DNA from: Nanobdellota archaeon
GTDB taxonomy: Archaea; Nanobdellota; Nanobdellia; Woesearchaeales; GW2011-AR9
DNA length: 48,543 bases
Assembly: GCA_018812355.1 (NCBI GenBank)
Contig: JAHJDQ010000182.1
Coordinates: 1 to 48,543, forward strand
Direction: 5' to 3'
Shown: piece by piece, positions 1-48,543 of the stretch
How positions within the stretch are numbered: the stretch's first letter is position 1
Layout of the letters: each line of letters starts with the position of its first letter
Translations under genes and position numbers: made by a program
Notes under the pieces: model-generated
The model's input: the letters and a program-made list of their open reading frames with translations, nothing else
The model's database searches: none
What the model was told of the DNA's origin: nothing

Positions 1-953
1 GCTTTATCCTTAATAATCAAAACATTCTCATCATTACGAGTATCACCACCAGCAGAAGGATTAAAAGAACCAGTAATCACCGTTTCAGAATCAACAATAA
101 AAACCTTGTGATGCATATTTTGTTTATTACCATCTTTAACAACATCAATATCTTGATACTTCAAATTAAGATACTTAGAATATTGACTAATTTGACGCGC
201 TTCCATTACACCTTTAATTACAACTCCTGCTTGATTTCTTAACAATAATGTATTAGCAATTCCTTCATGAGTAAAACTAAATGTCATGAAATGAATTGTT
301 GAAGTAGCTTTCTTTAACTCTGCCTTAACTCTTTCTGCACAATGATCTTCGGGACAAAAATAAGAAGATATAGTAATGTTTCCTAAATTAACTTGCGGAT
401 TTAATACTTCCTCACCTTTCTTAAATGTCCCGTTCCACATTTCCTGAAATTCCGCTTCATAGTTAGCAGCTAAGACAGAAGATTCAATTAAAAGTAAATT
501 ATTATTATTCTTCGTCGCTCCATTAACTGTAGGATTCATACTACCACTACTTACTCTTTTACCATCAATAATACAAAACTTATTATGCATTAATCCCCAG
601 GTATCTGTTTTAACAAAAGAATAATCAAATTCATACAAGTAATCGTTATCCGTAATAACTTTCACATCGAGATAATTAGATTTTTCAAGTAATCTGTTCT
701 GAACCAATTCCAAATCGAGTTCAAACAAAGCACAATGAATATACTCCTTAGCTGAACCGATAAAATCTGCCAAAGCCGTCTCACAATCCTCGTGTGGACA
801 GAAATAGACTTCAATCTCTCCAGAATCAGAAATGTAACTGTTAACTTTCTGATCTGTTAATTTTCCCGAAATTCCTTCTAAATCAATTCCAGAAAAATAT
901 AATCCTACTACAATTACCGGCAACAACCCTAATAAATACCTTTTCTTCATCAT
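1..953 (-). CDS. Phospholipase D superfamily protein with two HKD motifs and a hydrophobic N-terminus; C-terminus lies beyond the window edge
   Basis: Minus-strand frame is open from ATG (complement of 951-953) to base 1; it is absent from the ORF track because it runs off the edge. My translation starts MMKKRYLLGLLPVIVVGLYF. It contains HNKFCIIDGKRVSSGSMN (about 540-590) and HHKVFIVDSETVITGSFN (about 65-116), i.e. two HxK(x)4D(x)6GSxN motifs, each preceded by YFCP..C. Confidence 0.8.
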   Translation of the reverse strand, partial: MMKKRYLLGLLPVIVVGLYFSGIDLEGISGKLTDQKVNSYISDSGEIEVYFCPHEDCETALADFIGSAKEYIHCALFELDLELVQNRLLEKSNYLDVKVITDNDYLYEFDYSFVKTDTWGLMHNKFCIIDGKRVSSGSMNPTVNGATKNNNNLLLIESSVLAANYEAEFQEMWNGTFKKGEEVLNPQVNLGNITISSYFCPEDHCAERVKAELKKATSTIHFMTFSFTHEGIANTLLLRNQAGVVIKGVMEARQISQYSKYLNLKYQDIDVVKDGNKQNMHHKVFIVDSETVITGSFNPSAGGDTRNDENVLIIKDK

Positions 954-1004
954 GAAAGTAAAAATAATAAACTATATTAACTTAATGCTTCTTCAGCAAT
1001 AATT

Positions 1005-1640
1005 ATGGAATATTGTATCTTTTGCGACCATGAAAAAATCAAAGATGATATCATTTACGAAACTGAAAACTTTTATGTTAAAGTAGGTATCAGTATTATC
1101 ACTGCTGGCCATGTTATGATTACAACTAAAAAACATTATCGCTGTTATGCAGAAATGCCCAAAGAATTAATCCCTGAATTTGAACAACTGAAAAATAAAT
1201 TAATTACTTTAATTACGGAAAATTTTTCCAAACCATTCTTAGTTGAGTATGGCATCTGGGGCCAGACTATAGCGCATGCGCATATTCATTTAATTCCTTC
1301 TCAAGATAAGCATTACGAAATTAAAAGTATTATTGCAGAATTGGGAATCCCTAGTCCGGTTCCTTTTCAAGAAGGAACATTCCAAACAATGAAAGCATTA
1401 TACAAAAAAAATAATGGTTATGTTTTATTAGGTGAGAATCATAAAATGTTTTTATTTGATATTGAAAAGGTAAAAAATATCCAAAAGAGTGATACCTTAC
1501 TTGATTACCGTCCTTTCTTTGCCAAGAAAGGTATTGGTACTGGCAGTTGGAAAAATATGAGCGAAGAAGAAAAATTAGCTGACGAAGAAAAAAGAGAAAA
1601 AACAAAAAAACTATTGTTTTCTGTCATGCGCTCTTCGTGA
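1005..1640 (+). CDS. HIT (histidine triad) family hydrolase with a C-terminal extension
   Basis: N-terminal CIFC and the histidine triad HAHIHLIP. 211 aa. The 3' end overlaps convergent rpl15e by 30 nt. Confidence 0.8.
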
Positions 1641-2186
1641 AGGCCGAGCTTTCTCATGACCTTTACCCTTGCCTTGTAATCCTCGACTCTTACGTCCGGC
1701 AGAAGTCTTACCCTGAAACACCCTACTTCTGTGTTTTCTTTTACAAATCCAGTTAATCTTTGGATCAGCTTTAATCACGGGATGGTCAGGATCAACTAAA
1801 ATTACTTCGAACCAATAATGTTTCCCATCTTCAACAACTGGATAAGAATTTAAAACAGCTAGATTAACAAACTTTTTCTGACACCTTTCTTCAGCAATTT
1901 GTTGATAATTCTTGCTTAACACTAATCTTGTTCCGAATCTTTTCGGTCTTCGACCACCTTTAATCATCGGTCGACGATGTCCACCTCTAAGAACTCTTTG
2001 TCTGACTACTATGAAACCTTGCTTGGCCTTATATCCTAAAGATCTAGCTCTGTCAATTCTGGTTGGTCGTTCCAGTTTAACTGTAGAATTTTCTTTTCTC
2101 CACTTGATCAATCTTTCCCGATATAGTTCGGGCATATTTTTCTTTGGTTTTTTCCAAAGTTCTCTTACATGTTTATACATACTCAT
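1611..2186 (-). CDS. rpl15e: 50S ribosomal protein L15e
   Basis: [16 protein letters not shown]...[30 protein letters not shown] is typical eL15. I trimmed the start to the internal ATG at 2186 because GGAGG (complement of 2196-2200) lies 9 nt upstream. The track's 31-codon N-terminal extension has no L15e counterpart. Confidence 0.9.
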
Positions 2187-2428
2187 TTTAGTTGGCCTCC
2201 ATTTGGTGTTTACTTCGTGCAGTGCCATAAATTTGCTACACAAATTTAATTCGTCAGATTCAGGTAAGCCATTACCCACATCTCTGATTTTATTCTTATT
2301 TTTAAAGTGCTTTAAAAAGGTTTGCTAGAAAATCTTTGTTTTTTATAGGTTTAGTTTAAGAATACTAATTTAACTATATAACAGAACGTTTAAATACTAT
2401 TTTGATATATCAATGATGAGGTGTCCCC

Positions 2429-3562
2429 ATGGAAATTACCCCAATAATTAATGATGATTTTGTTGTCTTGCAAGATGAAGCAACTGTTTCTGAATTGATC
2501 GGCAAATTGAAAGAAAAAGAAAAGAGATCAGCCTTAATTTTTAGAAATAAGAAGTATCTCGGTTTGATTGAGAAGAAAGGCCTTTTACATTCAAAGATTG
2601 ACGTCACGGAAACCAAACTTAAGAATCACATTCAAAAAACACCTTTACTTAGCGAACATGCTGACATTATTGAGACAGCCTACTTAATGTTTCAGTCTAA
2701 CCTCAGTTATATTCCTGTAGAGAGGAATAAAGAAATTATTGGTATGATCAGAGCAAGAGATCTTGCTAAATTAGCAACAGAACTTACTGAAACTAAAGAT
2801 TGGAAAGTTAAAGATTTTAAATTAGTTAAATCTGTAAGAGTAAACAAAAATGATCCCATTGCTAAAGCAATTGAGTTAATGAACACAAAAAAAGTTGATA
2901 AAATTCCTGTCTTTGAAGAGAATAAACTTTATGGCATTATTACGTATAAAGACATTCTTAGAAGATATTTAAATTGGTCTCCCAAGAGAGATGTTTCTGC
3001 TAAATTTAATAAAATGGCCAGTTCCAGAAGTGCCGAAGTAGATATGCCTAATCTAGCCAATTTACCAATTAGTAATTTTAGCACTAATGATAACCTGCTT
3101 ACTCTCAATAAAGAAGCAACATTAAAACAAGCAGTAATCATCATGACTGAAAAAGGTGTTAACAGTATTATCATTCAAGATGGCGAGGAAGTATTAGGTT
3201 TACTCACAGCTAAGAACATCTTAGCTAAAGTCGGCAGTTTAAAAATTCCGGTTAACTATAACATTAAATTTGTTGGACTGAAAGATCTTAAATTAGAACA
3301 ACATGAAATGTATAATCTCAAAAAGATTTGTAGTAATGAAGCCTTTAAGTTGCAACGGAAAATTAAAAACGAATTTTCTTTGGTCGTCCATTTAAAAAGT
3401 TACGATAAACAAGGTACACAACAAAAATTTGTTGTCAATTTAAGAATAGAAGCTCCTGGTCAGACTTTAAGCACATCACAAGATGATTGGGACTTAGAAA
3501 CGGCAACAAGAAAAACTTTTAATAATGCTAAGAATGCTTTGGATAAGAAATTTAAACCCTGA
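2429..3562 (+). CDS. CBS-domain protein (two CBS pairs) with a C-terminal HPF/RaiA (S30AE)-like domain
   Basis: Repeated CBS-type segments (e.g. IPVERNKEIIGMIRARDL, IPVFEENKLYGIITYKDIL, IIIQDGEEVLGLLTAKNIL). The last roughly 100 aa follow the beta-alpha-beta-beta-beta-alpha pattern of hibernation factors (NIKFVGLKDLKL...FKLQRKI...FSLVVHLK...KFVVNLRIEAPGQTL...DDWDLETATRKTFNNAKNALDKK). GAGGTG sits 5 nt upstream of the ATG. Confidence 0.7.
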   Translation: MEITPIINDDFVVLQDEATVSELIGKLKEKEKRSALIFRNKKYLGLIEKKGLLHSKIDVTETKLKNHIQKTPLLSEHADIIETAYLMFQSNLSYIPVERNKEIIGMIRARDLAKLATELTETKDWKVKDFKLVKSVRVNKNDPIAKAIELMNTKKVDKIPVFEENKLYGIITYKDILRRYLNWSPKRDVSAKFNKMASSRSAEVDMPNLANLPISNFSTNDNLLTLNKEATLKQAVIIMTEKGVNSIIIQDGEEVLGLLTAKNILAKVGSLKIPVNYNIKFVGLKDLKLEQHEMYNLKKICSNEAFKLQRKIKNEFSLVVHLKSYDKQGTQQKFVVNLRIEAPGQTLSTSQDDWDLETATRKTFNNAKNALDKKFKP

Positions 3563-3934
3563 TTATTCTTTTTCTTTTTTTTCTCTAAACTTTCTAGCAT
3601 TCTCTGCGTTAACAAAACGATAAAGTTTTCCATCTATTTCGGCTTCAACAACATCATCAACGTCCATTAATGGCTCTCCTGTTAAAGCATCCTTTCCAAG
3701 TTGACCAGCCTGCGCCGCCCCTTCCATGAACCCTTCTTCTTCCGGAGAAATCTCGCCATCTTCAACTAGTTTCTCACGCCCTTCTTCAGTATAAACATCT
3801 TCATCCTTCTCACCATGCTCCATTTCTAACGTTTTCTCTTCAGAGGTTTCTTCCGGTTCAATCCCTTGCTCTTCGGCAGGATAAACTTTTTCTTCAGAAT
3901 CTTCTTTCTTTTCTTTTTTATTTTCCATCTGCAT
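3563..3934 (-). CDS. Hypothetical highly acidic protein
   Basis: 123-aa ORF rich in E/D. The C-terminus DALTGEPLMDVDDVVEAEIDGKLYRFVNAENARKF loosely recalls a YHS-type fold but has no Cys ligands. It abuts the CBS gene stop with zero spacer. Confidence 0.5.
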   Translation of the reverse strand: MQMENKKEKKEDSEEKVYPAEEQGIEPEETSEEKTLEMEHGEKDEDVYTEEGREKLVEDGEISPEEEGFMEGAAQAGQLGKDALTGEPLMDVDDVVEAEIDGKLYRFVNAENARKFREKKEKE

Positions 3935-4014
3935 AGGTAAATTATCCTTGTTTTTAAGGATTATGGTTGTGGAAAGAATAAAAGTATTTAAAATTAAAAT
4001 AATTAATTAGGATT

Positions 4015-4779
4015 ATGAACAGAATCAAAGCAACTATTTCTACCACTAGAGCGACTATTTCTAGCACCCGTTCAGGAATTGGTATCGCTCGTCATCATGG
4101 TATGGCTTTGTTTACAAAAGAAAGAGAACAATGGGTTCCAGAAAAACCAACAGTCATCTTACTACATGGTTATCTTGTCGGTGATGCTTCCATGCATGGG
4201 ATGGCTAAATATTTAACTCAACGCGGATTTAATACAGATTGTCAGTCATATCCCTTTTGGGAAGACTTAAGGATTGTTGAGGAAGAGATGGAAGAAAAAT
4301 TAGAAGGAATTTACCATAGAGCAGGCGGGAGATTTATTATCATTGGCCATAGTCAAGGCGGTTTAGTAGGGTATGCCTTAGCTCAATCATATCCACAATA
4401 TATCAATTTGTTAATTACGGAAGGTGCTCCTTTTAACGGAACTAATTTTGCTAAAATTGCAGATAATCTAGCTAAGGTTGGTCGGTTTATGGGTAAGAAA
4501 AAACAATCACAGTTAGAATATTTAGCTACCAGTGCCCGTCAAATGCTTCCAGGGAGTGAATATTTAATACAACTAAATAACCGGGGAGCACCACAGATTC
4601 CCGTATTTTCCATTGCTGGAGGTGAGGATGTTGTTGTTCCAGCTGAAAGCGCCCGGCTTAGAATTCCGTCTCCGAACATTGAAAATATACTTGTTGATGG
4701 GTTGAGTCATGGCGGGATGATTTCCCGTCCAGGATATAAAATTATAGAAAAAGTATTACACGAACATCTTCAAAGATAA
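4015..4779 (+). CDS. Alpha/beta-hydrolase (lipase/esterase-like)
   Basis: VILLHGY followed by the nucleophile elbow GHSQGG. A TATA-like TATTTAAAAT at 3985-3994 is centred about 26 nt before the ATG. Confidence 0.7.
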   Translation: MNRIKATISTTRATISSTRSGIGIARHHGMALFTKEREQWVPEKPTVILLHGYLVGDASMHGMAKYLTQRGFNTDCQSYPFWEDLRIVEEEMEEKLEGIYHRAGGRFIIIGHSQGGLVGYALAQSYPQYINLLITEGAPFNGTNFAKIADNLAKVGRFMGKKKQSQLEYLATSARQMLPGSEYLIQLNNRGAPQIPVFSIAGGEDVVVPAESARLRIPSPNIENILVDGLSHGGMISRPGYKIIEKVLHEHLQR

Positions 4780-5366
4780 AACCTTAACAAAAACATCACT
4801 GTTCCTGCAATTAATGGAACAACTAAATTATCATCAAGAGTATTATCGTTAAAATCAATCTTAATTACTTCTGCCACCATCGCTACAAAACTGCCTAAGA
4901 AGGCCATCTGCCAAGAAACAAAGATCATCGCTCCTACAAAACCAGCAAACGTGCCGGCAAGCGTTCCTTCTAACAATTTATTCCCTTTCCAATTAAAGAT
5001 ATTCTTAATTTTGCCATACTTCTCCCCCACTAAATGAGAGACAGAATCTCCTAACGCTAAAATCATAATTGCAGCGAGTGCGATATCTTTATCGAATAAT
5101 TCCACTACTAATAATACACCGATAAAAAAGAAGATTAAACCCTTACCAGGAAACTGGGTCTTCTGATTACCACGTTCAAAATGGTTGAGAAAGAAACTAA
5201 ATCCTGGCAACCAAGTTCTCTTACAAATAAAACTGGCTAATAAACCGATCACAATCACAGCTAAAATGGCTAAGGAACTAAGAATATTGAAGTGAATCAA
5301 GAGCACCGTAACCACTCCTACTAATAGATGAATGACCTGTCTTCCCACTTCATGATATGTTAGCAT
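4770..5366 (-). CDS. Polyprenol/dolichol kinase-like membrane protein (CTP-transferase 1 superfamily)
   Basis: Multi-TM protein with LALGDSVSHLVGEKYGK...LEGTLAGTFAGFVGA, the GD..A..VG...GK..LEG signature of dolichol/phytol kinases and CdsA-type enzymes. Confidence 0.6.
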   Translation of the reverse strand: MLTYHEVGRQVIHLLVGVVTVLLIHFNILSSLAILAVIVIGLLASFICKRTWLPGFSFFLNHFERGNQKTQFPGKGLIFFFIGVLLVVELFDKDIALAAIMILALGDSVSHLVGEKYGKIKNIFNWKGNKLLEGTLAGTFAGFVGAMIFVSWQMAFLGSFVAMVAEVIKIDFNDNTLDDNLVVPLIAGTVMFLLRFYL

Positions 5367-5420
5367 GGTTATAATTTTTTAAGATTGATTTTAAAAGGGT
5401 TGTGAATCAACAACAAATTA

Positions 5421-5428
5421 TTTAAATA
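5421..5428 (+). promoter_or_regulatory. TATA box for leaderless rtcB
   Basis: TTTAAATA is centred about 27 nt upstream of the rtcB ATG (5452). No SD lies between them. Confidence 0.45.
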
Positions 5429-5451
5429 CACTCCAGTTAATCACACTTAAA

Positions 5452-6894
5452 ATGGAAGAACAAAAACATGAAATCAAACTAAAAAAAATTAATGAGTATA
5501 CATGGGAAATTCCTCAAACTGGTCAGATGAAGGTTCCTATGAGAATCTACGCTTCTGAAAAACTATTAGAGAAGATGAAAGATGATCGTACTTTAAGGCA
5601 AGCTAGTCAGATTGCCGTTCTTCCTGGAATACAACAGTATGGCTGTGTCATGCCGGATGGGCATGAAGGTTATGGTTTCCCCATTGGCGGAGTAGCAGCA
5701 TTAGATGTTGAAACAGGCGGTATTTCTCCTGGCGGAATTGGTTTTGATATTAATTGCGGTGTTCGATTATTAGCTACTAACCTCAAGAAAGAACAAATCA
5801 CTCCCAAAGTTAAACAATTACTTGATTCCTTATTCAAAAGTGTTCCTGCTGGATTAGGCAGCAGCAACATTACGGTTACTAAAGAAATTTTAGATGAAGT
5901 TCTTGATAAGGGCGCCAAGTGGGCTGTCGAGAATGGTTATGGTAATGAAGATGATCTCGCTAATTGCGAATCTAATGGTTGCATGAAGACTGCAGATGCT
6001 AGTAGTGTCTCTGACAAAGCTAAAAATCGAGGCAGAAAACAACTTGCTACTCTTGGCTCTGGAAATCATTTCTTAGAAATTCAGTATGTCGACGAAATCT
6101 TTGATAAAGAGATAGCAAAAGCTTTCGGCTTTACTGAACCTGGTCAAGTTGTTATCATGATTCACTGCGGTAGTAGAGGACTTGGCCATCAAGTTTGTTC
6201 AGATTACTTAAGAGAAATGGAACGAACCTTTCCCGAACTGTTACAAAAACTTCCCGATCGACAATTAATTTATGCTCCCGCGGGAACAAAATTATGTACA
6301 GATTATTTGCAGGCTATGTCTGCTGCAGCTAATTTTGCTTGGTGTAACCGTCATATTATTGGCCATCAAACCAGAACGGCTTTCAAGAAAGTATTTCCTG
6401 AAGTGGAAATGAAAACTGTCTATGATGTTGCCCATAACATTTGTAAAGTTGAAGAGCACGAAATCAATGGAGAAATGAAAAAAGTTTATCTGCATCGTAA
6501 AGGTGCAACAAGAGCCTTCCCACCTGGACATCCTGAATTATCAGAAACGTATCAAAAAACCGGCCAGCCAATTTTACTTCCAGGTAGTATGGGCACCGCT
6601 TCTTACGTTCTTGTTGGCACGGAAGAAGGAATGAAAACTACTTTCGGTTCTACTGCTCATGGTGCTGGAAGAGTGATGAGTAGGCATGCCGCTTTACAGC
6701 AATTTAGAGGAGAGCAGGTCAAGAAAGATTTGGAAGCACAAGGCATTTCTTTGAAATCAGCTTCCTGGAAAGGTGTGGCAGAAGAAGCACCTGGTGTGTA
6801 TAAAGACATTGAAGAAGTTGCTAAGGTATCACACGAAGTAGGCATTGGCAGGAAAGTTGTTCGGGTTAAACCAATGGGATGTATCAAAGGATGA
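5452..6894 (+). CDS. rtcB: RNA-splicing ligase RtcB (3'-phosphate/5'-hydroxyl RNA ligase)
   Basis: Full-length 480 aa with hallmark segments PDGHEGYGFPIGGV, GFDINCGVR, GSGNHF, HCGSRGLGHQV, GSMGTASY, STAHGAGR. Confidence 0.95.
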   Translation: MEEQKHEIKLKKINEYTWEIPQTGQMKVPMRIYASEKLLEKMKDDRTLRQASQIAVLPGIQQYGCVMPDGHEGYGFPIGGVAALDVETGGISPGGIGFDINCGVRLLATNLKKEQITPKVKQLLDSLFKSVPAGLGSSNITVTKEILDEVLDKGAKWAVENGYGNEDDLANCESNGCMKTADASSVSDKAKNRGRKQLATLGSGNHFLEIQYVDEIFDKEIAKAFGFTEPGQVVIMIHCGSRGLGHQVCSDYLREMERTFPELLQKLPDRQLIYAPAGTKLCTDYLQAMSAAANFAWCNRHIIGHQTRTAFKKVFPEVEMKTVYDVAHNICKVEEHEINGEMKKVYLHRKGATRAFPPGHPELSETYQKTGQPILLPGSMGTASYVLVGTEEGMKTTFGSTAHGAGRVMSRHAALQQFRGEQVKKDLEAQGISLKSASWKGVAEEAPGVYKDIEEVAKVSHEVGIGRKVVRVKPMGCIKG

Positions 6895-7304
6895 AATCAT
6901 ACGAATTCCTCCCGCATACGGCGGATACAAAAATCAGAGCGTACGGAAAGACGTTAGCAGAAGCGTTCATCAACGCAGCTCTTGCCACAACAGACACTAT
7001 TACTGATCACAAAAAGATAAAACCAACCACAAAAAAAACAATCAATGTTGAATCAGAAAACAAAGAAGCTCTCTTATACGATTTCTTGGAACAATTTCTT
7101 ATTCTCTTAGATTCAGAAAGCTTCTTATTAAGCGAAGTAAAAGAATTAAAAATTACTAACAATAAACTAACCGCAACCATTGTTGGCGATACTCATCCAG
7201 AAAATTATGAAATTAAAACCCATGTTAAAGCAATCACTTACCAAGAGATGATCATTGAAGAAAAAAAAGATCAAATCATGATTCAATTCATTCTCGACAT
7301 CTAA
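6891..7304 (+). CDS. Archease (RtcB activator)
   Basis: MKSYEFLPHTADTKIRAYGKTLAEAF is the conserved archease N-terminus. I placed the start at the ATG overlapping the rtcB stop (ATGA at 6891-6894). Confidence 0.9.
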   Translation: MKSYEFLPHTADTKIRAYGKTLAEAFINAALATTDTITDHKKIKPTTKKTINVESENKEALLYDFLEQFLILLDSESFLLSEVKELKITNNKLTATIVGDTHPENYEIKTHVKAITYQEMIIEEKKDQIMIQFILDI

Positions 7305-7306
7305 AA

Positions 7307-8014
7307 ATGGCTAAACAAAGTTTTACTAAATTTTGGGACGCTTTAACCAATAAAAAGGAAGCGCAAGCACGAGCGGAATTAGTTCTTAAAGCGATTAATA
7401 AATATCACAAAAACTCTAAAACTATTCTTGAACTAGGCACTGGTATTGGTGCAGTCTTGGTTAACTTTCCAAAACAGTATCAACTTTCCGGGCTTGACAT
7501 TAAGTTAGAATATGTTGATATCTGTAGAAAAAAGATTCCGAAAGGCAATTTTTATGTTATGAGCATGCATAATTTCAAACTTAAAAATAAATTTGAGATC
7601 ATTTTCTCTGTCTATGATTCGATTAATTTCTTAAAAAAATTTAATCATTGGAAATCAACTTTTAAACAAGTAGAGATACATCTCAACAAAGATGGTTTGT
7701 TTATTTTCGATATGTACACTTTGAAAGCACTTAAAGATTTTAAAAGTAAACCAGCAAACATCTCTAAATTTCATCTTGGTTACATCACTGATAAACCTAC
7801 AATTAAAAGAAACACACTTATCTGGAATTTTAACGTCTTTGAACAATTAAAAAATGATCAATATCAACTTCATGAATATAAATTTAAAGAATCAATTTAC
7901 TCGATTAAGAAAGTTAACAAAGCACTTAGTAAACATTTTCAAATTCTTGATATGAAATCTCTAGAAGAAGGTAGACGAGTTCTCATTGTTTGTCGAAAGA
8001 AATATAAACATTAA
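7307..8014 (+). CDS. Class I SAM-dependent methyltransferase
   Basis: Motif I ILELGTGIGAV and post-I LSGLDI. It starts 2 nt after the archease stop. Confidence 0.7.
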   Translation: MAKQSFTKFWDALTNKKEAQARAELVLKAINKYHKNSKTILELGTGIGAVLVNFPKQYQLSGLDIKLEYVDICRKKIPKGNFYVMSMHNFKLKNKFEIIFSVYDSINFLKKFNHWKSTFKQVEIHLNKDGLFIFDMYTLKALKDFKSKPANISKFHLGYITDKPTIKRNTLIWNFNVFEQLKNDQYQLHEYKFKESIYSIKKVNKALSKHFQILDMKSLEEGRRVLIVCRKKYKH

Positions 8015-8035
8015 GACTTTAATTCTTAAAAAAAG

Positions 8036-8716
8036 ATGGTGAAAAAATTAGTCTTATTGTTAAGTACTATCATTGTTGTCGGAGTTGCTATTTTATATTT
8101 CCTTCTAAGCGGCAACGGAATCGATCCATTAGAAGTTGTTGCTAACGATACTATTACTCTTAACCAAACTATAACAACTCCAACAGAAACATGTAATGCT
8201 TCTTGGCAATGTCTTGATGAAAATACTAAAGCTTACCAATTAGAAAACTGTTCTTATACTCAAGAATCTGCCTGTTCTGCAGGTTGTGAAAACGGTTCCT
8301 GTATCATCGAAACCTGTGCTCCTGGTTGGAAGTGTAAAGGAGAATATTACCGTGCCTATCAATCAGACACCTGTGCTTGGGTTAATAAAGTTAAATGTGA
8401 TTTTGGTTGTCTTAACGCTACTTGTCAGAATGAAACTGTTACTGAAACAACTACCGAAGAAGCTCCAGCCGCTCCAACTTCTAATCTTCTTAAAATGGGG
8501 GAGATCTTTAACGTCACTTCTGGCGGTAATTATTACACTCTGGCTATTTATAACATCGGTGCTGAGGGCGTGCAATTATCAATCAACGGAAAAAGCAGCC
8601 CTTGGATTTCAGATAACACTAATTACACTTCCGGTAGCCTAACAATTTTGGTTAAAGATGTCTATTTCCAACCTTATTCTGGCGGGAAACAAGAGATTAC
8701 TTACTTAATTAACTAA
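8036..8716 (+). CDS. Membrane-anchored/secreted Cys-rich protein with a tandem Cys module
   Basis: N-terminal TM (LVLLLSTIIVVGVAILYFLL). Two consecutive roughly 40-aa modules follow: C..SWQC....KAYQ...C.......C..GC..GSC and C..GWKC....RAYQ...C.......C..GC..ATC. Confidence 0.6.
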   Translation: MVKKLVLLLSTIIVVGVAILYFLLSGNGIDPLEVVANDTITLNQTITTPTETCNASWQCLDENTKAYQLENCSYTQESACSAGCENGSCIIETCAPGWKCKGEYYRAYQSDTCAWVNKVKCDFGCLNATCQNETVTETTTEEAPAAPTSNLLKMGEIFNVTSGGNYYTLAIYNIGAEGVQLSINGKSSPWISDNTNYTSGSLTILVKDVYFQPYSGGKQEITYLIN

Positions 8717-9035
8717 CCTTACCTTCTAACTGTTCTACATGCCCACACTTACCACATTTCATTCTGACAACATTATCCTCATCACCATAAAACGCACCAA
8801 TCTCTCTCATCTCTGCTTTTTCATAACCACATTTCTTACACTTATGGTCATAAACAGCAAGAATATTTTCTCCATCATTAACTTCTATTTTCTCTACTTT
8901 TTCTCGATTCTTAGTTATCACTGGCTTATTCTCTTGATTCAACTCTGGCTGAGTATGTCCGTGCGGACAGCTCATCCACTTACCATACTCAGTTTTTTTC
9001 GGTACAAGTATCGCTCCACACTGTTTACAAAACAT
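8709..9035 (-). CDS. TFS / RNA polymerase subunit M-like zinc-ribbon protein
   Basis: N-terminal ribbon FCKQCGAILVP...CPHGH and C-terminal ribbon CKKCGYEKAEMREIGAFYGDEDNVVRMKCGKCGH. The acidic loop GDED sits where TFS has RSADE. Confidence 0.6.
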   Translation of the reverse strand: MFCKQCGAILVPKKTEYGKWMSCPHGHTQPELNQENKPVITKNREKVEKIEVNDGENILAVYDHKCKKCGYEKAEMREIGAFYGDEDNVVRMKCGKCGHVEQLEGKVS

Positions 9036-9155
9036 ATTTGATTGGTTTACGTTCTGTTTTATTTAATTTGCTGAGTTTTCTTCAAATTCAAGTTTAAATA
9101 CCAAAAAATATATAAAGTAACCACTATACGGTAGATATTAATAGTTGAAGTTCAA

Positions 9156-10649
9156 ATGACAGATATAGCCCAATATTTTCATGATGTACTTGGAGACGTA
9201 ATCTATTCCTACCAGCAGTTAATTCAGTACAGTGAAAAAAGCTTGGATCAACAAATAAGTCTTAAAAGAAGAAAAAGTGGAGTAAAGAGAAAAGGAAAAA
9301 GGAAAAGAAACGGGAAAAGTGGAAAAATCAATACATGGAGAGCAACTTCAAAAACGATCAGACCGAAAAGAAAACTAGATGTAATTATTGGGGAATATGA
9401 ATCCCTTAATCCTGAGTCGACCGAAGAATTTTTTACATCTGCAGCTGGAATTTGTAGAAGATTTGAAGAGATTGTTCCTAGCAGTGAAGATATTGAAAAA
9501 CTAGTCAATCGAGCCATTAAAGATTTTGATAATGAGCCAGTTATGGAAGCACAGAAGAAATCACGTTTTTGGTTAAGGCCAATGGCTGTTCTTGGCGGAA
9601 CAATGGGTGCTGGAGCAATCACTCTTGGAATTATGGCCACTGACGGAGAGTGGGCAGCTTACACTGCAGCAGCTCTCTATTCGGTTTCAGCGGCTACAGC
9701 GATGTTAACTAGAAAAAAAGATAGGGAATCCACTCGTTGGCTTACTTACACTACTCTTCTAGTCGGTTCTGGTATGTTGAGATATCTGGAATCTCCTGAT
9801 GATTTCAAGCCAATGCAAGGCTTACTAATGATCCTCCAAAACTTTGCTATGCCAGGAATATATAGATCCATCTACTTGAGTTACAAAAAGATTCAGCTCA
9901 AAGACAAAATTGCCACTGTCAGAAAAGTATCTAAGTTCATTAATGATGATTCGTTAAGACTTGGGGTTGCCTTAAGTGAAGCTCATCGAGGATTGCGTTA
10001 CATTAATGCTGTTTGTCAAAACGAAGACAGATCGTCGCAAGATTTCCAGCCACAATTGGATCAACTATCAACAACATTACTTGATTATTTTAGAGGAAAA
10101 GCTACCCATGAAGAAATTACTGAGGCCAGAATACAATATGTTCCTCCAGGTAAAACAAGCCAAAAGATAAGAAGAGTGCAATCTCAAGTATTAGAACCAG
10201 TAGTAAAGAAAATTGGTTACACTACTGAAGAACACGCACAATTAAGATCTCAACGGAAAGCCGAAGCTCAAGAATGTATTAAATTAGTTCAAGAAGAGGA
10301 AACAGGAACACACACCTCTTCAAAAGAAGAAGAAATGTTGGATGTTATTTACAGTAGTGGCTTAGCTTCAGCTGACAGGATTGCAGGATTTGAAGGATCA
10401 AATTTACGAGATTTAATTGAAACTAAGTTTAATGATGGTTACAAAGGAAAATTAATTCGGAATAAAAATAGAGGTCAGTACTTATTAAGAAGAGTGTGGA
10501 ATAAACACGGATTAGAAAATGGTACAAAAGTGTTTAAACTTCAACCAAGAGGTAGTCTAAGAGCTTTATATATTGAAGAAAATGGTTCTGTAAGAATTTT
10601 AGAAGTACTTACTCATCCAGAGTATGATGCTTTACATAAAAAAAGTTAA
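9156..10649 (+). CDS. Hypothetical membrane protein with a K/R-rich tract and a RelE/ParE-like C-terminal domain
   Basis: 497 aa. Basic run KRRKSGVKRKGKRKRNGKSGK; hydrophobic segments (MAVLGGTMGAGAITLGIMA, AAYTAAALYSVSAATAML). The C-terminus FKLQPRGSLRALYIEENGSVRILEVLTHPEYD matches the core pattern of RelE/ParE toxins. Confidence 0.6.
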   Translation: MTDIAQYFHDVLGDVIYSYQQLIQYSEKSLDQQISLKRRKSGVKRKGKRKRNGKSGKINTWRATSKTIRPKRKLDVIIGEYESLNPESTEEFFTSAAGICRRFEEIVPSSEDIEKLVNRAIKDFDNEPVMEAQKKSRFWLRPMAVLGGTMGAGAITLGIMATDGEWAAYTAAALYSVSAATAMLTRKKDRESTRWLTYTTLLVGSGMLRYLESPDDFKPMQGLLMILQNFAMPGIYRSIYLSYKKIQLKDKIATVRKVSKFINDDSLRLGVALSEAHRGLRYINAVCQNEDRSSQDFQPQLDQLSTTLLDYFRGKATHEEITEARIQYVPPGKTSQKIRRVQSQVLEPVVKKIGYTTEEHAQLRSQRKAEAQECIKLVQEEETGTHTSSKEEEMLDVIYSSGLASADRIAGFEGSNLRDLIETKFNDGYKGKLIRNKNRGQYLLRRVWNKHGLENGTKVFKLQPRGSLRALYIEENGSVRILEVLTHPEYDALHKKS

Positions 10650-10692
10650 AAATTTATTTTATTCTGTTTTTCAAATTAATTTTATCCAAAAA

Positions 10693-10702
10693 CTTAATAA
10701 AC
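10693..10702 (+). promoter_or_regulatory. TATA box for the first tRNA gene
   Basis: CTTAATAAAC is centred about 27 nt upstream of the inferred tRNA 5' end (10724/10725). Confidence 0.4.
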
Positions 10703-10724
10703 CCACTAGCTTAAACATGGATAT

Positions 10725-10913
10725 CCCCTCTTAGTTCAGTGGCTAGAACGCTCGGCTGTGTGGCTAAAGGTTTACCTTTAATCAGGTCAGAGATAAATTC
10801 ACTACCGGACAGAGCATTTGGCTTTGTATGAAAAGTAGATAGCCGGGACCGAGAGATCTATTAAGACTCGAAATCCCCGGTTCGAAATTCGAACGAAAGT
10901 CCGGGAGAGGGGA
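10725..10913 (+). tRNA. tRNA, anticodon read as GUG (His, tentative), with three interruptions: anticodon loop, variable loop 45/46 and T-loop 59/60
   Basis: - Acceptor CCCCTCT/AGAGGGG, D-arm GTTC-AGTGGCTA-GAAC, anticodon stem CTCGG (10751-55)/CCGAG (10849-53), loop CTGTG.
- An insert of about 86 nt at roughly 10761-10847.
- A 17-nt insert at 10856-10872 with two 3-nt bulges (AGA, AAA) separated by the 4-bp helix CGAG/CTCG.
- T-stem CCCGG/CCGGG with a 13-nt insert at 10887-10899.
- The mature length would be 73 nt. Confidence 0.65.
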
Positions 10914-10916
10914 TTT
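10893..10916 (+). repeat. Direct repeat copy 1 (ACGAAAGTCCGGGAGAGGGGATTT), covering the 3' BHB half plus the 3' exon of the tRNA
   Basis: Identical 24-mer recurs at 11672-11695. Confidence 0.9.
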
Positions 10917-10947
10917 GAAGGAAGGTGTGCGTTCTCACACTTCCTTC
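10917..10947. terminator. Hairpin between the tRNA 3' end and the convergent LAGLIDADG gene stop
   Basis: GAAGGAAGGTGTG / CACACTTCCTTC: 12 bp with one bulged G and a 6-nt loop. It overlaps the minus-strand stop codon at 10935-10937. Confidence 0.4.
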
Positions 10948-11579
10948 ACATATTTTAATAATTTTTTCTGTTTTCTTATACAGTAAAATCCAATTTTATG
11001 ATGAAAATTTGATATGTCTTTAATAGTTAATCCGTAAACATTTCTCTTACAACCAAAACCAACGACAATTACACTATCAAAATTAAAATTTTGTAGAAGT
11101 TCTTGTATCTCTTTTAATCCTTTTAAATTAATTGAATACAAACGAAGAATTGCAGTTTTTCCATAAGGAATGACACTTCCTTCGTCATCAAAAAGTGCTT
11201 TTAAAAATTCTTTTTGGATGTTTTTTGAATTATTTAAAATTTGTTTAGGAACAAACCAAACTGCGGACGCATATTCACAGTAACTCTTTAAATCTTCATA
11301 TATTAATTTTGATCTAAATCTTAGATAAGGTAAAGGAAGACCGGTTTTTCCTGAAGGTTTAAACGCTATTGTTATTTTGTATCCATAAACATCATTGAAA
11401 TCTTTAACGAATTGATTTAACAATTCAGAATCTATGTTATCGTATTTAATGTTGTAATCCGTCCGACATTTATACACACAACCATCACCTATAAGATGAG
11501 CTATCAACCTAGCTTTAGCATTAGTTAACCTCTCAAAGCCTGGTTTCAAGTTTTTTATTCTCATTTTAATCATTTCCAA
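10935..11579 (-). CDS. Double-motif LAGLIDADG homing endonuclease
   Basis: Two LAGLIDADG motifs: LIAHLIGDGCV and FLKALFDDEGSV. On its own strand a TATA-like GTTTATATAGG lies about 45 nt upstream. An 8-bp hairpin CCAATCTT/AAGATTGG sits in the leader. Confidence 0.85.
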   Translation of the reverse strand: MEMIKMRIKNLKPGFERLTNAKARLIAHLIGDGCVYKCRTDYNIKYDNIDSELLNQFVKDFNDVYGYKITIAFKPSGKTGLPLPYLRFRSKLIYEDLKSYCEYASAVWFVPKQILNNSKNIQKEFLKALFDDEGSVIPYGKTAILRLYSINLKGLKEIQELLQNFNFDSVIVVGFGCKRNVYGLTIKDISNFHHKIGFYCIRKQKKLLKYVKEV

Positions 11580-11671
11580 TCTTACACTAAGTTAAAGATT
11601 GGAGTGATTTTTATGAATTACTCCTATATAAACTCTATCCAGACTTGTCGAGTGGGTGTGTGGGTGCTAAT

Positions 11672-11695
11672 ACGAAAGTCCGGGAGAGGGGATTT
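11672..11695 (+). repeat. Direct repeat copy 2 (orphan copy of the tRNA 3' exon plus 3' BHB half)
   Basis: Identical to 10893-10916. It is followed by the T-rich tract TTCTCTTTTT. No tRNA 5' part lies upstream of it. Confidence 0.9.
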
Positions 11696-11793
11696 TTCTC
11701 TTTTTACCCCAATTTAACCACAACCTTTATAAACAGACCCTAATATTTTACACAAGATGGCAGGGTTTATTCTAAATACAACTATCTGATTTG

Positions 11794-11804
11794 GATATAT
11801 TTTA
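11794..11804 (+). promoter_or_regulatory. TATA box for tRNA-Asp (and possibly the downstream tRNA-Lys/rpo transcript)
   Basis: GATATATTTTA is centred about 27 nt upstream of the tRNA-Asp 5' end (11827). Confidence 0.4.
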
Positions 11805-11826
11805 GATTAAGCTCTGTAAAAATGCT

Positions 11827-11930
11827 GCCCTGGTAGTGTAGTTCGGCCTAGCATGATGCCCTGTCACGGCATCGACCCGGGTTCAAAATGAGGTTGGTTA
11901 ACAATCACACTGAAAGTCCCGGCCAGGGCG
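11827..11930 (+). tRNA. tRNA-Asp (GUC) with a 29-nt BHB intron in the T-loop (59/60; 11888-11916)
   Basis: - GCCCTGG/CCAGGGC acceptor, anticodon arm ATGCC-CTGTCAC-GGCAT, T-stem CCGGG/CCCGG.
- T-loop TTCA pairs with intronic TGAA, flanked by 3-nt bulges AAA and AGT, plus an 8-bp inner helix.
- Splicing gives TTCAAAT and a 75-nt tRNA. Confidence 0.9.
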
Positions 11931-11998
11931 TTTAACAACAAGCGAGCAATCGAACTGTTCGCAAAAATGAGTGAGTAAGTATCTTACTCACAAATCAC

Positions 11999-12141
11999 GG
12001 GCCGGTAGCTCAGTTTGGTAGAGCACTTGACTTTTAAGTCAAGACAAAAACGAGCAAAAGCTTGTTTTTCTTCCCCTGGAAGAGATCAAGTGGTCGTGGG
12101 TTCAAAAGCTTAAAAAAAGCCTGAAAGTCCCTCTCGGCCCG
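11999..12141 (+). tRNA. tRNA-Lys (UUU) with a canonical 37/38 intron (12037-12084) and a T-loop 59/60 intron (12107-12127)
   Basis: - GGGCCGG/TCGGCCC acceptor (G7-U66), anticodon stem CTTGA/TCAAG, loop CTTTTA+A.
- Anticodon BHB: CTTT/GAAG helix with bulges TAA and AGA.
- T-loop BHB: TTCA/TGAA with bulges AAA and AGT and an inner helix GCTT/AAGC.
- One U-U mismatch in the T-stem. Mature length 74 nt. Confidence 0.85.
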
Positions 12142-12156
12142 TTCATAATCACAACA

Positions 12157-12393
12157 ATGCCATTCGACGTAACCCAACATAATCTTGTACCGAAACATAA
12201 GAAGTTAAGTGATACTGAGAAGGAAAAACTATTTGCTAAATTTAACATTACTAATATTGAACTACCAAAAATTGCTCTCTCTGATCCGGCAATTGAAAAG
12301 TTAGGCGTTAAAATTGGTGACATTATTGTGGTAGAGAGAGAAAGTCAAACTGCTGGAGTAACTCATTACTACCGAGCCGTTGTTGAAGGTTAA
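12157..12393 (+). CDS. rpoH: DNA-directed RNA polymerase subunit H (Rpo5)
   Basis: HNLVPKHKKLSDTEKEKLFAKFNI...LPKI...DP is the conserved RpoH/Rpb5 C-terminal domain. It starts 16 nt after tRNA-Lys. Confidence 0.9.
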   Translation: MPFDVTQHNLVPKHKKLSDTEKEKLFAKFNITNIELPKIALSDPAIEKLGVKIGDIIVVERESQTAGVTHYYRAVVEG

Positions 12394-12394
12394 A

Positions 12395-13870
12395 ATGGAT
12401 AAGTCTATCTTAATTAAAAAGTACTTTGAAGAAAAGAAATTTGTCGAGTCTAATATTCAGTCTTTTAATAATTTACTTGATCACGGTTTGCAGGAAGTTG
12501 TCGAGGAAAATAAAGAAGCCGAACCAGCGATCATTCCCCATAACATTGAAAAGTTTAAAATTAGATTCGGAAGAATGACTATAGGTAAACCAGAGATTAC
12601 CGAAGCTGACGGTTCTAAACGTCCAATTTACCCTGCCGAAGCACGGCTAAGAAAAATATCATATAATGCCCCAATATTTTTAGAGGTAAGCACTTACATT
12701 AACGACGTCCAAAGAGAGAACTTTATCGCTGAGATTGGTAAGATGCCAATCATGCTAAGAAGCAAATATTGTAACCTTAACAAATTGCCTCGTGAAGATT
12801 TGATTAGAAGAGGAGAAGACGCTTCTGATCCTGGCGGTTATTTTATCATTAATGGTACAGAAAAAGTTATTGTTACGGTTGAAGATTTAGCTGCAAACAA
12901 TTTTATGGTTGAGAAAAACAAACTAGGCGTTTATAGTGGTCGGTTCTTTGCTGCTAAGGGTTCGTACAAAATTCCACACAATTTTGAAAGAAAAAAGGAC
13001 GGAATTTATTACATGAGCTTTACCAGGGTAAAAAATATGCCCATTATCATTGTCTTAAAAGCGCTTGGTTTAATTAAGGACGAAGAGATTATGAAAACCA
13101 TTTCAACCGAAAAAAATTATGAAGAAATAATCCTAAACTTGTTTGAGTTTGTTGAGATTAAGACGCAAGATGATGCAATTGATTACATCGCTAAACGTGT
13201 CGGTGTTGGACAATCTAAAGAAATTCGGATGGAAAGAACAAAAGATATCCTTGACCGTTATCTACTTCCTAATTTAGGTACAGAAGAAAAGAATGCTTCA
13301 ATTAAAGCCAAAAATATTTGTAAAATGTTGAAAAAGTTTATTGAAGTCAGTACTGGGGTAAGAAATCCTGATGATAAAGATCATTACATGAACAAACGTC
13401 TAAGACTAAGCGGAGATCTTTTGTTAGATCTTTTCCGAGTAAATTTCAAAGTTTTAGTTTCTGATATTTTATACAATTTCCAAAGAATCATCAAGAGAGG
13501 AAAACTTCCTTCAATTCGAGTAATCATTCGTCATAAATTATTAACTTCCAGATTATACAGTTCGATGGCGACTGGTGAATGGGTTGGTGGGAGACAAGGA
13601 GTCTCGCAGCGTTTAAGCAGAACTAATTATTTAGATATGATTTCACATTTACAAAGGGTCGTTTCTCCACTATCAACTTCCCAAGAAAATTTTGAAGCAA
13701 GAGCCCTGCATTGTACTCATATTGGTAGGCTATGTCCAATTGAAACTCCAGAAGGAACGAACATTGGTTTAAGAAAAAACCTAGCTATGTTATGTTCAAT
13801 TTCCCAAAATGTGGAAACAGTAGAAATACTAGAAAAAATTAAAGGATTAGGTTTGAAAGAAGCAAAATAA
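12395..13870 (+). CDS. rpoB2: DNA-directed RNA polymerase subunit B'' (N-terminal part of split subunit B)
   Basis: Typical Rpo2N sequence (HGLQEVVEE..., DPGGYFIINGTEKVIV, PDDKDHYMNKRLRLSGDLL, GRLCPIETPEGTNIGL). I moved the start to ATG 12395, 1 nt after the rpoH stop; the track begins at an upstream TTG. Confidence 0.95.
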   Translation: MDKSILIKKYFEEKKFVESNIQSFNNLLDHGLQEVVEENKEAEPAIIPHNIEKFKIRFGRMTIGKPEITEADGSKRPIYPAEARLRKISYNAPIFLEVSTYINDVQRENFIAEIGKMPIMLRSKYCNLNKLPREDLIRRGEDASDPGGYFIINGTEKVIVTVEDLAANNFMVEKNKLGVYSGRFFAAKGSYKIPHNFERKKDGIYYMSFTRVKNMPIIIVLKALGLIKDEEIMKTISTEKNYEEIILNLFEFVEIKTQDDAIDYIAKRVGVGQSKEIRMERTKDILDRYLLPNLGTEEKNASIKAKNICKMLKKFIEVSTGVRNPDDKDHYMNKRLRLSGDLLLDLFRVNFKVLVSDILYNFQRIIKRGKLPSIRVIIRHKLLTSRLYSSMATGEWVGGRQGVSQRLSRTNYLDMISHLQRVVSPLSTSQENFEARALHCTHIGRLCPIETPEGTNIGLRKNLAMLCSISQNVETVEILEKIKGLGLKEAK

Positions 13871-13922
13871 AAATAATCATAATCACAAAATAACATCAAC
13901 AAAATAGAACACAAATAATAAA

Positions 13923-15725
13923 ATGACTGACCTCTATATCAATGAACAATTTACCGGAACTGTAGATGATCCTCAATTGTTTATTGAGGATTTCAAAGAT
14001 TTACGGAGAAAGGGTACTTTACCTGAGAGTGTCAATATTTTTTTCGATGCTAAAAATAATGAATTACATTTATTTTCAGAAGCTGGAAGAGCTCAACGTC
14101 CTTTAATTATGGTTAAAGAAGGCAAGCCTTTACTAACAGAAAAACATTTAGAACAACTAACTAATGGTGAGATTACTTGGGTTGATTTGGTTCGGCAAGG
14201 TGTGGTAGAATATTTAGACGCAGCCGAGGAAGAGAATGCTTTAGTTGCTTACCTCGAAACAGAACTTACTCCTGATCATACCCATTTAGAAGTAACCCCT
14301 GGCTCAATTAGTGGGATTACTACTGCTTTAGTTCCTTTTGGTAATTATAATCAATCATCTCGGTTGATTATTGGAAGTAAAAACCAAAAACAAGCACTTG
14401 GCTTTTATGCTGCAAATTATCATTTAAGAATGGACATGGATTCAAACATTTTACATTATCCTCAATTCCCGCTGGTTAAAACTAAAGTGCACGAAGTAAT
14501 TGATTATGATGAACATCCAGCTGGACAGAACTTTATTGTTGCGATTATGTGTTATGATGGTTATAACATGGAAGATGGAGTTATCTTAAACAAATCATCG
14601 ATTGAAATGGGTTTAGCTAGAAGTACCTATTACCGTCCTGTAAATGCTGAAGAGTTACGTTATTCTGGCGGATTAGTGGATGAGGTTTCCGTACCAGATA
14701 AAGATGTTAAAGGTTATAAAAGCGAACACGATTATCGTTTTTTGGAAGGGGACGGAATTATTTATCCAGAAGCAAAAGTTACTGAAGGCGATGTTGTTAT
14801 TGGAAGAACTTCTCCTCCACGATTCCTGAGCAGTTTAGATGAATATAATTTAACAGCAGCTGTAAGAAGGGAAAGTTCTCTTTCTCTTAAACATGGTGAA
14901 TCAGGAGTTGCTGACTTTGTTGTCCTTACTGAAAATGAAGAAGGAAATAAACTAGTTCAAGTAAGATTAAGAGCAGAAAGAATTCCTGAAATTGGTGATA
15001 AATTTACTTCCCGTCATGGACAGAAAGGAGTCATGGGAATGGTCGTACCTAACGAAGATATTCCTTTTTCTTCTTCCGGAATTGTTCCTGACATGATCTT
15101 CACTCCCCACGGTATCTCTTCAAGAATGACTGTCTCGCATTTAATTGAACTAATTGGTGGAAAAATCGGCGCCCTCTCTGGAAGATTTGTTGACGGCACT
15201 TTATTTGAAGCGGAAACAGAACCGGATTTAAGAAAGGAATTATTATCTCTCGGATTTAGAGAAGATGGTCGAGAAACATTCTATGATGGAAGAACAGGAA
15301 AACAAATGCTGGCAAAGATTTATGTTGGAAACATGTACTATTTAAGATTAAGACACATGGTTGCTAACAAAATTCAATCCAGGGCCAGAGGACCGATCCA
15401 ATTATTAACTAGGCAACCGACTGAAGGAAAGGCTAAAGAAGGCGGATTAAGATTAGGAGAGATGGAAAAAGATACTTTTGTTGCTCACGGAGCTTCGTTA
15501 TTACTTAAAGAACGGTTTGACTCTGATAAAATTGTCTTACCAATTTGTGAACAATGTGGCTTAGTTGCCGTCGAGGACCATTACAAAAACAGAAAGTATT
15601 GTTTAATGTGTGGTGAAGATATCAAAATCAATAATGTTGAGATGAGTTACGCATTCAAATTGCTGATGGACGAGTTTAGAAGTCTGGGAGTTTATCCAAA
15701 ATTAAATTTAAAAACAAAATATTAA
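13923..15725 (+). CDS. rpoB1: DNA-directed RNA polymerase subunit B' (C-terminal part of split subunit B)
   Basis: GYNMEDGVILNKSS, FTSRHGQKGV, MIFTPHGISSRMTVSHL, GGLRLGEMEKD and a C-terminal Zn ribbon CEQCG...CLMCG. Confidence 0.95.
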   Translation: MTDLYINEQFTGTVDDPQLFIEDFKDLRRKGTLPESVNIFFDAKNNELHLFSEAGRAQRPLIMVKEGKPLLTEKHLEQLTNGEITWVDLVRQGVVEYLDAAEEENALVAYLETELTPDHTHLEVTPGSISGITTALVPFGNYNQSSRLIIGSKNQKQALGFYAANYHLRMDMDSNILHYPQFPLVKTKVHEVIDYDEHPAGQNFIVAIMCYDGYNMEDGVILNKSSIEMGLARSTYYRPVNAEELRYSGGLVDEVSVPDKDVKGYKSEHDYRFLEGDGIIYPEAKVTEGDVVIGRTSPPRFLSSLDEYNLTAAVRRESSLSLKHGESGVADFVVLTENEEGNKLVQVRLRAERIPEIGDKFTSRHGQKGVMGMVVPNEDIPFSSSGIVPDMIFTPHGISSRMTVSHLIELIGGKIGALSGRFVDGTLFEAETEPDLRKELLSLGFREDGRETFYDGRTGKQMLAKIYVGNMYYLRLRHMVANKIQSRARGPIQLLTRQPTEGKAKEGGLRLGEMEKDTFVAHGASLLLKERFDSDKIVLPICEQCGLVAVEDHYKNRKYCLMCGEDIKINNVEMSYAFKLLMDEFRSLGVYPKLNLKTKY

Positions 15726-15741
15726 TGACAAAAGGTAAAAA

Positions 15742-18312
15742 ATGAATCTAGCCGTGCATAAAAAGATACATCATATTGAATTTCGGGTTTTTTCTCCAAA
15801 ACAAATCCGGGACTTAGCGGCAGCAAAAATTGTTACCCCAGAACTTTATGATCGGGAAGGTTATCCGGTTGACGGTGGTTTGATGGACATTAGACTAGGA
15901 GTGATTGATCCAGGACTAAGATGTAAGACCTGTGGTGGAAAATTAAAAGAATGTCCTGGTCACTTTGGCTATATTGAACTTGCCCGTCCGGCAATTCATG
16001 TTAAGTATGTTCGACCGATTTTAGACTTATTGAAATCAACCTGTAAATTTTGTTCCCGAGTTTTAATTCCGGAAGAAAAAATTAAACGTTACCTTGCCCT
16101 TTCCGAAAAAGTTGGTGAGGAAGAAGGGTTTGAAGCACGAAGGCGACATATTAAAGAAATTGTTAAGAAATACAAACTTAAGGAAAAATGCCCACACTGT
16201 CAGGCTAAACAAGAAAAAATTAAAATTGAAAAACCTTATAATTACTACGAGGGTGATATTCGTTTAAGTTCAATTGAAGTCAGAGCAAGATTAGAAAAAA
16301 TTTCTGATGATGATTTAACCATTTTCGGATTTGCTCCTGGGTTAAGACCAGAGTGGATGATCATTACAGTTTTAGCAATTCCTCCTGTCACGATGCGTCC
16401 GAGCATTACTTTAGAATCGGGAGAACGATCTGAGGACGATCTTACTCACAAATTGGGCGATATTGTTAGAATTAATCAAAGACTATTCGAAAACATTAAT
16501 GCTGGTGCACCGGAAGTTATTATTGAAGATTTATGGGATTTGTTACAATATCATGTAACTACATTTATTGATAATGAAATTGCCCAACTTCCTCCTGCTC
16601 GACATCGAGGCGGCCAAGTTTTGAAAACTTTAACTAATCGGATTAAAAGTAAGGAAGGTCGGATTAGATATAATTTGGCTGGTAAGAGAACCGACTTTTC
16701 TTCTAGAACAGTAATTAGTCCTGACCCGATGATTAAACTTAATGAAGTAGGAGTACCCTTAAAAATTGCTACCAATCTTACTGTTCCAGAACGTGTTACG
16801 GAATGGAACTTAGCCTATCTTAAAAGATTTATTGACAATGGTCCAAAGAAATATCCTGGAGCTAATTATGTCCTTAAACCGGATGGAAAAAAGAAAACAA
16901 TCACTTCAGAAACAAAAGAAGAAATTATGTCCGAGTTAGAGCCTGGCTATGTTGTTGAGAGGCATTTGATTGACGGCGATGTTGCTTTGTTTAACCGGCA
17001 ACCATCTCTTCACAGAATGAGTATGATGTGTCATTTAGTAAAAGTCTTGCCTGGAAAAACGTTCCGTTTAAATCCAGCAGTTTGTAATCCTTATAACGCT
17101 GACTTTGACGGAGATGAAATGAACTTACACGTTCCTCAAACTGAAGAATCTCGTGCTGAAGCAAAAATATTAATGTTAGTTGAAACGCAAATTATTAGTC
17201 CTCGTTATGGTCTTAGTGTCGTTGGTTGTATCCATGACGCAATCACTGGAAATTATTTGTTAACTAAAGAATTAGTTCTTTCTCGGGGAGAAGCAATTGA
17301 TTTACTTTACAGTTGTGGAGTTGATGATTTGTCAAATCTACCAAATAAAGATAAAATTGATGGTAAAGAACTGTTCTCAGTTCTTTTACCGACAGACTTT
17401 AATTTTATTGGTAAAGATAAATCAGGTAATGAAGTTAAGATTGTTAATGGAAAGCTAAAGACTGGTTTGATGGACAAATCTAATCTCGGACAAGAATCAG
17501 GACTGATGTTTAGAAACATTTACGAGAAATACGGACCTTCTCATACTAGTGAATTATTAGGAAAAATTTCTAAATTGGGCATTGCTGTTTTAGCAAGAAG
17601 AGGTTTCTCCATTGGAATTGCTGATTTGGATTTAAGTGAAGAAGCAAACCAAAATGTTCGTGAAATTATTAAGAATGCTGAAGATAGAGCTTTTACTTTA
17701 ATTGAAAAATATTATGCGGGTAAATTAGAAAGTCTGCCGGGAAGATCAGTTCAGGAAACCTTAGAATTAAGAGTACTTGAGGCTTTAAATAAAGCTCGTA
17801 ATAAAAGTGGAGATGTTGCTTTAAGACAAGTTAAAGACTCTACTGCTTTAGTTATGGCCAAATGTGGTTCTCGAGGTAATCCATTACAGATTGCCCAAAT
17901 GGCCGCATTAGTAGGTCAGCAAGCTTTACGTGGAAAAAGAATCGAGAAGGGTTTCCAAGATCGTACCCTTTCTTATTTCAAAGCTAATGATATTAGTCCA
18001 CAAGCACGTGGTTTCATTAAAAATAATTTTAAGAGCGGTCTTACTCCTGCTGAATTTTTCTTTGGCGCAATGACTGGAAGAGACGCTTTAATGGATACAG
18101 CTTTAAGAACTCCTAAATCTGGTTATCTCTATCGAAGATTATCTAATGCCATGCAAGACTTAAAGGTTGAGTATGACGGTTCCGTTAGGGATGCAAGTGG
18201 AAAAGTTGTTCAGTTTGCTTACGGAGAAGATCATTTAGATGTCGCGAGAACAAAAAATGGCTTTATTGACGTTCCAAGGATTGTTCGTCAAGTGATTGAG
18301 GGTACACGATGA
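15742..18312 (+). CDS. rpoA1: DNA-directed RNA polymerase subunit A'
   Basis: CKTCGGKLKECPGHFGYIEL, catalytic NADFDGDEMNLHVPQ, bridge-helix region GLTPAEFFFGAMTGRDALMDTALRT. Confidence 0.95.
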   Translation: MNLAVHKKIHHIEFRVFSPKQIRDLAAAKIVTPELYDREGYPVDGGLMDIRLGVIDPGLRCKTCGGKLKECPGHFGYIELARPAIHVKYVRPILDLLKSTCKFCSRVLIPEEKIKRYLALSEKVGEEEGFEARRRHIKEIVKKYKLKEKCPHCQAKQEKIKIEKPYNYYEGDIRLSSIEVRARLEKISDDDLTIFGFAPGLRPEWMIITVLAIPPVTMRPSITLESGERSEDDLTHKLGDIVRINQRLFENINAGAPEVIIEDLWDLLQYHVTTFIDNEIAQLPPARHRGGQVLKTLTNRIKSKEGRIRYNLAGKRTDFSSRTVISPDPMIKLNEVGVPLKIATNLTVPERVTEWNLAYLKRFIDNGPKKYPGANYVLKPDGKKKTITSETKEEIMSELEPGYVVERHLIDGDVALFNRQPSLHRMSMMCHLVKVLPGKTFRLNPAVCNPYNADFDGDEMNLHVPQTEESRAEAKILMLVETQIISPRYGLSVVGCIHDAITGNYLLTKELVLSRGEAIDLLYSCGVDDLSNLPNKDKIDGKELFSVLLPTDFNFIGKDKSGNEVKIVNGKLKTGLMDKSNLGQESGLMFRNIYEKYGPSHTSELLGKISKLGIAVLARRGFSIGIADLDLSEEANQNVREIIKNAEDRAFTLIEKYYAGKLESLPGRSVQETLELRVLEALNKARNKSGDVALRQVKDSTALVMAKCGSRGNPLQIAQMAALVGQQALRGKRIEKGFQDRTLSYFKANDISPQARGFIKNNFKSGLTPAEFFFGAMTGRDALMDTALRTPKSGYLYRRLSNAMQDLKVEYDGSVRDASGKVVQFAYGEDHLDVARTKNGFIDVPRIVRQVIEGTR

Positions 18313-18419
18313 AAATTGAGGAAACAATTTTCAAGCATATCAAAAATCAAAGATTTTTGGGATGTCCCGAAAAATCAAAAGTATTTTCGATACATTTCAC
18401 CAGAGGTGAAACACGATGA
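18309..18419 (+). CDS. Candidate 36-codon micro-ORF between rpoA' and rpoA''
   Basis: My translation is MKIEETIFKHIKNQRFLGCPEKSKVFSIHFTRGETR. Its ATG overlaps the rpoA' stop (ATGA, 18309-18312), and its TGA overlaps the rpoA'' start (ATGA, 18416-18419). No homology assessment was possible. Confidence 0.3.
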   Translation: MKIEETIFKHIKNQRFLGCPEKSKVFSIHFTRGETR

Positions 18420-19555
18420 AACACGAAGACTTATTAAAAAAATATGAAGATCAATTACCTCCGCTTGTCTTAGATCAAATTAAAAAAGAAATTCCCGCAA
18501 CTATCTCTAAAGAGAAAATACAAGACATTCTCGAAACTACTCTAACCTTATACAACAATACAAAAGTTGATGCTGGTGAATGTGTTGGGTTGGTTAGTGC
18601 TGAAAGTATTGGTGAACCTGGAACACAAATGACCTTAAATACATTCCACTTTGCTGGAGTTGCTGAGATGAACGTTACTACAGGATTACCGAGGATTATT
18701 GAAATTTTTGATGCTCGTAAAACAATTAAAACACCTAACATGGAAATTTTTCTCACTAGCAAATATAACCAAGACATTGAGAAAGTACGTCAATTCGCAA
18801 CGAGAATTAAAGAAACAATTTTTGGTGATTTAGTTGAGGAGTATACTTTAAACATCTTTGAACAAAAATTAAAGGTCAAACTAAACAAAATTTTAGTGGA
18901 AGATTTTGGTTTTACAATTAAAGATTTGGTTCAGAAAATCAAAACAAAAACGAAAGGTTTCACAATTGAAACAAATGAAGATGAAATCATTTTTATTCAA
19001 AAGGGTAAAGCCGAAGAAATTAAAGAGTTGTACAATCTTAAAGAAAAAATTAGGACAGTAAAAGTGAAAGGCCTGAAGGGAATTGATCAAGTTTTACCAG
19101 TAAAAAGAGGCGATGAATATATGGTACTTACTTCTGGAACGAATTTGAAGGGTATTCTTGAATTTGAAGAAGTTGATAAAACTAGAACCTTCGGAAATGA
19201 CATTTATGAAATTAGAACTATTTTAGGAGTTGAAGCAGCTCGGCAAGCGATCATTAACGAAGTTTACCGAGTGATTGAATCTCAAGGATTAAATATTAAC
19301 ATTCGCCACATTATGCTTGTTGCTGATATTATGTGCGCCACTGGCGGAATTAAAGGGATCACTCGTTATGGAGTTGTCAGTGAGAAAGCCTCAGTCTTAG
19401 CCCGGGCTAGTTTCGAAACTCCAATTAGACATTTAATTAACGCTGCTCTGGAAGGAGAAGTTGACTATCTTAACTCTGTTGTTGAGAATGTTATGATTAA
19501 CCAGCCCGTTCCTTTAGGAACAGGCTTACCAGGACTAGTCACAAAAATGAAGTAG
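18416..19555 (+). CDS. rpoA2: DNA-directed RNA polymerase subunit A''
   Basis: GECVGLVSAESIGEPGTQMTLNTFHFAGV (trigger loop) and C-terminal RHIMLVADIMC...GITRYG...SVLARASFE. Confidence 0.95.
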   Translation: MKHEDLLKKYEDQLPPLVLDQIKKEIPATISKEKIQDILETTLTLYNNTKVDAGECVGLVSAESIGEPGTQMTLNTFHFAGVAEMNVTTGLPRIIEIFDARKTIKTPNMEIFLTSKYNQDIEKVRQFATRIKETIFGDLVEEYTLNIFEQKLKVKLNKILVEDFGFTIKDLVQKIKTKTKGFTIETNEDEIIFIQKGKAEEIKELYNLKEKIRTVKVKGLKGIDQVLPVKRGDEYMVLTSGTNLKGILEFEEVDKTRTFGNDIYEIRTILGVEAARQAIINEVYRVIESQGLNINIRHIMLVADIMCATGGIKGITRYGVVSEKASVLARASFETPIRHLINAALEGEVDYLNSVVENVMINQPVPLGTGLPGLVTKMK

Positions 19556-19565
19556 GGTAAAAAAA

Positions 19566-19847
19566 ATGAGTAAGAAAAAAGAAATTAAAGAAGATATTAA
19601 AGAATTGAAAGCTAAAATAATTGCTGGAAAAGGCATTATTGGCACTGATCGGGTTATCAAAGCTTTGCTAGCGAACAAGCTAAGTACTGTTTATTTGTCT
19701 AGTAATTGTCCTGAACAAAAGAGTGAAGAAATTTTCTCCAAAGCAAAATTGGCTGATGTTCTAGTAATCAAGTTAGAATTAAGTAATGAAGAGTTAGGTA
19801 TTCTCTGTAAGAAAAACTTTTTCGTTTCAGTCGTAGGAACAATCTAA
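19566..19847 (+). CDS. rpl30e: 50S ribosomal protein L30e
   Basis: GKGIIGTDRVIKALLANKLSTVYLSSNCP matches the L30e/L7Ae-fold family. It occupies the conserved position after rpoA''. Confidence 0.85.
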   Translation: MSKKKEIKEDIKELKAKIIAGKGIIGTDRVIKALLANKLSTVYLSSNCPEQKSEEIFSKAKLADVLVIKLELSNEELGILCKKNFFVSVVGTI

Positions 19848-19848
19848 A

Positions 19849-20265
19849 TTGGCACGTCTAAAACTTGATCAGCAACTGCTAGGGATTTCTACTATCATGG
19901 AAAGGTTAAGCCGTGCTCGAGTCAAAGATTGTTTTAAATTTGAGGAAATAATTTATTTTGTTGTTGCTACCGGAGATATGGGTAAGGCTGTCGGTAAGGG
20001 CGGCGAAACCATAAAGAGAGTTCAACAACAGTTAGGGAAGAAAATTAGAGTAATCGAATTTCAGGATGATCTCACCCGTTTTATTCAAAATGTTATTTAT
20101 CCGCTAAAAGTTGAAGAAATCATTGAAGAAGATGGAGTTGTTTTTCTTAAAGATAGCAGTAAAAAAACAAAAAGTTTATTAATAGGCAGGGACGGAAAGA
20201 ACCTAACTTTACTTAATCGGGCCATAAAACGGTTCTTTAGCATCAAAGATGTCAAAGTCATTTGA
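19849..20265 (+). CDS. nusA: Archaeal NusA-like KH-domain transcription termination/antitermination protein
   Basis: ARLKLDQQLLGISTIMERLSRARVKDCF and GKAVGKGGETIKRVQQQLGKKIRVIE (KH GxxG). A TTG start 1 nt after the rpl30e stop is needed to retain the conserved N-terminus. Confidence 0.8.
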   Translation: MARLKLDQQLLGISTIMERLSRARVKDCFKFEEIIYFVVATGDMGKAVGKGGETIKRVQQQLGKKIRVIEFQDDLTRFIQNVIYPLKVEEIIEEDGVVFLKDSSKKTKSLLIGRDGKNLTLLNRAIKRFFSIKDVKVI

Positions 20266-20327
20266 CATCTGGGACACCAAAAATGGTTTAGCATTTTTTA
20301 GTGTTAAAGATGTAAAAGTTGTCTAAA

Positions 20328-20747
20328 ATGTCCAATAAATCACGAGGATTAGGAGCAGCCAAGAAGCTGAAAAAAAGAAGGAAGAACTTCAAGTTAGTTA
20401 GTAGAACAGTGATGAAAAAGAAAGTCGATCCGTTAGCAGGAAGTTCTCAAGCTAAAGGGATTGTTTTAGAAAAAATTCAAATTGAAGCTAAACAGCCAAA
20501 CTCAGCCATGCGTAAATGTGCTCGGGTCCAATTAGTTAAAAACGGTAAACAAATCACTGCTTTTATGCCTGGTGACGGTGCTCAGAAACTTATTAATGAA
20601 CACGATGAAGTAATTATTGAATGTATTGGTGGAAAGATGGGAAGAGCGAAAGGGGACATTCCTGGAGTAAGATGGCAAGTTGTTAAAGTTAACGATCAAA
20701 GTTTAAGTGCCTTATTAGGCGGTAAATTGGAGAAAGCGAGAAGGTAA
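20328..20747 (+). CDS. rps12: 30S ribosomal protein S12 (uS12)
   Basis: [29 protein letters not shown] is conserved uS12. ATG 20328 is preferred over the track's TTG 20319 because it gives the usual N-terminal length. Confidence 0.9.
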
Positions 20748-20755
20748 TTCTAAGG

Positions 20756-20886
20756 GGTAATGTCAAGTTAACTGTGTTAGCAAAAGCACTACCGCCAAAG
20801 GAGGCGCATTTTGTGAATGAAATGAACAAAATCTAAGGCGCCGTGCGTAGTGCTTTTGACAATTACTCACATAACTTGACATTACC
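20756..20886. mobile_element. MITE-like element, copy 1 (131 bp)
   Basis: Perfect 15-bp terminal inverted repeats GGTAATGTCAAGTTA (20756-20770) and TAACTTGACATTACC (20872-20886). They are flanked by an identical 9-bp direct repeat ATTCTAAGG (20747-20755 and 20887-20895). The interior is largely self-complementary. Confidence 0.8.
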
Positions 20887-20931
20887 ATTCTAAGGAAATC
20901 TTTTTATACTATAATTATATCTCTAAACTAG

Positions 20932-21525
20932 ATGATTAGTTACGGACAGGCATGGGGAGTACTCAAACCATTGGTGTTATTCATTTTTGGAATGACCATT
21001 TATGCAATATTTATTTTCAAATTCTATCTCTTTGTCGCTCGTAGAGATATTTTCAAATTAAACTTGAAACAATATAACCGTGCTAATCATTCTGGATTAA
21101 AAAAGCTTGTAGCCGCATTTTTATACATTGTTGAATATGTCTTGCTTTTTCCATTATTTATATTTATTTGGTTTTTAGTAATCACTATTTTGTTAACATT
21201 TTTATCTCGGGGACAAACTGGAACGGATCTCTTACTAGTATCAATAGCTTTAGTTGCTACAGTCAGAATTACAGCATATTATAATGAGGATTTATCTAAA
21301 GATTTAGCTAAAATGCTTCCTTTTGCTCTATTAGGTATCTTTTTAGTTGATATCTCATTTTTTTCGTTTAGTAATTCATTTAATTTATTAAAAGAAATTC
21401 CACCACATTGGGAAAGTATCATTTATTATTTAGTTTTTGTGATTGCTTTAGAGTTTATCTTAAGATTGATTCACGGTTTTGTGAGTATTTTTAAGAAAGA
21501 CAACAAAGAAGAAAAAAACAAGTAA
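20932..21525 (+). CDS. Hypothetical multi-pass membrane protein
   Basis: 197 aa with about 5 hydrophobic segments. TATA-like TTTTTATACT (20901-20910) is centred 27 nt upstream of the ATG. It lies between rps12 and rps7. Confidence 0.6.
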   Translation: MISYGQAWGVLKPLVLFIFGMTIYAIFIFKFYLFVARRDIFKLNLKQYNRANHSGLKKLVAAFLYIVEYVLLFPLFIFIWFLVITILLTFLSRGQTGTDLLLVSIALVATVRITAYYNEDLSKDLAKMLPFALLGIFLVDISFFSFSNSFNLLKEIPPHWESIIYYLVFVIALEFILRLIHGFVSIFKKDNKEEKNK

Positions 21526-21561
21526 TCGTAGTAAAATAGGGGAAAAAAGTAAGAAAACTAG

Positions 21562-21701
21562 GGTGCTGTCAGATACAATGGCATGGCAGCGAGTCATAAT
21601 TGTATATTTAAAATAAATAACGCAATCTGAGCAGACGACGCAATCACTTCTTTAAATTTATCCAGACTCTAGGTGGCCATGCCAATTAACTTGACATTAC
21701 C
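21562..21701. mobile_element. MITE-like element, copy 2 (140 bp)
   Basis: The right end TAACTTGACATTACC is identical to copy 1. The left end GGTGCTGTCAGATACAATGGCATGGC matches the inverted right end at 19 of 26 positions. It is flanked by an identical 9-bp direct repeat GAAAACTAG (21553-21561 and 21702-21710). Confidence 0.75.
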
Positions 21702-21715
21702 GAAAACTAGAAAGA

Positions 21716-21725
21716 TTTAAATATA
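21716..21725 (+). promoter_or_regulatory. TATA box for leaderless rps7
   Basis: TTTAAATATA is centred about 27 nt upstream of ATG 21748. Confidence 0.45.
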
Positions 21726-21747
21726 AACCAGCAGAATTCTATTAAAT

Positions 21748-22344
21748 ATGGAAATAAAATGTTTTAATCGTTGGAGTGCTGATCAAGTTAAAGTAGAAGA
21801 TCCAGGATTGATTAATTATATCACTCTTGAACCAAAAATTCTGCCTAAAACCGGAGCAAGATATGCTGGGAACAGATTCCATAAATCTAATGTTTTTATT
21901 GTGGAAAGACTTGCTACTAAAATGATGAACTCTGGTCATAAAAGTAAGAAACATTTCATGAGCAGTGGTCATAACACTGGTAAGAAAAATAATGCTTTAA
22001 AGATTATTGAAAAAGCTTTAGCGAAGGCCGAAATGCAGTTAAAACAAAATCCTATCGCCATTTTGGTAAAAGCAATTGAGAATGCTGCTCCTCGTGAAGA
22101 AGTTATCGCGATTGAGTATGGTGGAGCAAGATATCCTAAAGCAGTTGAAGTCGCTCCGCAACGTAGAGTAGACTTAGCCTTAAGATACATTACTCAGGGC
22201 GCTTATGCCAAGTGTTTTAATAAGAAAAAAAAGATTGAAGATGCTTTAGCTGAAGAGATTGTTGCTGCGGCTCAGTCTTTAGGAAAGAGTAATGCTATCT
22301 CTAAGAAACGTGATTTAGAACGACAAGCATCTAGTAGTAAGTAG
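21748..22344 (+). CDS. rps7: 30S ribosomal protein S7 (uS7)
   Basis: NVFIVERLATKMM...KIIEKAL...NPIAILVKAIENAAPREEV...GGARYPKAVEVAPQRRVDLALRYI is typical archaeal uS7. Confidence 0.9.
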   Translation: MEIKCFNRWSADQVKVEDPGLINYITLEPKILPKTGARYAGNRFHKSNVFIVERLATKMMNSGHKSKKHFMSSGHNTGKKNNALKIIEKALAKAEMQLKQNPIAILVKAIENAAPREEVIAIEYGGARYPKAVEVAPQRRVDLALRYITQGAYAKCFNKKKKIEDALAEEIVAAAQSLGKSNAISKKRDLERQASSSK

Positions 22345-22453
22345 AGTTTTGTTTTCATGCGTATTTTTGATCTTTTCTTCGAGTAAAATAAGATCTTCTA
22401 AGAGCAGAATATTCAGAAAAGTTTATTAAACTGGCTGGATTTATTTTATATAA

Positions 22454-23491
22454 ATGGTCGATGTTAAAAAGGAGGGAGTTATTTTAAAACCAACTCAGTT
22501 GGCTTTTGAAAGTAAAGGCGTCTTTAACCCAGCTTGTATTCGAGAAGGTAAGTATGTCCACATGTTCTATCGAGCTTGGGATAAAAATGAGCGTTCGACG
22601 ATTGGCTATTGTAAACTTGAAGGTCCGTTAAAAGTCATTGAAAGAGCTAAGAAACCTTTTCTTTATTCAGAAGCAAGCTATGAATATAACTTAGAAGATC
22701 CCCGGATAGTTTGTCTTAATGGAACTTATTACATGACTTACATTGCTTATGATGGCAAAAACGTACGCATTGCTTACGCTACCAGTAAAGATCTGAAGAA
22801 ATTCAAAAAACATAAACCTATTTCTGCAGAAATAACTTATGATGCGGCAGAGGACCTATTCCGGGCTTGTAGTAAACAATTGAAGGAAAGATATTTCCTT
22901 TTCGAATCCTACTTTAAAGAAGAGGGAGGGAAAGATGTACTGCTCTGGGATAAAGATGCTTTTCTATTCCCAAAAAAAATAAAAGGAAAATTTGCTTTAA
23001 TCCACCGTATTCTTCCAGACATCCAGATTGCTTATTTTAACAGTTTTAAAGAATTAAATTTAAAATATTGGAAAAAATATTTACATGAGTTATCAAAGCA
23101 TGTTGTTTTAGAGTCTCGGCATTGGTACGAATCCAGAAACGTTGGTGGTGGATGTCCACCGATTGAAACTAAGCATGGCTGGCTTTTAATTTATCATGCT
23201 GTCGATGATATGGACAAGGGCAAGACTTATCGAGCCAGTGCCGCTTTACTAGATAAGAATAATCCTCAGAAAGTGCTTGCTCACCTTCACGAACCATTAT
23301 TTTCACCAGACAAAGTTTATGAAAAGAAAGGTAATATCCCTAATGTTGTCTTTCCTACGGGAGCAGTTGTTTTTGATGAAAGGTTATACATTTATTATGG
23401 GGCTGCCGATACGAGTATTGCGGTAGCTTCTTTAAATCTTCAAGAATTGTTAGATGAATTACTTAATAATCCAAAAAACAGAGGTGCATAG
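22454..23491 (+). CDS. GH130-family glycoside phosphorylase/hydrolase (formerly DUF377, PH1107-related glycosidase)
   Basis: GVFNPACIREGKYVHMFYRAW...STIGYC, LEDPRIVCLNGTYYMTYIAYDG, and YYGAADTSIAVAS at the C-terminus. Confidence 0.75.
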   Translation: MVDVKKEGVILKPTQLAFESKGVFNPACIREGKYVHMFYRAWDKNERSTIGYCKLEGPLKVIERAKKPFLYSEASYEYNLEDPRIVCLNGTYYMTYIAYDGKNVRIAYATSKDLKKFKKHKPISAEITYDAAEDLFRACSKQLKERYFLFESYFKEEGGKDVLLWDKDAFLFPKKIKGKFALIHRILPDIQIAYFNSFKELNLKYWKKYLHELSKHVVLESRHWYESRNVGGGCPPIETKHGWLLIYHAVDDMDKGKTYRASAALLDKNNPQKVLAHLHEPLFSPDKVYEKKGNIPNVVFPTGAVVFDERLYIYYGAADTSIAVASLNLQELLDELLNNPKNRGA

Positions 23492-23497
23492 TAACAA

Positions 23498-23851
23498 ATG
23501 AAACAATTTACAATCAAAAAACCATGGGGATTATTTCTGGAGTTTACACTGAATGAAAAAAGTACAGTAAAAATCTTAGAAATAGCACCGCAAGAAATGC
23601 TTTCTCTACAAAGTCATCGAAAAAGAGCGGAGTTTTGGTATGTGTTGGAAGGCAGTCCAACAATCGTTCTTAATACTAAAACAAAAAAATATCAACCGGG
23701 AGAGACGATTAAAGTTAAAACTGGGATGAAGCATAGAATCATCAACAAGACAGGCAAAAGAGTAAGAATTTTGGAAATAGCCACGGGAAATTTTGATGAA
23801 AATGATATTATCCGTTATCAAGACAAATATCAACGAATAAAAAATAAATAA
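23498..23851 (+). CDS. Cupin-domain protein (mannose-6-phosphate isomerase type II C-terminal-like)
   Basis: KPWG...LSLQSHRKRAEFWYVLEG...GMKHRIIN matches the cupin_2/PMI type II pattern. Confidence 0.7.
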   Translation: MKQFTIKKPWGLFLEFTLNEKSTVKILEIAPQEMLSLQSHRKRAEFWYVLEGSPTIVLNTKTKKYQPGETIKVKTGMKHRIINKTGKRVRILEIATGNFDENDIIRYQDKYQRIKNK

Positions 23852-23911
23852 AATTATCATTATTAAAAAATAGCGCTTTTTTAAACCAAGTGCGAAAAGA
23901 GGGGTAAATTA

Positions 23912-26167
23912 TTGTTTAAAATGAGGCAACTTTCCGAACAGCCAGAAATATTAGTGATGGGCACATACCCGCCGAGAGAGTGTGGTATCGCTACTTTTAC
24001 CCAAGATTTAACGACAGCAATAGATGGAAAGTTTAATCATAAAATAAAAACTAATATTCTGGCGATGAATCGTAATGGAATCAATATTTATAATTATCCA
24101 AAAGAAGTTTCTTTTCAACTTGACGATTCTAACCTTCAGGAATATATTGATCTAGCTAAAAAAATTAATCGCAATAATAACATCAAACTGATTAACATCC
24201 AACATGAGTTTGGAATTTTCGGCGGTGAGTATGGGAGTTATTTGATTGCTTTTTTAGAAATCATCAAAAAACCGGTTGTGATAACTTTCCATTCAGTTCT
24301 GCCGCAACCAGATAATAATATGAAACGAGTGGTGCAGACTCTCGCCAATAAATCTGAGTGTATTGTCGTTATGGCGGAAAAAGGCCGAGAGATTCTCAAA
24401 GAAGTGTATGGAATCAAAACTCGGATTGCGGTTGTACCTCATGGAATCCCCACCGTTCCTTTTGTTGAAAGTAGTATTGAAAAAATTAAAAAAGGCTTCA
24501 AAGACAAAATTGTTCTCTCCTCATTTGGCATGATTAGCTCCGGGAAGGGTTATGAGCAAGTAATTAATGCTCTCCCAAAAGTTGTTAAAAAATTTCCAAA
24601 TTTATTATATTTAATCATTGGAGAAACTCATCCTGTCGTTAGAAAAGAAGAAGGCGAAAGTTATCGGAACTTTATCGAACAAAAAGTTAAAAAATTAAAG
24701 CTGGGAAAGAACGTCAAATTTTACAACAAGTATGTCACGTTAGAAGAGATTGTGCAGTATTTACAGGCAACTGACATCTTTATTTGTTCAAATAATAATC
24801 CTAATCAGATTACTAGCGGAACTCTAGCTTATGCAATGGGAGCAGGTAGGGCAGTTATCTCTACTCCTTTTTTACATGCTCAAGAGTTAGTCACTCCAGA
24901 CCGAGGTTTATTGGTTAAGTTTAAAAATTCAAAATCGTTTGAAAAAGCAATTCTGAAAATGTTGTTTAATCCAAAATTAAAAAGGGATATGGAAGAAAAT
25001 GCTTATGCCAATACTCGACAGATGACTTGGAATAATGTCGCTTTAGCTTATCATGACGTTTTCAAAAAACATCTTAACTTATCTAAAAATCATAATACTA
25101 AAATTCCTCCGATTAATTTGAATCATTTGAATAAGCTTACTGACGATTTTGGAATAATTCAATTTGCTAATAAAACTGAACCCAATCCTCATTCAGGTTA
25201 TACACTAGATGACACTGCCCGAGCGATGATTGTATGTAGTTTGCATTATGATTTATTTAAAGACGAAGCTGATTTGGATTTGCTTCAGAAATATATTAAT
25301 TTTAATCAATATGTTCAACAGAAAAATGGCCAACTTTACAATGTTGTAGAAGAAACTAAAAAAGTTCGTTTAGATCAGTGGAGCGATGATGCGCATGGCC
25401 GAGCGTTATGGTCATTAGGATTTTTAATTAACATTAAAAGCATTCCGGAAAATTTAAGGAAAAAAGCAGCAGGAATATTTAATAAAGCGTGCAAAGTTAA
25501 AAACATTAATTCACCGCGAGCAGTAGCTTTTTCTATCTTAGGTTTGTATTTCTATCATCAAGCCAATCCAACAATAAAAAATGTTAAAAAAATTAAAGGA
25601 TTAGCTAATTATTTGGTTGGTTTATACCACGATTGCTCTTCTGATGATTGGCAGTGGTTTGAAGAATCACTGACTTACTCAAACAGTAAACTATCTGAAG
25701 CATTATTTTATGCTTACCTCGCGACAAAGGAAAAAAAATATTTAGAGATTGCCCAATCTTCTTTAGATTTTTTAAGATCAATCACGTTTGAAGGCAACAT
25801 CTTTGCTCCCATCGGTCAGAATGGTTGGTATCTGAAAGATGGTCAGAAAGCACACTTTGATCAACAACCAGTGGATACTGCTTCGATGGTGCAAACTCTT
25901 CTTATGGCAAATCAAGTAACTAAGAAAAAAGAATATTATCATGATGCGATGAAAGTATTTTATTGGTTTTTAGGAAAGAACCATCTTAAGCAAGTTATTT
26001 ACGATGAAACTACTGGTGGTTGTTATGATGGACTGGGCGAGTTTTCAATAAACTTAAATCAAGGCGCAGAATCTACTATCTCTTATCAGCTGGCGAGACT
26101 TTCATTAGATCAACATCGAATACAAACTAAAATTAATAAAAAATGGAAAATAATCAAAAAATCTTAG
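23912..26167 (+). CDS. GT4-family glycosyltransferase fused to a roughly 350-aa C-terminal helical (alpha/alpha-barrel-like) domain
   Basis: N-terminal half has a GT4 layout (GTYPPRECGIATFT..., ...SGTLAYAMGAGRAVISTP). The C-terminal half (from about residue 400) is helix-rich with DDTARAMI, DDAHGRALWSLG motifs. TTG 23912 has GAGGGG 8 nt upstream; the alternative ATG is at 23921. Confidence 0.65.
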   Translation: MFKMRQLSEQPEILVMGTYPPRECGIATFTQDLTTAIDGKFNHKIKTNILAMNRNGINIYNYPKEVSFQLDDSNLQEYIDLAKKINRNNNIKLINIQHEFGIFGGEYGSYLIAFLEIIKKPVVITFHSVLPQPDNNMKRVVQTLANKSECIVVMAEKGREILKEVYGIKTRIAVVPHGIPTVPFVESSIEKIKKGFKDKIVLSSFGMISSGKGYEQVINALPKVVKKFPNLLYLIIGETHPVVRKEEGESYRNFIEQKVKKLKLGKNVKFYNKYVTLEEIVQYLQATDIFICSNNNPNQITSGTLAYAMGAGRAVISTPFLHAQELVTPDRGLLVKFKNSKSFEKAILKMLFNPKLKRDMEENAYANTRQMTWNNVALAYHDVFKKHLNLSKNHNTKIPPINLNHLNKLTDDFGIIQFANKTEPNPHSGYTLDDTARAMIVCSLHYDLFKDEADLDLLQKYINFNQYVQQKNGQLYNVVEETKKVRLDQWSDDAHGRALWSLGFLINIKSIPENLRKKAAGIFNKACKVKNINSPRAVAFSILGLYFYHQANPTIKNVKKIKGLANYLVGLYHDCSSDDWQWFEESLTYSNSKLSEALFYAYLATKEKKYLEIAQSSLDFLRSITFEGNIFAPIGQNGWYLKDGQKAHFDQQPVDTASMVQTLLMANQVTKKKEYYHDAMKVFYWFLGKNHLKQVIYDETTGGCYDGLGEFSINLNQGAESTISYQLARLSLDQHRIQTKINKKWKIIKKS

Positions 26168-27270
26168 AAGAAGGTTATCAAAAAGCGATTGTCGTAATTA
26201 AAGCCTGTTCTACAAAGCACGGTTTGTATGCTTCTGCCGGAGTAGACGGATATAACGCAGTATGGGCAAGAGATAGTATGATCAGCTTAATTGGAGCGAG
26301 TGTAGTTGAAAATAAAATAATTAAACCAGCATTTAAAACAACGTTTCAGCAAAGCCTAATTACGTTAGGAAAACACCAAAGTAAGCATGGACAGATTCCT
26401 AATGCGGTTGACAAATGGAGTAAGAGAAAACCGCATGTTGATTATGCTTCGATTGATTCTAGTTTATGGTATTTTATTGGTCATCAGATTTATAAGAAGA
26501 GATATAACGACAGTTCTTTGTTTAAAAAACAGAAAAAATATATTGAAAAAACATTACAATGGTTAGATTGCCAGGACGGCGGAGAAGATGAGACGTTATT
26601 ACAACTTCCTACAACAGACTGGCAGGATGCCTTTCCCCATAAGTATGGCCGGACGATCAATACGCAAGCTTTATATTATCACGTTTTACAATTAGCAGGA
26701 AGAAAAAAAGATGCTCAGAAATTAAAGAATGTGATTGAGCAACAGCAAGATAAAAAATTATGGAACGGAAATTATTATTCTGCTTGGCGCTGGAAAAATC
26801 ATGGAAAATTTAAGGAAAGAGGAGAATGGTTTGATACTTTAGGTAATTTATTAGCAATTGTCTTTGGTTTAGCGGATCAAGCAAAGGCTAAGAAAATTAT
26901 TGCTTACATCGAAAGAAAGAAAATTAATCTACCGGTTCCAGTAAAAGCAATTTATCCGCCGATTAAAAAAAATACAAAAGAGTGGCAGGATTATTTTGCC
27001 GATTGTGATGCCCGTGAACCAAATCATTATCTCAATGGAGGAATCTGGACTTTTATCGGAGGATTTTATGTGCTTAGTTTAATCAAATTGAAAAAATTTA
27101 CCAAAGCAAAAGTGGAATTAGTTAAGATTGCGCAAGCTAATCTAGCAGGTAATTTCCCAGAATGGATTGATCCTGTAACTAAAGAAGCTTTTGGAAAGTT
27201 ACAAGCCTGGGATGCAGGAATGTATCTTCTCGCTTATCAATCTTTAAAAAAGAAGAAAGTTTTGTTGTAA
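26143..27270 (+). CDS. (alpha/alpha)6-barrel glycoside hydrolase, glycogen-debranching-enzyme C-terminal / GH63/GH100-like
   Basis: GLYASAGVDGYNAVWARDSMISLIGA and DWQDAFPHKYGRTINTQALYY...NGGIWTFIGGFYV resemble GDE_C-type barrels. Overlaps the upstream gene by 25 nt. Confidence 0.6.
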   Translation: MENNQKILEEGYQKAIVVIKACSTKHGLYASAGVDGYNAVWARDSMISLIGASVVENKIIKPAFKTTFQQSLITLGKHQSKHGQIPNAVDKWSKRKPHVDYASIDSSLWYFIGHQIYKKRYNDSSLFKKQKKYIEKTLQWLDCQDGGEDETLLQLPTTDWQDAFPHKYGRTINTQALYYHVLQLAGRKKDAQKLKNVIEQQQDKKLWNGNYYSAWRWKNHGKFKERGEWFDTLGNLLAIVFGLADQAKAKKIIAYIERKKINLPVPVKAIYPPIKKNTKEWQDYFADCDAREPNHYLNGGIWTFIGGFYVLSLIKLKKFTKAKVELVKIAQANLAGNFPEWIDPVTKEAFGKLQAWDAGMYLLAYQSLKKKKVLL

Positions 27271-27278
27271 ATTTAATT

Positions 27279-28418
27279 TCACTCTAAATGCAATTTATTT
27301 TTAGTAATATCGACAATTCTCTTAGAAATATCGCGATAATCAAAATTCTGTACAGCATGAATCCTAGCTTGTTCTCCCATCCGTCGACATAATTCAGGAT
27401 CAGTTAATAATTTTAAAGTATATTCTTTTAATTCATCAACATCGGCGCGATAAGCAAAAGTTTTGGGAGAATCAAATGGTATTATTTTCTTAGTTCTGAA
27501 ACCCATTGAAGGATAAGCCCATTCTTGATCTAGTTTGACTTCTTTAGCAACTTTAGCTAAGAAACCGGTTTTCTGATGCAGAATCGTCTCGCCCGGACCC
27601 ATTTTATTGATCGAAATAACTGGTTTTCCACAAGCCATCGCTTCAACTTGAATCATGCCATAACCTTCTATTCTGGAAGGAGCAGCGTAAATATCTGCTG
27701 CATTCAAAAGATGAACCATAAATTCTTGACTGAACTCATCATTTAAGAAAATTACTTTATCGATAATTCCTAAACTTTCCGCTAATTCTATTTCACGTTC
27801 GCGCCATTCATTGGCACATTCACTGGGCCAGGATTTACAAACATATTTCCAATCTTTAAACTCTTTATCAACCTCAGCTAAGGCATATAACATTTCTTGC
27901 GCGCCTTTTGAAGTTGTATCTCCGCCAATAGTAAGAATCATTTTATCGCCGTTTTTAATCCTTAACATTCTTTTAATATATTTAGTATAATCTGGATTAT
28001 TGGTCGGTTTAAACTGTTGCGTATCTATTCCAATATGCATCGGAATAATCTTGCTGATATTAACGCCGTCTCGCTTATAGGTTTGTCTGACCCATTCACT
28101 GGTTGTAAACATCAACTCAAGCTTATCAAATTCTTCTTGATAGTTAGCAACCCACCCATCAGAATTAAACCAAGGTACAGGGGTAATGCCGTATCTAAAC
28201 GGTGCTTTAACAATCTCAGGAACATTCCCCCAAAAGCCTACCCCAAACGCAACATCTGGTTTATAATGTTTTAAAACAAATCTTTTTTCAATACTTTCTT
28301 GAAAATGACAGGATAAAGCTTCATTTCCTGTTTTCAATATTCCTTTGTAAAGTAAATGTCCTTGTAAACTAGTTCCATCATTCTCTGGGGGATAAGCATA
28401 AAATACAACACTTTTCAT
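27279..28418 (-). CDS. GT4-family glycosyltransferase
   Basis: C-terminal Rossmann motif SRIEGYGMIQVEAMACGKPVIS...ETILHQKTGFL is typical of GT4 (E-x7-E). Confidence 0.75.
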   Translation of the reverse strand: MKSVVFYAYPPENDGTSLQGHLLYKGILKTGNEALSCHFQESIEKRFVLKHYKPDVAFGVGFWGNVPEIVKAPFRYGITPVPWFNSDGWVANYQEEFDKLELMFTTSEWVRQTYKRDGVNISKIIPMHIGIDTQQFKPTNNPDYTKYIKRMLRIKNGDKMILTIGGDTTSKGAQEMLYALAEVDKEFKDWKYVCKSWPSECANEWREREIELAESLGIIDKVIFLNDEFSQEFMVHLLNAADIYAAPSRIEGYGMIQVEAMACGKPVISINKMGPGETILHQKTGFLAKVAKEVKLDQEWAYPSMGFRTKKIIPFDSPKTFAYRADVDELKEYTLKLLTDPELCRRMGEQARIHAVQNFDYRDISKRIVDITKNKLHLE

Positions 28419-28427
28419 TTGCTAAGA

Positions 28428-29018
28428 TTACCTCTCTTTAATTTCGAACGCTTCCAAATCGCGACAACAAAGACTTTCAAAACTATTTTCGTTAAATCCA
28501 TACAACTCTTGGATGATTTTTTTCTTCAATTTTAGCTGACTTTGATTTAACTTTATAAATTTATTTGCTTTAGTAACTATACTTTTTTGTTTTGCATAAC
28601 AAAGATCTCCTCTCTTAGCATAGTCAAAGAAAAAAACTTTTTGGGCAGATAGAAATTGATCTTTAAGCATTTGAATGACTGCTTGATTAACATCAATGTG
28701 TCTTTTATGTCCATATTCTCCATTTTTCCCATGCGTAAAGATATAATCATACTCTTGTTTGGAATATGGTTTAATTCTTCTTATGACCTCGGTTGAAGCG
28801 AGATCATTTAATTCTTCATCTTCTAAATCAGAGATAAAGCTTTTCGCCTGATAAAATTCGCAGACTTTTTTGAATTTGATAAATCTATCTGGATCATCTC
28901 TTCGACATAGACTGATGATGGTTGTATCCCACTCATTTTTATTTTGCAGAAGCATTCCACCCATCCAGATGGTTTCATCATCAGGATGAGCAACAATCAC
29001 TAAAACTTTTTTTTTCAT
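28428..29018 (-). CDS. PIG-L/LmbE-family N-acetylglucosaminyl deacetylase
   Basis: VLVIVAHPDDETIWMGG and HGKNGEYGHKRH motifs. Confidence 0.8.
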   Translation of the reverse strand: MKKKVLVIVAHPDDETIWMGGMLLQNKNEWDTTIISLCRRDDPDRFIKFKKVCEFYQAKSFISDLEDEELNDLASTEVIRRIKPYSKQEYDYIFTHGKNGEYGHKRHIDVNQAVIQMLKDQFLSAQKVFFFDYAKRGDLCYAKQKSIVTKANKFIKLNQSQLKLKKKIIQELYGFNENSFESLCCRDLEAFEIKER

Positions 29019-29026
29019 CTTAACAT

Positions 29027-29821
29027 TTACTTAACTAGGGCAGCAGCACCTAAAATACTACTGTTTTCACTCCCTTTAATAACTGTTATTGGACCCATCG
29101 CTCTTTTTTTAATTTCTTGCTGCATACTCGTTTTAAATAAATTGAAATCGTTAGCAATCCCTCCTCCAAGAACAATAACATCAGGATCGAAAGTATGTCC
29201 AAGATTAACGATACTTATTCCTAATAACTTTCCATAATCCTGCCACTCTTTTTTTGCTAATTTAAGTGGTTCTTGACGATATCTTTTTTTAACTGCTGAA
29301 CCTGAAAGGTAAGCTTCGATCTCGCCTTGACCCCACTTCCCTTTTACACCATCATATTTGATAGTACAATGGCCAAACTCCCCCGCATTACCATTTCCAG
29401 TATATAGCTTGCCATCAATCACAATCCCACCGCCAACGCCAGTTCCTAAAGTCAAACCAATCACATTTTTCTTCTTTAATCTAATTGATTCGCCCAGTAC
29501 AAAACAACTGGCATCATTACTTATGACTACTTTTCTTTTGAATTTGTCTGAAACAATCTGTTTGAGATTAATTCCTTTTAATGGTTGTAAATTGGGAGTA
29601 TCGCCGATAATTCCCTTTTGATAATCAGCCGGTCCGGGACAACCAATTCCAATTGCTTTAATATCTGGATTGAATAATGTTGCAATTGAACTGAGAATGT
29701 TATTAATAACGATCTCTTTAGTTGTTCCAGTTTTGACAGTAATCATTCGAATAATCTTGTTATTAGAAACTATTCCTGTTTTGATCTTGGTTCCACCAAC
29801 ATCTACACCAATTACCGCCAT
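29027..29821 (-). CDS. ROK-family sugar kinase (glucokinase-like)
   Basis: VIGVDVGGTKIKTGIV, LTLGTGVGGGIV, GNAGEFGH. Confidence 0.8.
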   Translation of the reverse strand: MAVIGVDVGGTKIKTGIVSNNKIIRMITVKTGTTKEIVINNILSSIATLFNPDIKAIGIGCPGPADYQKGIIGDTPNLQPLKGINLKQIVSDKFKRKVVISNDASCFVLGESIRLKKKNVIGLTLGTGVGGGIVIDGKLYTGNGNAGEFGHCTIKYDGVKGKWGQGEIEAYLSGSAVKKRYRQEPLKLAKKEWQDYGKLLGISIVNLGHTFDPDVIVLGGGIANDFNLFKTSMQQEIKKRAMGPITVIKGSENSSILGAAALVK

Positions 29822-29866
29822 AACCTAAATAGTAAATTAATGATATATAAAATTGTCGTTTGAAAA

Positions 29867-30097
29867 AGTAAGTAATATGTCTGCTTTGCATAAAAACAAA
29901 CGAGGATTTGTTTTTTGCACAAGAATAAAGTTAATCTCTTTATTCTTTATGCCAAAGGAGGCACATGGGGCAGTAAAATCAGAAATTAAATCTTGTCCCA
30001 TAATCGTGCATAAAAATAAACAGAGATTTATTTTTAGCACAGAAATTAAGTTTTCCGCTTAATTTCTTGTGCCGTGCAAGCCGACATATTACTTTCT
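29867..30097. mobile_element. MITE-like element, copy 3 (about 231 bp), carrying two copies of a 66-nt two-hairpin module
   Basis: Terminal inverted repeats AGTAAGTAATATGTC (29867-29881) and GACATATTACTTTCT (30083-30097) match at 14 of 15 positions. Modules lie at 29888-29953 and 30008-30073. It shares the GCCAAAGGAGGCAC and GTGCCGTGC cores with copies 1 and 4. The target-site duplication is not resolved (only GAAAA is shared). Confidence 0.6.
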
Positions 30098-30142
30098 CGA
30101 AAAAGATAAATTTTTATAGTTTGATATTATAATTTATCCTGG

Positions 30143-30880
30143 ATGGAATTAAAGATTTTCAAGACAAAAAAAGAGGCTTCCTTAGCAGCGTCTAAAACAG
30201 CTGCTCTGATTCTGAAAAAAGCGATTAAATCTAAAGGGCAGGCTAATTTCATTGCCGCTACTGGAAAATCACAGTTTGAATTTCTTAAAAATTTAATTAA
30301 AGATCCTCGTATTGATTGGCGTAAAACAACGATGTTTCATCTTGACGAATATCTGAGATTATCAGCAACGCATCAGGCCAGTTTCCGGCATTATCTAAAA
30401 GAAAGGTTGATTGATCAAGTTCATCCGGGTAAAGTTCATTTAATTAAAGGCACTGCTAAAAATCCACAACAGGAATGTCAGCGGTTAAATAAACTAATTG
30501 CTAAAAAAGAAATTGACGTCGCTTTTTTAGGAGTGGGAGAGAATGGCCATTTAGCGTTTAACGATCCCCCCGCAGATTTTGTAACAAAAGAGCCTTTCAT
30601 TATGGTAAAACTTAACGAGACTAATCGCCAACAGCAGGTCAAAGAAGGTTGGTTTGCTAAAATTTCTGACGTACCAAAACAAGCAATTTCAATGTCCATC
30701 AAACAGATCATGAAATCGGAAAATATTATTTGTTTAGCTTTTGGAGAAAGAAAAAGCAAAATAGTCAGAGATTGTTTTACTAAAAAAGTTTCTAATTTAT
30801 ATCCAGCCTCCATTTTACAAAAACATCCAAAAGCAGATATTTATTTAGATAAAGAAGCGGCTGCTTTACTTAAGAAATAA
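30143..30880 (+). CDS. nagB: Glucosamine-6-phosphate deaminase/isomerase
   Basis: FHLDEYL and GVGENGHLAFNDPPADF are hallmarks of the NagB/6-phosphogluconolactonase fold with NagB-type motifs. Confidence 0.8.
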   Translation: MELKIFKTKKEASLAASKTAALILKKAIKSKGQANFIAATGKSQFEFLKNLIKDPRIDWRKTTMFHLDEYLRLSATHQASFRHYLKERLIDQVHPGKVHLIKGTAKNPQQECQRLNKLIAKKEIDVAFLGVGENGHLAFNDPPADFVTKEPFIMVKLNETNRQQQVKEGWFAKISDVPKQAISMSIKQIMKSENIICLAFGERKSKIVRDCFTKKVSNLYPASILQKHPKADIYLDKEAAALLKK

Positions 30881-30930
30881 ATAGAAGTTATAAAAAATTT
30901 AAAAAGGATGTGATTATCCTTATATTAAAA

Positions 30931-31680
30931 ATGAAACATATAACAGAGATGAGTAAAGATGATCTTAAAGGCATTAAGTTGATTGTGCTAGATGTTGATG
31001 GTGTTCTAGTAAAGCGAGGCACGAAAATAAAACAGAAAGGAAATTTAACTACTTTAGAAACAAAAAAGATTGCTAATAAACAAATTGAACAAATCAAACA
31101 ATTGTCGAAGAAGGGCTTTCATATCAATATCAATTCGGGAAGGGGACTTTATATGTTACAAGAAATGTTTAGAGAAGTACTCGAGTTTGTCAGCTTAACT
31201 TATGAAAATGGCAGTGCCACTTGGTTTAATGGAAAGATTATCCAGCACATTAATAGTTTCAATTTTTTGAAAAATGTCATCCCCAAATTGAAACGGATTA
31301 AACACAAAAATATTAAGGGATTTGAACCAAAAGAATTTATCATTACGATTCACTGTACTAACAGAGTTAAAGCAATTGAAAGCGTGATTGCTAAAGAGAA
31401 AGAATTGTACTATATCTGGAATGGGGAAGCCTATGATATCGGAGTTAAAAATAAACAACTAAAGTCAATTGGCTTAATTAAGTTAATCAGTGTGTTAGGA
31501 TTGAAAAGGAAAAATGTTTTAGTTATCGGCGATAATTATAATGATCGTGAGATGATGTCTGTTGGTAAGATTGCTGTGACTGCAGATAAGAAGAGAGTAA
31601 CTGGAGATTTTTATGTTGAGCTGAAGGGAAAAAAACTACCCGCAGATATTTTAATGGCCAGAATACTTAAAATAAAATAG
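30931..31680 (+). CDS. HAD-superfamily (Cof/IIB-like) sugar phosphatase
   Basis: IKLIVLDVDGVLV (motif I) and VIGDNYNDREMM (motif IV). ATG 30931 is preferred over the track's GTG 30910. Confidence 0.65.
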   Translation: MKHITEMSKDDLKGIKLIVLDVDGVLVKRGTKIKQKGNLTTLETKKIANKQIEQIKQLSKKGFHININSGRGLYMLQEMFREVLEFVSLTYENGSATWFNGKIIQHINSFNFLKNVIPKLKRIKHKNIKGFEPKEFIITIHCTNRVKAIESVIAKEKELYYIWNGEAYDIGVKNKQLKSIGLIKLISVLGLKRKNVLVIGDNYNDREMMSVGKIAVTADKKRVTGDFYVELKGKKLPADILMARILKIK

Positions 31681-31705
31681 AGTAATTCATTCTAAATTGT
31701 TATAG

Positions 31706-31743
31706 AGAGTTTTGAATAACTAATTAAATTGGTTCAAAACTCT
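31706..31743. terminator. Perfect 11-bp inverted repeat between convergent genes
   Basis: AGAGTTTTGAA (31706-31716) and TTCAAAACTCT (31733-31743), with a 16-nt loop, between the HAD gene stop (31680) and the dus stop (31793). Confidence 0.45.
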
Positions 31744-31792
31744 AATAGATTACTTTGAAGAACCCATCTACAATTTAATAAATTGGGGTTAA

Positions 31793-32731
31793 TCAAAGTC
31801 CTCTATAAAAAGTTTCCATCAATTCTTTTATTTCCTTGACAGTTTTAGTAGGGATTAAATCTCCACGAAGTTTTTTTCCGCCACGGCAACCTTTAGAAAA
31901 GTTCATTGCTTGCATTCTAATGTTTGCTGGCCGAATAGACTGATATTTCTCTGCATACTTCAAATATTTAAAAAAATATTTGATTTTTGTTTTTGCAGAA
32001 ATCTCCTTATATTTTCCAGTTTTCAAATAATCGTTAATTTGTTTAAAAATAAACGGATTAGTCATTGCTCCTCTTCCAATCATCACATAATCACAGCCAG
32101 TTTCTTGTAACATTCTTTGCGCATCTTCAGGAGTTTTAATATCTCCATTCCCTACAACAGGAATTTTTACTAACTGTTTTAATTCCTTAATTAACTTCCA
32201 ATCAGCTTTTCCAGAATAGCCTTGCTTGACAGTCCGAGGATGGAAAATGATCATCTCTATCCCCTCTTCTTCTGCTATCTTAGCAATAATTTTCCATCGA
32301 TTGGGTTTATTCACTCCAGATCTTATCTTGACAGAGATTGGTTTATTTGTCGCTTTCCTCATTGTTTGAAAAATCTTTCTCGTCAGTTCTGGCTTTTGTA
32401 ATAAGGCAGAACAAGCCATTTGTTCAGTAATTTGCGGAGAAGGACAACCCATATTATAATCAATCATATCAAAATGAGGTTCAACAATTTTAATCGCCTC
32501 TTTTAACGTTTTTAAATCTGAACCAAATAACTGAATAGAAACTGGTTTTTCTTTTGGAGAGAATTCTACAAACTTAGTAATGTCATCTTTTTTAGCAATA
32601 ATCGCATGAATATTAACAAATTCAGTTACTACTAAACCTGCACCTAGTTCTTTACACAACAAACGTAAAGCAACATTACTTACTCCTGACATCGGTGCTA
32701 AGAACGCTTTGGAAGTGAATTTTGGTAACAT
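31793..32731 (-). CDS. tRNA-dihydrouridine synthase
   Basis: FLAPMSGVSNVALRLLCKELGAGLVVTEF, DYNMGCP, VSVKIRSG, and IGRGAMTNPFIF. I trimmed the start to ATG 32731, because a TATA-like CTTTTTATATCCC on the minus strand is centred about 27 nt upstream and the track's extension overlaps a tRNA gene. Confidence 0.85.
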   Translation of the reverse strand: MLPKFTSKAFLAPMSGVSNVALRLLCKELGAGLVVTEFVNIHAIIAKKDDITKFVEFSPKEKPVSIQLFGSDLKTLKEAIKIVEPHFDMIDYNMGCPSPQITEQMACSALLQKPELTRKIFQTMRKATNKPISVKIRSGVNKPNRWKIIAKIAEEEGIEMIIFHPRTVKQGYSGKADWKLIKELKQLVKIPVVGNGDIKTPEDAQRMLQETGCDYVMIGRGAMTNPFIFKQINDYLKTGKYKEISAKTKIKYFFKYLKYAEKYQSIRPANIRMQAMNFSKGCRGGKKLRGDLIPTKTVKEIKELMETFYRGL

Positions 32732-32787
32732 TGGGTAAAGAAAATATTGGGATATAAAAAGTTGTGTGTTAGTTTTCAAATAAATAA

Positions 32788-32916
32788 TGAGCCCTAGGGG
32801 AGAGTCGATGCTCCGCATCTCGTTCTGTTCTTGCAAAACATATTCGAACCCCCGACCCCTTGGTAACTCTTAATTATTAAGAGCCAAGTGCTCTAGCCAG
32901 ACTGAGCTAAGGGCCC
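32788..32916 (-). tRNA. tRNA-Lys (CUU) with a 13-nt 37/38 intron (32865-32877) and a 41-nt T-loop 59/60 intron (32802-32842)
   Basis: - Minus-strand read: GGGCCCT-TA-GCTC-AGTCTGGCTA-GAGC-A-CTTGG-CTCTTA[ATAATTAAGAGTT]A-CCAAG-GGGTC-GGGGG-TTCGAA[41 nt]T-CCCCT-AGGGCTC-A.
- Anticodon BHB: CTCT/AGAG with bulges TAA and TTA.
- T-loop BHB has a 9-bp inner helix (3 G-U pairs). Mature length 75 nt. Confidence 0.85.
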
Positions 32917-32940
32917 ATTACAGAACAAAAATTAGAAGTA

Positions 32941-32950
32941 CTATTTATAG
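32941..32950. promoter_or_regulatory. TATA element positioned for divergent transcription (tRNA-Lys(CUU) leftward, MATE gene rightward)
   Basis: CTATTTATAG is centred about 29 nt from the tRNA 5' end at 32916. It is TATA-like on both strands. Confidence 0.35.
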
Positions 32951-33010
32951 TTTTTCTAAATGAAGAATACAATCACAAATCTTTATAAACCTAAAATAAA
33001 AAGCACTAAC

Positions 33011-34330
33011 ATGCACAATCATATCTTAGAAGAAAAGATCGGTAAAACTATTCTTAAACTATCCTGGCCGATGATTGTCGCTTTTTTATTACAAACATCA
33101 TTCAACATTATTGATGCCATTTATGTTGGGATGATTAGTGCAGAAGCCCTAGCAGCAGTCTCAATGGCTTTTCCTGTAGTCTTTTTAATGATTTCATTAG
33201 CCTCTGGATTAGGAGTAGGAGCAACGTCAATCATTGCTAGAAGTATCGGTGCCAAAAATTATCAGAAAGCTAACAACACTGCTGAACATGCCATTATTAT
33301 GGCCGGATTATTAGCGATTGTGTTTACTACTTGTGGTTTATTATTTGGTAAGCCTTTATTTCAATTAATGGGTGCAGAAGGTTCTTTGTTAAAGTTAGTT
33401 GTGCAGTATGCTAATATCATTTTTATCGGCAGTATTTTTATGTTTCTCGCCTTCATTGCTAATAATATTTTAAGAGGAGAAGGCAATATGAAAGTGCCGA
33501 TGTACGTTATGGGTGGTTCAGCAATCTTGAATATTATTTTGGATCCAATTTTTATTTTTGTGCTTGGATGGGGTGTCCAAGGAGCAGCGATTGCCACAAT
33601 ATTAGCTAGGTTTACTGGTTTTCTGTTTGCTTTTACTTACATTCTTAAAGGTAAAGCTGTAATCAAATTAAGTTTAAGATATTTCAAGTACAAGTTTAAA
33701 ATTGTTAAAGAATTATTTTATATCGGTTTTCCCAGTTCAATTTCACAGGTGTTAATCTCTGTTAGTATGTTTATTTTAATGACGATCGTTGCTAAGTTTG
33801 GCACGGCCGGAATTGCTGCCTATGGAATTGCCTTTAGGTTAGATAGTGTTGGATTTATGCCCGTCATCGGAATGATGACTGCGATTATGACTATAGTTGG
33901 TCAGAATATTGGTGCGGGAAATTTTGCCAGAGCGAGAAGAACAACTTTTATTGCTTCTTTAATCGCAATTGCTTATTCTTTAGTAATAGGAATTTTATTC
34001 TTTTCATTAGCAGTACCGTTAGCCAAACTGTTTAATAGCGATCCGCAAGTAATTTATTACTCTTCGATTTATTTGTTAATCAACGCTTTCACTTACATCT
34101 TTATCGCTGTGGGGATGATTATTATGGGATCGTTCTTAGGAGCAGGAAGACCAATGCCACCGTTAATTATCAATTTACTAAGGTTAGTAGTGATTGCTGT
34201 ACCTTTAGCATATTATCTTTCCACTATTTATGGGTTGATTGGAGTATGGATTGGAATAGCTATTGCTTCTGTAGTTTCTGGAATCGTCAGTATAATCTGG
34301 TTTAGATTTAGTAACTTTGAGAAGAAATAG
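33011..34330 (+). CDS. MATE-family efflux transporter
   Basis: 12-TM-type protein with N-terminus ILEEKIGKTILKLSWPMIVAFLLQTSFNIIDAIYVG, typical of MATE. ATG 33011 is preferred because ATG 32960 lies only about 10 nt after the TATA element; the start is uncertain. Confidence 0.8.
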   Translation: MHNHILEEKIGKTILKLSWPMIVAFLLQTSFNIIDAIYVGMISAEALAAVSMAFPVVFLMISLASGLGVGATSIIARSIGAKNYQKANNTAEHAIIMAGLLAIVFTTCGLLFGKPLFQLMGAEGSLLKLVVQYANIIFIGSIFMFLAFIANNILRGEGNMKVPMYVMGGSAILNIILDPIFIFVLGWGVQGAAIATILARFTGFLFAFTYILKGKAVIKLSLRYFKYKFKIVKELFYIGFPSSISQVLISVSMFILMTIVAKFGTAGIAAYGIAFRLDSVGFMPVIGMMTAIMTIVGQNIGAGNFARARRTTFIASLIAIAYSLVIGILFFSLAVPLAKLFNSDPQVIYYSSIYLLINAFTYIFIAVGMIIMGSFLGAGRPMPPLIINLLRLVVIAVPLAYYLSTIYGLIGVWIGIAIASVVSGIVSIIWFRFSNFEKK

Positions 34331-34396
34331 TTTTTTTCTAATAACTCAAACTTACCACCCCATACTTTTTTAAATGAACTATCTTCTTGAGTATAC

Positions 34397-35338
34397 ATGA
34401 TCATCCTTGGAATCGAAACCACTGCTCATACGTTTGGAGTAGGAATAGTAAATGATCAAGGCAAAGTACTAGCGAACGCCTTTGACAGTTTTACTTGTAA
34501 TCAAGGTGGGATGATTTTAGACGAGGTAGCCGAGCATCACAAAAAAGTTGCTGAAAAAATCTTAACCAAAGCTTTTGCAGAAGCTAAACTATCCTGGAAA
34601 GATGTTGATTTAATGGCTTACTCTGCCGGTCCTGGTTTAGATCCAGTACTATATACCGGATATCATCTTGCTCAAGCTTGGAGCGAAAAACAGAATAAAA
34701 AGTTAGTTGGGGTTAATCATTGCGCTGCTCATCTTAGTATTGGAAAAGTAATTAATCAATTAAAAGATCCTTGTTACTTGTATGTTTCTGGTGTTAATAC
34801 TCAAGTCATTGTTGATGAAAATAATAAATACAGAGTTGTCGGCGAAACCTTAGATTTAGGATTAGGAAATATGCTTGACAAATTAGGAAGATCTTTAGGA
34901 TTAGGTTTTCCGGCTGGTCCAGAAATGGAACAATTAGCTAAGCAAGGCAAGTATCTTGAACTGCCCTATACTGTTAAGGGCATGGACGTTTCTCTTTCCG
35001 GAATGTTAACAAAAGTACAACAGTTGATTGAAAAAGGAATTAAGAAAGAAGATTTATGTTTTTCAGTCCAAGAAACGTGTTTTGCAATGCTGACTGAGGT
35101 AACCGAGAGGGCGATGGCTAACGCTAATAAAAAAGAACTATTATTAGTTGGCGGAGTAGGTGCGAATCAACGATTTTGTGAAATGTTAAAGATTATGTGT
35201 AAAGAACGAGGAGCTAAGTTTTACAAAGTACCGATGGATCTTGCTCGAGATAACGGGGCGATGATTGCCTGGGAAGGTTACTTAAGAAAAGAAACTCAAG
35301 CAGAAGTCAATCCTCACTGGCGCGTTGATGAGGTTTAA
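34397..35338 (+). CDS. kae1: tRNA N6-adenosine threonylcarbamoyltransferase Kae1 (TsaD/Kae1/Qri7 family)
   Basis: ILGIETTAHTFGVGIV, VNHCAAHL, and GGVGANQRF. There is no Bud32 fusion. TATA-like CTTTTTTAAATGA is centred about 26 nt upstream. Confidence 0.85.
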   Translation: MIILGIETTAHTFGVGIVNDQGKVLANAFDSFTCNQGGMILDEVAEHHKKVAEKILTKAFAEAKLSWKDVDLMAYSAGPGLDPVLYTGYHLAQAWSEKQNKKLVGVNHCAAHLSIGKVINQLKDPCYLYVSGVNTQVIVDENNKYRVVGETLDLGLGNMLDKLGRSLGLGFPAGPEMEQLAKQGKYLELPYTVKGMDVSLSGMLTKVQQLIEKGIKKEDLCFSVQETCFAMLTEVTERAMANANKKELLLVGGVGANQRFCEMLKIMCKERGAKFYKVPMDLARDNGAMIAWEGYLRKETQAEVNPHWRVDEV

Positions 35339-35400
35339 AGGATAACAAAGTTTATAATGACCAAGCTTAAAGTTCATTAAAAAAGCGAGGTGTAATCATT

Positions 35401-36138
35401 ATGAGAACAATTTGTATTATAAATCAAAAGGGCGGCGTGGGAAAAACTACTACGGCAGTAAATTTAGCAGCAGGACTTTCTCGAAAAGATCAAAAAGTGT
35501 TATTAGTGGACCTCGATCCACAAGGAAACATCAACACTTGTCTTAAGCTTAATGCTGATCATGACTTGTACGATGCGATGACAGGAAGAGAACATATCCG
35601 TAACTGTATTTTTAATATTGCTAAAAATTTTGATGCCTTAACCTCAAAAGAAAACCTGACTAAAGCTGAATATTATATTAACACGCAACCAAATTCTAAA
35701 TTAATTTTAAAAAATCTTTTGTCGACGATCGACGATTATGATTATATCATTGTCGACTGTCCGCCTTCATTAGGAATTCTTAACCAAAATGCAATGGCTT
35801 TTTGTCAAGAAGCTTTCATTCCTGTTTCGACTGACTTTTTAGGCTATGATGCTTTGAAAAAGATGGAAAATGTTGTCCGCAAAATCAATGAGAATTATGA
35901 CCATAATATCCGGATTAGCAAAATAATTCCTACACTTTACGATAAAAGAAACAAAATCTGTAAAGATACTTTAGGCAAAATTAAACAAACTTATGATGGC
36001 TTAAGTTCTGTCCCGATTAGAATGAACTCTAAACTAAAAGAAGCGCCAAAATATGGTAAATCAATTTTTGCCTATGCAAAATCCTCTAATGGTGCGAAAG
36101 ATTACGGCGAATTAGTGGATGAAGTTTTAGCGATGTAG
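35401..36138 (+). CDS. ParA/Soj/MinD-family P-loop ATPase
   Basis: Deviant Walker [17 protein letters not shown], and [16 protein letters not shown] lies 8 nt upstream. Confidence 0.85.
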
Positions 36139-36239
36139 GTTATTTTTGTTTTTTCAATTTTTTATTAATTTCATTTTTTTTGTAATTATCATTATTAAAC
36201 CAAACTTTTATAATAACTAAATTCTAAATACAAAATATA

Positions 36240-38036
36240 ATGTTAAAAAAGAGTGTTATGTTTTTGGTACTATTAATTCTTCTAACCATATCAGTAACTG
36301 CTACCCAAGAACCTTACCATCTTAAACTACTTGCCGTTCAAGAAGCTGATGATGGTTATATTGGCAGTGGCGCCGATTTATTTCTAGAATTAAGAGAAGG
36401 TTCGGGAAGAGTATTTTTAGAAACTAATCCTTTAACCAAACTAGATACCCAAATCAGTACAAGATTTGCTAAAGATATTGCCTGTAACCATTTCAAACTT
36501 AATTGTCAGAAATACGATTTTATCTACACGATTAGAGCAGAATCAAACATTATTGGTGGACCGTCAGCAGGAGCAGCCGTTGCTGCTTTAACGACGATTG
36601 CCGTTTTAGATTTAGATCATGATGAAACCGTTACAATTACCGGAACAATCAATTCCGGCGGGATCGTCGGCCCTGTGGGTGGAGTAAAAGAAAAACTTGA
36701 TGCAGCTCAAGAAATTGGTTTGAAAAAAGTATTAGTTTCCATCGGCACATCAGTACAGCCCGATTTTAATAATACTAACCTTACTGAAGAATCTCTTGAT
36801 TTAGTTAGTTATGCTCAAAACAATTTAAGTTTAGCCATGGTTGAAGTGATGGATTTAGATGATGTAATTTTTCATCTTACCGGAGAAGATCTTAACCATC
36901 AAGAAGTTATCGTTACTGAAAATAAACAGTATACAGAAATTATGCAGGGTCTGAAAAGAGTTCTTTGTGAACGGACAGCTAAAATCGAACTGGAACTGGA
37001 TCAGGAACGGGTCTTTCTAAATGAAAATGTAACTACTGAACTATTCGAGAGAAAAGGTTCTGCTGAGAACGCTACATTAGATCAAGACTATTATTCTGCG
37101 GCTAGTTATTGTTTTGCTAACAACATTTTACTTCGAACACAATATTATCAAGCGAAGATGCCGACATCTAAAGCAATCGAAAATCTTTATTCTGTCTTAG
37201 AAAGCAAAACTAGTTCCTTAAAGCAGAAATTAGCCGAAGAAGAGATTAAAACTATTTCTGATTTACAAACTCTGATGATTGTTAAAGAACGACTGAACGA
37301 TGTTAGTGAAAATATTGCTAAATTCAACGAGCAGAAAGAACTTGGCTTTATTGAACGAGAAGAAGCTTACCAAAGTTTGGCTTATGCTGAAGAACGATTT
37401 TTTTCTGCTTTAAGTTGGAAACAATTTTTTGCGATGGAAGGCAAAAATTTTAATCTTAATCCAGAAAGATTAAAAAATTCCTGCCAGCAAAAAATATCTG
37501 AAGCCGAAGAACGTCATCAATATGTTAGTTTGTTTCTTGGATTACTACCAGTGATCAATATCCAGGAAAAAATTACTCAGGCTCGGGCTGCCTTAACAGA
37601 AGAAGAATATGAATTGTGCTTAATCGTCGCTTCGCAAGCAAAAGCAGATTCTAATGCCATCCTTAGTTCGATCGGTTTGAGTGAAGAATCCTTTTCTGAA
37701 TATCTGGAAAGTAAAAGTAAAGCTGTCGAACGAGTAATTTTTGAAAATAGTGCTGAGGAAATTTTTCCCATTCTCGGATATTCTTATTATCAATATGCTA
37801 ATTCTTTGCAAGAACAAGAACCTTATACTGCTTTACTCTATTTGGAATATGCTTTGGAGATGAGCGAATTAAGCATTTACTTTCCGGAAGAACAAACTTT
37901 CTTTGAACTAGAGTTTAGAATCGACCGAGTCTGGTATTATGCTGGAATTGGTTTTCTGATCGGTTTCTTAGTTGCTTTTGTTATTTTCTTCGGTTTTGTG
38001 AAGAGAAGACCGAAGCTAAAATTAATTCATAAGTGA
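36240..38036 (+). CDS. Membrane-anchored S16 (Lon C-terminal proteolytic domain) serine protease without an ATPase domain
   Basis: Signal/TM at the N-terminus. Lon protease core IIGGPSAGAAVAALTTIA...GTINSGGIVGPVGGVKEKLDAA (Ser-Lys dyad context). A long helical region and a C-terminal TM (YYAGIGFLIGFLVAFVIFFGF) follow. Confidence 0.75.
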   Translation: MLKKSVMFLVLLILLTISVTATQEPYHLKLLAVQEADDGYIGSGADLFLELREGSGRVFLETNPLTKLDTQISTRFAKDIACNHFKLNCQKYDFIYTIRAESNIIGGPSAGAAVAALTTIAVLDLDHDETVTITGTINSGGIVGPVGGVKEKLDAAQEIGLKKVLVSIGTSVQPDFNNTNLTEESLDLVSYAQNNLSLAMVEVMDLDDVIFHLTGEDLNHQEVIVTENKQYTEIMQGLKRVLCERTAKIELELDQERVFLNENVTTELFERKGSAENATLDQDYYSAASYCFANNILLRTQYYQAKMPTSKAIENLYSVLESKTSSLKQKLAEEEIKTISDLQTLMIVKERLNDVSENIAKFNEQKELGFIEREEAYQSLAYAEERFFSALSWKQFFAMEGKNFNLNPERLKNSCQQKISEAEERHQYVSLFLGLLPVINIQEKITQARAALTEEEYELCLIVASQAKADSNAILSSIGLSEESFSEYLESKSKAVERVIFENSAEEIFPILGYSYYQYANSLQEQEPYTALLYLEYALEMSELSIYFPEEQTFFELEFRIDRVWYYAGIGFLIGFLVAFVIFFGFVKRRPKLKLIHK

Positions 38037-38202
38037 TTATAAAACCCCTCGCCAACCCGAAAGCTGGCTTGGGGAAAAAGAGGTGATAGATGTTTACTAC
38101 TCCAGAAGAGATACTATTATTTAAAGGTTTCGGTGAGTTTAGTATTTTATAGTAGTGAAATCAGTAAATTTTATAAGTTCGTTATAATTTATAACATTAT
38201 CA

Positions 38203-38940
38203 ATGGTTGAAGAGATAATTCATCAAGGACGATTACTAGGAAGAAGAGTTGGCAATCAATTAACTGAAGTTTATGTTTCTGATCTTGAAGTTGAAGATTT
38301 ATTAAGAGAATTAAAGTTTGAAGATCGTTTATATCGAAACAGTCAGTTTAAAGGTTTATTTAAAGTTGCTTCTAAATTAGAGGTTGATGTTGATGATTGT
38401 ATTGAAGATACTGAACTAATTGATTATGAACTTGATCATCATTGCAATAGCCTAACTATACTCCGAAGAAAAAATCCTAAGTTATTTGATTTATTCATTA
38501 AACGGGAATTATTTCATAAAATTATTTTAGCATCGAAAGGGATGGATATTTTCGGAGATGAATCAGAAGTAAAACCTTATACCACTGTTGAAAGGGTGAG
38601 AGCAGAATTAAATAATATAAGGGATTTAGAAGTTAATCGTTATAAAATATCAGAAACCAGAACCGGAGTGATGATTAATCGCTCTGATACATTTATTTTG
38701 CTTAACATGTATACTAAGGGTAGTGATCAAAATCGCTATGAAATTTATCCTGTAGTAAGGGGGAAGAATATTCAAGAATTATTTGGTAAAAGGAAAGATC
38801 ATTTTGGACATTTAACTATAGAGGAGGCTTCCGATATTGCTGAGCATGCTGCCACTTATGCTCAAAATACTCGATATAAACATTTTTTAGAAAAAGAGAT
38901 TGAGAAATATGTTCCAAGAGATCTTGTCACTTTTTACTAA
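38203..38940 (+). CDS. Hypothetical protein
   Basis: 245-aa ORF with no motif I recognise. A TATA-like AATTTTATAAGTT is centred about 27-30 nt upstream of the ATG. Confidence 0.55.
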   Translation: MVEEIIHQGRLLGRRVGNQLTEVYVSDLEVEDLLRELKFEDRLYRNSQFKGLFKVASKLEVDVDDCIEDTELIDYELDHHCNSLTILRRKNPKLFDLFIKRELFHKIILASKGMDIFGDESEVKPYTTVERVRAELNNIRDLEVNRYKISETRTGVMINRSDTFILLNMYTKGSDQNRYEIYPVVRGKNIQELFGKRKDHFGHLTIEEASDIAEHAATYAQNTRYKHFLEKEIEKYVPRDLVTFY

Positions 38941-38947
38941 AAAAAAG

Positions 38948-39193
38948 GGCGCTGTCCAGAAAGTCAAATATTTGTATACTGGCGCATAAAAACAAACAGA
39001 GATTTGTTTTTAGCGCAAGAATAAAGTTTTTGTCTTTATTCTTTGCGCCAGAGGAGGCGCATTTTGTGAGTAGGGCACGGCACTTTAGATTTTTTCCTCA
39101 TTATAGAGGGAAAAATGTGCCTCCTTTGGCGCTACTCACAAAATCCACGCGCCGTGCCCCAGTATACGAATTAGTGAGACTCTGGACAGCGCC
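38948..39193. mobile_element. MITE-like element, copy 4 (246 bp)
   Basis: 13-bp terminal inverted repeats GGCGCTGTCCAGA (38948-38960) and TCTGGACAGCGCC (39181-39193). Flanked by A-rich AAAAAAAG on both sides. It contains one 66-nt module (38984-39049) plus GGAGGCGCATTTTGTGAGTAG and its complement CTACTCACAAAAT... Confidence 0.7.
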
Positions 39194-39255
39194 AAAAAAA
39201 GAAAACCTTTTAATATACCTAATATTTAACAATGAAGATAGAGGTGAATTAAAAA

Positions 39256-40161
39256 ATGAAATATACAATTATACCTTTAATCATTTTACTATTGTTAGCT
39301 CCTGCTTTTGCTCAAAATGATGCTTTAGTAACCCAAATTGATACAATGGCTGACCAAGTGGAAGGACAGGAATTAGCTGGTCCGGTAGGAACCTTACTCG
39401 GCAATCAGCACATGAATATTGAAATTACTTTAACAAATGGCGGCGAGTTAGTCATTGGTTTGATTACCGATGATAAAATTATCATGAAAATGCAGGGTAG
39501 CGCTGTTGAAGATCCTTCTTTAATCATTTCTTTAAGTGAAGCGACAGTGCAGAAAATTCAAAATTCCGTTGATCCTAATGAAGAGATGAAAACTGCTTTG
39601 CTTGATGGCCGGATTAAGTATCAAGCCTTAGGCTTCTTTAACAAAATTAAATTTAAATTTGTCTCAACTATTGTTAAGATGTTTAGCGATGTTGAGGAAG
39701 TAGAAGATCTGGTTGAGGAAGAAGAGACTGAGATTGAGCCAGTTGATGAAGAAATAGAGACAGAGTCTGAAGAGGAAGTTGAGGAAGAAACTAACGAAAC
39801 TACTGAAGAAGAAACTGAAGAAGTCGAGGAAGAACTAGTCGAAGTAGAAGTTGAGGAAGAGACAGAAGAGGAAATAGAATTAGTTGAAGATAATCAACAT
39901 ACTGTCGTGATGGACAATACTGGTTTTTCCGTACCGGAATTAACGGTTAAAGTCGGCGATACGGTTACTTGGGAAAATACTCGTTCCGGATCATTAACCG
40001 GAGCAATGGTCATTGGCGCTAGATTTATTTGTAATCAAGCCAAAAGTCCGGTTCTCAATCCTGGCGGTTCGTATAGTTATACTTTTGAGCAGTCTGGAAC
40101 ATGTGTCGTTGTTGATGGAATTATGACTACCCAAGCCATGAATGTTATCGTGGAAGAATAA
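39256..40161 (+). CDS. Secreted protein: SCP2-like N-domain, poly-Glu linker, cupredoxin-like C-domain
   Basis: Signal peptide MKYTIIPLIILLLLAPAFA. SLIISLSEATVQKIQNS..MKTALLDGRIKYQALGFFNKIKF resembles SCP2. An E-rich linker follows. The C-terminus HTVVMDNTGFSVPELTVKVGDTVTWEN resembles a plastocyanin/cupredoxin beta-sandwich. GAGGTGA lies 8 nt upstream. Confidence 0.6.
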   Translation: MKYTIIPLIILLLLAPAFAQNDALVTQIDTMADQVEGQELAGPVGTLLGNQHMNIEITLTNGGELVIGLITDDKIIMKMQGSAVEDPSLIISLSEATVQKIQNSVDPNEEMKTALLDGRIKYQALGFFNKIKFKFVSTIVKMFSDVEEVEDLVEEEETEIEPVDEEIETESEEEVEEETNETTEEETEEVEEELVEVEVEEETEEEIELVEDNQHTVVMDNTGFSVPELTVKVGDTVTWENTRSGSLTGAMVIGARFICNQAKSPVLNPGGSYSYTFEQSGTCVVVDGIMTTQAMNVIVEE

Positions 40162-40182
40162 TTTTTTTTAAAAGAGGTACTG

Positions 40183-41184
40183 ATGAAAATAGGATTTTTT
40201 GATATTGAACCCTGGGAAAAAGAGATCTTAAAGAAAGCTTTTTCTCAAGATGAACTTGTTTTTTCTAAAGAACACCTTACTCACAAAAACGCTGCTAAAT
40301 TTCCTCAATTAGAAGTTATCGGAGTCTTTATCCATTCAATAATTAATCAAGATGTTCTTAATCAATTACCACAATTAAAATTAATCGCGACAAGAAGTAC
40401 AGGTTATGATAATGTTGATTTGGCTGAATGTCAAAAGAGAAAAATTCCTCTCTGCAATGTCCCTGCTTATGGTGAGAATACAGTCGCCGAATATACTTTT
40501 GCTTTAATTCTAGCGTTGAGCAGAAAAATAATCATGGCCAATAATCGCACTCATTTGGGAAGTTTTCGTTTACAAGGTTTAAGAGGATTTGATTTACAGG
40601 GAAAAACTTTAGGTATCGTCGGTTGTGGTAAAATTGGGCAGCATGTTGCCAAAATTGCCCGCTGTTTTGAAATGAACGTGTTCGTGTTTGATGTTTATAA
40701 AAATATACCATTAGCTAAAAAATTAGGTTTTAAGTATGTTCCATTAAATACATTACTAAAAAAATCTGATTTAGTAACTTTACACGTTCCCCATAATAAA
40801 CATACTCATCATTTAATTAATCAAAAAACATTAAGTTTAATGAAAAAATCTGCATACTTAATTAATACTTCTCGCGGTGCTATCATTGATACTAGCGCTT
40901 TAGTGAAAGCTTTAACCAAAAAACAAATTGCTGGCGCTGCTTTAGATGTGCTCGAGGATGAATGCGAAATTATAGAAGAGGTTCAAATACTCAAAAAAGA
41001 GTTCGGCCAGAAATGTGATTTAAGTAAAATTGTTGATGACCATGCTTTATTAAAAATGCCTAATGTCATCATCACTCCTCATAACGCTTTCAATTCTCAT
41101 GAAGCACTAATGAGAATTTTAGAAATAACTATTGAAAATATTAAAACATTTAAGTCAGGGAAAATAATTAATCAGGTTAGCTGA
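40183..41184 (+). CDS. D-isomer-specific 2-hydroxyacid dehydrogenase (NAD-binding)
   Basis: GKTLGIVGCGKIGQHVAKIA (GxGxxG), TLHVPH, LINTSRGAIID, and ITPHNAF. Confidence 0.85.
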   Translation: MKIGFFDIEPWEKEILKKAFSQDELVFSKEHLTHKNAAKFPQLEVIGVFIHSIINQDVLNQLPQLKLIATRSTGYDNVDLAECQKRKIPLCNVPAYGENTVAEYTFALILALSRKIIMANNRTHLGSFRLQGLRGFDLQGKTLGIVGCGKIGQHVAKIARCFEMNVFVFDVYKNIPLAKKLGFKYVPLNTLLKKSDLVTLHVPHNKHTHHLINQKTLSLMKKSAYLINTSRGAIIDTSALVKALTKKQIAGAALDVLEDECEIIEEVQILKKEFGQKCDLSKIVDDHALLKMPNVIITPHNAFNSHEALMRILEITIENIKTFKSGKIINQVS

Positions 41185-41217
41185 TTTATACTTTATTGTC
41201 CCACTTTTCTCCGTTAC

Positions 41218-41227
41218 TTTTATATAT
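41218..41227 (+). promoter_or_regulatory. TATA box for the leaderless Cys-rich micro-gene
   Basis: TTTTATATAT is centred about 28 nt upstream of ATG 41251, the same spacing seen at neighbouring leaderless genes. Confidence 0.45.
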
Positions 41228-41250
41228 TTTGAAGACATTAAAATTAAACT

Positions 41251-41370
41251 ATGTATCAAACGTCTCGTAAAGGTCTTTGTAGTGTTTGTAATGGCTGTGG
41301 TAGATGCGGTTCTTTAGAACAGATTGCTGGCTCTGCTTTAGATTATGCTGGAACAACAACCCAATATTAA
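41251..41370 (+). CDS. Candidate 39-aa Cys-rich peptide (not in the ORF track)
   Basis: My translation is MYQTSRKGLCSVCNGCGRCGSLEQIAGSALDYAGTTTQY, with a C-x2-C-x2-C-x2-C cluster. A canonical TATA sits at -27. It lies in an otherwise empty 230-nt gap. Confidence 0.45.
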   Translation: MYQTSRKGLCSVCNGCGRCGSLEQIAGSALDYAGTTTQY

Positions 41371-41415
41371 GTTCATTTCCCATAAAAATATAAATTACCA
41401 CCACTTCTTCTCTTT

Positions 41416-42003
41416 ATGATTGACAAACTCTCCTTAATCTTTGGCTCGAAAACTAAAGCCCAAGAGATTGTTTTGCTTTTAAATGACGCTAAACCAGTAG
41501 TCAGACAAGGCTTTTATCCAGAAGAGTTACCTAAAGTAGAACGATTTTGTAAAAATAATTATTTATTTATCGCTAAATCCCGGTTTAAAGTGATTATGGT
41601 TGACAATGGTTCTTATTCAAACAAAGGCCTCCGAATTCCGGAAATGGATAAACGTCCAGGAATGTATTTTGTTTACCTTTCCAAAGATGAAGAGAAAACT
41701 TGGCTGGCAGCCTATCAAGAAATGATGCACAGCGATCGCGAGTTAGGAATTCTCTTAGGTTATCCGGTTTGTTGTGTTGATTATTTCTGTCACAGTTTCA
41801 GTAAAAGTAATGTTGACCCAATGCATAAGCCAACTAATCCCTATACCAATTTAACTAAACGTGATCAAGATTGTGTTTTATTATCCCATTTCCCTTGTAG
41901 TTCTGACTGCGATCATAGTTTACAATTAGCGAGAAAATATTTGAACGTCCTCGCTGACGTGGACAGAAATCGGGCCAGAAAAATCATGGAGAAATTAAGA
42001 TGA
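41416..42003 (+). CDS. Hypothetical Cys-rich protein with an LGYPxCC motif
   Basis: GILLGYPVCCVDYFCHSF...SHFPCSSDCDHS. I recall a similar LGYPxCC motif in an uncharacterised archaeal DUF family, but this is unverified. TATA-like AAAATATAAATT is centred 27 nt upstream. The stop overlaps the next gene's start (ATGA). Confidence 0.6.
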   Translation: MIDKLSLIFGSKTKAQEIVLLLNDAKPVVRQGFYPEELPKVERFCKNNYLFIAKSRFKVIMVDNGSYSNKGLRIPEMDKRPGMYFVYLSKDEEKTWLAAYQEMMHSDRELGILLGYPVCCVDYFCHSFSKSNVDPMHKPTNPYTNLTKRDQDCVLLSHFPCSSDCDHSLQLARKYLNVLADVDRNRARKIMEKLR

Positions 42004-42557
42004 TTATCAAAACTTTCCAAGGAGGATACGATAACAACTTCGCTTACTTAATCATCGAAAATAATCAATGTGCTTTACTTGATCCTGCAGTACCGGCAGA
42101 AACAATCCTTAATTATATCCAAGAAAATAATTTAACATTAAAATTTATTGTCATAATGCATTCTCATTTTGACCATACTGTTGATTTAGACAAATATCGG
42201 AAACAGGGGATTCTTTTATATGGTCATCCTTCAACAAAAATAGAAATCGATCAAAAAATTGAAGACAAAGACATACTAGAATTGGGCTCATTAAAATTAA
42301 AAGTAATCCATACTCCCGGCCATACTCCTGATGCAATCTGTATTCTCATTGATAACAAATTATTCACTTCTGACACCTTATTTGTTGAATGTTGCGGCAG
42401 AACTGATTTAGAGGGAGGAGATGCAAACCAATTAAAACAATCCTTAAACAAACTAAAACAGTTACCAGATGACACGATGATCTATCCTGGCCATGACTAT
42501 GGTTCAACAAAAACATCTACCATCGGAAAAGAAAAACATAACAACCCTCATTTTTAA
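42000..42557 (+). CDS. Metallo-beta-lactamase-fold hydrolase (glyoxalase II-like)
   Basis: HSHFDH (HxHxDH), HTPGHTPD, and the GHDYG pattern. Confidence 0.8.
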   Translation: MIIKTFQGGYDNNFAYLIIENNQCALLDPAVPAETILNYIQENNLTLKFIVIMHSHFDHTVDLDKYRKQGILLYGHPSTKIEIDQKIEDKDILELGSLKLKVIHTPGHTPDAICILIDNKLFTSDTLFVECCGRTDLEGGDANQLKQSLNKLKQLPDDTMIYPGHDYGSTKTSTIGKEKHNNPHF

Positions 42558-42619
42558 CCAAAAAGTTTATATATTTGTACATAATATAAGTGTATGCACA
42601 CAATTGGGGGTATTATGAA

Positions 42620-42850
42620 ATGAGTACAATGACTTTAGCTGTGGCCGATGAAATGAAACAAAAGATGAATTCCTTTCCAGAAATGAATTGGTCTGAAGTA
42701 GCTCGACAGGCCTTCTCTCAGAAGTTAGAAGACCTTGAATTTCTGCAAAAATTCAAAGAAAAGAGTAAACTTACTGAAGCTGATGCGATGCGACTAGGAG
42801 CAGAAGTAAGCAAAGCAGTAAGCCAAAAGCTACGAAAAAAAGCGAAATAG
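42620..42850 (+). CDS. Putative antitoxin of a PIN-type toxin-antitoxin pair
   Basis: A small (76 aa) helical basic protein immediately upstream (1-nt gap) of a PIN-domain gene. I trimmed the start to ATG 42620, with a G-rich SD-like GGGGGT about 9 nt upstream. Confidence 0.55.
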   Translation: MSTMTLAVADEMKQKMNSFPEMNWSEVARQAFSQKLEDLEFLQKFKEKSKLTEADAMRLGAEVSKAVSQKLRKKAK

Positions 42851-42851
42851 A

Positions 42852-43250
42852 ATGGATCTTGTTGTTGATGCAAATGTTATCTTTGCTGTTCTGATTAAAG
42901 ATAGCTTCAGTTCCCATCTTTTGTTTAGTTGGGAGTATCATCTGTTCACCCCTGAATATATTTTCACTGAGTTTGAGAAACATAAAGAAGAACTTCTTGA
43001 TAAAACTGAACGAACAACAACAGAGTTTTTCAGACTTCTTGAAATTCTAAAAAGAAGAATTACTCTTGTTCCTCTTGAGGAATTAACTGATTACGTTGCA
43101 GAAGCAGAAAAGCTTACTCCTGATCCTAAAGACATGGCTTATTTTGCCCTTGCCCTAAAATTAAATTGTGCCATCTGGAGTAATGATAAAAAACTAAAAG
43201 AACAAGATAAAATCAAAGTTTATCCTACTCATGAATTAGTTAAATTATAA
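42852..43250 (+). CDS. PIN-domain ribonuclease toxin (VapC-like)
   Basis: MDLVVDANVIFAVL (first acidic residue), ...TPDPKDMAYFALAL..., and IWSNDKKL cover the PIN acidic positions. Confidence 0.7.
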   Translation: MDLVVDANVIFAVLIKDSFSSHLLFSWEYHLFTPEYIFTEFEKHKEELLDKTERTTTEFFRLLEILKRRITLVPLEELTDYVAEAEKLTPDPKDMAYFALALKLNCAIWSNDKKLKEQDKIKVYPTHELVKL

Positions 43251-43309
43251 TCTTAAACTTTAAGCAAACTATATAAACCTAAAAATAATTCAAACTAAAA
43301 AGAGGTACT

Positions 43310-44557
43310 ATGGCAGAGATAACTTTATTCATTAATTTTATGATTGCTCTAGCTCTGGGAGCATTAATCGGTTTGGAAAGAGAGTACGCTTCTTATAAAA
43401 AACGTGGCCATGACTATGCGGGGATTAGAACTTTTCCCTTAATTGCTATTTTCGGAACACTTTCTGCTTACTTAGGACAACTAATTTCCATCTGGTTGTT
43501 TGTTATTAGCATGCTTCTTACTGGAATTTTGATTATTGTCGCTTATTTTGTGATGAACAAAATCGACCGTAAACATATCGGGGCAACTTCAGAATTAGCC
43601 GGCTTTATTACTTTTTTCATTGGTGCTTTATGTTTTTATGGTGATTATACCTTAGCAGTAGTTTTAGCGATTGCCATCACAATCATTTTGTTTGCCCGTT
43701 CTATCCTCCATCATTTCGCTGAACGGATTAAACCAGTGGAACTAGCCTCAACCTTAAAATTTGCCGTCGTTGCTTTTGTCATCTTACCTTTCCTACCTAA
43801 CCAAGGTTACGGTCCGATGGAAATGTTTAATCCCTATATTATTTGGTTAATGGTTGTTTTTATTTCTGGGATCGGCTTTTTTGGTTACATCTTAATGAAA
43901 TGGTTCGGCGAGAAAGGGATTACTCTTGCCGGTATTTTAGGTGGTTTAATCAGCAGTACAGCAACCACAACAGGTTTTGCAGAAAGAAGTAAGAAAGCCC
44001 CAAAAATTTATCTTGCCTTAGCTCTCGGAGTAATTCTTGCTAATAGTATTATGTTTATCCGGATTTTAATTGAAGTTTTTGTCTTAAACAGAGAATTGTT
44101 TTTACCATTATTATTACCACTAGGAATATTATTTCTAATTTCAGCAATATTTTCTTACATTTTATGGAAAAAAGTAGTTAAAGAAGTTCCCGGTAAGATG
44201 GATCTTGGAAGTCCATTTACAATCAAACCAGCATTAAAATTTGGAATTTTCTTTGCGGTAATTTTAGCTTTAGTTAAGATAGGCCATTTCTACTTTCAAA
44301 CAAAAGGAGTTTATTTAGTTAGTTTCATTTCCGGTTTTGCGGATGTTGATGCAATTACGGTTTCCTTAGCTAATTTGTCTAAGGATAGTTTAAGTTTAGC
44401 AGTAGCTAAACAAGGAATTGTTTTAGCTGCTTTAACTAACGTTGCCGTTAAGGGCGGAATTGCTTATTGGTTCGGTGGAAAACAATTCGGCAGAATAATC
44501 GCTATTTTCTATGCAGTTTTAATTGTGGTAGGAATTCCTTTAGTATTTTTGTTATAA
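43310..44557 (+). CDS. MgtC/SapB-family N-domain plus DUF4010-like membrane protein
   Basis: ALALGALIGLEREY is the conserved MgtC N-terminal motif. About 10 further TM segments follow. Confidence 0.7.
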   Translation: MAEITLFINFMIALALGALIGLEREYASYKKRGHDYAGIRTFPLIAIFGTLSAYLGQLISIWLFVISMLLTGILIIVAYFVMNKIDRKHIGATSELAGFITFFIGALCFYGDYTLAVVLAIAITIILFARSILHHFAERIKPVELASTLKFAVVAFVILPFLPNQGYGPMEMFNPYIIWLMVVFISGIGFFGYILMKWFGEKGITLAGILGGLISSTATTTGFAERSKKAPKIYLALALGVILANSIMFIRILIEVFVLNRELFLPLLLPLGILFLISAIFSYILWKKVVKEVPGKMDLGSPFTIKPALKFGIFFAVILALVKIGHFYFQTKGVYLVSFISGFADVDAITVSLANLSKDSLSLAVAKQGIVLAALTNVAVKGGIAYWFGGKQFGRIIAIFYAVLIVVGIPLVFLL

Positions 44558-44560
44558 ATA

Positions 44561-44824
44561 TTAAAAAAATTCTAACTTCGGCTCATCATCCTTTTTCTCT
44601 TTTTCTTTACCTAATTTTAAAAGAGCATTAAAATCAGGCGCCGTATCCGGCTTTTCTTCTGAAGAAGTATTACCAAACATCGTCATCATGTTGGTTGTAT
44701 CAACCGATTCCTTATTCTCCATCAATGAACCACTACCCTTATTATCAAGAATGTGATTAAGAATGTGCATCACTTTACGAATGTCTTCATAGGAATCCTC
44801 TTTTGTATCAATTGTAATTCTCAT
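44561..44824 (-). CDS. Hypothetical small protein
   Basis: I trimmed the start to ATG 44824 (MRITIDTKEDSYEDIRKV...). A TATA-like TATATATGA is centred roughly 27 nt upstream on the minus strand. The track's extension is hydrophobic AT-rich read-through. Confidence 0.5.
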   Translation of the reverse strand: MRITIDTKEDSYEDIRKVMHILNHILDNKGSGSLMENKESVDTTNMMTMFGNTSSEEKPDTAPDFNALLKLGKEKEKKDDEPKLEFF

Positions 44825-44980
44825 GATTATAAGAAAAGTAAAGTCATATATAATATTTTTGTTGTTTCTTAATAAAAATAAAAGAACATAATAACTGAAA
44901 GTCCCCTTGCTCAATCTTTATTATTAATTATCCTTAAAATCGGAGTAAACTATATAAACAACATCTTCTTTACAAAACAA

Positions 44981-45730
44981 ATGACCCATATAGTCTTATA
45001 CACACTCATTAGTGTAATCATCGTTTCTTTAATTTCTTTGGTGGGCATCTTCTTCCTTTTACTCAAAAAAGATCTCCTTAACAAAACTTTATTGTTTATG
45101 GTTAGCCTTTCTGCCGGTTCATTATTTGGCGGTGCGTTTATTCACTTATTACCGGAAGCAATCGCTGTCCGCGGTTTCACTTTACCAATTTCTTTATCAA
45201 TCCTCGGCGGAATTCTTGTTTTCTTTGTCATTGAAAAAGCGATTCACTGGCGGCATTGTCATATCCCTACTTCACATAGTCATCCACACCATTTAGCGAC
45301 GATGAATTTAATTGGAGATGGAGTGCACAATTTTATTGACGGTTTGATTATCGCTGCAGGTTATATCGTCAGTCCAGCAGTTGGCGTTGCGGCTACTATA
45401 GCCGTTATCTTGCACGAAGTACCGCAAGAAATTAGTGATTTTGGCGTTTTACTTTATTCAGGTTTGTCAAAAGCAAAAGCCCTTTTCTTTAACTTTCTTT
45501 CCGCCTCGATTGCTATTGCCGGAGCTTTGATTGGTTTAATCATTGGGACAAGATCAGAACTGTTTGCTTTACTGATCTTACCTTTTGCCGCTGGTGGCTT
45601 TCTTTACATTGCCGGCTCGGACTTAATTCCTGAATTACATAAAAATTGTGTTGGTAAAGATAACATCATGCACTTTCTTGCTTTAGTTTTAGGTATAGCG
45701 ATTATGTTATTGTTAAAGTTGTTTGCTTGA
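44981..45730 (+). CDS. ZIP-family divalent metal transporter
   Basis: HLLPEA, His-rich loop HWRHCHIPTSHSHPHH, and HEVPQEISDFGVLL signature. Confidence 0.85.
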   Translation: MTHIVLYTLISVIIVSLISLVGIFFLLLKKDLLNKTLLFMVSLSAGSLFGGAFIHLLPEAIAVRGFTLPISLSILGGILVFFVIEKAIHWRHCHIPTSHSHPHHLATMNLIGDGVHNFIDGLIIAAGYIVSPAVGVAATIAVILHEVPQEISDFGVLLYSGLSKAKALFFNFLSASIAIAGALIGLIIGTRSELFALLILPFAAGGFLYIAGSDLIPELHKNCVGKDNIMHFLALVLGIAIMLLLKLFA

Positions 45731-45749
45731 GAATTTGGTTTTAATCTTA

Positions 45750-46088
45750 TTATCTACCTAAAGCATTAACCTTTCTTGGACGGTTTTCTACTTTTTCAGG
45801 ATGAGTTTGCTGAGCTACTTCAAATTGTACTTCAAACAATCTTAAGTAGCCTTGAACCAACCCTTTGTCTGATCCATTTACTGAAAGGTCAACCATATTA
45901 TTTTGCGGATCATATTCAGCAACGAAAGTGCATTCCATTTTTTCAAAAGAAAAATCATATCTACTTTCATCATTTGAAACTTCGTATTTTGCTCCAAAAT
46001 CAGTAGCTAAATCCCGCACTACTTGAGCAATATCGATAGAATTACCATTAACATTCACATTGCATTTTTCTGTATAATCTCCAGCCAT
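45750..46088 (-). CDS. Hypothetical protein
   Basis: 112-aa ORF. TATA-like TTTATAAATGA on the minus strand is centred about 27 nt upstream of ATG 46088. No motif recognised. Confidence 0.5.
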   Translation of the reverse strand: MAGDYTEKCNVNVNGNSIDIAQVVRDLATDFGAKYEVSNDESRYDFSFEKMECTFVAEYDPQNNMVDLSVNGSDKGLVQGYLRLFEVQFEVAQQTHPEKVENRPRKVNALGR

Positions 46089-46122
46089 TATTTTTATACT
46101 GGAATAAGAATCATTTATAAAA

Positions 46123-46746
46123 TTAACCTTTCTCCATCCGCCACAAACCCACGTCTATCCTTCTGACTGGTTTGGTATGAAATTTAAACATTTTTTTTAA
46201 CGGAAATTCATACCGCCACAAATCAGTAATCTTAAATTCATGATCACTACTAATCGCTTCTACAAACCTCTTCGTACTGTATTTATGCATCGAATAAACC
46301 ACTTTGGCTGTACTAAATGCTTTTTCTAAAAATATTTTATCAATGTGCTTCTCTTTCGTACCAAACGGCGGATTCTGGACAACTATGTCTACTTCTGCAT
46401 CGAACAAAGTAACGTCTTCAATAATAAATTCTGCCTCACCAATTTCATATTTTTTCTTAATCTGATTGTAATTTTCAATACAAACTTGGATAATCTTCTC
46501 ATCCTTATCTAAGAAATAAACTTTTCGAGCACCCATTAATAACAAACCAATTCCTAATATCCCCGGACCGCAAGCCGCATCAAGAATAATTTTCCCTGCC
46601 ACTTCTCCCTTTAAAGCCATGCTCCAAATCCATTCCGCAGCGATATGGGCAGGAGTAGCATATTGTTCCAATTCAAAAGATGGTTCTGTATACTCCTGCA
46701 ATTTACTCAATTGTATTTCTAAATCTTTCTGTGAACGAATCGTCAT
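46123..46746 (-). CDS. METTL5-like N6-adenine RNA methyltransferase (COG2263-type predicted RNA methylase)
   Basis: ILDAACGPGILGIG (motif I) and VVQNPPFGTK (NPPF motif IV). The size and layout are typical of the archaeal/eukaryotic METTL5 family. Confidence 0.75.
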   Translation of the reverse strand: MTIRSQKDLEIQLSKLQEYTEPSFELEQYATPAHIAAEWIWSMALKGEVAGKIILDAACGPGILGIGLLLMGARKVYFLDKDEKIIQVCIENYNQIKKKYEIGEAEFIIEDVTLFDAEVDIVVQNPPFGTKEKHIDKIFLEKAFSTAKVVYSMHKYSTKRFVEAISSDHEFKITDLWRYEFPLKKMFKFHTKPVRRIDVGLWRMEKG

Positions 46747-46768
46747 AAGTTAAGAATAAAAGTTTACT

Positions 46769-47584
46769 TTAATAAAGGTTATCATGCGGACTGACTACAT
46801 TATGTAAATGAACATTACTCACCCGAGCATATTGTTGTGTTGTTTTAATGTTCTTATGCCCAAGTAATTTCTGAATTACCGGAAACTCTACTTTATGGTC
46901 AAGTAAATGCGTGGCAAACGAATGTCTTAAGATGTGAGGAGTTACAGTCTTACTTATTCGTGCTTTAGTAGCAGCTTGCTTTAAAACTTCTTGTACTGTT
47001 CGAACAGAAATATGACTATTACTATAAGATCCAAATAAATAACCATTCTGGTAATATTTACTTTTAACATATTCCTCAATCATCCCCATCACTTTATCTG
47101 AAAGAATGGTATATCTGTCTTTATTGCCTTTACCTTGCTTTACTAATAACCTTCTTCTCCCAAAATCAAAATGTTCTAATTTAATTTTTACTAATTCGGA
47201 AACTCTTATTCCCGTAGCGTACAATAATGAGATCATCAATTTATGTTTAACATTTTCAGTAACATCAATCAATCTCTTAATCTCTTCTTGAGATAAAATT
47301 TCTTTAACTGTATCTTCCCGCTTTTGATAAGGTAAATCAGTAAACTTACGTTTCATGATCTTAACATAATAAAAATTCAAGGCATTATGGGCTAAATTAA
47401 TCTGTGAACTGGAAGCTCTTTTAGATTCTAAATACAACAAATACTGACGAACATCAGAACGACAAACTTCCTGCGGCTTCTTTCTACAAAAATTAATAAA
47501 TTTCTGATTATAATATAAATAATTCTTGATTGTCTTTGGAGAATAATTTCTTAACTTACATTCTTCAATTAACGGTTCAAACAT
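46769..47584 (-). CDS. Tyrosine recombinase, XerC/XerD/integrase family
   Basis: ATGIRVSEL (Arg), KGNKDR, HILRHSFATHLL (HxxR) and LLGHKNIKTTQQYARV (His, Tyr). Start placed at ATG 47584, with GGAGGG 7 nt upstream. Overlaps the upstream gene by 8 nt. Confidence 0.85.
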   Translation of the reverse strand: MFEPLIEECKLRNYSPKTIKNYLYYNQKFINFCRKKPQEVCRSDVRQYLLYLESKRASSSQINLAHNALNFYYVKIMKRKFTDLPYQKREDTVKEILSQEEIKRLIDVTENVKHKLMISLLYATGIRVSELVKIKLEHFDFGRRRLLVKQGKGNKDRYTILSDKVMGMIEEYVKSKYYQNGYLFGSYSNSHISVRTVQEVLKQAATKARISKTVTPHILRHSFATHLLDHKVEFPVIQKLLGHKNIKTTQQYARVSNVHLHNVVSPHDNLY

Positions 47585-47909
47585 TTTCATTCCCTCCGTT
47601 CCATTTATGCCAACCTTGGTTATTGTCATAATTTCCTTCACTATTTTTTCTTTTTGGGAATAAACTCCCTCCAGATTTGTGTTGTCCATAAGCAAGTTTA
47701 GCAAAACATTTCTTACATTTTAATTCATAGAAATCATTTCTGTCAACAGTTCTTACCACAAATTGTAACTCTTCATTATGACAAAGTTGACAAGAATCTT
47801 CATCAAACACTTCCTGAAAAATAGCCAGTTCTTTGAACGCATCCTTAACTGAATCAGAGTTAATCTCAACATTTAAGCGTTGGTTTTTTGTTGTGTAGTT
47901 TATTTTCAT
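47577..47909 (-). CDS. Zinc-ribbon protein (CxxC...CxxC), possibly mobile-element associated
   Basis: CQLCHNEELQFV...YELKCKKCFAKLAYGQHKSGGSLFPKR. GAGGTGA lies 5 nt upstream. It is translationally coupled to the recombinase gene. Confidence 0.55.
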   Translation of the reverse strand: MKINYTTKNQRLNVEINSDSVKDAFKELAIFQEVFDEDSCQLCHNEELQFVVRTVDRNDFYELKCKKCFAKLAYGQHKSGGSLFPKRKNSEGNYDNNQGWHKWNGGNENV

Positions 47910-48230
47910 ATTATCACCTCAGTTTTTTAATTTCTAAACCCGTCGAATTCGGGGGAATTAAAAAATATAATGTTTCATTTATTTACACATAAAAATTACT
48001 TTATAACCTTTACCCGCACTTGTCCAGTGGGTAGTGGCTCGGTAAATTAACATTATTAGAGCTTCTCTCTTAAAAATTTTCTAGAATTAGCGTTTCTTAG
48101 TAGTTGTCCAGTGGCTTACCTCATAATTGATTTTTTTGGGACTGGGGAGCTATATTATAATTTTCTACAAAGTACCAAATCAAATAAACACCCTGCGCCA
48201 ATATTGGCAAAAAATTAAGAGGTGTCTAAA

Positions 48231-48425
48231 ATGGACATAACTAAAAGAAATCTAGAAATCTTGGAAGATTATTTCAAGAAAATGCAAAGAATGCTTTATT
48301 GTAAAGCACCACTGGAAAGCAAGCGAAAAATGCTTTACTCAGCTAAATACTGGGCAGAATATTTCATGAGCTTGAATAATCATCTCATTGAGAAAGCTAT
48401 AAAAGAGGGTTGTGTAAGAAAATGA
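48231..48425 (+). CDS. Hypothetical small protein
   Basis: 64-aa ORF. ATG 48231 is preceded by GAGGTG (48219-48224). The 12-bp palindrome GCCAATATTGGC lies just upstream. Confidence 0.45.
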   Translation: MDITKRNLEILEDYFKKMQRMLYCKAPLESKRKMLYSAKYWAEYFMSLNNHLIEKAIKEGCVRK

Positions 48426-48543
48426 TTTTTATATTTTTCTTTTTTCAATTCCATTCCAAAAACCTTTCTACGCGCAATATTCTTAAGAATCAGTCGTTCC
48501 TGACGTCACTACTAAACATAAACACTGCGCCTAGAAAGCGTTA

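Follow-up and report, generated by a model that had tools for sequence, protein, structure and literature searches.

Several described systems resemble parts of the locus reported here. In fungal mitochondria (Allomyces atp6), mobile endonuclease ORFs bring a replacement 3' end to the gene they enter and the displaced end stays downstream. Phage 'collaborative homing' pairs a free-standing endonuclease with an ORF-less intron, there a group I intron in a phage protein gene. Homing endonuclease genes (HEGs) in archaeal bulge-helix-bulge (BHB) introns have previously been described for rRNA genes, and none was found for tRNA genes in the literature searched; in a 2018 survey of DPANN archaea, LAGLIDADG genes were confined to group I introns of rRNA (PMC6125680). 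tRNA genes are also known integration targets (PMC4090602), and transposition of tRNA introns has been reported in the Thermoproteales (Fujishima 2010, as summarised in PMC4090602), where the reviewed mechanism is given as unknown and presumed to act at the DNA level (PMC4090602).

Here, a LAGLIDADG gene is described at the 3' boundary of a tRNA-Tyr gene within a 48,543-nt stretch of DNA, the whole of which is called the window below; related loci and lineages carry L numbers. The preferred reading, to which a probability of roughly 0.6 is given, is that a free-standing 755-bp HEG cassette has inserted at the tRNA-Tyr 3' boundary with a 24-bp duplication of the tRNA end, that tRNA-Tyr is the home of this endonuclease family, and that the family homes in the manner proposed below.

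Like I-DmoI and the other enzymes of archaeal rRNA BHB introns, the window protein is monomeric, carries two motifs, has about 200 residues and is matched to them by Foldseek, and its relatives in L013 and L014 are encoded within a BHB-type archaeal intron; unlike that class, the host gene is tRNA-Tyr (position 35/36) and not rRNA, and the window gene lies antisense and beyond the intron, at the tRNA 3' boundary. As in collaborative homing, a free-standing endonuclease gene stands beside a gene with an ORF-less intron and the two co-occur across lineages (counts below), but here a tRNA carries the intron, which is of the archaeal BHB type, the enzyme is of the LAGLIDADG family, the end of the target gene is duplicated around the cassette, and cutting and intron protection in the window system are proposed by analogy only. 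The arrangement also recalls the attL and attR sites of archaeal viruses and plasmids, since tRNA 3'-end repeats bracket the insert and the upstream copy keeps the tRNA intact, yet the window insert is only 755 bp, has no integrase, begins its repeat at a point that varies by lineage and always has the same endonuclease as cargo. With Allomyces atp6 the locus shares an endonuclease gene in the duplicated 3' part of a host gene that is functional without splicing; it differs in its archaeal tRNA host and in that the copies match in most lineages, instead of being foreign and resident. Finally, the intron-rich tRNA genes, the non-canonical BHB introns and the homologous introns at a shared position of different tRNAs (T-loop introns in L133) parallel the Thermoproteales, where no agent is known, whereas here one tRNA intron has an endonuclease gene physically linked to it.

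The tRNA-Tyr gene is interrupted four times, and its parts are as follows (a slash within a motif marks a splice junction).

10725-10913, + strand: tRNA-Tyr(GUA) gene with four BHB-type introns (in-silico splicing and ARAGORN)
10725-10759, 10791-10792, 10848-10855, 10873-10886 and 10900-10913, + strand: tRNA-Tyr exons, from the spliced product
10760-10790, + strand: intron A, 31 nt, position 35/36, ORF-less (short lead, hairpin, GGTC, AG)
10793-10847, + strand: intron B, 55 nt, at the canonical 37/38 position (spliced product validated by ARAGORN)
10856-10872, + strand: intron C, 17 nt, position 45/46 in the variable region (helix of CGAG with CTCG, bulges AG/A and AA/A)
10887-10899, + strand: intron D, 13 nt, position 59/60 in the T-loop (BHB-like, cccgg TTCG [AA/A] ... 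CGAA [AG/T] ccggg)

Both ARAGORN and Rfam miss this gene in the raw DNA: ARAGORN found only a mis-ended tRNA-Asp, and Rfam, at gathering and E-value thresholds, returned no tRNA-Tyr and only weak partial tRNA matches. Once spliced in silico, the 73-mer with CCA added is called tRNA-Tyr(gta) by ARAGORN with a perfect cloverleaf, and it shows C1-G72 and A73, which are typical of archaeal tRNA-Tyr (PMC5370408). The anticodon had been a puzzle, solved because an extra intron was recognised at 35/36. In the BHB of this intron A, GGCT (positions 30-33) pairs with GGTC, the bulges being GT/G and AG/A, and without it the sequence reads CTGTAG/ATAAATTCA..., matching the canonical pre-tRNA-Tyr of L007. 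Removal of intron C leaves the variable loop AGATC, which is that of the relatives L052 and L053. A His anticodon (GTG) and several other splice schemes were tried and ruled out, since orthologues differ freely in the two bases that follow CTGT.

Exactly two copies of the 24-mer ACGAAAGTCCGGGAGAGGGGATTT exist in the window, both on the + strand, and there is no third site with up to three mismatches (shuffle expectation 0). A second MAG assembly also has both copies, the proximal in L004 and the distal in L042, so an assembly artefact is unlikely. The copies and the 755 bp that separate them are laid out as follows.

10893-10916, + strand: proximal repeat copy; takes in 7 nt from the end of intron D, then the 3' exon, discriminator and TTT; completes the functional tRNA
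10917-10947, arms 10913-10924 and 10940-10951, + strand: GC-rich hairpin right after tRNA-Tyr (inverted-repeat scan)
10935-11564, - strand: LAGLIDADG homing-endonuclease gene (HEG), 209 aa, monomeric and two-motif; the ATG start matches the MRIK of homologues
Arms 11575-11588 and 11590-11603, - strand: hairpin in the presumed HEG 5' leader (inverted-repeat scan)
11625-11632, - strand: TATA-box-like TTTATATA, read from the sequence; position conserved in L006, L049 and L140
11643-11656, - strand: conserved motif preceding the TATA box; reads ACTTGTCGAGTGGG on the + strand and CCCACTCGACAAGT in the HEG sense
11672-11695, + strand: distal repeat copy, aligning with the tRNA-Tyr 3' end and downstream flank of the HEG-free L133
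11693-11708, + strand: T-rich tract TTTTTCTCTTTTT, following the distal copy

The sequence-only reading had placed the two 24-mers at these positions, the first beginning 1 nt before the CGAA strand of the T-loop BHB, with only an antisense double-motif LAGLIDADG gene, its TATA box and leader hairpin and a terminator-like hairpin in between and a T-rich tract beyond; each of these features was recovered here, the start of the repeat by motif geometry. The HEG is the sole ORF between the copies, and it could be extended upstream to a TTG at 11579. The insert holds neither a transposase ORF nor a tyrosine or serine recombinase gene, and no terminal inverted repeats were found at its ends. The TATA-like element is presumed, from its sequence and position, to be the HEG promoter, and the motif at 11643-11656 recurs in L006, L008, L010, L011, L045, L049, L058, L082 and L140. 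The 3' arm of the GC-rich hairpin contains the HEG stop and last codons on the opposite strand, and homologous hairpins follow the tRNA in L045, L049, L053 and L140, regardless of HEG orientation. This hairpin was ruled out as a cassette-specific feature: the HEG-free L130 and L137 also have one after the tRNA.

Most likely, the distal copy duplicates the tRNA-Tyr 3' end without being functional, and it is still joined to the original downstream flank. The TTTTTCTCTTTTT tract is taken as the trailer or terminator that tRNA-Tyr had originally; in the other lineages each distal copy is followed by a T-rich tract, and so is the tRNA in L133.

The HEG product matches Pfam PF14528 (LAGLIDADG_3; E 3e-10, 40.7 bits against a cut-off of 22.5) and has both LAGLIDADG motifs, LIGDG (D27) and FDDEG (D126, D127, E128; G129). 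The residues D27 and D126-D127-E128-G129 are invariant among 33 aligned homologues and 48 locus-derived sequences, with a few exceptions at neighbouring positions. A search of PDB sequences with the protein gave no match, and comparison of folds was needed: the AlphaFold model (pLDDT 94.9, pTM 0.91) has two repeats of a helix and four strands and shows the pseudo-dimeric alpha-beta-beta-alpha-beta-beta-alpha fold. Foldseek matched it at probability 1.00 to I-DmoI, PI-PfuI and the TliVMA endonuclease domain, with E-values of 1e-9 to 1e-10 for I-DmoI and the intein domains; for I-DmoI the E-value is about 1e-9 and the TM-score 0.60-0.75 at a sequence identity of about 22%. We infer cleavage activity, a target site and homing for the window enzyme.

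More than 100 homologues of the HEG were found in DPANN archaea, and among 70 related loci there are 52 whose HEG adjoins or sits within a tRNA-Tyr gene. In the Micr- and Aenigmatarchaeota the HEG is located inside the tRNA-Tyr 35/36 intron. Intron-borne HEGs are in sense orientation: in L013 and L014 the 35/36 intron is about 644-650 nt and the spliced products are tRNA-Tyr, L088 has an intron-borne HEG too, and L094 was placed in the same class by position, unspliced. In the Woesearchaeota the HEG is free-standing at the tRNA-Tyr 3' boundary, usually with an ORF-less 35/36 intron remaining. The same cassette of about 0.75 kb occupies one and the same spot in more than 35 lineages. The window conforms to the arrangement of the Woesearchaeota, its ORF lying outside the tRNA, downstream and antisense. 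Within clades, HEG position and orientation look largely vertically inherited. Pseudogenes or truncated copies occur in L015, L016, L078, L095, L101 and L102, as expected for a selfish gene. No relatives were found in 2.9 million viral contigs or in plasmids, and the phage search gave a single bacteriophage match at 30% identity.

Intron A is homologous to the HEG-holding intron of L013 and L014, and the window HEG lies about 150 bp downstream of it. For the 35/36 intron the same BHB can be formed in 32 of 32 lineages; shuffled sequences give one in about 12% of cases, and L012 and L045 show compensatory changes. Counted by lineage, the intron occurs in 28 of 37 where the HEG is linked and in 0 of 4 close relatives that have no HEG (hypergeometric p of about 0.007, a value that ignores phylogeny). 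Nine HEG-linked lineages are without the intron and their catalytic motifs are still intact, which weakens the proposed 35/36 target. Loss of catalytic residues in HEGs whose tRNA is without the intron was ruled out, as the residues are retained.

A comparison of related genomes with and without the unit had been suggested as a check on insertion, and it bears the insertion out. Among the nearest relatives by RpoB'', L133 (87% identical), L130, L137 and L139 are HEG-free and L140 (82%) is occupied. In L133, which is an empty site, the tRNA-Tyr end passes directly into sequence that can be aligned to the window's distal copy and right flank. For the window itself, an empty site would read ...TTCGAACGAAAGTCCGGGAGAGGGGATTTTTCTCTTTTTACC, and the occupied junctions are 10916/10917 and 11671/11672. 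Such sporadic presence and absence among close relatives, together with the decayed copies, is the pattern of a homing endonuclease. In the window's own population no cassette-free allele was seen, as 9 of 9 near-identical contigs that reach the spot carry the cassette, and none of the contig breaks close to the locus falls at a repeat boundary.

Duplication of the tRNA-Tyr end is recurrent, having occurred in about ten independent lineages over 9-29 nt, with a variable start and with the HEG in either orientation. Against 200 shuffles it is significant in L064 (29/29), L052 (22/23), L007 (21/22), L087 (18/19), L009 (14/14), L053 (13/13) and L058 (12/12); by eye, L082 has about 25/26 and L049 9 nt. 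The left junction always falls 0-3 nt past the discriminator, and the start of the repeat ranges from -26 to about -5 relative to it, leaving no fixed core. Distal copies begin in the T-stem or variable loop in L064, L007, L082 and L052, and those of L009 and L053 have no BHB partner. L140, L045 and L006 have the same arrangement with no distal copy at all. The distal copy of L082 has its own T-stem with a compensatory 49:65 pair and therefore comes from another allele. Where the HEG is sense-oriented, the distal fragment directly follows its stop codon. Identity between sister HEGs is no more than 67-82%, while the distal copy is perfect and matched to its lineage.

Under the preferred reading, the cassette consists of the hairpin, the minus-strand HEG and its own presumed promoter, set exactly at the tRNA-Tyr(GUA) 3' boundary; the proximal copy is the working tRNA 3' end and the distal copy is a leftover attached to the original T-rich trailer and the tRNA-Asp promoter region. 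The enzyme would cut element-free tRNA-Tyr alleles, most likely at the uninterrupted 35/36 site, and repair off the occupied allele would then copy the small intron together with the downstream cassette, in parallel with phage collaborative homing. For the role and origin of the duplication we infer that the distal tRNA fragment may act as a right-hand homology arm in conserved tRNA sequence, renewed on entry into a naive allele; the persistence of a perfect distal copy beside diverged sister HEGs is accounted for only hypothetically. The duplication cannot itself protect the occupied allele, because an arrangement of the form X-R-cassette-R-Y keeps all short stretches of the original end. Recombination between the two copies could delete the cassette cleanly and recreate the target.

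More tentatively, and at somewhat less than even odds, this HEG family may drive the tRNA-Tyr 35/36 intron through the DPANN archaea, the gene having left the intron for the 3' boundary in the Woesearchaeota, where it would cooperate with an ORF-less intron and carry a renewable tRNA-end homology arm. If this is true, archaeal tRNA BHB introns can be mobilised by homing endonucleases, and the window holds a splicing-independent, intron-like selfish element. The family offers intron-borne tRNA-Tyr copies, free-standing copies with an ORF-less intron and recurrent duplication of the target end, and the free-standing form would be an archaeal counterpart of collaborative homing. This gives a testable lead on the gain, spread and movement of archaeal tRNA introns, one that needs a single small protein and a few DNA substrates.

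Of the other readings, an unlikely one that nevertheless fits several observations is that the distal copy is the remnant 3' exon of an older second tRNA-Tyr with an intronic HEG, left by tandem duplication and subsequent 5' decay without any insertion at the tRNA end. Sense-oriented intron-borne HEGs do exist, sense-class HEGs end right at the distal fragment, the variable start of the distal copy is what erosion would give, and the distal copy of L082 is a complete T-arm of a different allele. However, perfect lineage-matched copies (24/24 in the window, 29/29 in L064) are too young for an ancient decaying pseudogene, the window HEG is antisense to the distal copy, and no trace of an anticodon-side 3' exon or an intron arm was found beside any distal copy.

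It is also improbable, a little more so, that the host has domesticated the LAGLIDADG protein, for instance to give maturase-like help to the heavily interrupted pre-tRNA-Tyr or to regulate it, and that the repeat is a by-product of local rearrangement or gene conversion and does not reflect present mobility. A 206-aa protein this strongly conserved in more than 100 lineages could also have a host function; its length is very well conserved too, the arrangement is coherent within clades, the gene constantly adjoins tRNA-Tyr, and LAGLIDADG maturases exist, bI3 being among the Foldseek matches. Maturases commonly lose the catalytic acidic residues, but here these are invariant; close relatives manage without the HEG, pseudogenised copies exist, and to our knowledge BHB splicing requires no maturase.

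An insertion by an integrase, with the repeats as attL and attR and the 755 bp as the decayed remnant of a larger virus or plasmid that carried the HEG, is very unlikely. Direct repeats that run from the T-loop to the tRNA 3' end and flank an insert are the classic signature of an integrase, and relatives show duplicated tRNA-Lys ends without any ORF. Against this, the HEG is the sole content of the cassette, the same small unit recurs at the same place in more than 35 lineages, the repeat start wanders without a fixed core, relatives are absent from the viral contigs and plasmids searched, and, as the intron-borne relatives show, it is the endonuclease itself that is bound up with tRNA-Tyr. 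The sequence-only reading had offered an attL/attR-like footprint of an insertion that rebuilt the tRNA gene, noting that no integrase was present. An insertion that leaves the gene intact is upheld by L133 and by the recurrence in about ten lineages, as is the lack of an integrase, but its att-like nature is contradicted by the shifting repeat start and the missing recombinase. Mobility most likely comes from the homing endonuclease, not from an integrase.

The second proposal of that reading, a 792-nt T-loop intron carrying the antisense HEG, with the distal copy as a working alternative 3' exon and position 59 joined to 11679, is highly improbable. Its geometry is sound: the distal copy exactly reproduces the 3' half of the T-loop BHB, with identical helix and bulges, so that either 10887-10899 or 10887-11678 could be the intron, and a brute-force BHB scan over 1 kb confirmed both solutions, the scan being otherwise too noisy for use. 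Introns at 59/60 are moreover the rule in this lineage (tRNA-Asp and tRNA-Lys in the window, about 95 nt in L133), and the 24/24 identity of the copies requires explaining. Splicing to the distal copy is nevertheless unsupported, as the proximal copy gives a perfect tRNA-Tyr and would be available first in transcription. Archaeal RNA polymerase terminates at oligo-T, and the + strand between the copies has seven runs of at least five T, the first 46 nt past the tRNA, against two on the HEG sense strand. The distal copy is furthermore absent or reduced to 9 nt in four sister lineages (L140, L045, L006 and L049), and in six others it begins in the T-stem or variable loop or has no BHB partner.

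Split tRNA genes are known from Nanoarchaeum and Caldivirga, and the TATA-like element that precedes the distal copy by about 40 nt, with the T-run after that copy, might hint at a 3'-half gene or small RNA of its own, transcribed from a symmetric TATA element and trans-joined to a 5' half encoded elsewhere, but this is scarcely credible given that no complement of the would-be leader was found in the 48.5-kb window, that the distal copy is unconserved in sister lineages and that a complete tRNA-Tyr is encoded 0.8 kb upstream.

In total the window has three tRNAs with seven introns, of which standard finders detected one tRNA, wrongly delimited, and the failure of such tools on these genes matters for the annotation of DPANN genomes. 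The canonical intron of tRNA-Tyr contains motifs suggestive of box C/D or a K-turn. The downstream tRNA-Asp and tRNA-Lys share the T-loop design of intron D, and in L133 introns of about 95 nt sit at the T-loop position, with homologous T-loop introns in different tRNAs.

The window (48.5 kb, 34% G+C) contains exactly two copies of the 24-mer ACGAAAGTCCGGGAGAGGGGATTT, one at 10893-10916, the working 3' end of tRNA-Tyr (the proximal copy), and one at 11672-11695 (the distal copy). The window holds no near matches, none being expected by chance, and a second MAG assembly also contains both copies. The 755 bp between them carry one minus-strand ORF (10935-11564, 209 aa), a free-standing homing-endonuclease gene (HEG) whose product matches Pfam LAGLIDADG_3 with both catalytic motifs. 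The hairpins and T-rich tract described in the sequence-only reading are present, the repeat does begin 1 nt before the CGAA strand of the T-loop bulge-helix-bulge (BHB) motif, and the same motif can be formed with the distal copy.

The tRNA-Tyr gene was not detected in the window by ARAGORN or Rfam. It carries C1-G72 and A73, which form the tyrosine identity set of archaea (PMC5370408); a naive reading of the anticodon loop gives GTG, a puzzle that was solved by recognising an additional intron at 35/36. Splicing of four BHB-type introns in silico yields a 73-mer that is a perfect tRNA-Tyr(GUA).

Introns of the window's tRNA-Tyr gene
10760-10790, intron A, position 35/36, 31 nt, BHB-type
10793-10847, intron B, canonical position 37/38, 55 nt, BHB-type
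10856-10872, intron C, position 45/46, 17 nt, BHB-type
10887-10899, intron D, position 59/60 (T-loop), 13 nt, BHB-type

Intron A lacks an ORF here. A GGYC/AGCC box pairs 4/4 with positions 30-33, and two bases lie between the box and A36 G37; this BHB solution is available in 32/32 de-duplicated lineages versus ~12% of shuffles, with compensatory changes in L012 and L045 (L-numbers denote related loci from other genomes and metagenomes). The two bases 3' of CTGT vary freely between tRNA-Tyr orthologues. Only two exon bases, A36 G37 (10791-10792), separate introns A and B of the gene (10725-10913), and its four introns compare with up to three reviewed for crenarchaeal tRNA genes (PMC4090602).

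More than 100 homologues of the HEG protein (~206 aa, 45-67% identical) were found, from DPANN archaea, and the acidic residues of both LAGLIDADG motifs are invariant in the family members aligned. A PDB sequence search found nothing, while the confident AlphaFold model (pLDDT 94.9) resembles I-DmoI, which is encoded by a BHB intron in archaeal rRNA, and also intein endonuclease domains. Of the loci fetched (35 from genomes, 80 from metagenomes), 70 had a close homologue, and in 52 of these 70 tRNA-Tyr lies beside or around the HEG, the others being mostly short contigs. The HEG is found immediately downstream on the same strand at ~30 loci, where the tRNA is followed at once by a GC hairpin and a T-run; immediately downstream on the opposite strand in the window, L006, L045, L049, L050-52, L061, L067/68 and L140; upstream of tRNA-Tyr in L017, L092 and L056/57; and in the hairpin loop of intron A, on the same strand, in L013 and L088 (both of Micrarchaeota type), L014 (Aenigmatarchaeota) and L094. 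In-silico splicing of L013 and L014 yields tRNA-Tyr(gta), so in some phyla the HEG product is a true intron-encoded endonuclease of a ~650-nt tRNA BHB intron. In a neighbour-joining tree the arrangements cluster largely by clade, with the sense-oriented L053/55 nested inside the antisense clade.

Duplication of the tRNA end recurs across the family. The last 33 nt of each tRNA were compared with the 285 nt beyond the HEG; for the significant repeats, 0/200 shuffles reached the score and reverse-complement controls scored 5-8.

Significant tRNA-end repeats beyond the HEG (matches/length)
L064, 29/29
Window, 24/24
L052 (antisense), 22/23
L007, 21/22
L087, 18/19
L009, 14/14
L053, 13/13
L058, 12/12

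By eye, repeats of ~25/26 and 9 nt were also found in L082 and L049, while ~25 further lineages have no distal copy. The left junction of the insert, or cassette, always lies 0-3 nt past the discriminator, the distal copy starts variably (-26 to about -5) and is followed each time by a T-run, and in the sense class the HEG stop codon abuts or overlaps it. Every distal copy agrees with the acceptor sequence of its own lineage; the HEGs of L009 and L064 are 82% identical and their flanks unrelated, but at both loci the distal copy suits the resident tRNA. The distal copy of L082 possesses a T-stem of its own, in which the 49:65 pair is compensatory, and therefore came from another allele. Separately, tRNA-Lys 3' ends are duplicated with no ORF between in L140 (3127-3200, 22 nt, CTTCCGGCCCGCTCATTTTTGC, ~50 nt apart) and L049 (~2460-2370, reverse strand, 10 nt), so such duplications also occur apart from the endonuclease cassette.

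Among the hosts closest by RpoB'', tblastn found no HEG in L130 (88% identical), L133 (87%), L137 (86%) or L139 (83%), and L140 (82%) carries one arranged as in the window. All four HEG-free tRNA-Tyr genes read CTGTAGA and thus lack intron A, which is present in 28/37 HEG-linked lineages versus 0/4 HEG-free ones (hypergeometric p ~0.007 by our own arithmetic, without phylogenetic correction, and with L006 taken as intron-less). An empty site was identified in L133, where the tRNA-Tyr 3' end (...GGGAGGGGGGACTTCTTTTCTT) is joined straight to the promoter region of tRNA-Asp, which is conserved. Aligned to the window, the joined stretch matches the distal copy and right flank, so the distal copy occupies the place of the tRNA end in the empty site, and the window equals that site plus 779 bp. 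The window's own population showed no cassette polymorphism. In HEG-free L137 (2290-2590), a hairpin and T-run follow tRNA-Tyr, then ~300 nt of unassigned sequence precede the tRNA-Asp promoter region; this may be what a lost cassette left behind.

Possibly the distal copy is the remnant of a decayed second gene copy. A 792-nt T-loop intron spliced to the distal copy, as the sequence-only reading offered, is possible on paper given the BHB geometry, beyond which it found no support: the proximal exon suffices for tRNA-Tyr, seven oligo-T runs lie on the plus strand between the copies versus two on the HEG coding strand, sister lineages lack the distal exon, and elsewhere the distal copy begins where no BHB can form. 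A split-tRNA half would need a partner, and none was found within the window. Of the other earlier proposal, an att-like footprint of insertion, the insertion at the tRNA end is supported by the L133 empty site, and the insert indeed holds no integrase; an integrase origin is unlikely, as there is neither recombinase nor fixed core, dozens of lineages share this 0.75-kb cargo and searches of viral contigs and plasmids found no relatives. With terminal inverted repeats and transposase both absent, a transposon is excluded.

The mechanism proposed as most likely is homing into tRNA-Tyr. The putative endonuclease would cut tRNA-Tyr alleles without the element, the best candidate target being the uninterrupted 35/36 site, where the intron-borne relatives are inserted. 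Repair from an occupied allele would then copy intron A and, by co-conversion, the cassette ~150 bp downstream, a logic analogous to the collaborative homing reported for F-CphI and a cyanophage psbA intron (PMC6083498). The distal fragment could act as a right-hand homology arm within conserved tRNA sequence; a repair strand annealing there would renew it from the recipient's own tRNA end, which would explain young, lineage-matched copies. Recombination between the two copies might cleanly delete the cassette and recreate the target. The proposal has weak points, in that the duplication itself could not protect an occupied allele, nine HEG-linked lineages with intact catalytic motifs lack intron A, and the population of the window showed no variation in the cassette; domestication of the HEG protein is possible.

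LAGLIDADG endonucleases, endonucleases borne by archaeal BHB introns, free-standing endonucleases cooperating with ORF-less introns and duplicated tRNA ends around inserted DNA are all known, while no description of their combination was found in the literature searched. A DPANN survey placed LAGLIDADG genes solely in rRNA group I introns (PMC6125680), and a review of tRNA introns mentions neither homing nor intron ORFs and gives the transposition mechanism as unknown (PMC4090602). The system is clearly of interest, since it opens the mobility of archaeal tRNA introns to experiment.

In this contig of a DPANN ('Nanoarchaeota'/Woesearchaeota) MAG, the locus is flanked by an RtcB-archease cluster and an RNA polymerase operon (rpoH, split rpoB, rpoA). 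The tRNA-splicing ligase RtcB, archease and a methyltransferase are encoded at 5452-8014, 3-5 kb upstream of the three intron-rich tRNAs, a neighbourhood also present in L130. Directly upstream of tRNA-Tyr, a 497-aa ORF (9156-10649) has no Pfam match and exact copies confined to the same population. Downstream, tRNA-Asp(GTC) (11827-11930; exons 11827-11887, 11917-11930) and tRNA-Lys(TTT) (11999-12141; exons 11999-12036, 12085-12106, 12128-12141, with a 48-nt canonical intron) each contain a 59/60 intron in the T-loop that follows the BHB design seen in tRNA-Tyr; on raw DNA ARAGORN mis-ended the former and missed the latter, and both were cleanly called after in-silico splicing. In HEG-free L133 (2402-3190), homologous ~95-nt T-loop introns (AAGCCCATTACGCTGGGCGAGCG...) occupy tRNA-Tyr, tRNA-Asp and tRNA-Lys, one intron family having spread across three genes at a shared position. 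The canonical tRNA-Tyr intron has, close to its 3' end, a GGATGA/GTATGA motif with a UGA-containing partner (~10828-10836 in the window, and in many tRNA-Tyr loci), which resembles a kink-turn or box C/D element. A further motif precedes the HEG.

Motif upstream of the HEG
11643-11656, minus-strand sense, CCCACTCGACAAGT, ~10 nt upstream of the presumed HEG TATA box

Many family members share this conserved motif, whichever way the HEG is oriented (L006, L008, L010, L011, L045, L049, L058, L082, L140), and it is a candidate operator or element boundary.

Follow-up and report, generated by a model that had tools for sequence, protein, structure and literature searches.

Nucleotides 59 and 60 of the T-loop flank a known non-canonical intron site in tRNA genes of Crenarchaeota and Nanoarchaeota (Marck & Grosjean 2003; Sugahara 2008; reviewed in PMC4090602). 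Large-scale transposition of tRNA introns has been described for the Thermoproteales (Fujishima 2010, as summarised in PMC4090602). For DPANN archaea, an alpha4-type EndA has been tied to heavier disruption of tRNA genes, broad specificity being ascribed to an 'L3' loop (Kaneta 2018, PMC5829648). A census of Asgard archaea found introns clustered at the canonical site and in the T-arm, the T-arm inserts having mostly canonical motifs (bioRxiv 10.64898/2026.10.13.758758).

Here we analyse 48,543 nucleotides of a Woesearchaeales genome (the window, contig C111). The metagenome-assembled genome comprises 1.60 Mb in 213 contigs with 33.5% G+C, and its completeness and contamination are estimated at 91.9% and 5.1%. 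All four tRNA genes of the window carry an insert at 59/60. We read these inserts, with a probability of about 0.9, as genuine archaeal bulge-helix-bulge (BHB) introns at a non-canonical position, members of a class that is abundant in Woesearchaeales, has been gained and lost, and has spread between genes. The original prediction had noted that non-canonical intron positions are known in some archaeal lineages, and 59/60 is indeed listed in PMC4090602. Our literature search found no published description of the 59/60 pattern in Woesearchaeota. Both the position and intron transposition have already been described in other archaea; the Woesearchaeota occurrence is a new instance.

Results and discussion

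The tRNA genes of the window

The tRNA-Asp(GUC) gene (11827-11930, plus strand) contains a T-loop intron of 29 nt (11888-11916). In the tRNA-Lys(UUU) gene (11999-12141, plus strand) a T-loop intron of 21 nt (12107-12127) accompanies a canonical 37/38 intron of 48 nt (12037-12084), and the tRNA-Lys(CUU) gene (32788-32916, minus strand) likewise combines a T-loop intron of 41 nt (32802-32842) with a canonical intron of 13 nt (32865-32877). The fourth gene, tRNA-Tyr (10725-10913, plus strand; C1-G72, A73), has several interruptions, among them a 13-nt T-loop intron (10887-10899, plus strand, ATTCGAACGAAAG). All four inserts lie exactly between nucleotides 59 and 60, as originally predicted, and their excision restores a TTCRAAT loop in every gene.

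The window as it stands gives no match to Rfam at the gathering score, and aragorn recovers just one mis-ended tRNA-Asp. Every candidate was spliced in silico between nucleotides 59 and 60 and aragorn was rerun; all four genes then yielded valid canonical cloverleaves. They are the sole Asp, Lys(UUU), Lys(CUU) and Tyr genes in the 92%-complete assembly and must therefore yield working tRNAs. We note that a Dus (dihydrouridine synthase) gene, a tRNA-modification gene, directly follows tRNA-Lys(CUU) on the same strand (31793-32836, minus). Its longest frame overlaps the 3′ part of the tRNA gene; the Pfam match begins at residue 46, so the true start is probably downstream of tRNA-Lys(CUU).

Junction geometry

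The central helices are TTCG/CGAA in Tyr, TTCA/TGAA in both Asp and Lys(UUU), and TTCG/CGAC, with three of four pairs, in Lys(CUU). The 5′ bulge is AAA in Tyr, Asp and Lys(UUU) and AAT in Lys(CUU); the 3′ bulge is AGT in the first three and TCT in the last. These assignments agree in full with the original prediction, as do the inner helices of Lys(UUU) (4 bp) and Lys(CUU) (9 bp, including three G-U pairs) and the absence of one from Tyr. The Asp inner helix, put earlier at 8 bp, is closer to 7 bp with one mismatch and a 1-nt offset. In the minimum-energy fold of the Asp intron, (((((((((...inner...))))...))))), this helix is displaced by one unpaired nucleotide. The Tyr insert forms a bulge-helix-loop and falls short of a full BHB. 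When relaxed forms are allowed, the hBHBh′ motif of 3-nt bulges, a 4-bp helix and flanking helices is found, and Lys(UUU) has it in the strict form. The Lys(UUU) T-stem contains a U50-U64 mismatch. For Lys(CUU), the minimum-energy fold favours a register shifted by one, TCGA/TCGA. This register would give a T-loop of 9 nt, and the register first proposed is therefore the biologically sensible one.

The canonical introns of the two Lys genes can be read directly from the sequence. In Lys(CUU), nucleotides 32-35 (CTCT) form all four pairs with AGAG of the intron, with bulges TAA and TTA; in Lys(UUU), nucleotides 32-35 (CTTT) pair with GAAG at intron positions -6 to -3. In both genes the splice sites of the canonical intron fall within 3-nt bulges, in the layout seen in the T-loop inserts. 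The T-arm and the anticodon arm are alike in outline, each with a 5-bp stem and a 7-nt loop, and 59/60 separates the sixth and seventh loop nucleotides just as 37/38 does.

The geometry suggests the following model. In the precursor, the 5-bp T-stem would serve as the outer helix and T-loop nucleotides 54-57 would pair with intron positions -6 to -3, giving the 4-bp central helix. The splice sites would sit in two 3-nt bulges, one made of nucleotides 58, 59 and the first intron nucleotide, the other of the last two intron nucleotides and nucleotide 60. The T-loop layout would then match the canonical 37/38 layout nucleotide for nucleotide, the intron following the sixth loop nucleotide and 54-57 taking the place of 32-35. 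Cleavage at both bulges would fall to the one alpha4-like EndA of the genome, and ligation of the exons by RtcB would then restore TTCRAAT. In this model, excision and the exact junctions are predictions from sequence.

The tRNA-Tyr gene and the neighbouring endonuclease gene

The gene at 10725-10913 is labelled His(GTG) by aragorn, GTG being found at the raw anticodon position. Its acceptor (C1-G72, A73) and its location fit the tRNA-Tyr orthologues that lie upstream of rpoB in relatives. Where these orthologues have just one intron, the canonical one, they read CTGTAG and the call is Tyr(GTA). The gene of the window becomes Tyr(GTA) only with a four-intron splice (~10758-10834, 10839-10847, ~10857-10873 and 10887-10899). 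Judged by sequence and setting, we assign it as the tRNA-Tyr orthologue. Between 10758 and 10873, the change from GTG to GTA needs the loss of two introns on either side of a very short exon, and the variable region is interrupted as well, by 17 nt. The tRNA-Tyr gene of related locus L043 is organised in the same way, its region being 86 nt and its variable-region insert 19 nt long. Inserts of 14-15 nt occur at the same T-loop site in the Tyr orthologues of L051, L052 and L061, and other orthologues have none.

Convergent with tRNA-Tyr is a free-standing LAGLIDADG homing-endonuclease gene (10935-11579, minus strand). Two copies of a 24-nt repeat flank it, at 10893-10916 and 11672-11695, the first of them beginning within the Tyr T-loop intron. 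For Tyr only, this raises the question of whether the distal copy at 11672-11695 could be the functional 3′ exon, either at the end of a 792-nt T-loop intron holding the antisense endonuclease gene or as a piece joined in trans like split tRNAs. The distal copy reproduces CGAAAG|TCCGGGAGAGGGGA exactly and satisfies the T-stem, central-helix and acceptor tests (L = 792) as the proximal copy does; moreover, in a second cassette, on contig C157, 20 nt from the 3′ end of a tRNA are similarly present twice. The proximal copy, however, already completes the gene and is followed by a hairpin and a T-run, and Tyr orthologues without the endonuclease gene bear T-loop introns of 14-19 nt. At L043 and L007 the same endonuclease gene is present and the distal copy is absent. 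The TATA box adjoining the distal copy fits the consensus in the direction of the endonuclease gene, and neither an inner helix nor a complementary leader was seen at the distal copy. We consider use of the distal copy improbable, in the split-tRNA version too. A 13-nt intron ending at the proximal copy is thus our preferred reading of the Tyr gene.

The conserved sequence upstream of the distal copy was considered as an element terminus and rejected, as it also occurs before integrase-like, methyltransferase and other genes. It takes the form of a promoter-upstream motif, (G)ACCCACTCA-CCCACTSGACAAGT-N-GGRTAGAG-TTTATATA, found in the window at 11625-11656 and 48000-48031 (both minus strand) and at 15 more sites in the genome. 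The motif precedes LAGLIDADG, integrase-like (for example window 46769-47704, minus strand), DNA methyltransferase-like and other genes, and is possibly an operator or promoter that mobile or defence genes have in common.

The endonuclease gene has counterparts elsewhere in the genome. Free-standing LAGLIDADG_3 genes of 210-276 aa lie at or over the ends of six tRNA genes: Arg-CCT, His, Arg-TCG, Asn, Pro-GGG and Tyr. The genes concerned are C157:14445-15170(-), C55:3249-4055(-), C141:14253-14993(-), C27:2658-3290(+), C99:11419-12249(-) and that of the window. Several of the reading frames extend into tRNA sequence. At least six such adjacencies among about 45 tRNA genes in 1.6 Mb is far above chance. 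On contig C157, a 20-nt direct repeat of the tRNA-Arg(CCT) 3′ end, CCCGTGGGGCCATTCATTTT, running from T-stem nucleotide 62 (14496-14515 and 15366-15385), flanks the antisense LAGLIDADG gene in a cassette built like that of the window. The two cassettes also have in common a 5′-UTR hairpin, CTCCAATCTT...AAGATTGGAG.

The window inserts do not have the I-DmoI-type arrangement, in which the intron encodes a sense endonuclease; they are 13-41 nt long, and the nearby LAGLIDADG gene is antisense and outside the proximal gene. In the genome as a whole, a T-loop intron is present in one of the six endonuclease-adjacent tRNA genes and an endonuclease gene stands beside one of the 16 genes with a T-loop intron, no LAGLIDADG match being found near the other 15. 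At L043 and L007 the Tyr-linked endonuclease gene is present and the T-loop intron absent. Given this rare co-occurrence and these two loci, co-mobility of T-loop introns and homing endonucleases is unsupported.

Comparison with related loci

We analysed 80 related Woesearchaeota loci with the same pipeline, in which intron-exon pairing was not a criterion. The gene order tRNA-Tyr ... tRNA-Asp - tRNA-Lys(UUU) - rpoH - rpoB is conserved. A 59/60 insert is present in 136 of the 233 tRNA genes and absent from 97; insert lengths run from 14 to 199 nt (median 36). By aragorn label, the insert is found in 31 Asp orthologues and missing from 11; the corresponding numbers are 19 and 28 for Lys(UUU) and 31 and 15 for Tyr. 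Orthologues that lack the insert at exactly the same junction were thus found.

The pairing of nucleotides 54-57 with intron positions -6 to -3 was scored in the predicted register for all 136 inserts. All four pairs form in 89 inserts and three of four in a further 41, so that at least three pairs are present in 130 of the 136. When the partner is slid by 1-3 nt, at most three inserts keep all four pairs. On the exon side of the central helix nucleotide 57 alone varies, and its partner tracks it (A:T 72, A:C 5, G:C 30, G:T 9; Fisher p = 7.5e-15, not corrected for phylogeny). The commonest 3′ bulges among these inserts are AGT (70), AAT (24) and TGT (21); the 5′ bulge is AAN in 127 and AGN or ACN in the other nine. 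The outer helix, central helix and 3′ bulge occur together in the minimum-energy fold of 55 of the 136 inserts and in none of 408 shuffled introns. The inner helix is less regular. It directly abuts the bulges in only about 20-28% of the related introns, many of which are therefore relaxed motifs. A strict test, requiring contiguous pairs after the bulges and at least 3 bp, gave 20% as against 5.5% for shuffled introns, a weak signal; for the class as a whole, we make no claim to a strict hBHBh′ motif.

These data also bear on the idea that the inserts simply stay in, the genes being pseudogenes or the tRNAs having expanded T-loops. Standard tools do not call the insert-bearing tRNA genes of the window, which might be taken in its favour. 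The only Asp, Lys and Tyr genes of the assembly are, however, those with inserts, and their exons are conserved while the inserts differ in length and sequence and are precisely missing in some orthologues. The inserts keep the splicing motif in one register, and established tRNA structure implies that an expanded T-loop would ruin the T-loop/D-loop elbow. Retention of the inserts appears highly improbable on this evidence. The suspicion that the inserts are assembly or binning artefacts, which a single metagenome-assembled genome of 213 contigs with 5% estimated contamination might invite, is refuted by inserts of the same kind at the same position in independent assemblies from many studies.

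The original reading of the inserts as BHB introns at 59/60 with a covarying central helix is therefore supported by in-silico splicing, by presence and absence among orthologues, by the register and covariation statistics, and by the EndA and RtcB genes described below. Against it we weighed the inner helix, which does not abut the bulges in most relatives and is lacking in Tyr, the mismatch and shifted-register fold of Lys(CUU), and a sole EndA that is alpha4-like.

Extent within the genome and the phylum

In the genome of the window a 59/60 intron was identified in 16 tRNA genes and was absent from 17, these being the tRNA genes recovered, an incomplete set. The original prediction of a genome-wide, lineage-specific spread is upheld in its breadth, the inserts extending beyond the loci of the window, and fails as to uniformity. 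With 16 genes against 17, the four out of four of the window departs only slightly from expectation. Two tRNA-Gly(CCC) genes of this genome (C96:2859-2929 and C106:6489-6559) have identical Rfam scores and may represent a duplication or assembly redundancy.

For the phylum we searched 201 genomes with a narrow pattern, GGTTCRAA-N8-38-GAAAGTCC, which catches 7 of the 16 introns known in the genome of the window. Matches were obtained in 21 of 23 genomes of the same family (mean 3.8 matches), 67 of 131 from other families of the order and 16 of 47 from other orders of the class, or 104 of 201 in all. The motif is thus strongest in its own family; elsewhere in the order about half of the genomes have it, and in other orders of the class about a third. 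A reversed-pattern control over the 201 genomes gave about 18 matches in total, compared with several hundred for the true pattern. This near-empty control and the concentration of pairing in the predicted register argue that the motif is more than chance.

EndA and RtcB

The genome has one EndA gene (contig C76, 228 aa), which contains the N- and C-terminal Pfam domains and whose catalytic Tyr, His and Lys align with those of M. jannaschii EndA. About 55 residues at its N-terminus form a Lys-rich extension. Alignments with M. jannaschii alpha4 and with the alpha subunit of N. equitans both run from end to end. The protein is without the 6-residue insert of the N. equitans subunit, and its alignment with M. 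jannaschii alpha4 has no gap at that place. A search of the 92%-complete assembly at E <= 10 gave no second EndA homologue. A broad-specificity EndA, of the alpha-beta or epsilon type, had been expected; this expectation was not borne out, the 92%-complete assembly having the single alpha4-like gene and neither a beta subunit nor a three-unit fusion. Alpha4 EndAs are classically held to be strict. That many non-canonical, partly relaxed motifs coexist with a single alpha4-like EndA is relevant to the idea that such introns are processed by alpha-beta and epsilon enzymes alone.

An RtcB RNA ligase gene lies in the window itself (5452-6894, plus strand; PF01139, 574 bits, match 5599-6891), with a second copy on contig C91. 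RtcB would be the candidate for joining the exons of the window tRNAs.

Spread between tRNA genes

Near-identical T-loop introns are found in different tRNA genes of one genome: in four genes of G121 (TATC..AGGGAGACTACAAATCTTCCTGAAGATT), in six of G097 and in six of G130, the overall range being four to seven per genome. An intron family of the G121 type also occurs in three genes of the genome of the window (on C105, at C157:4354 and at C197:2769), and at related locus L026 a structured T-loop intron of about 80 nt is common to tRNA-Ile and tRNA-Tyr. Such copies within single genomes indicate that T-loop introns proliferate. The four window introns have no paralogue in their own genome; orthologous relatives of the Asp intron are present in G034 and G097. 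The search for a common ancestor of the introns, which had been suggested as a check, is accordingly answered in part: near-identical copies in non-orthologous genes exist (in G121, G097, G130, the genome of the window and L026), and the four window introns are not among them.

The L026 introns gave no match to an Rfam family, even at permissive E-values. Across genera, tRNA-Ile, tRNA-Tyr and other tRNA genes contain G+C-rich, apparently structured T-loop introns of 66-91 nt with the motifs CTAGGCGAACG and GGCGGG..CCCACCA/CCCACGA. Examples are L026:718-923, L026:3075-3279, L022:1114-1322, L006:697-891, L029:408-611 and, in the genome of the window, C26:13893-14112.

One could go further and regard the 59/60 introns as a class of non-autonomous mobile element whose landing site is the near-universal T-arm sequence GGTTCRAAT-CC. 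A mobile class with this target would account both for insertion at one and the same nucleotide in dozens of unrelated tRNA genes and for the four to seven near-identical copies in single genomes; we offer it as a speculative extension that is, on balance, unlikely. Two routes are possible. Along an RNA route, the EndA/RtcB reaction would run backwards and insert the intron into a T-arm resembling the anticodon arm, and reverse transcription would follow. Along a DNA route, transfer would be promoted in trans by the tRNA-abutting LAGLIDADG endonucleases, the intron splitting the target of the enzyme. For the RNA route, a reverse-transcriptase gene is present in the genome (RVT_1; C9:2657-3034, minus strand), in a frame of 406 aa; it may be part of a group II intron or of a diversity-generating retroelement.

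Comparison with known systems

With standard finders, no more than 11-18 tRNAs emerge from this 92%-complete genome, and Asp, Lys and Tyr look missing unless 59/60 introns are modelled. Statements on Woesearchaeota completeness and coding capacity that are based on tRNAs are therefore biased by introns that hide tRNAs from view. The intron families at identical positions within genomes, for their part, add a second lineage to the Thermoproteales for studies of how BHB introns spread.

The introns described here agree with the 59/60 introns of Crenarchaeota and Nanoarchaeota in position, in their BHB or relaxed motif, in the EndA/RtcB pathway to which we assign them, and in the frequent presence of a canonical intron in the same gene. 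They differ in their host, Woesearchaeales of the DPANN, and in affecting about half of the identified tRNA genes. The enzymes differ as well: the sole EndA here is alpha4-like, whereas that of Crenarchaeota is alpha-beta with a Crenarchaea-specific loop. As in the DPANN genomes of Kaneta 2018, a single EndA of alpha4 length is accompanied by many disrupted tRNA genes, and standard predictors miss the full tRNA set. That study ascribes broad specificity to the L3 loop; an insert of this kind could not be shown for the enzyme of this genome, whose alignment with M. jannaschii alpha4 has no gap where N. equitans has 6 extra residues. The concentration of introns in the T-arm is similar to that in Asgard archaea, which belong to a different superphylum and whose census does not include DPANN. 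In mode of spread there is a likeness with the Thermoproteales: there, as in G121, G097, G130 and the genome of the window, very similar introns occupy non-orthologous tRNA genes of one genome. Unlike in the Thermoproteales, every copy examined here is at 59/60, the one position searched, and the four window introns, unlike members of such families, stand without a paralogue in their own genome.
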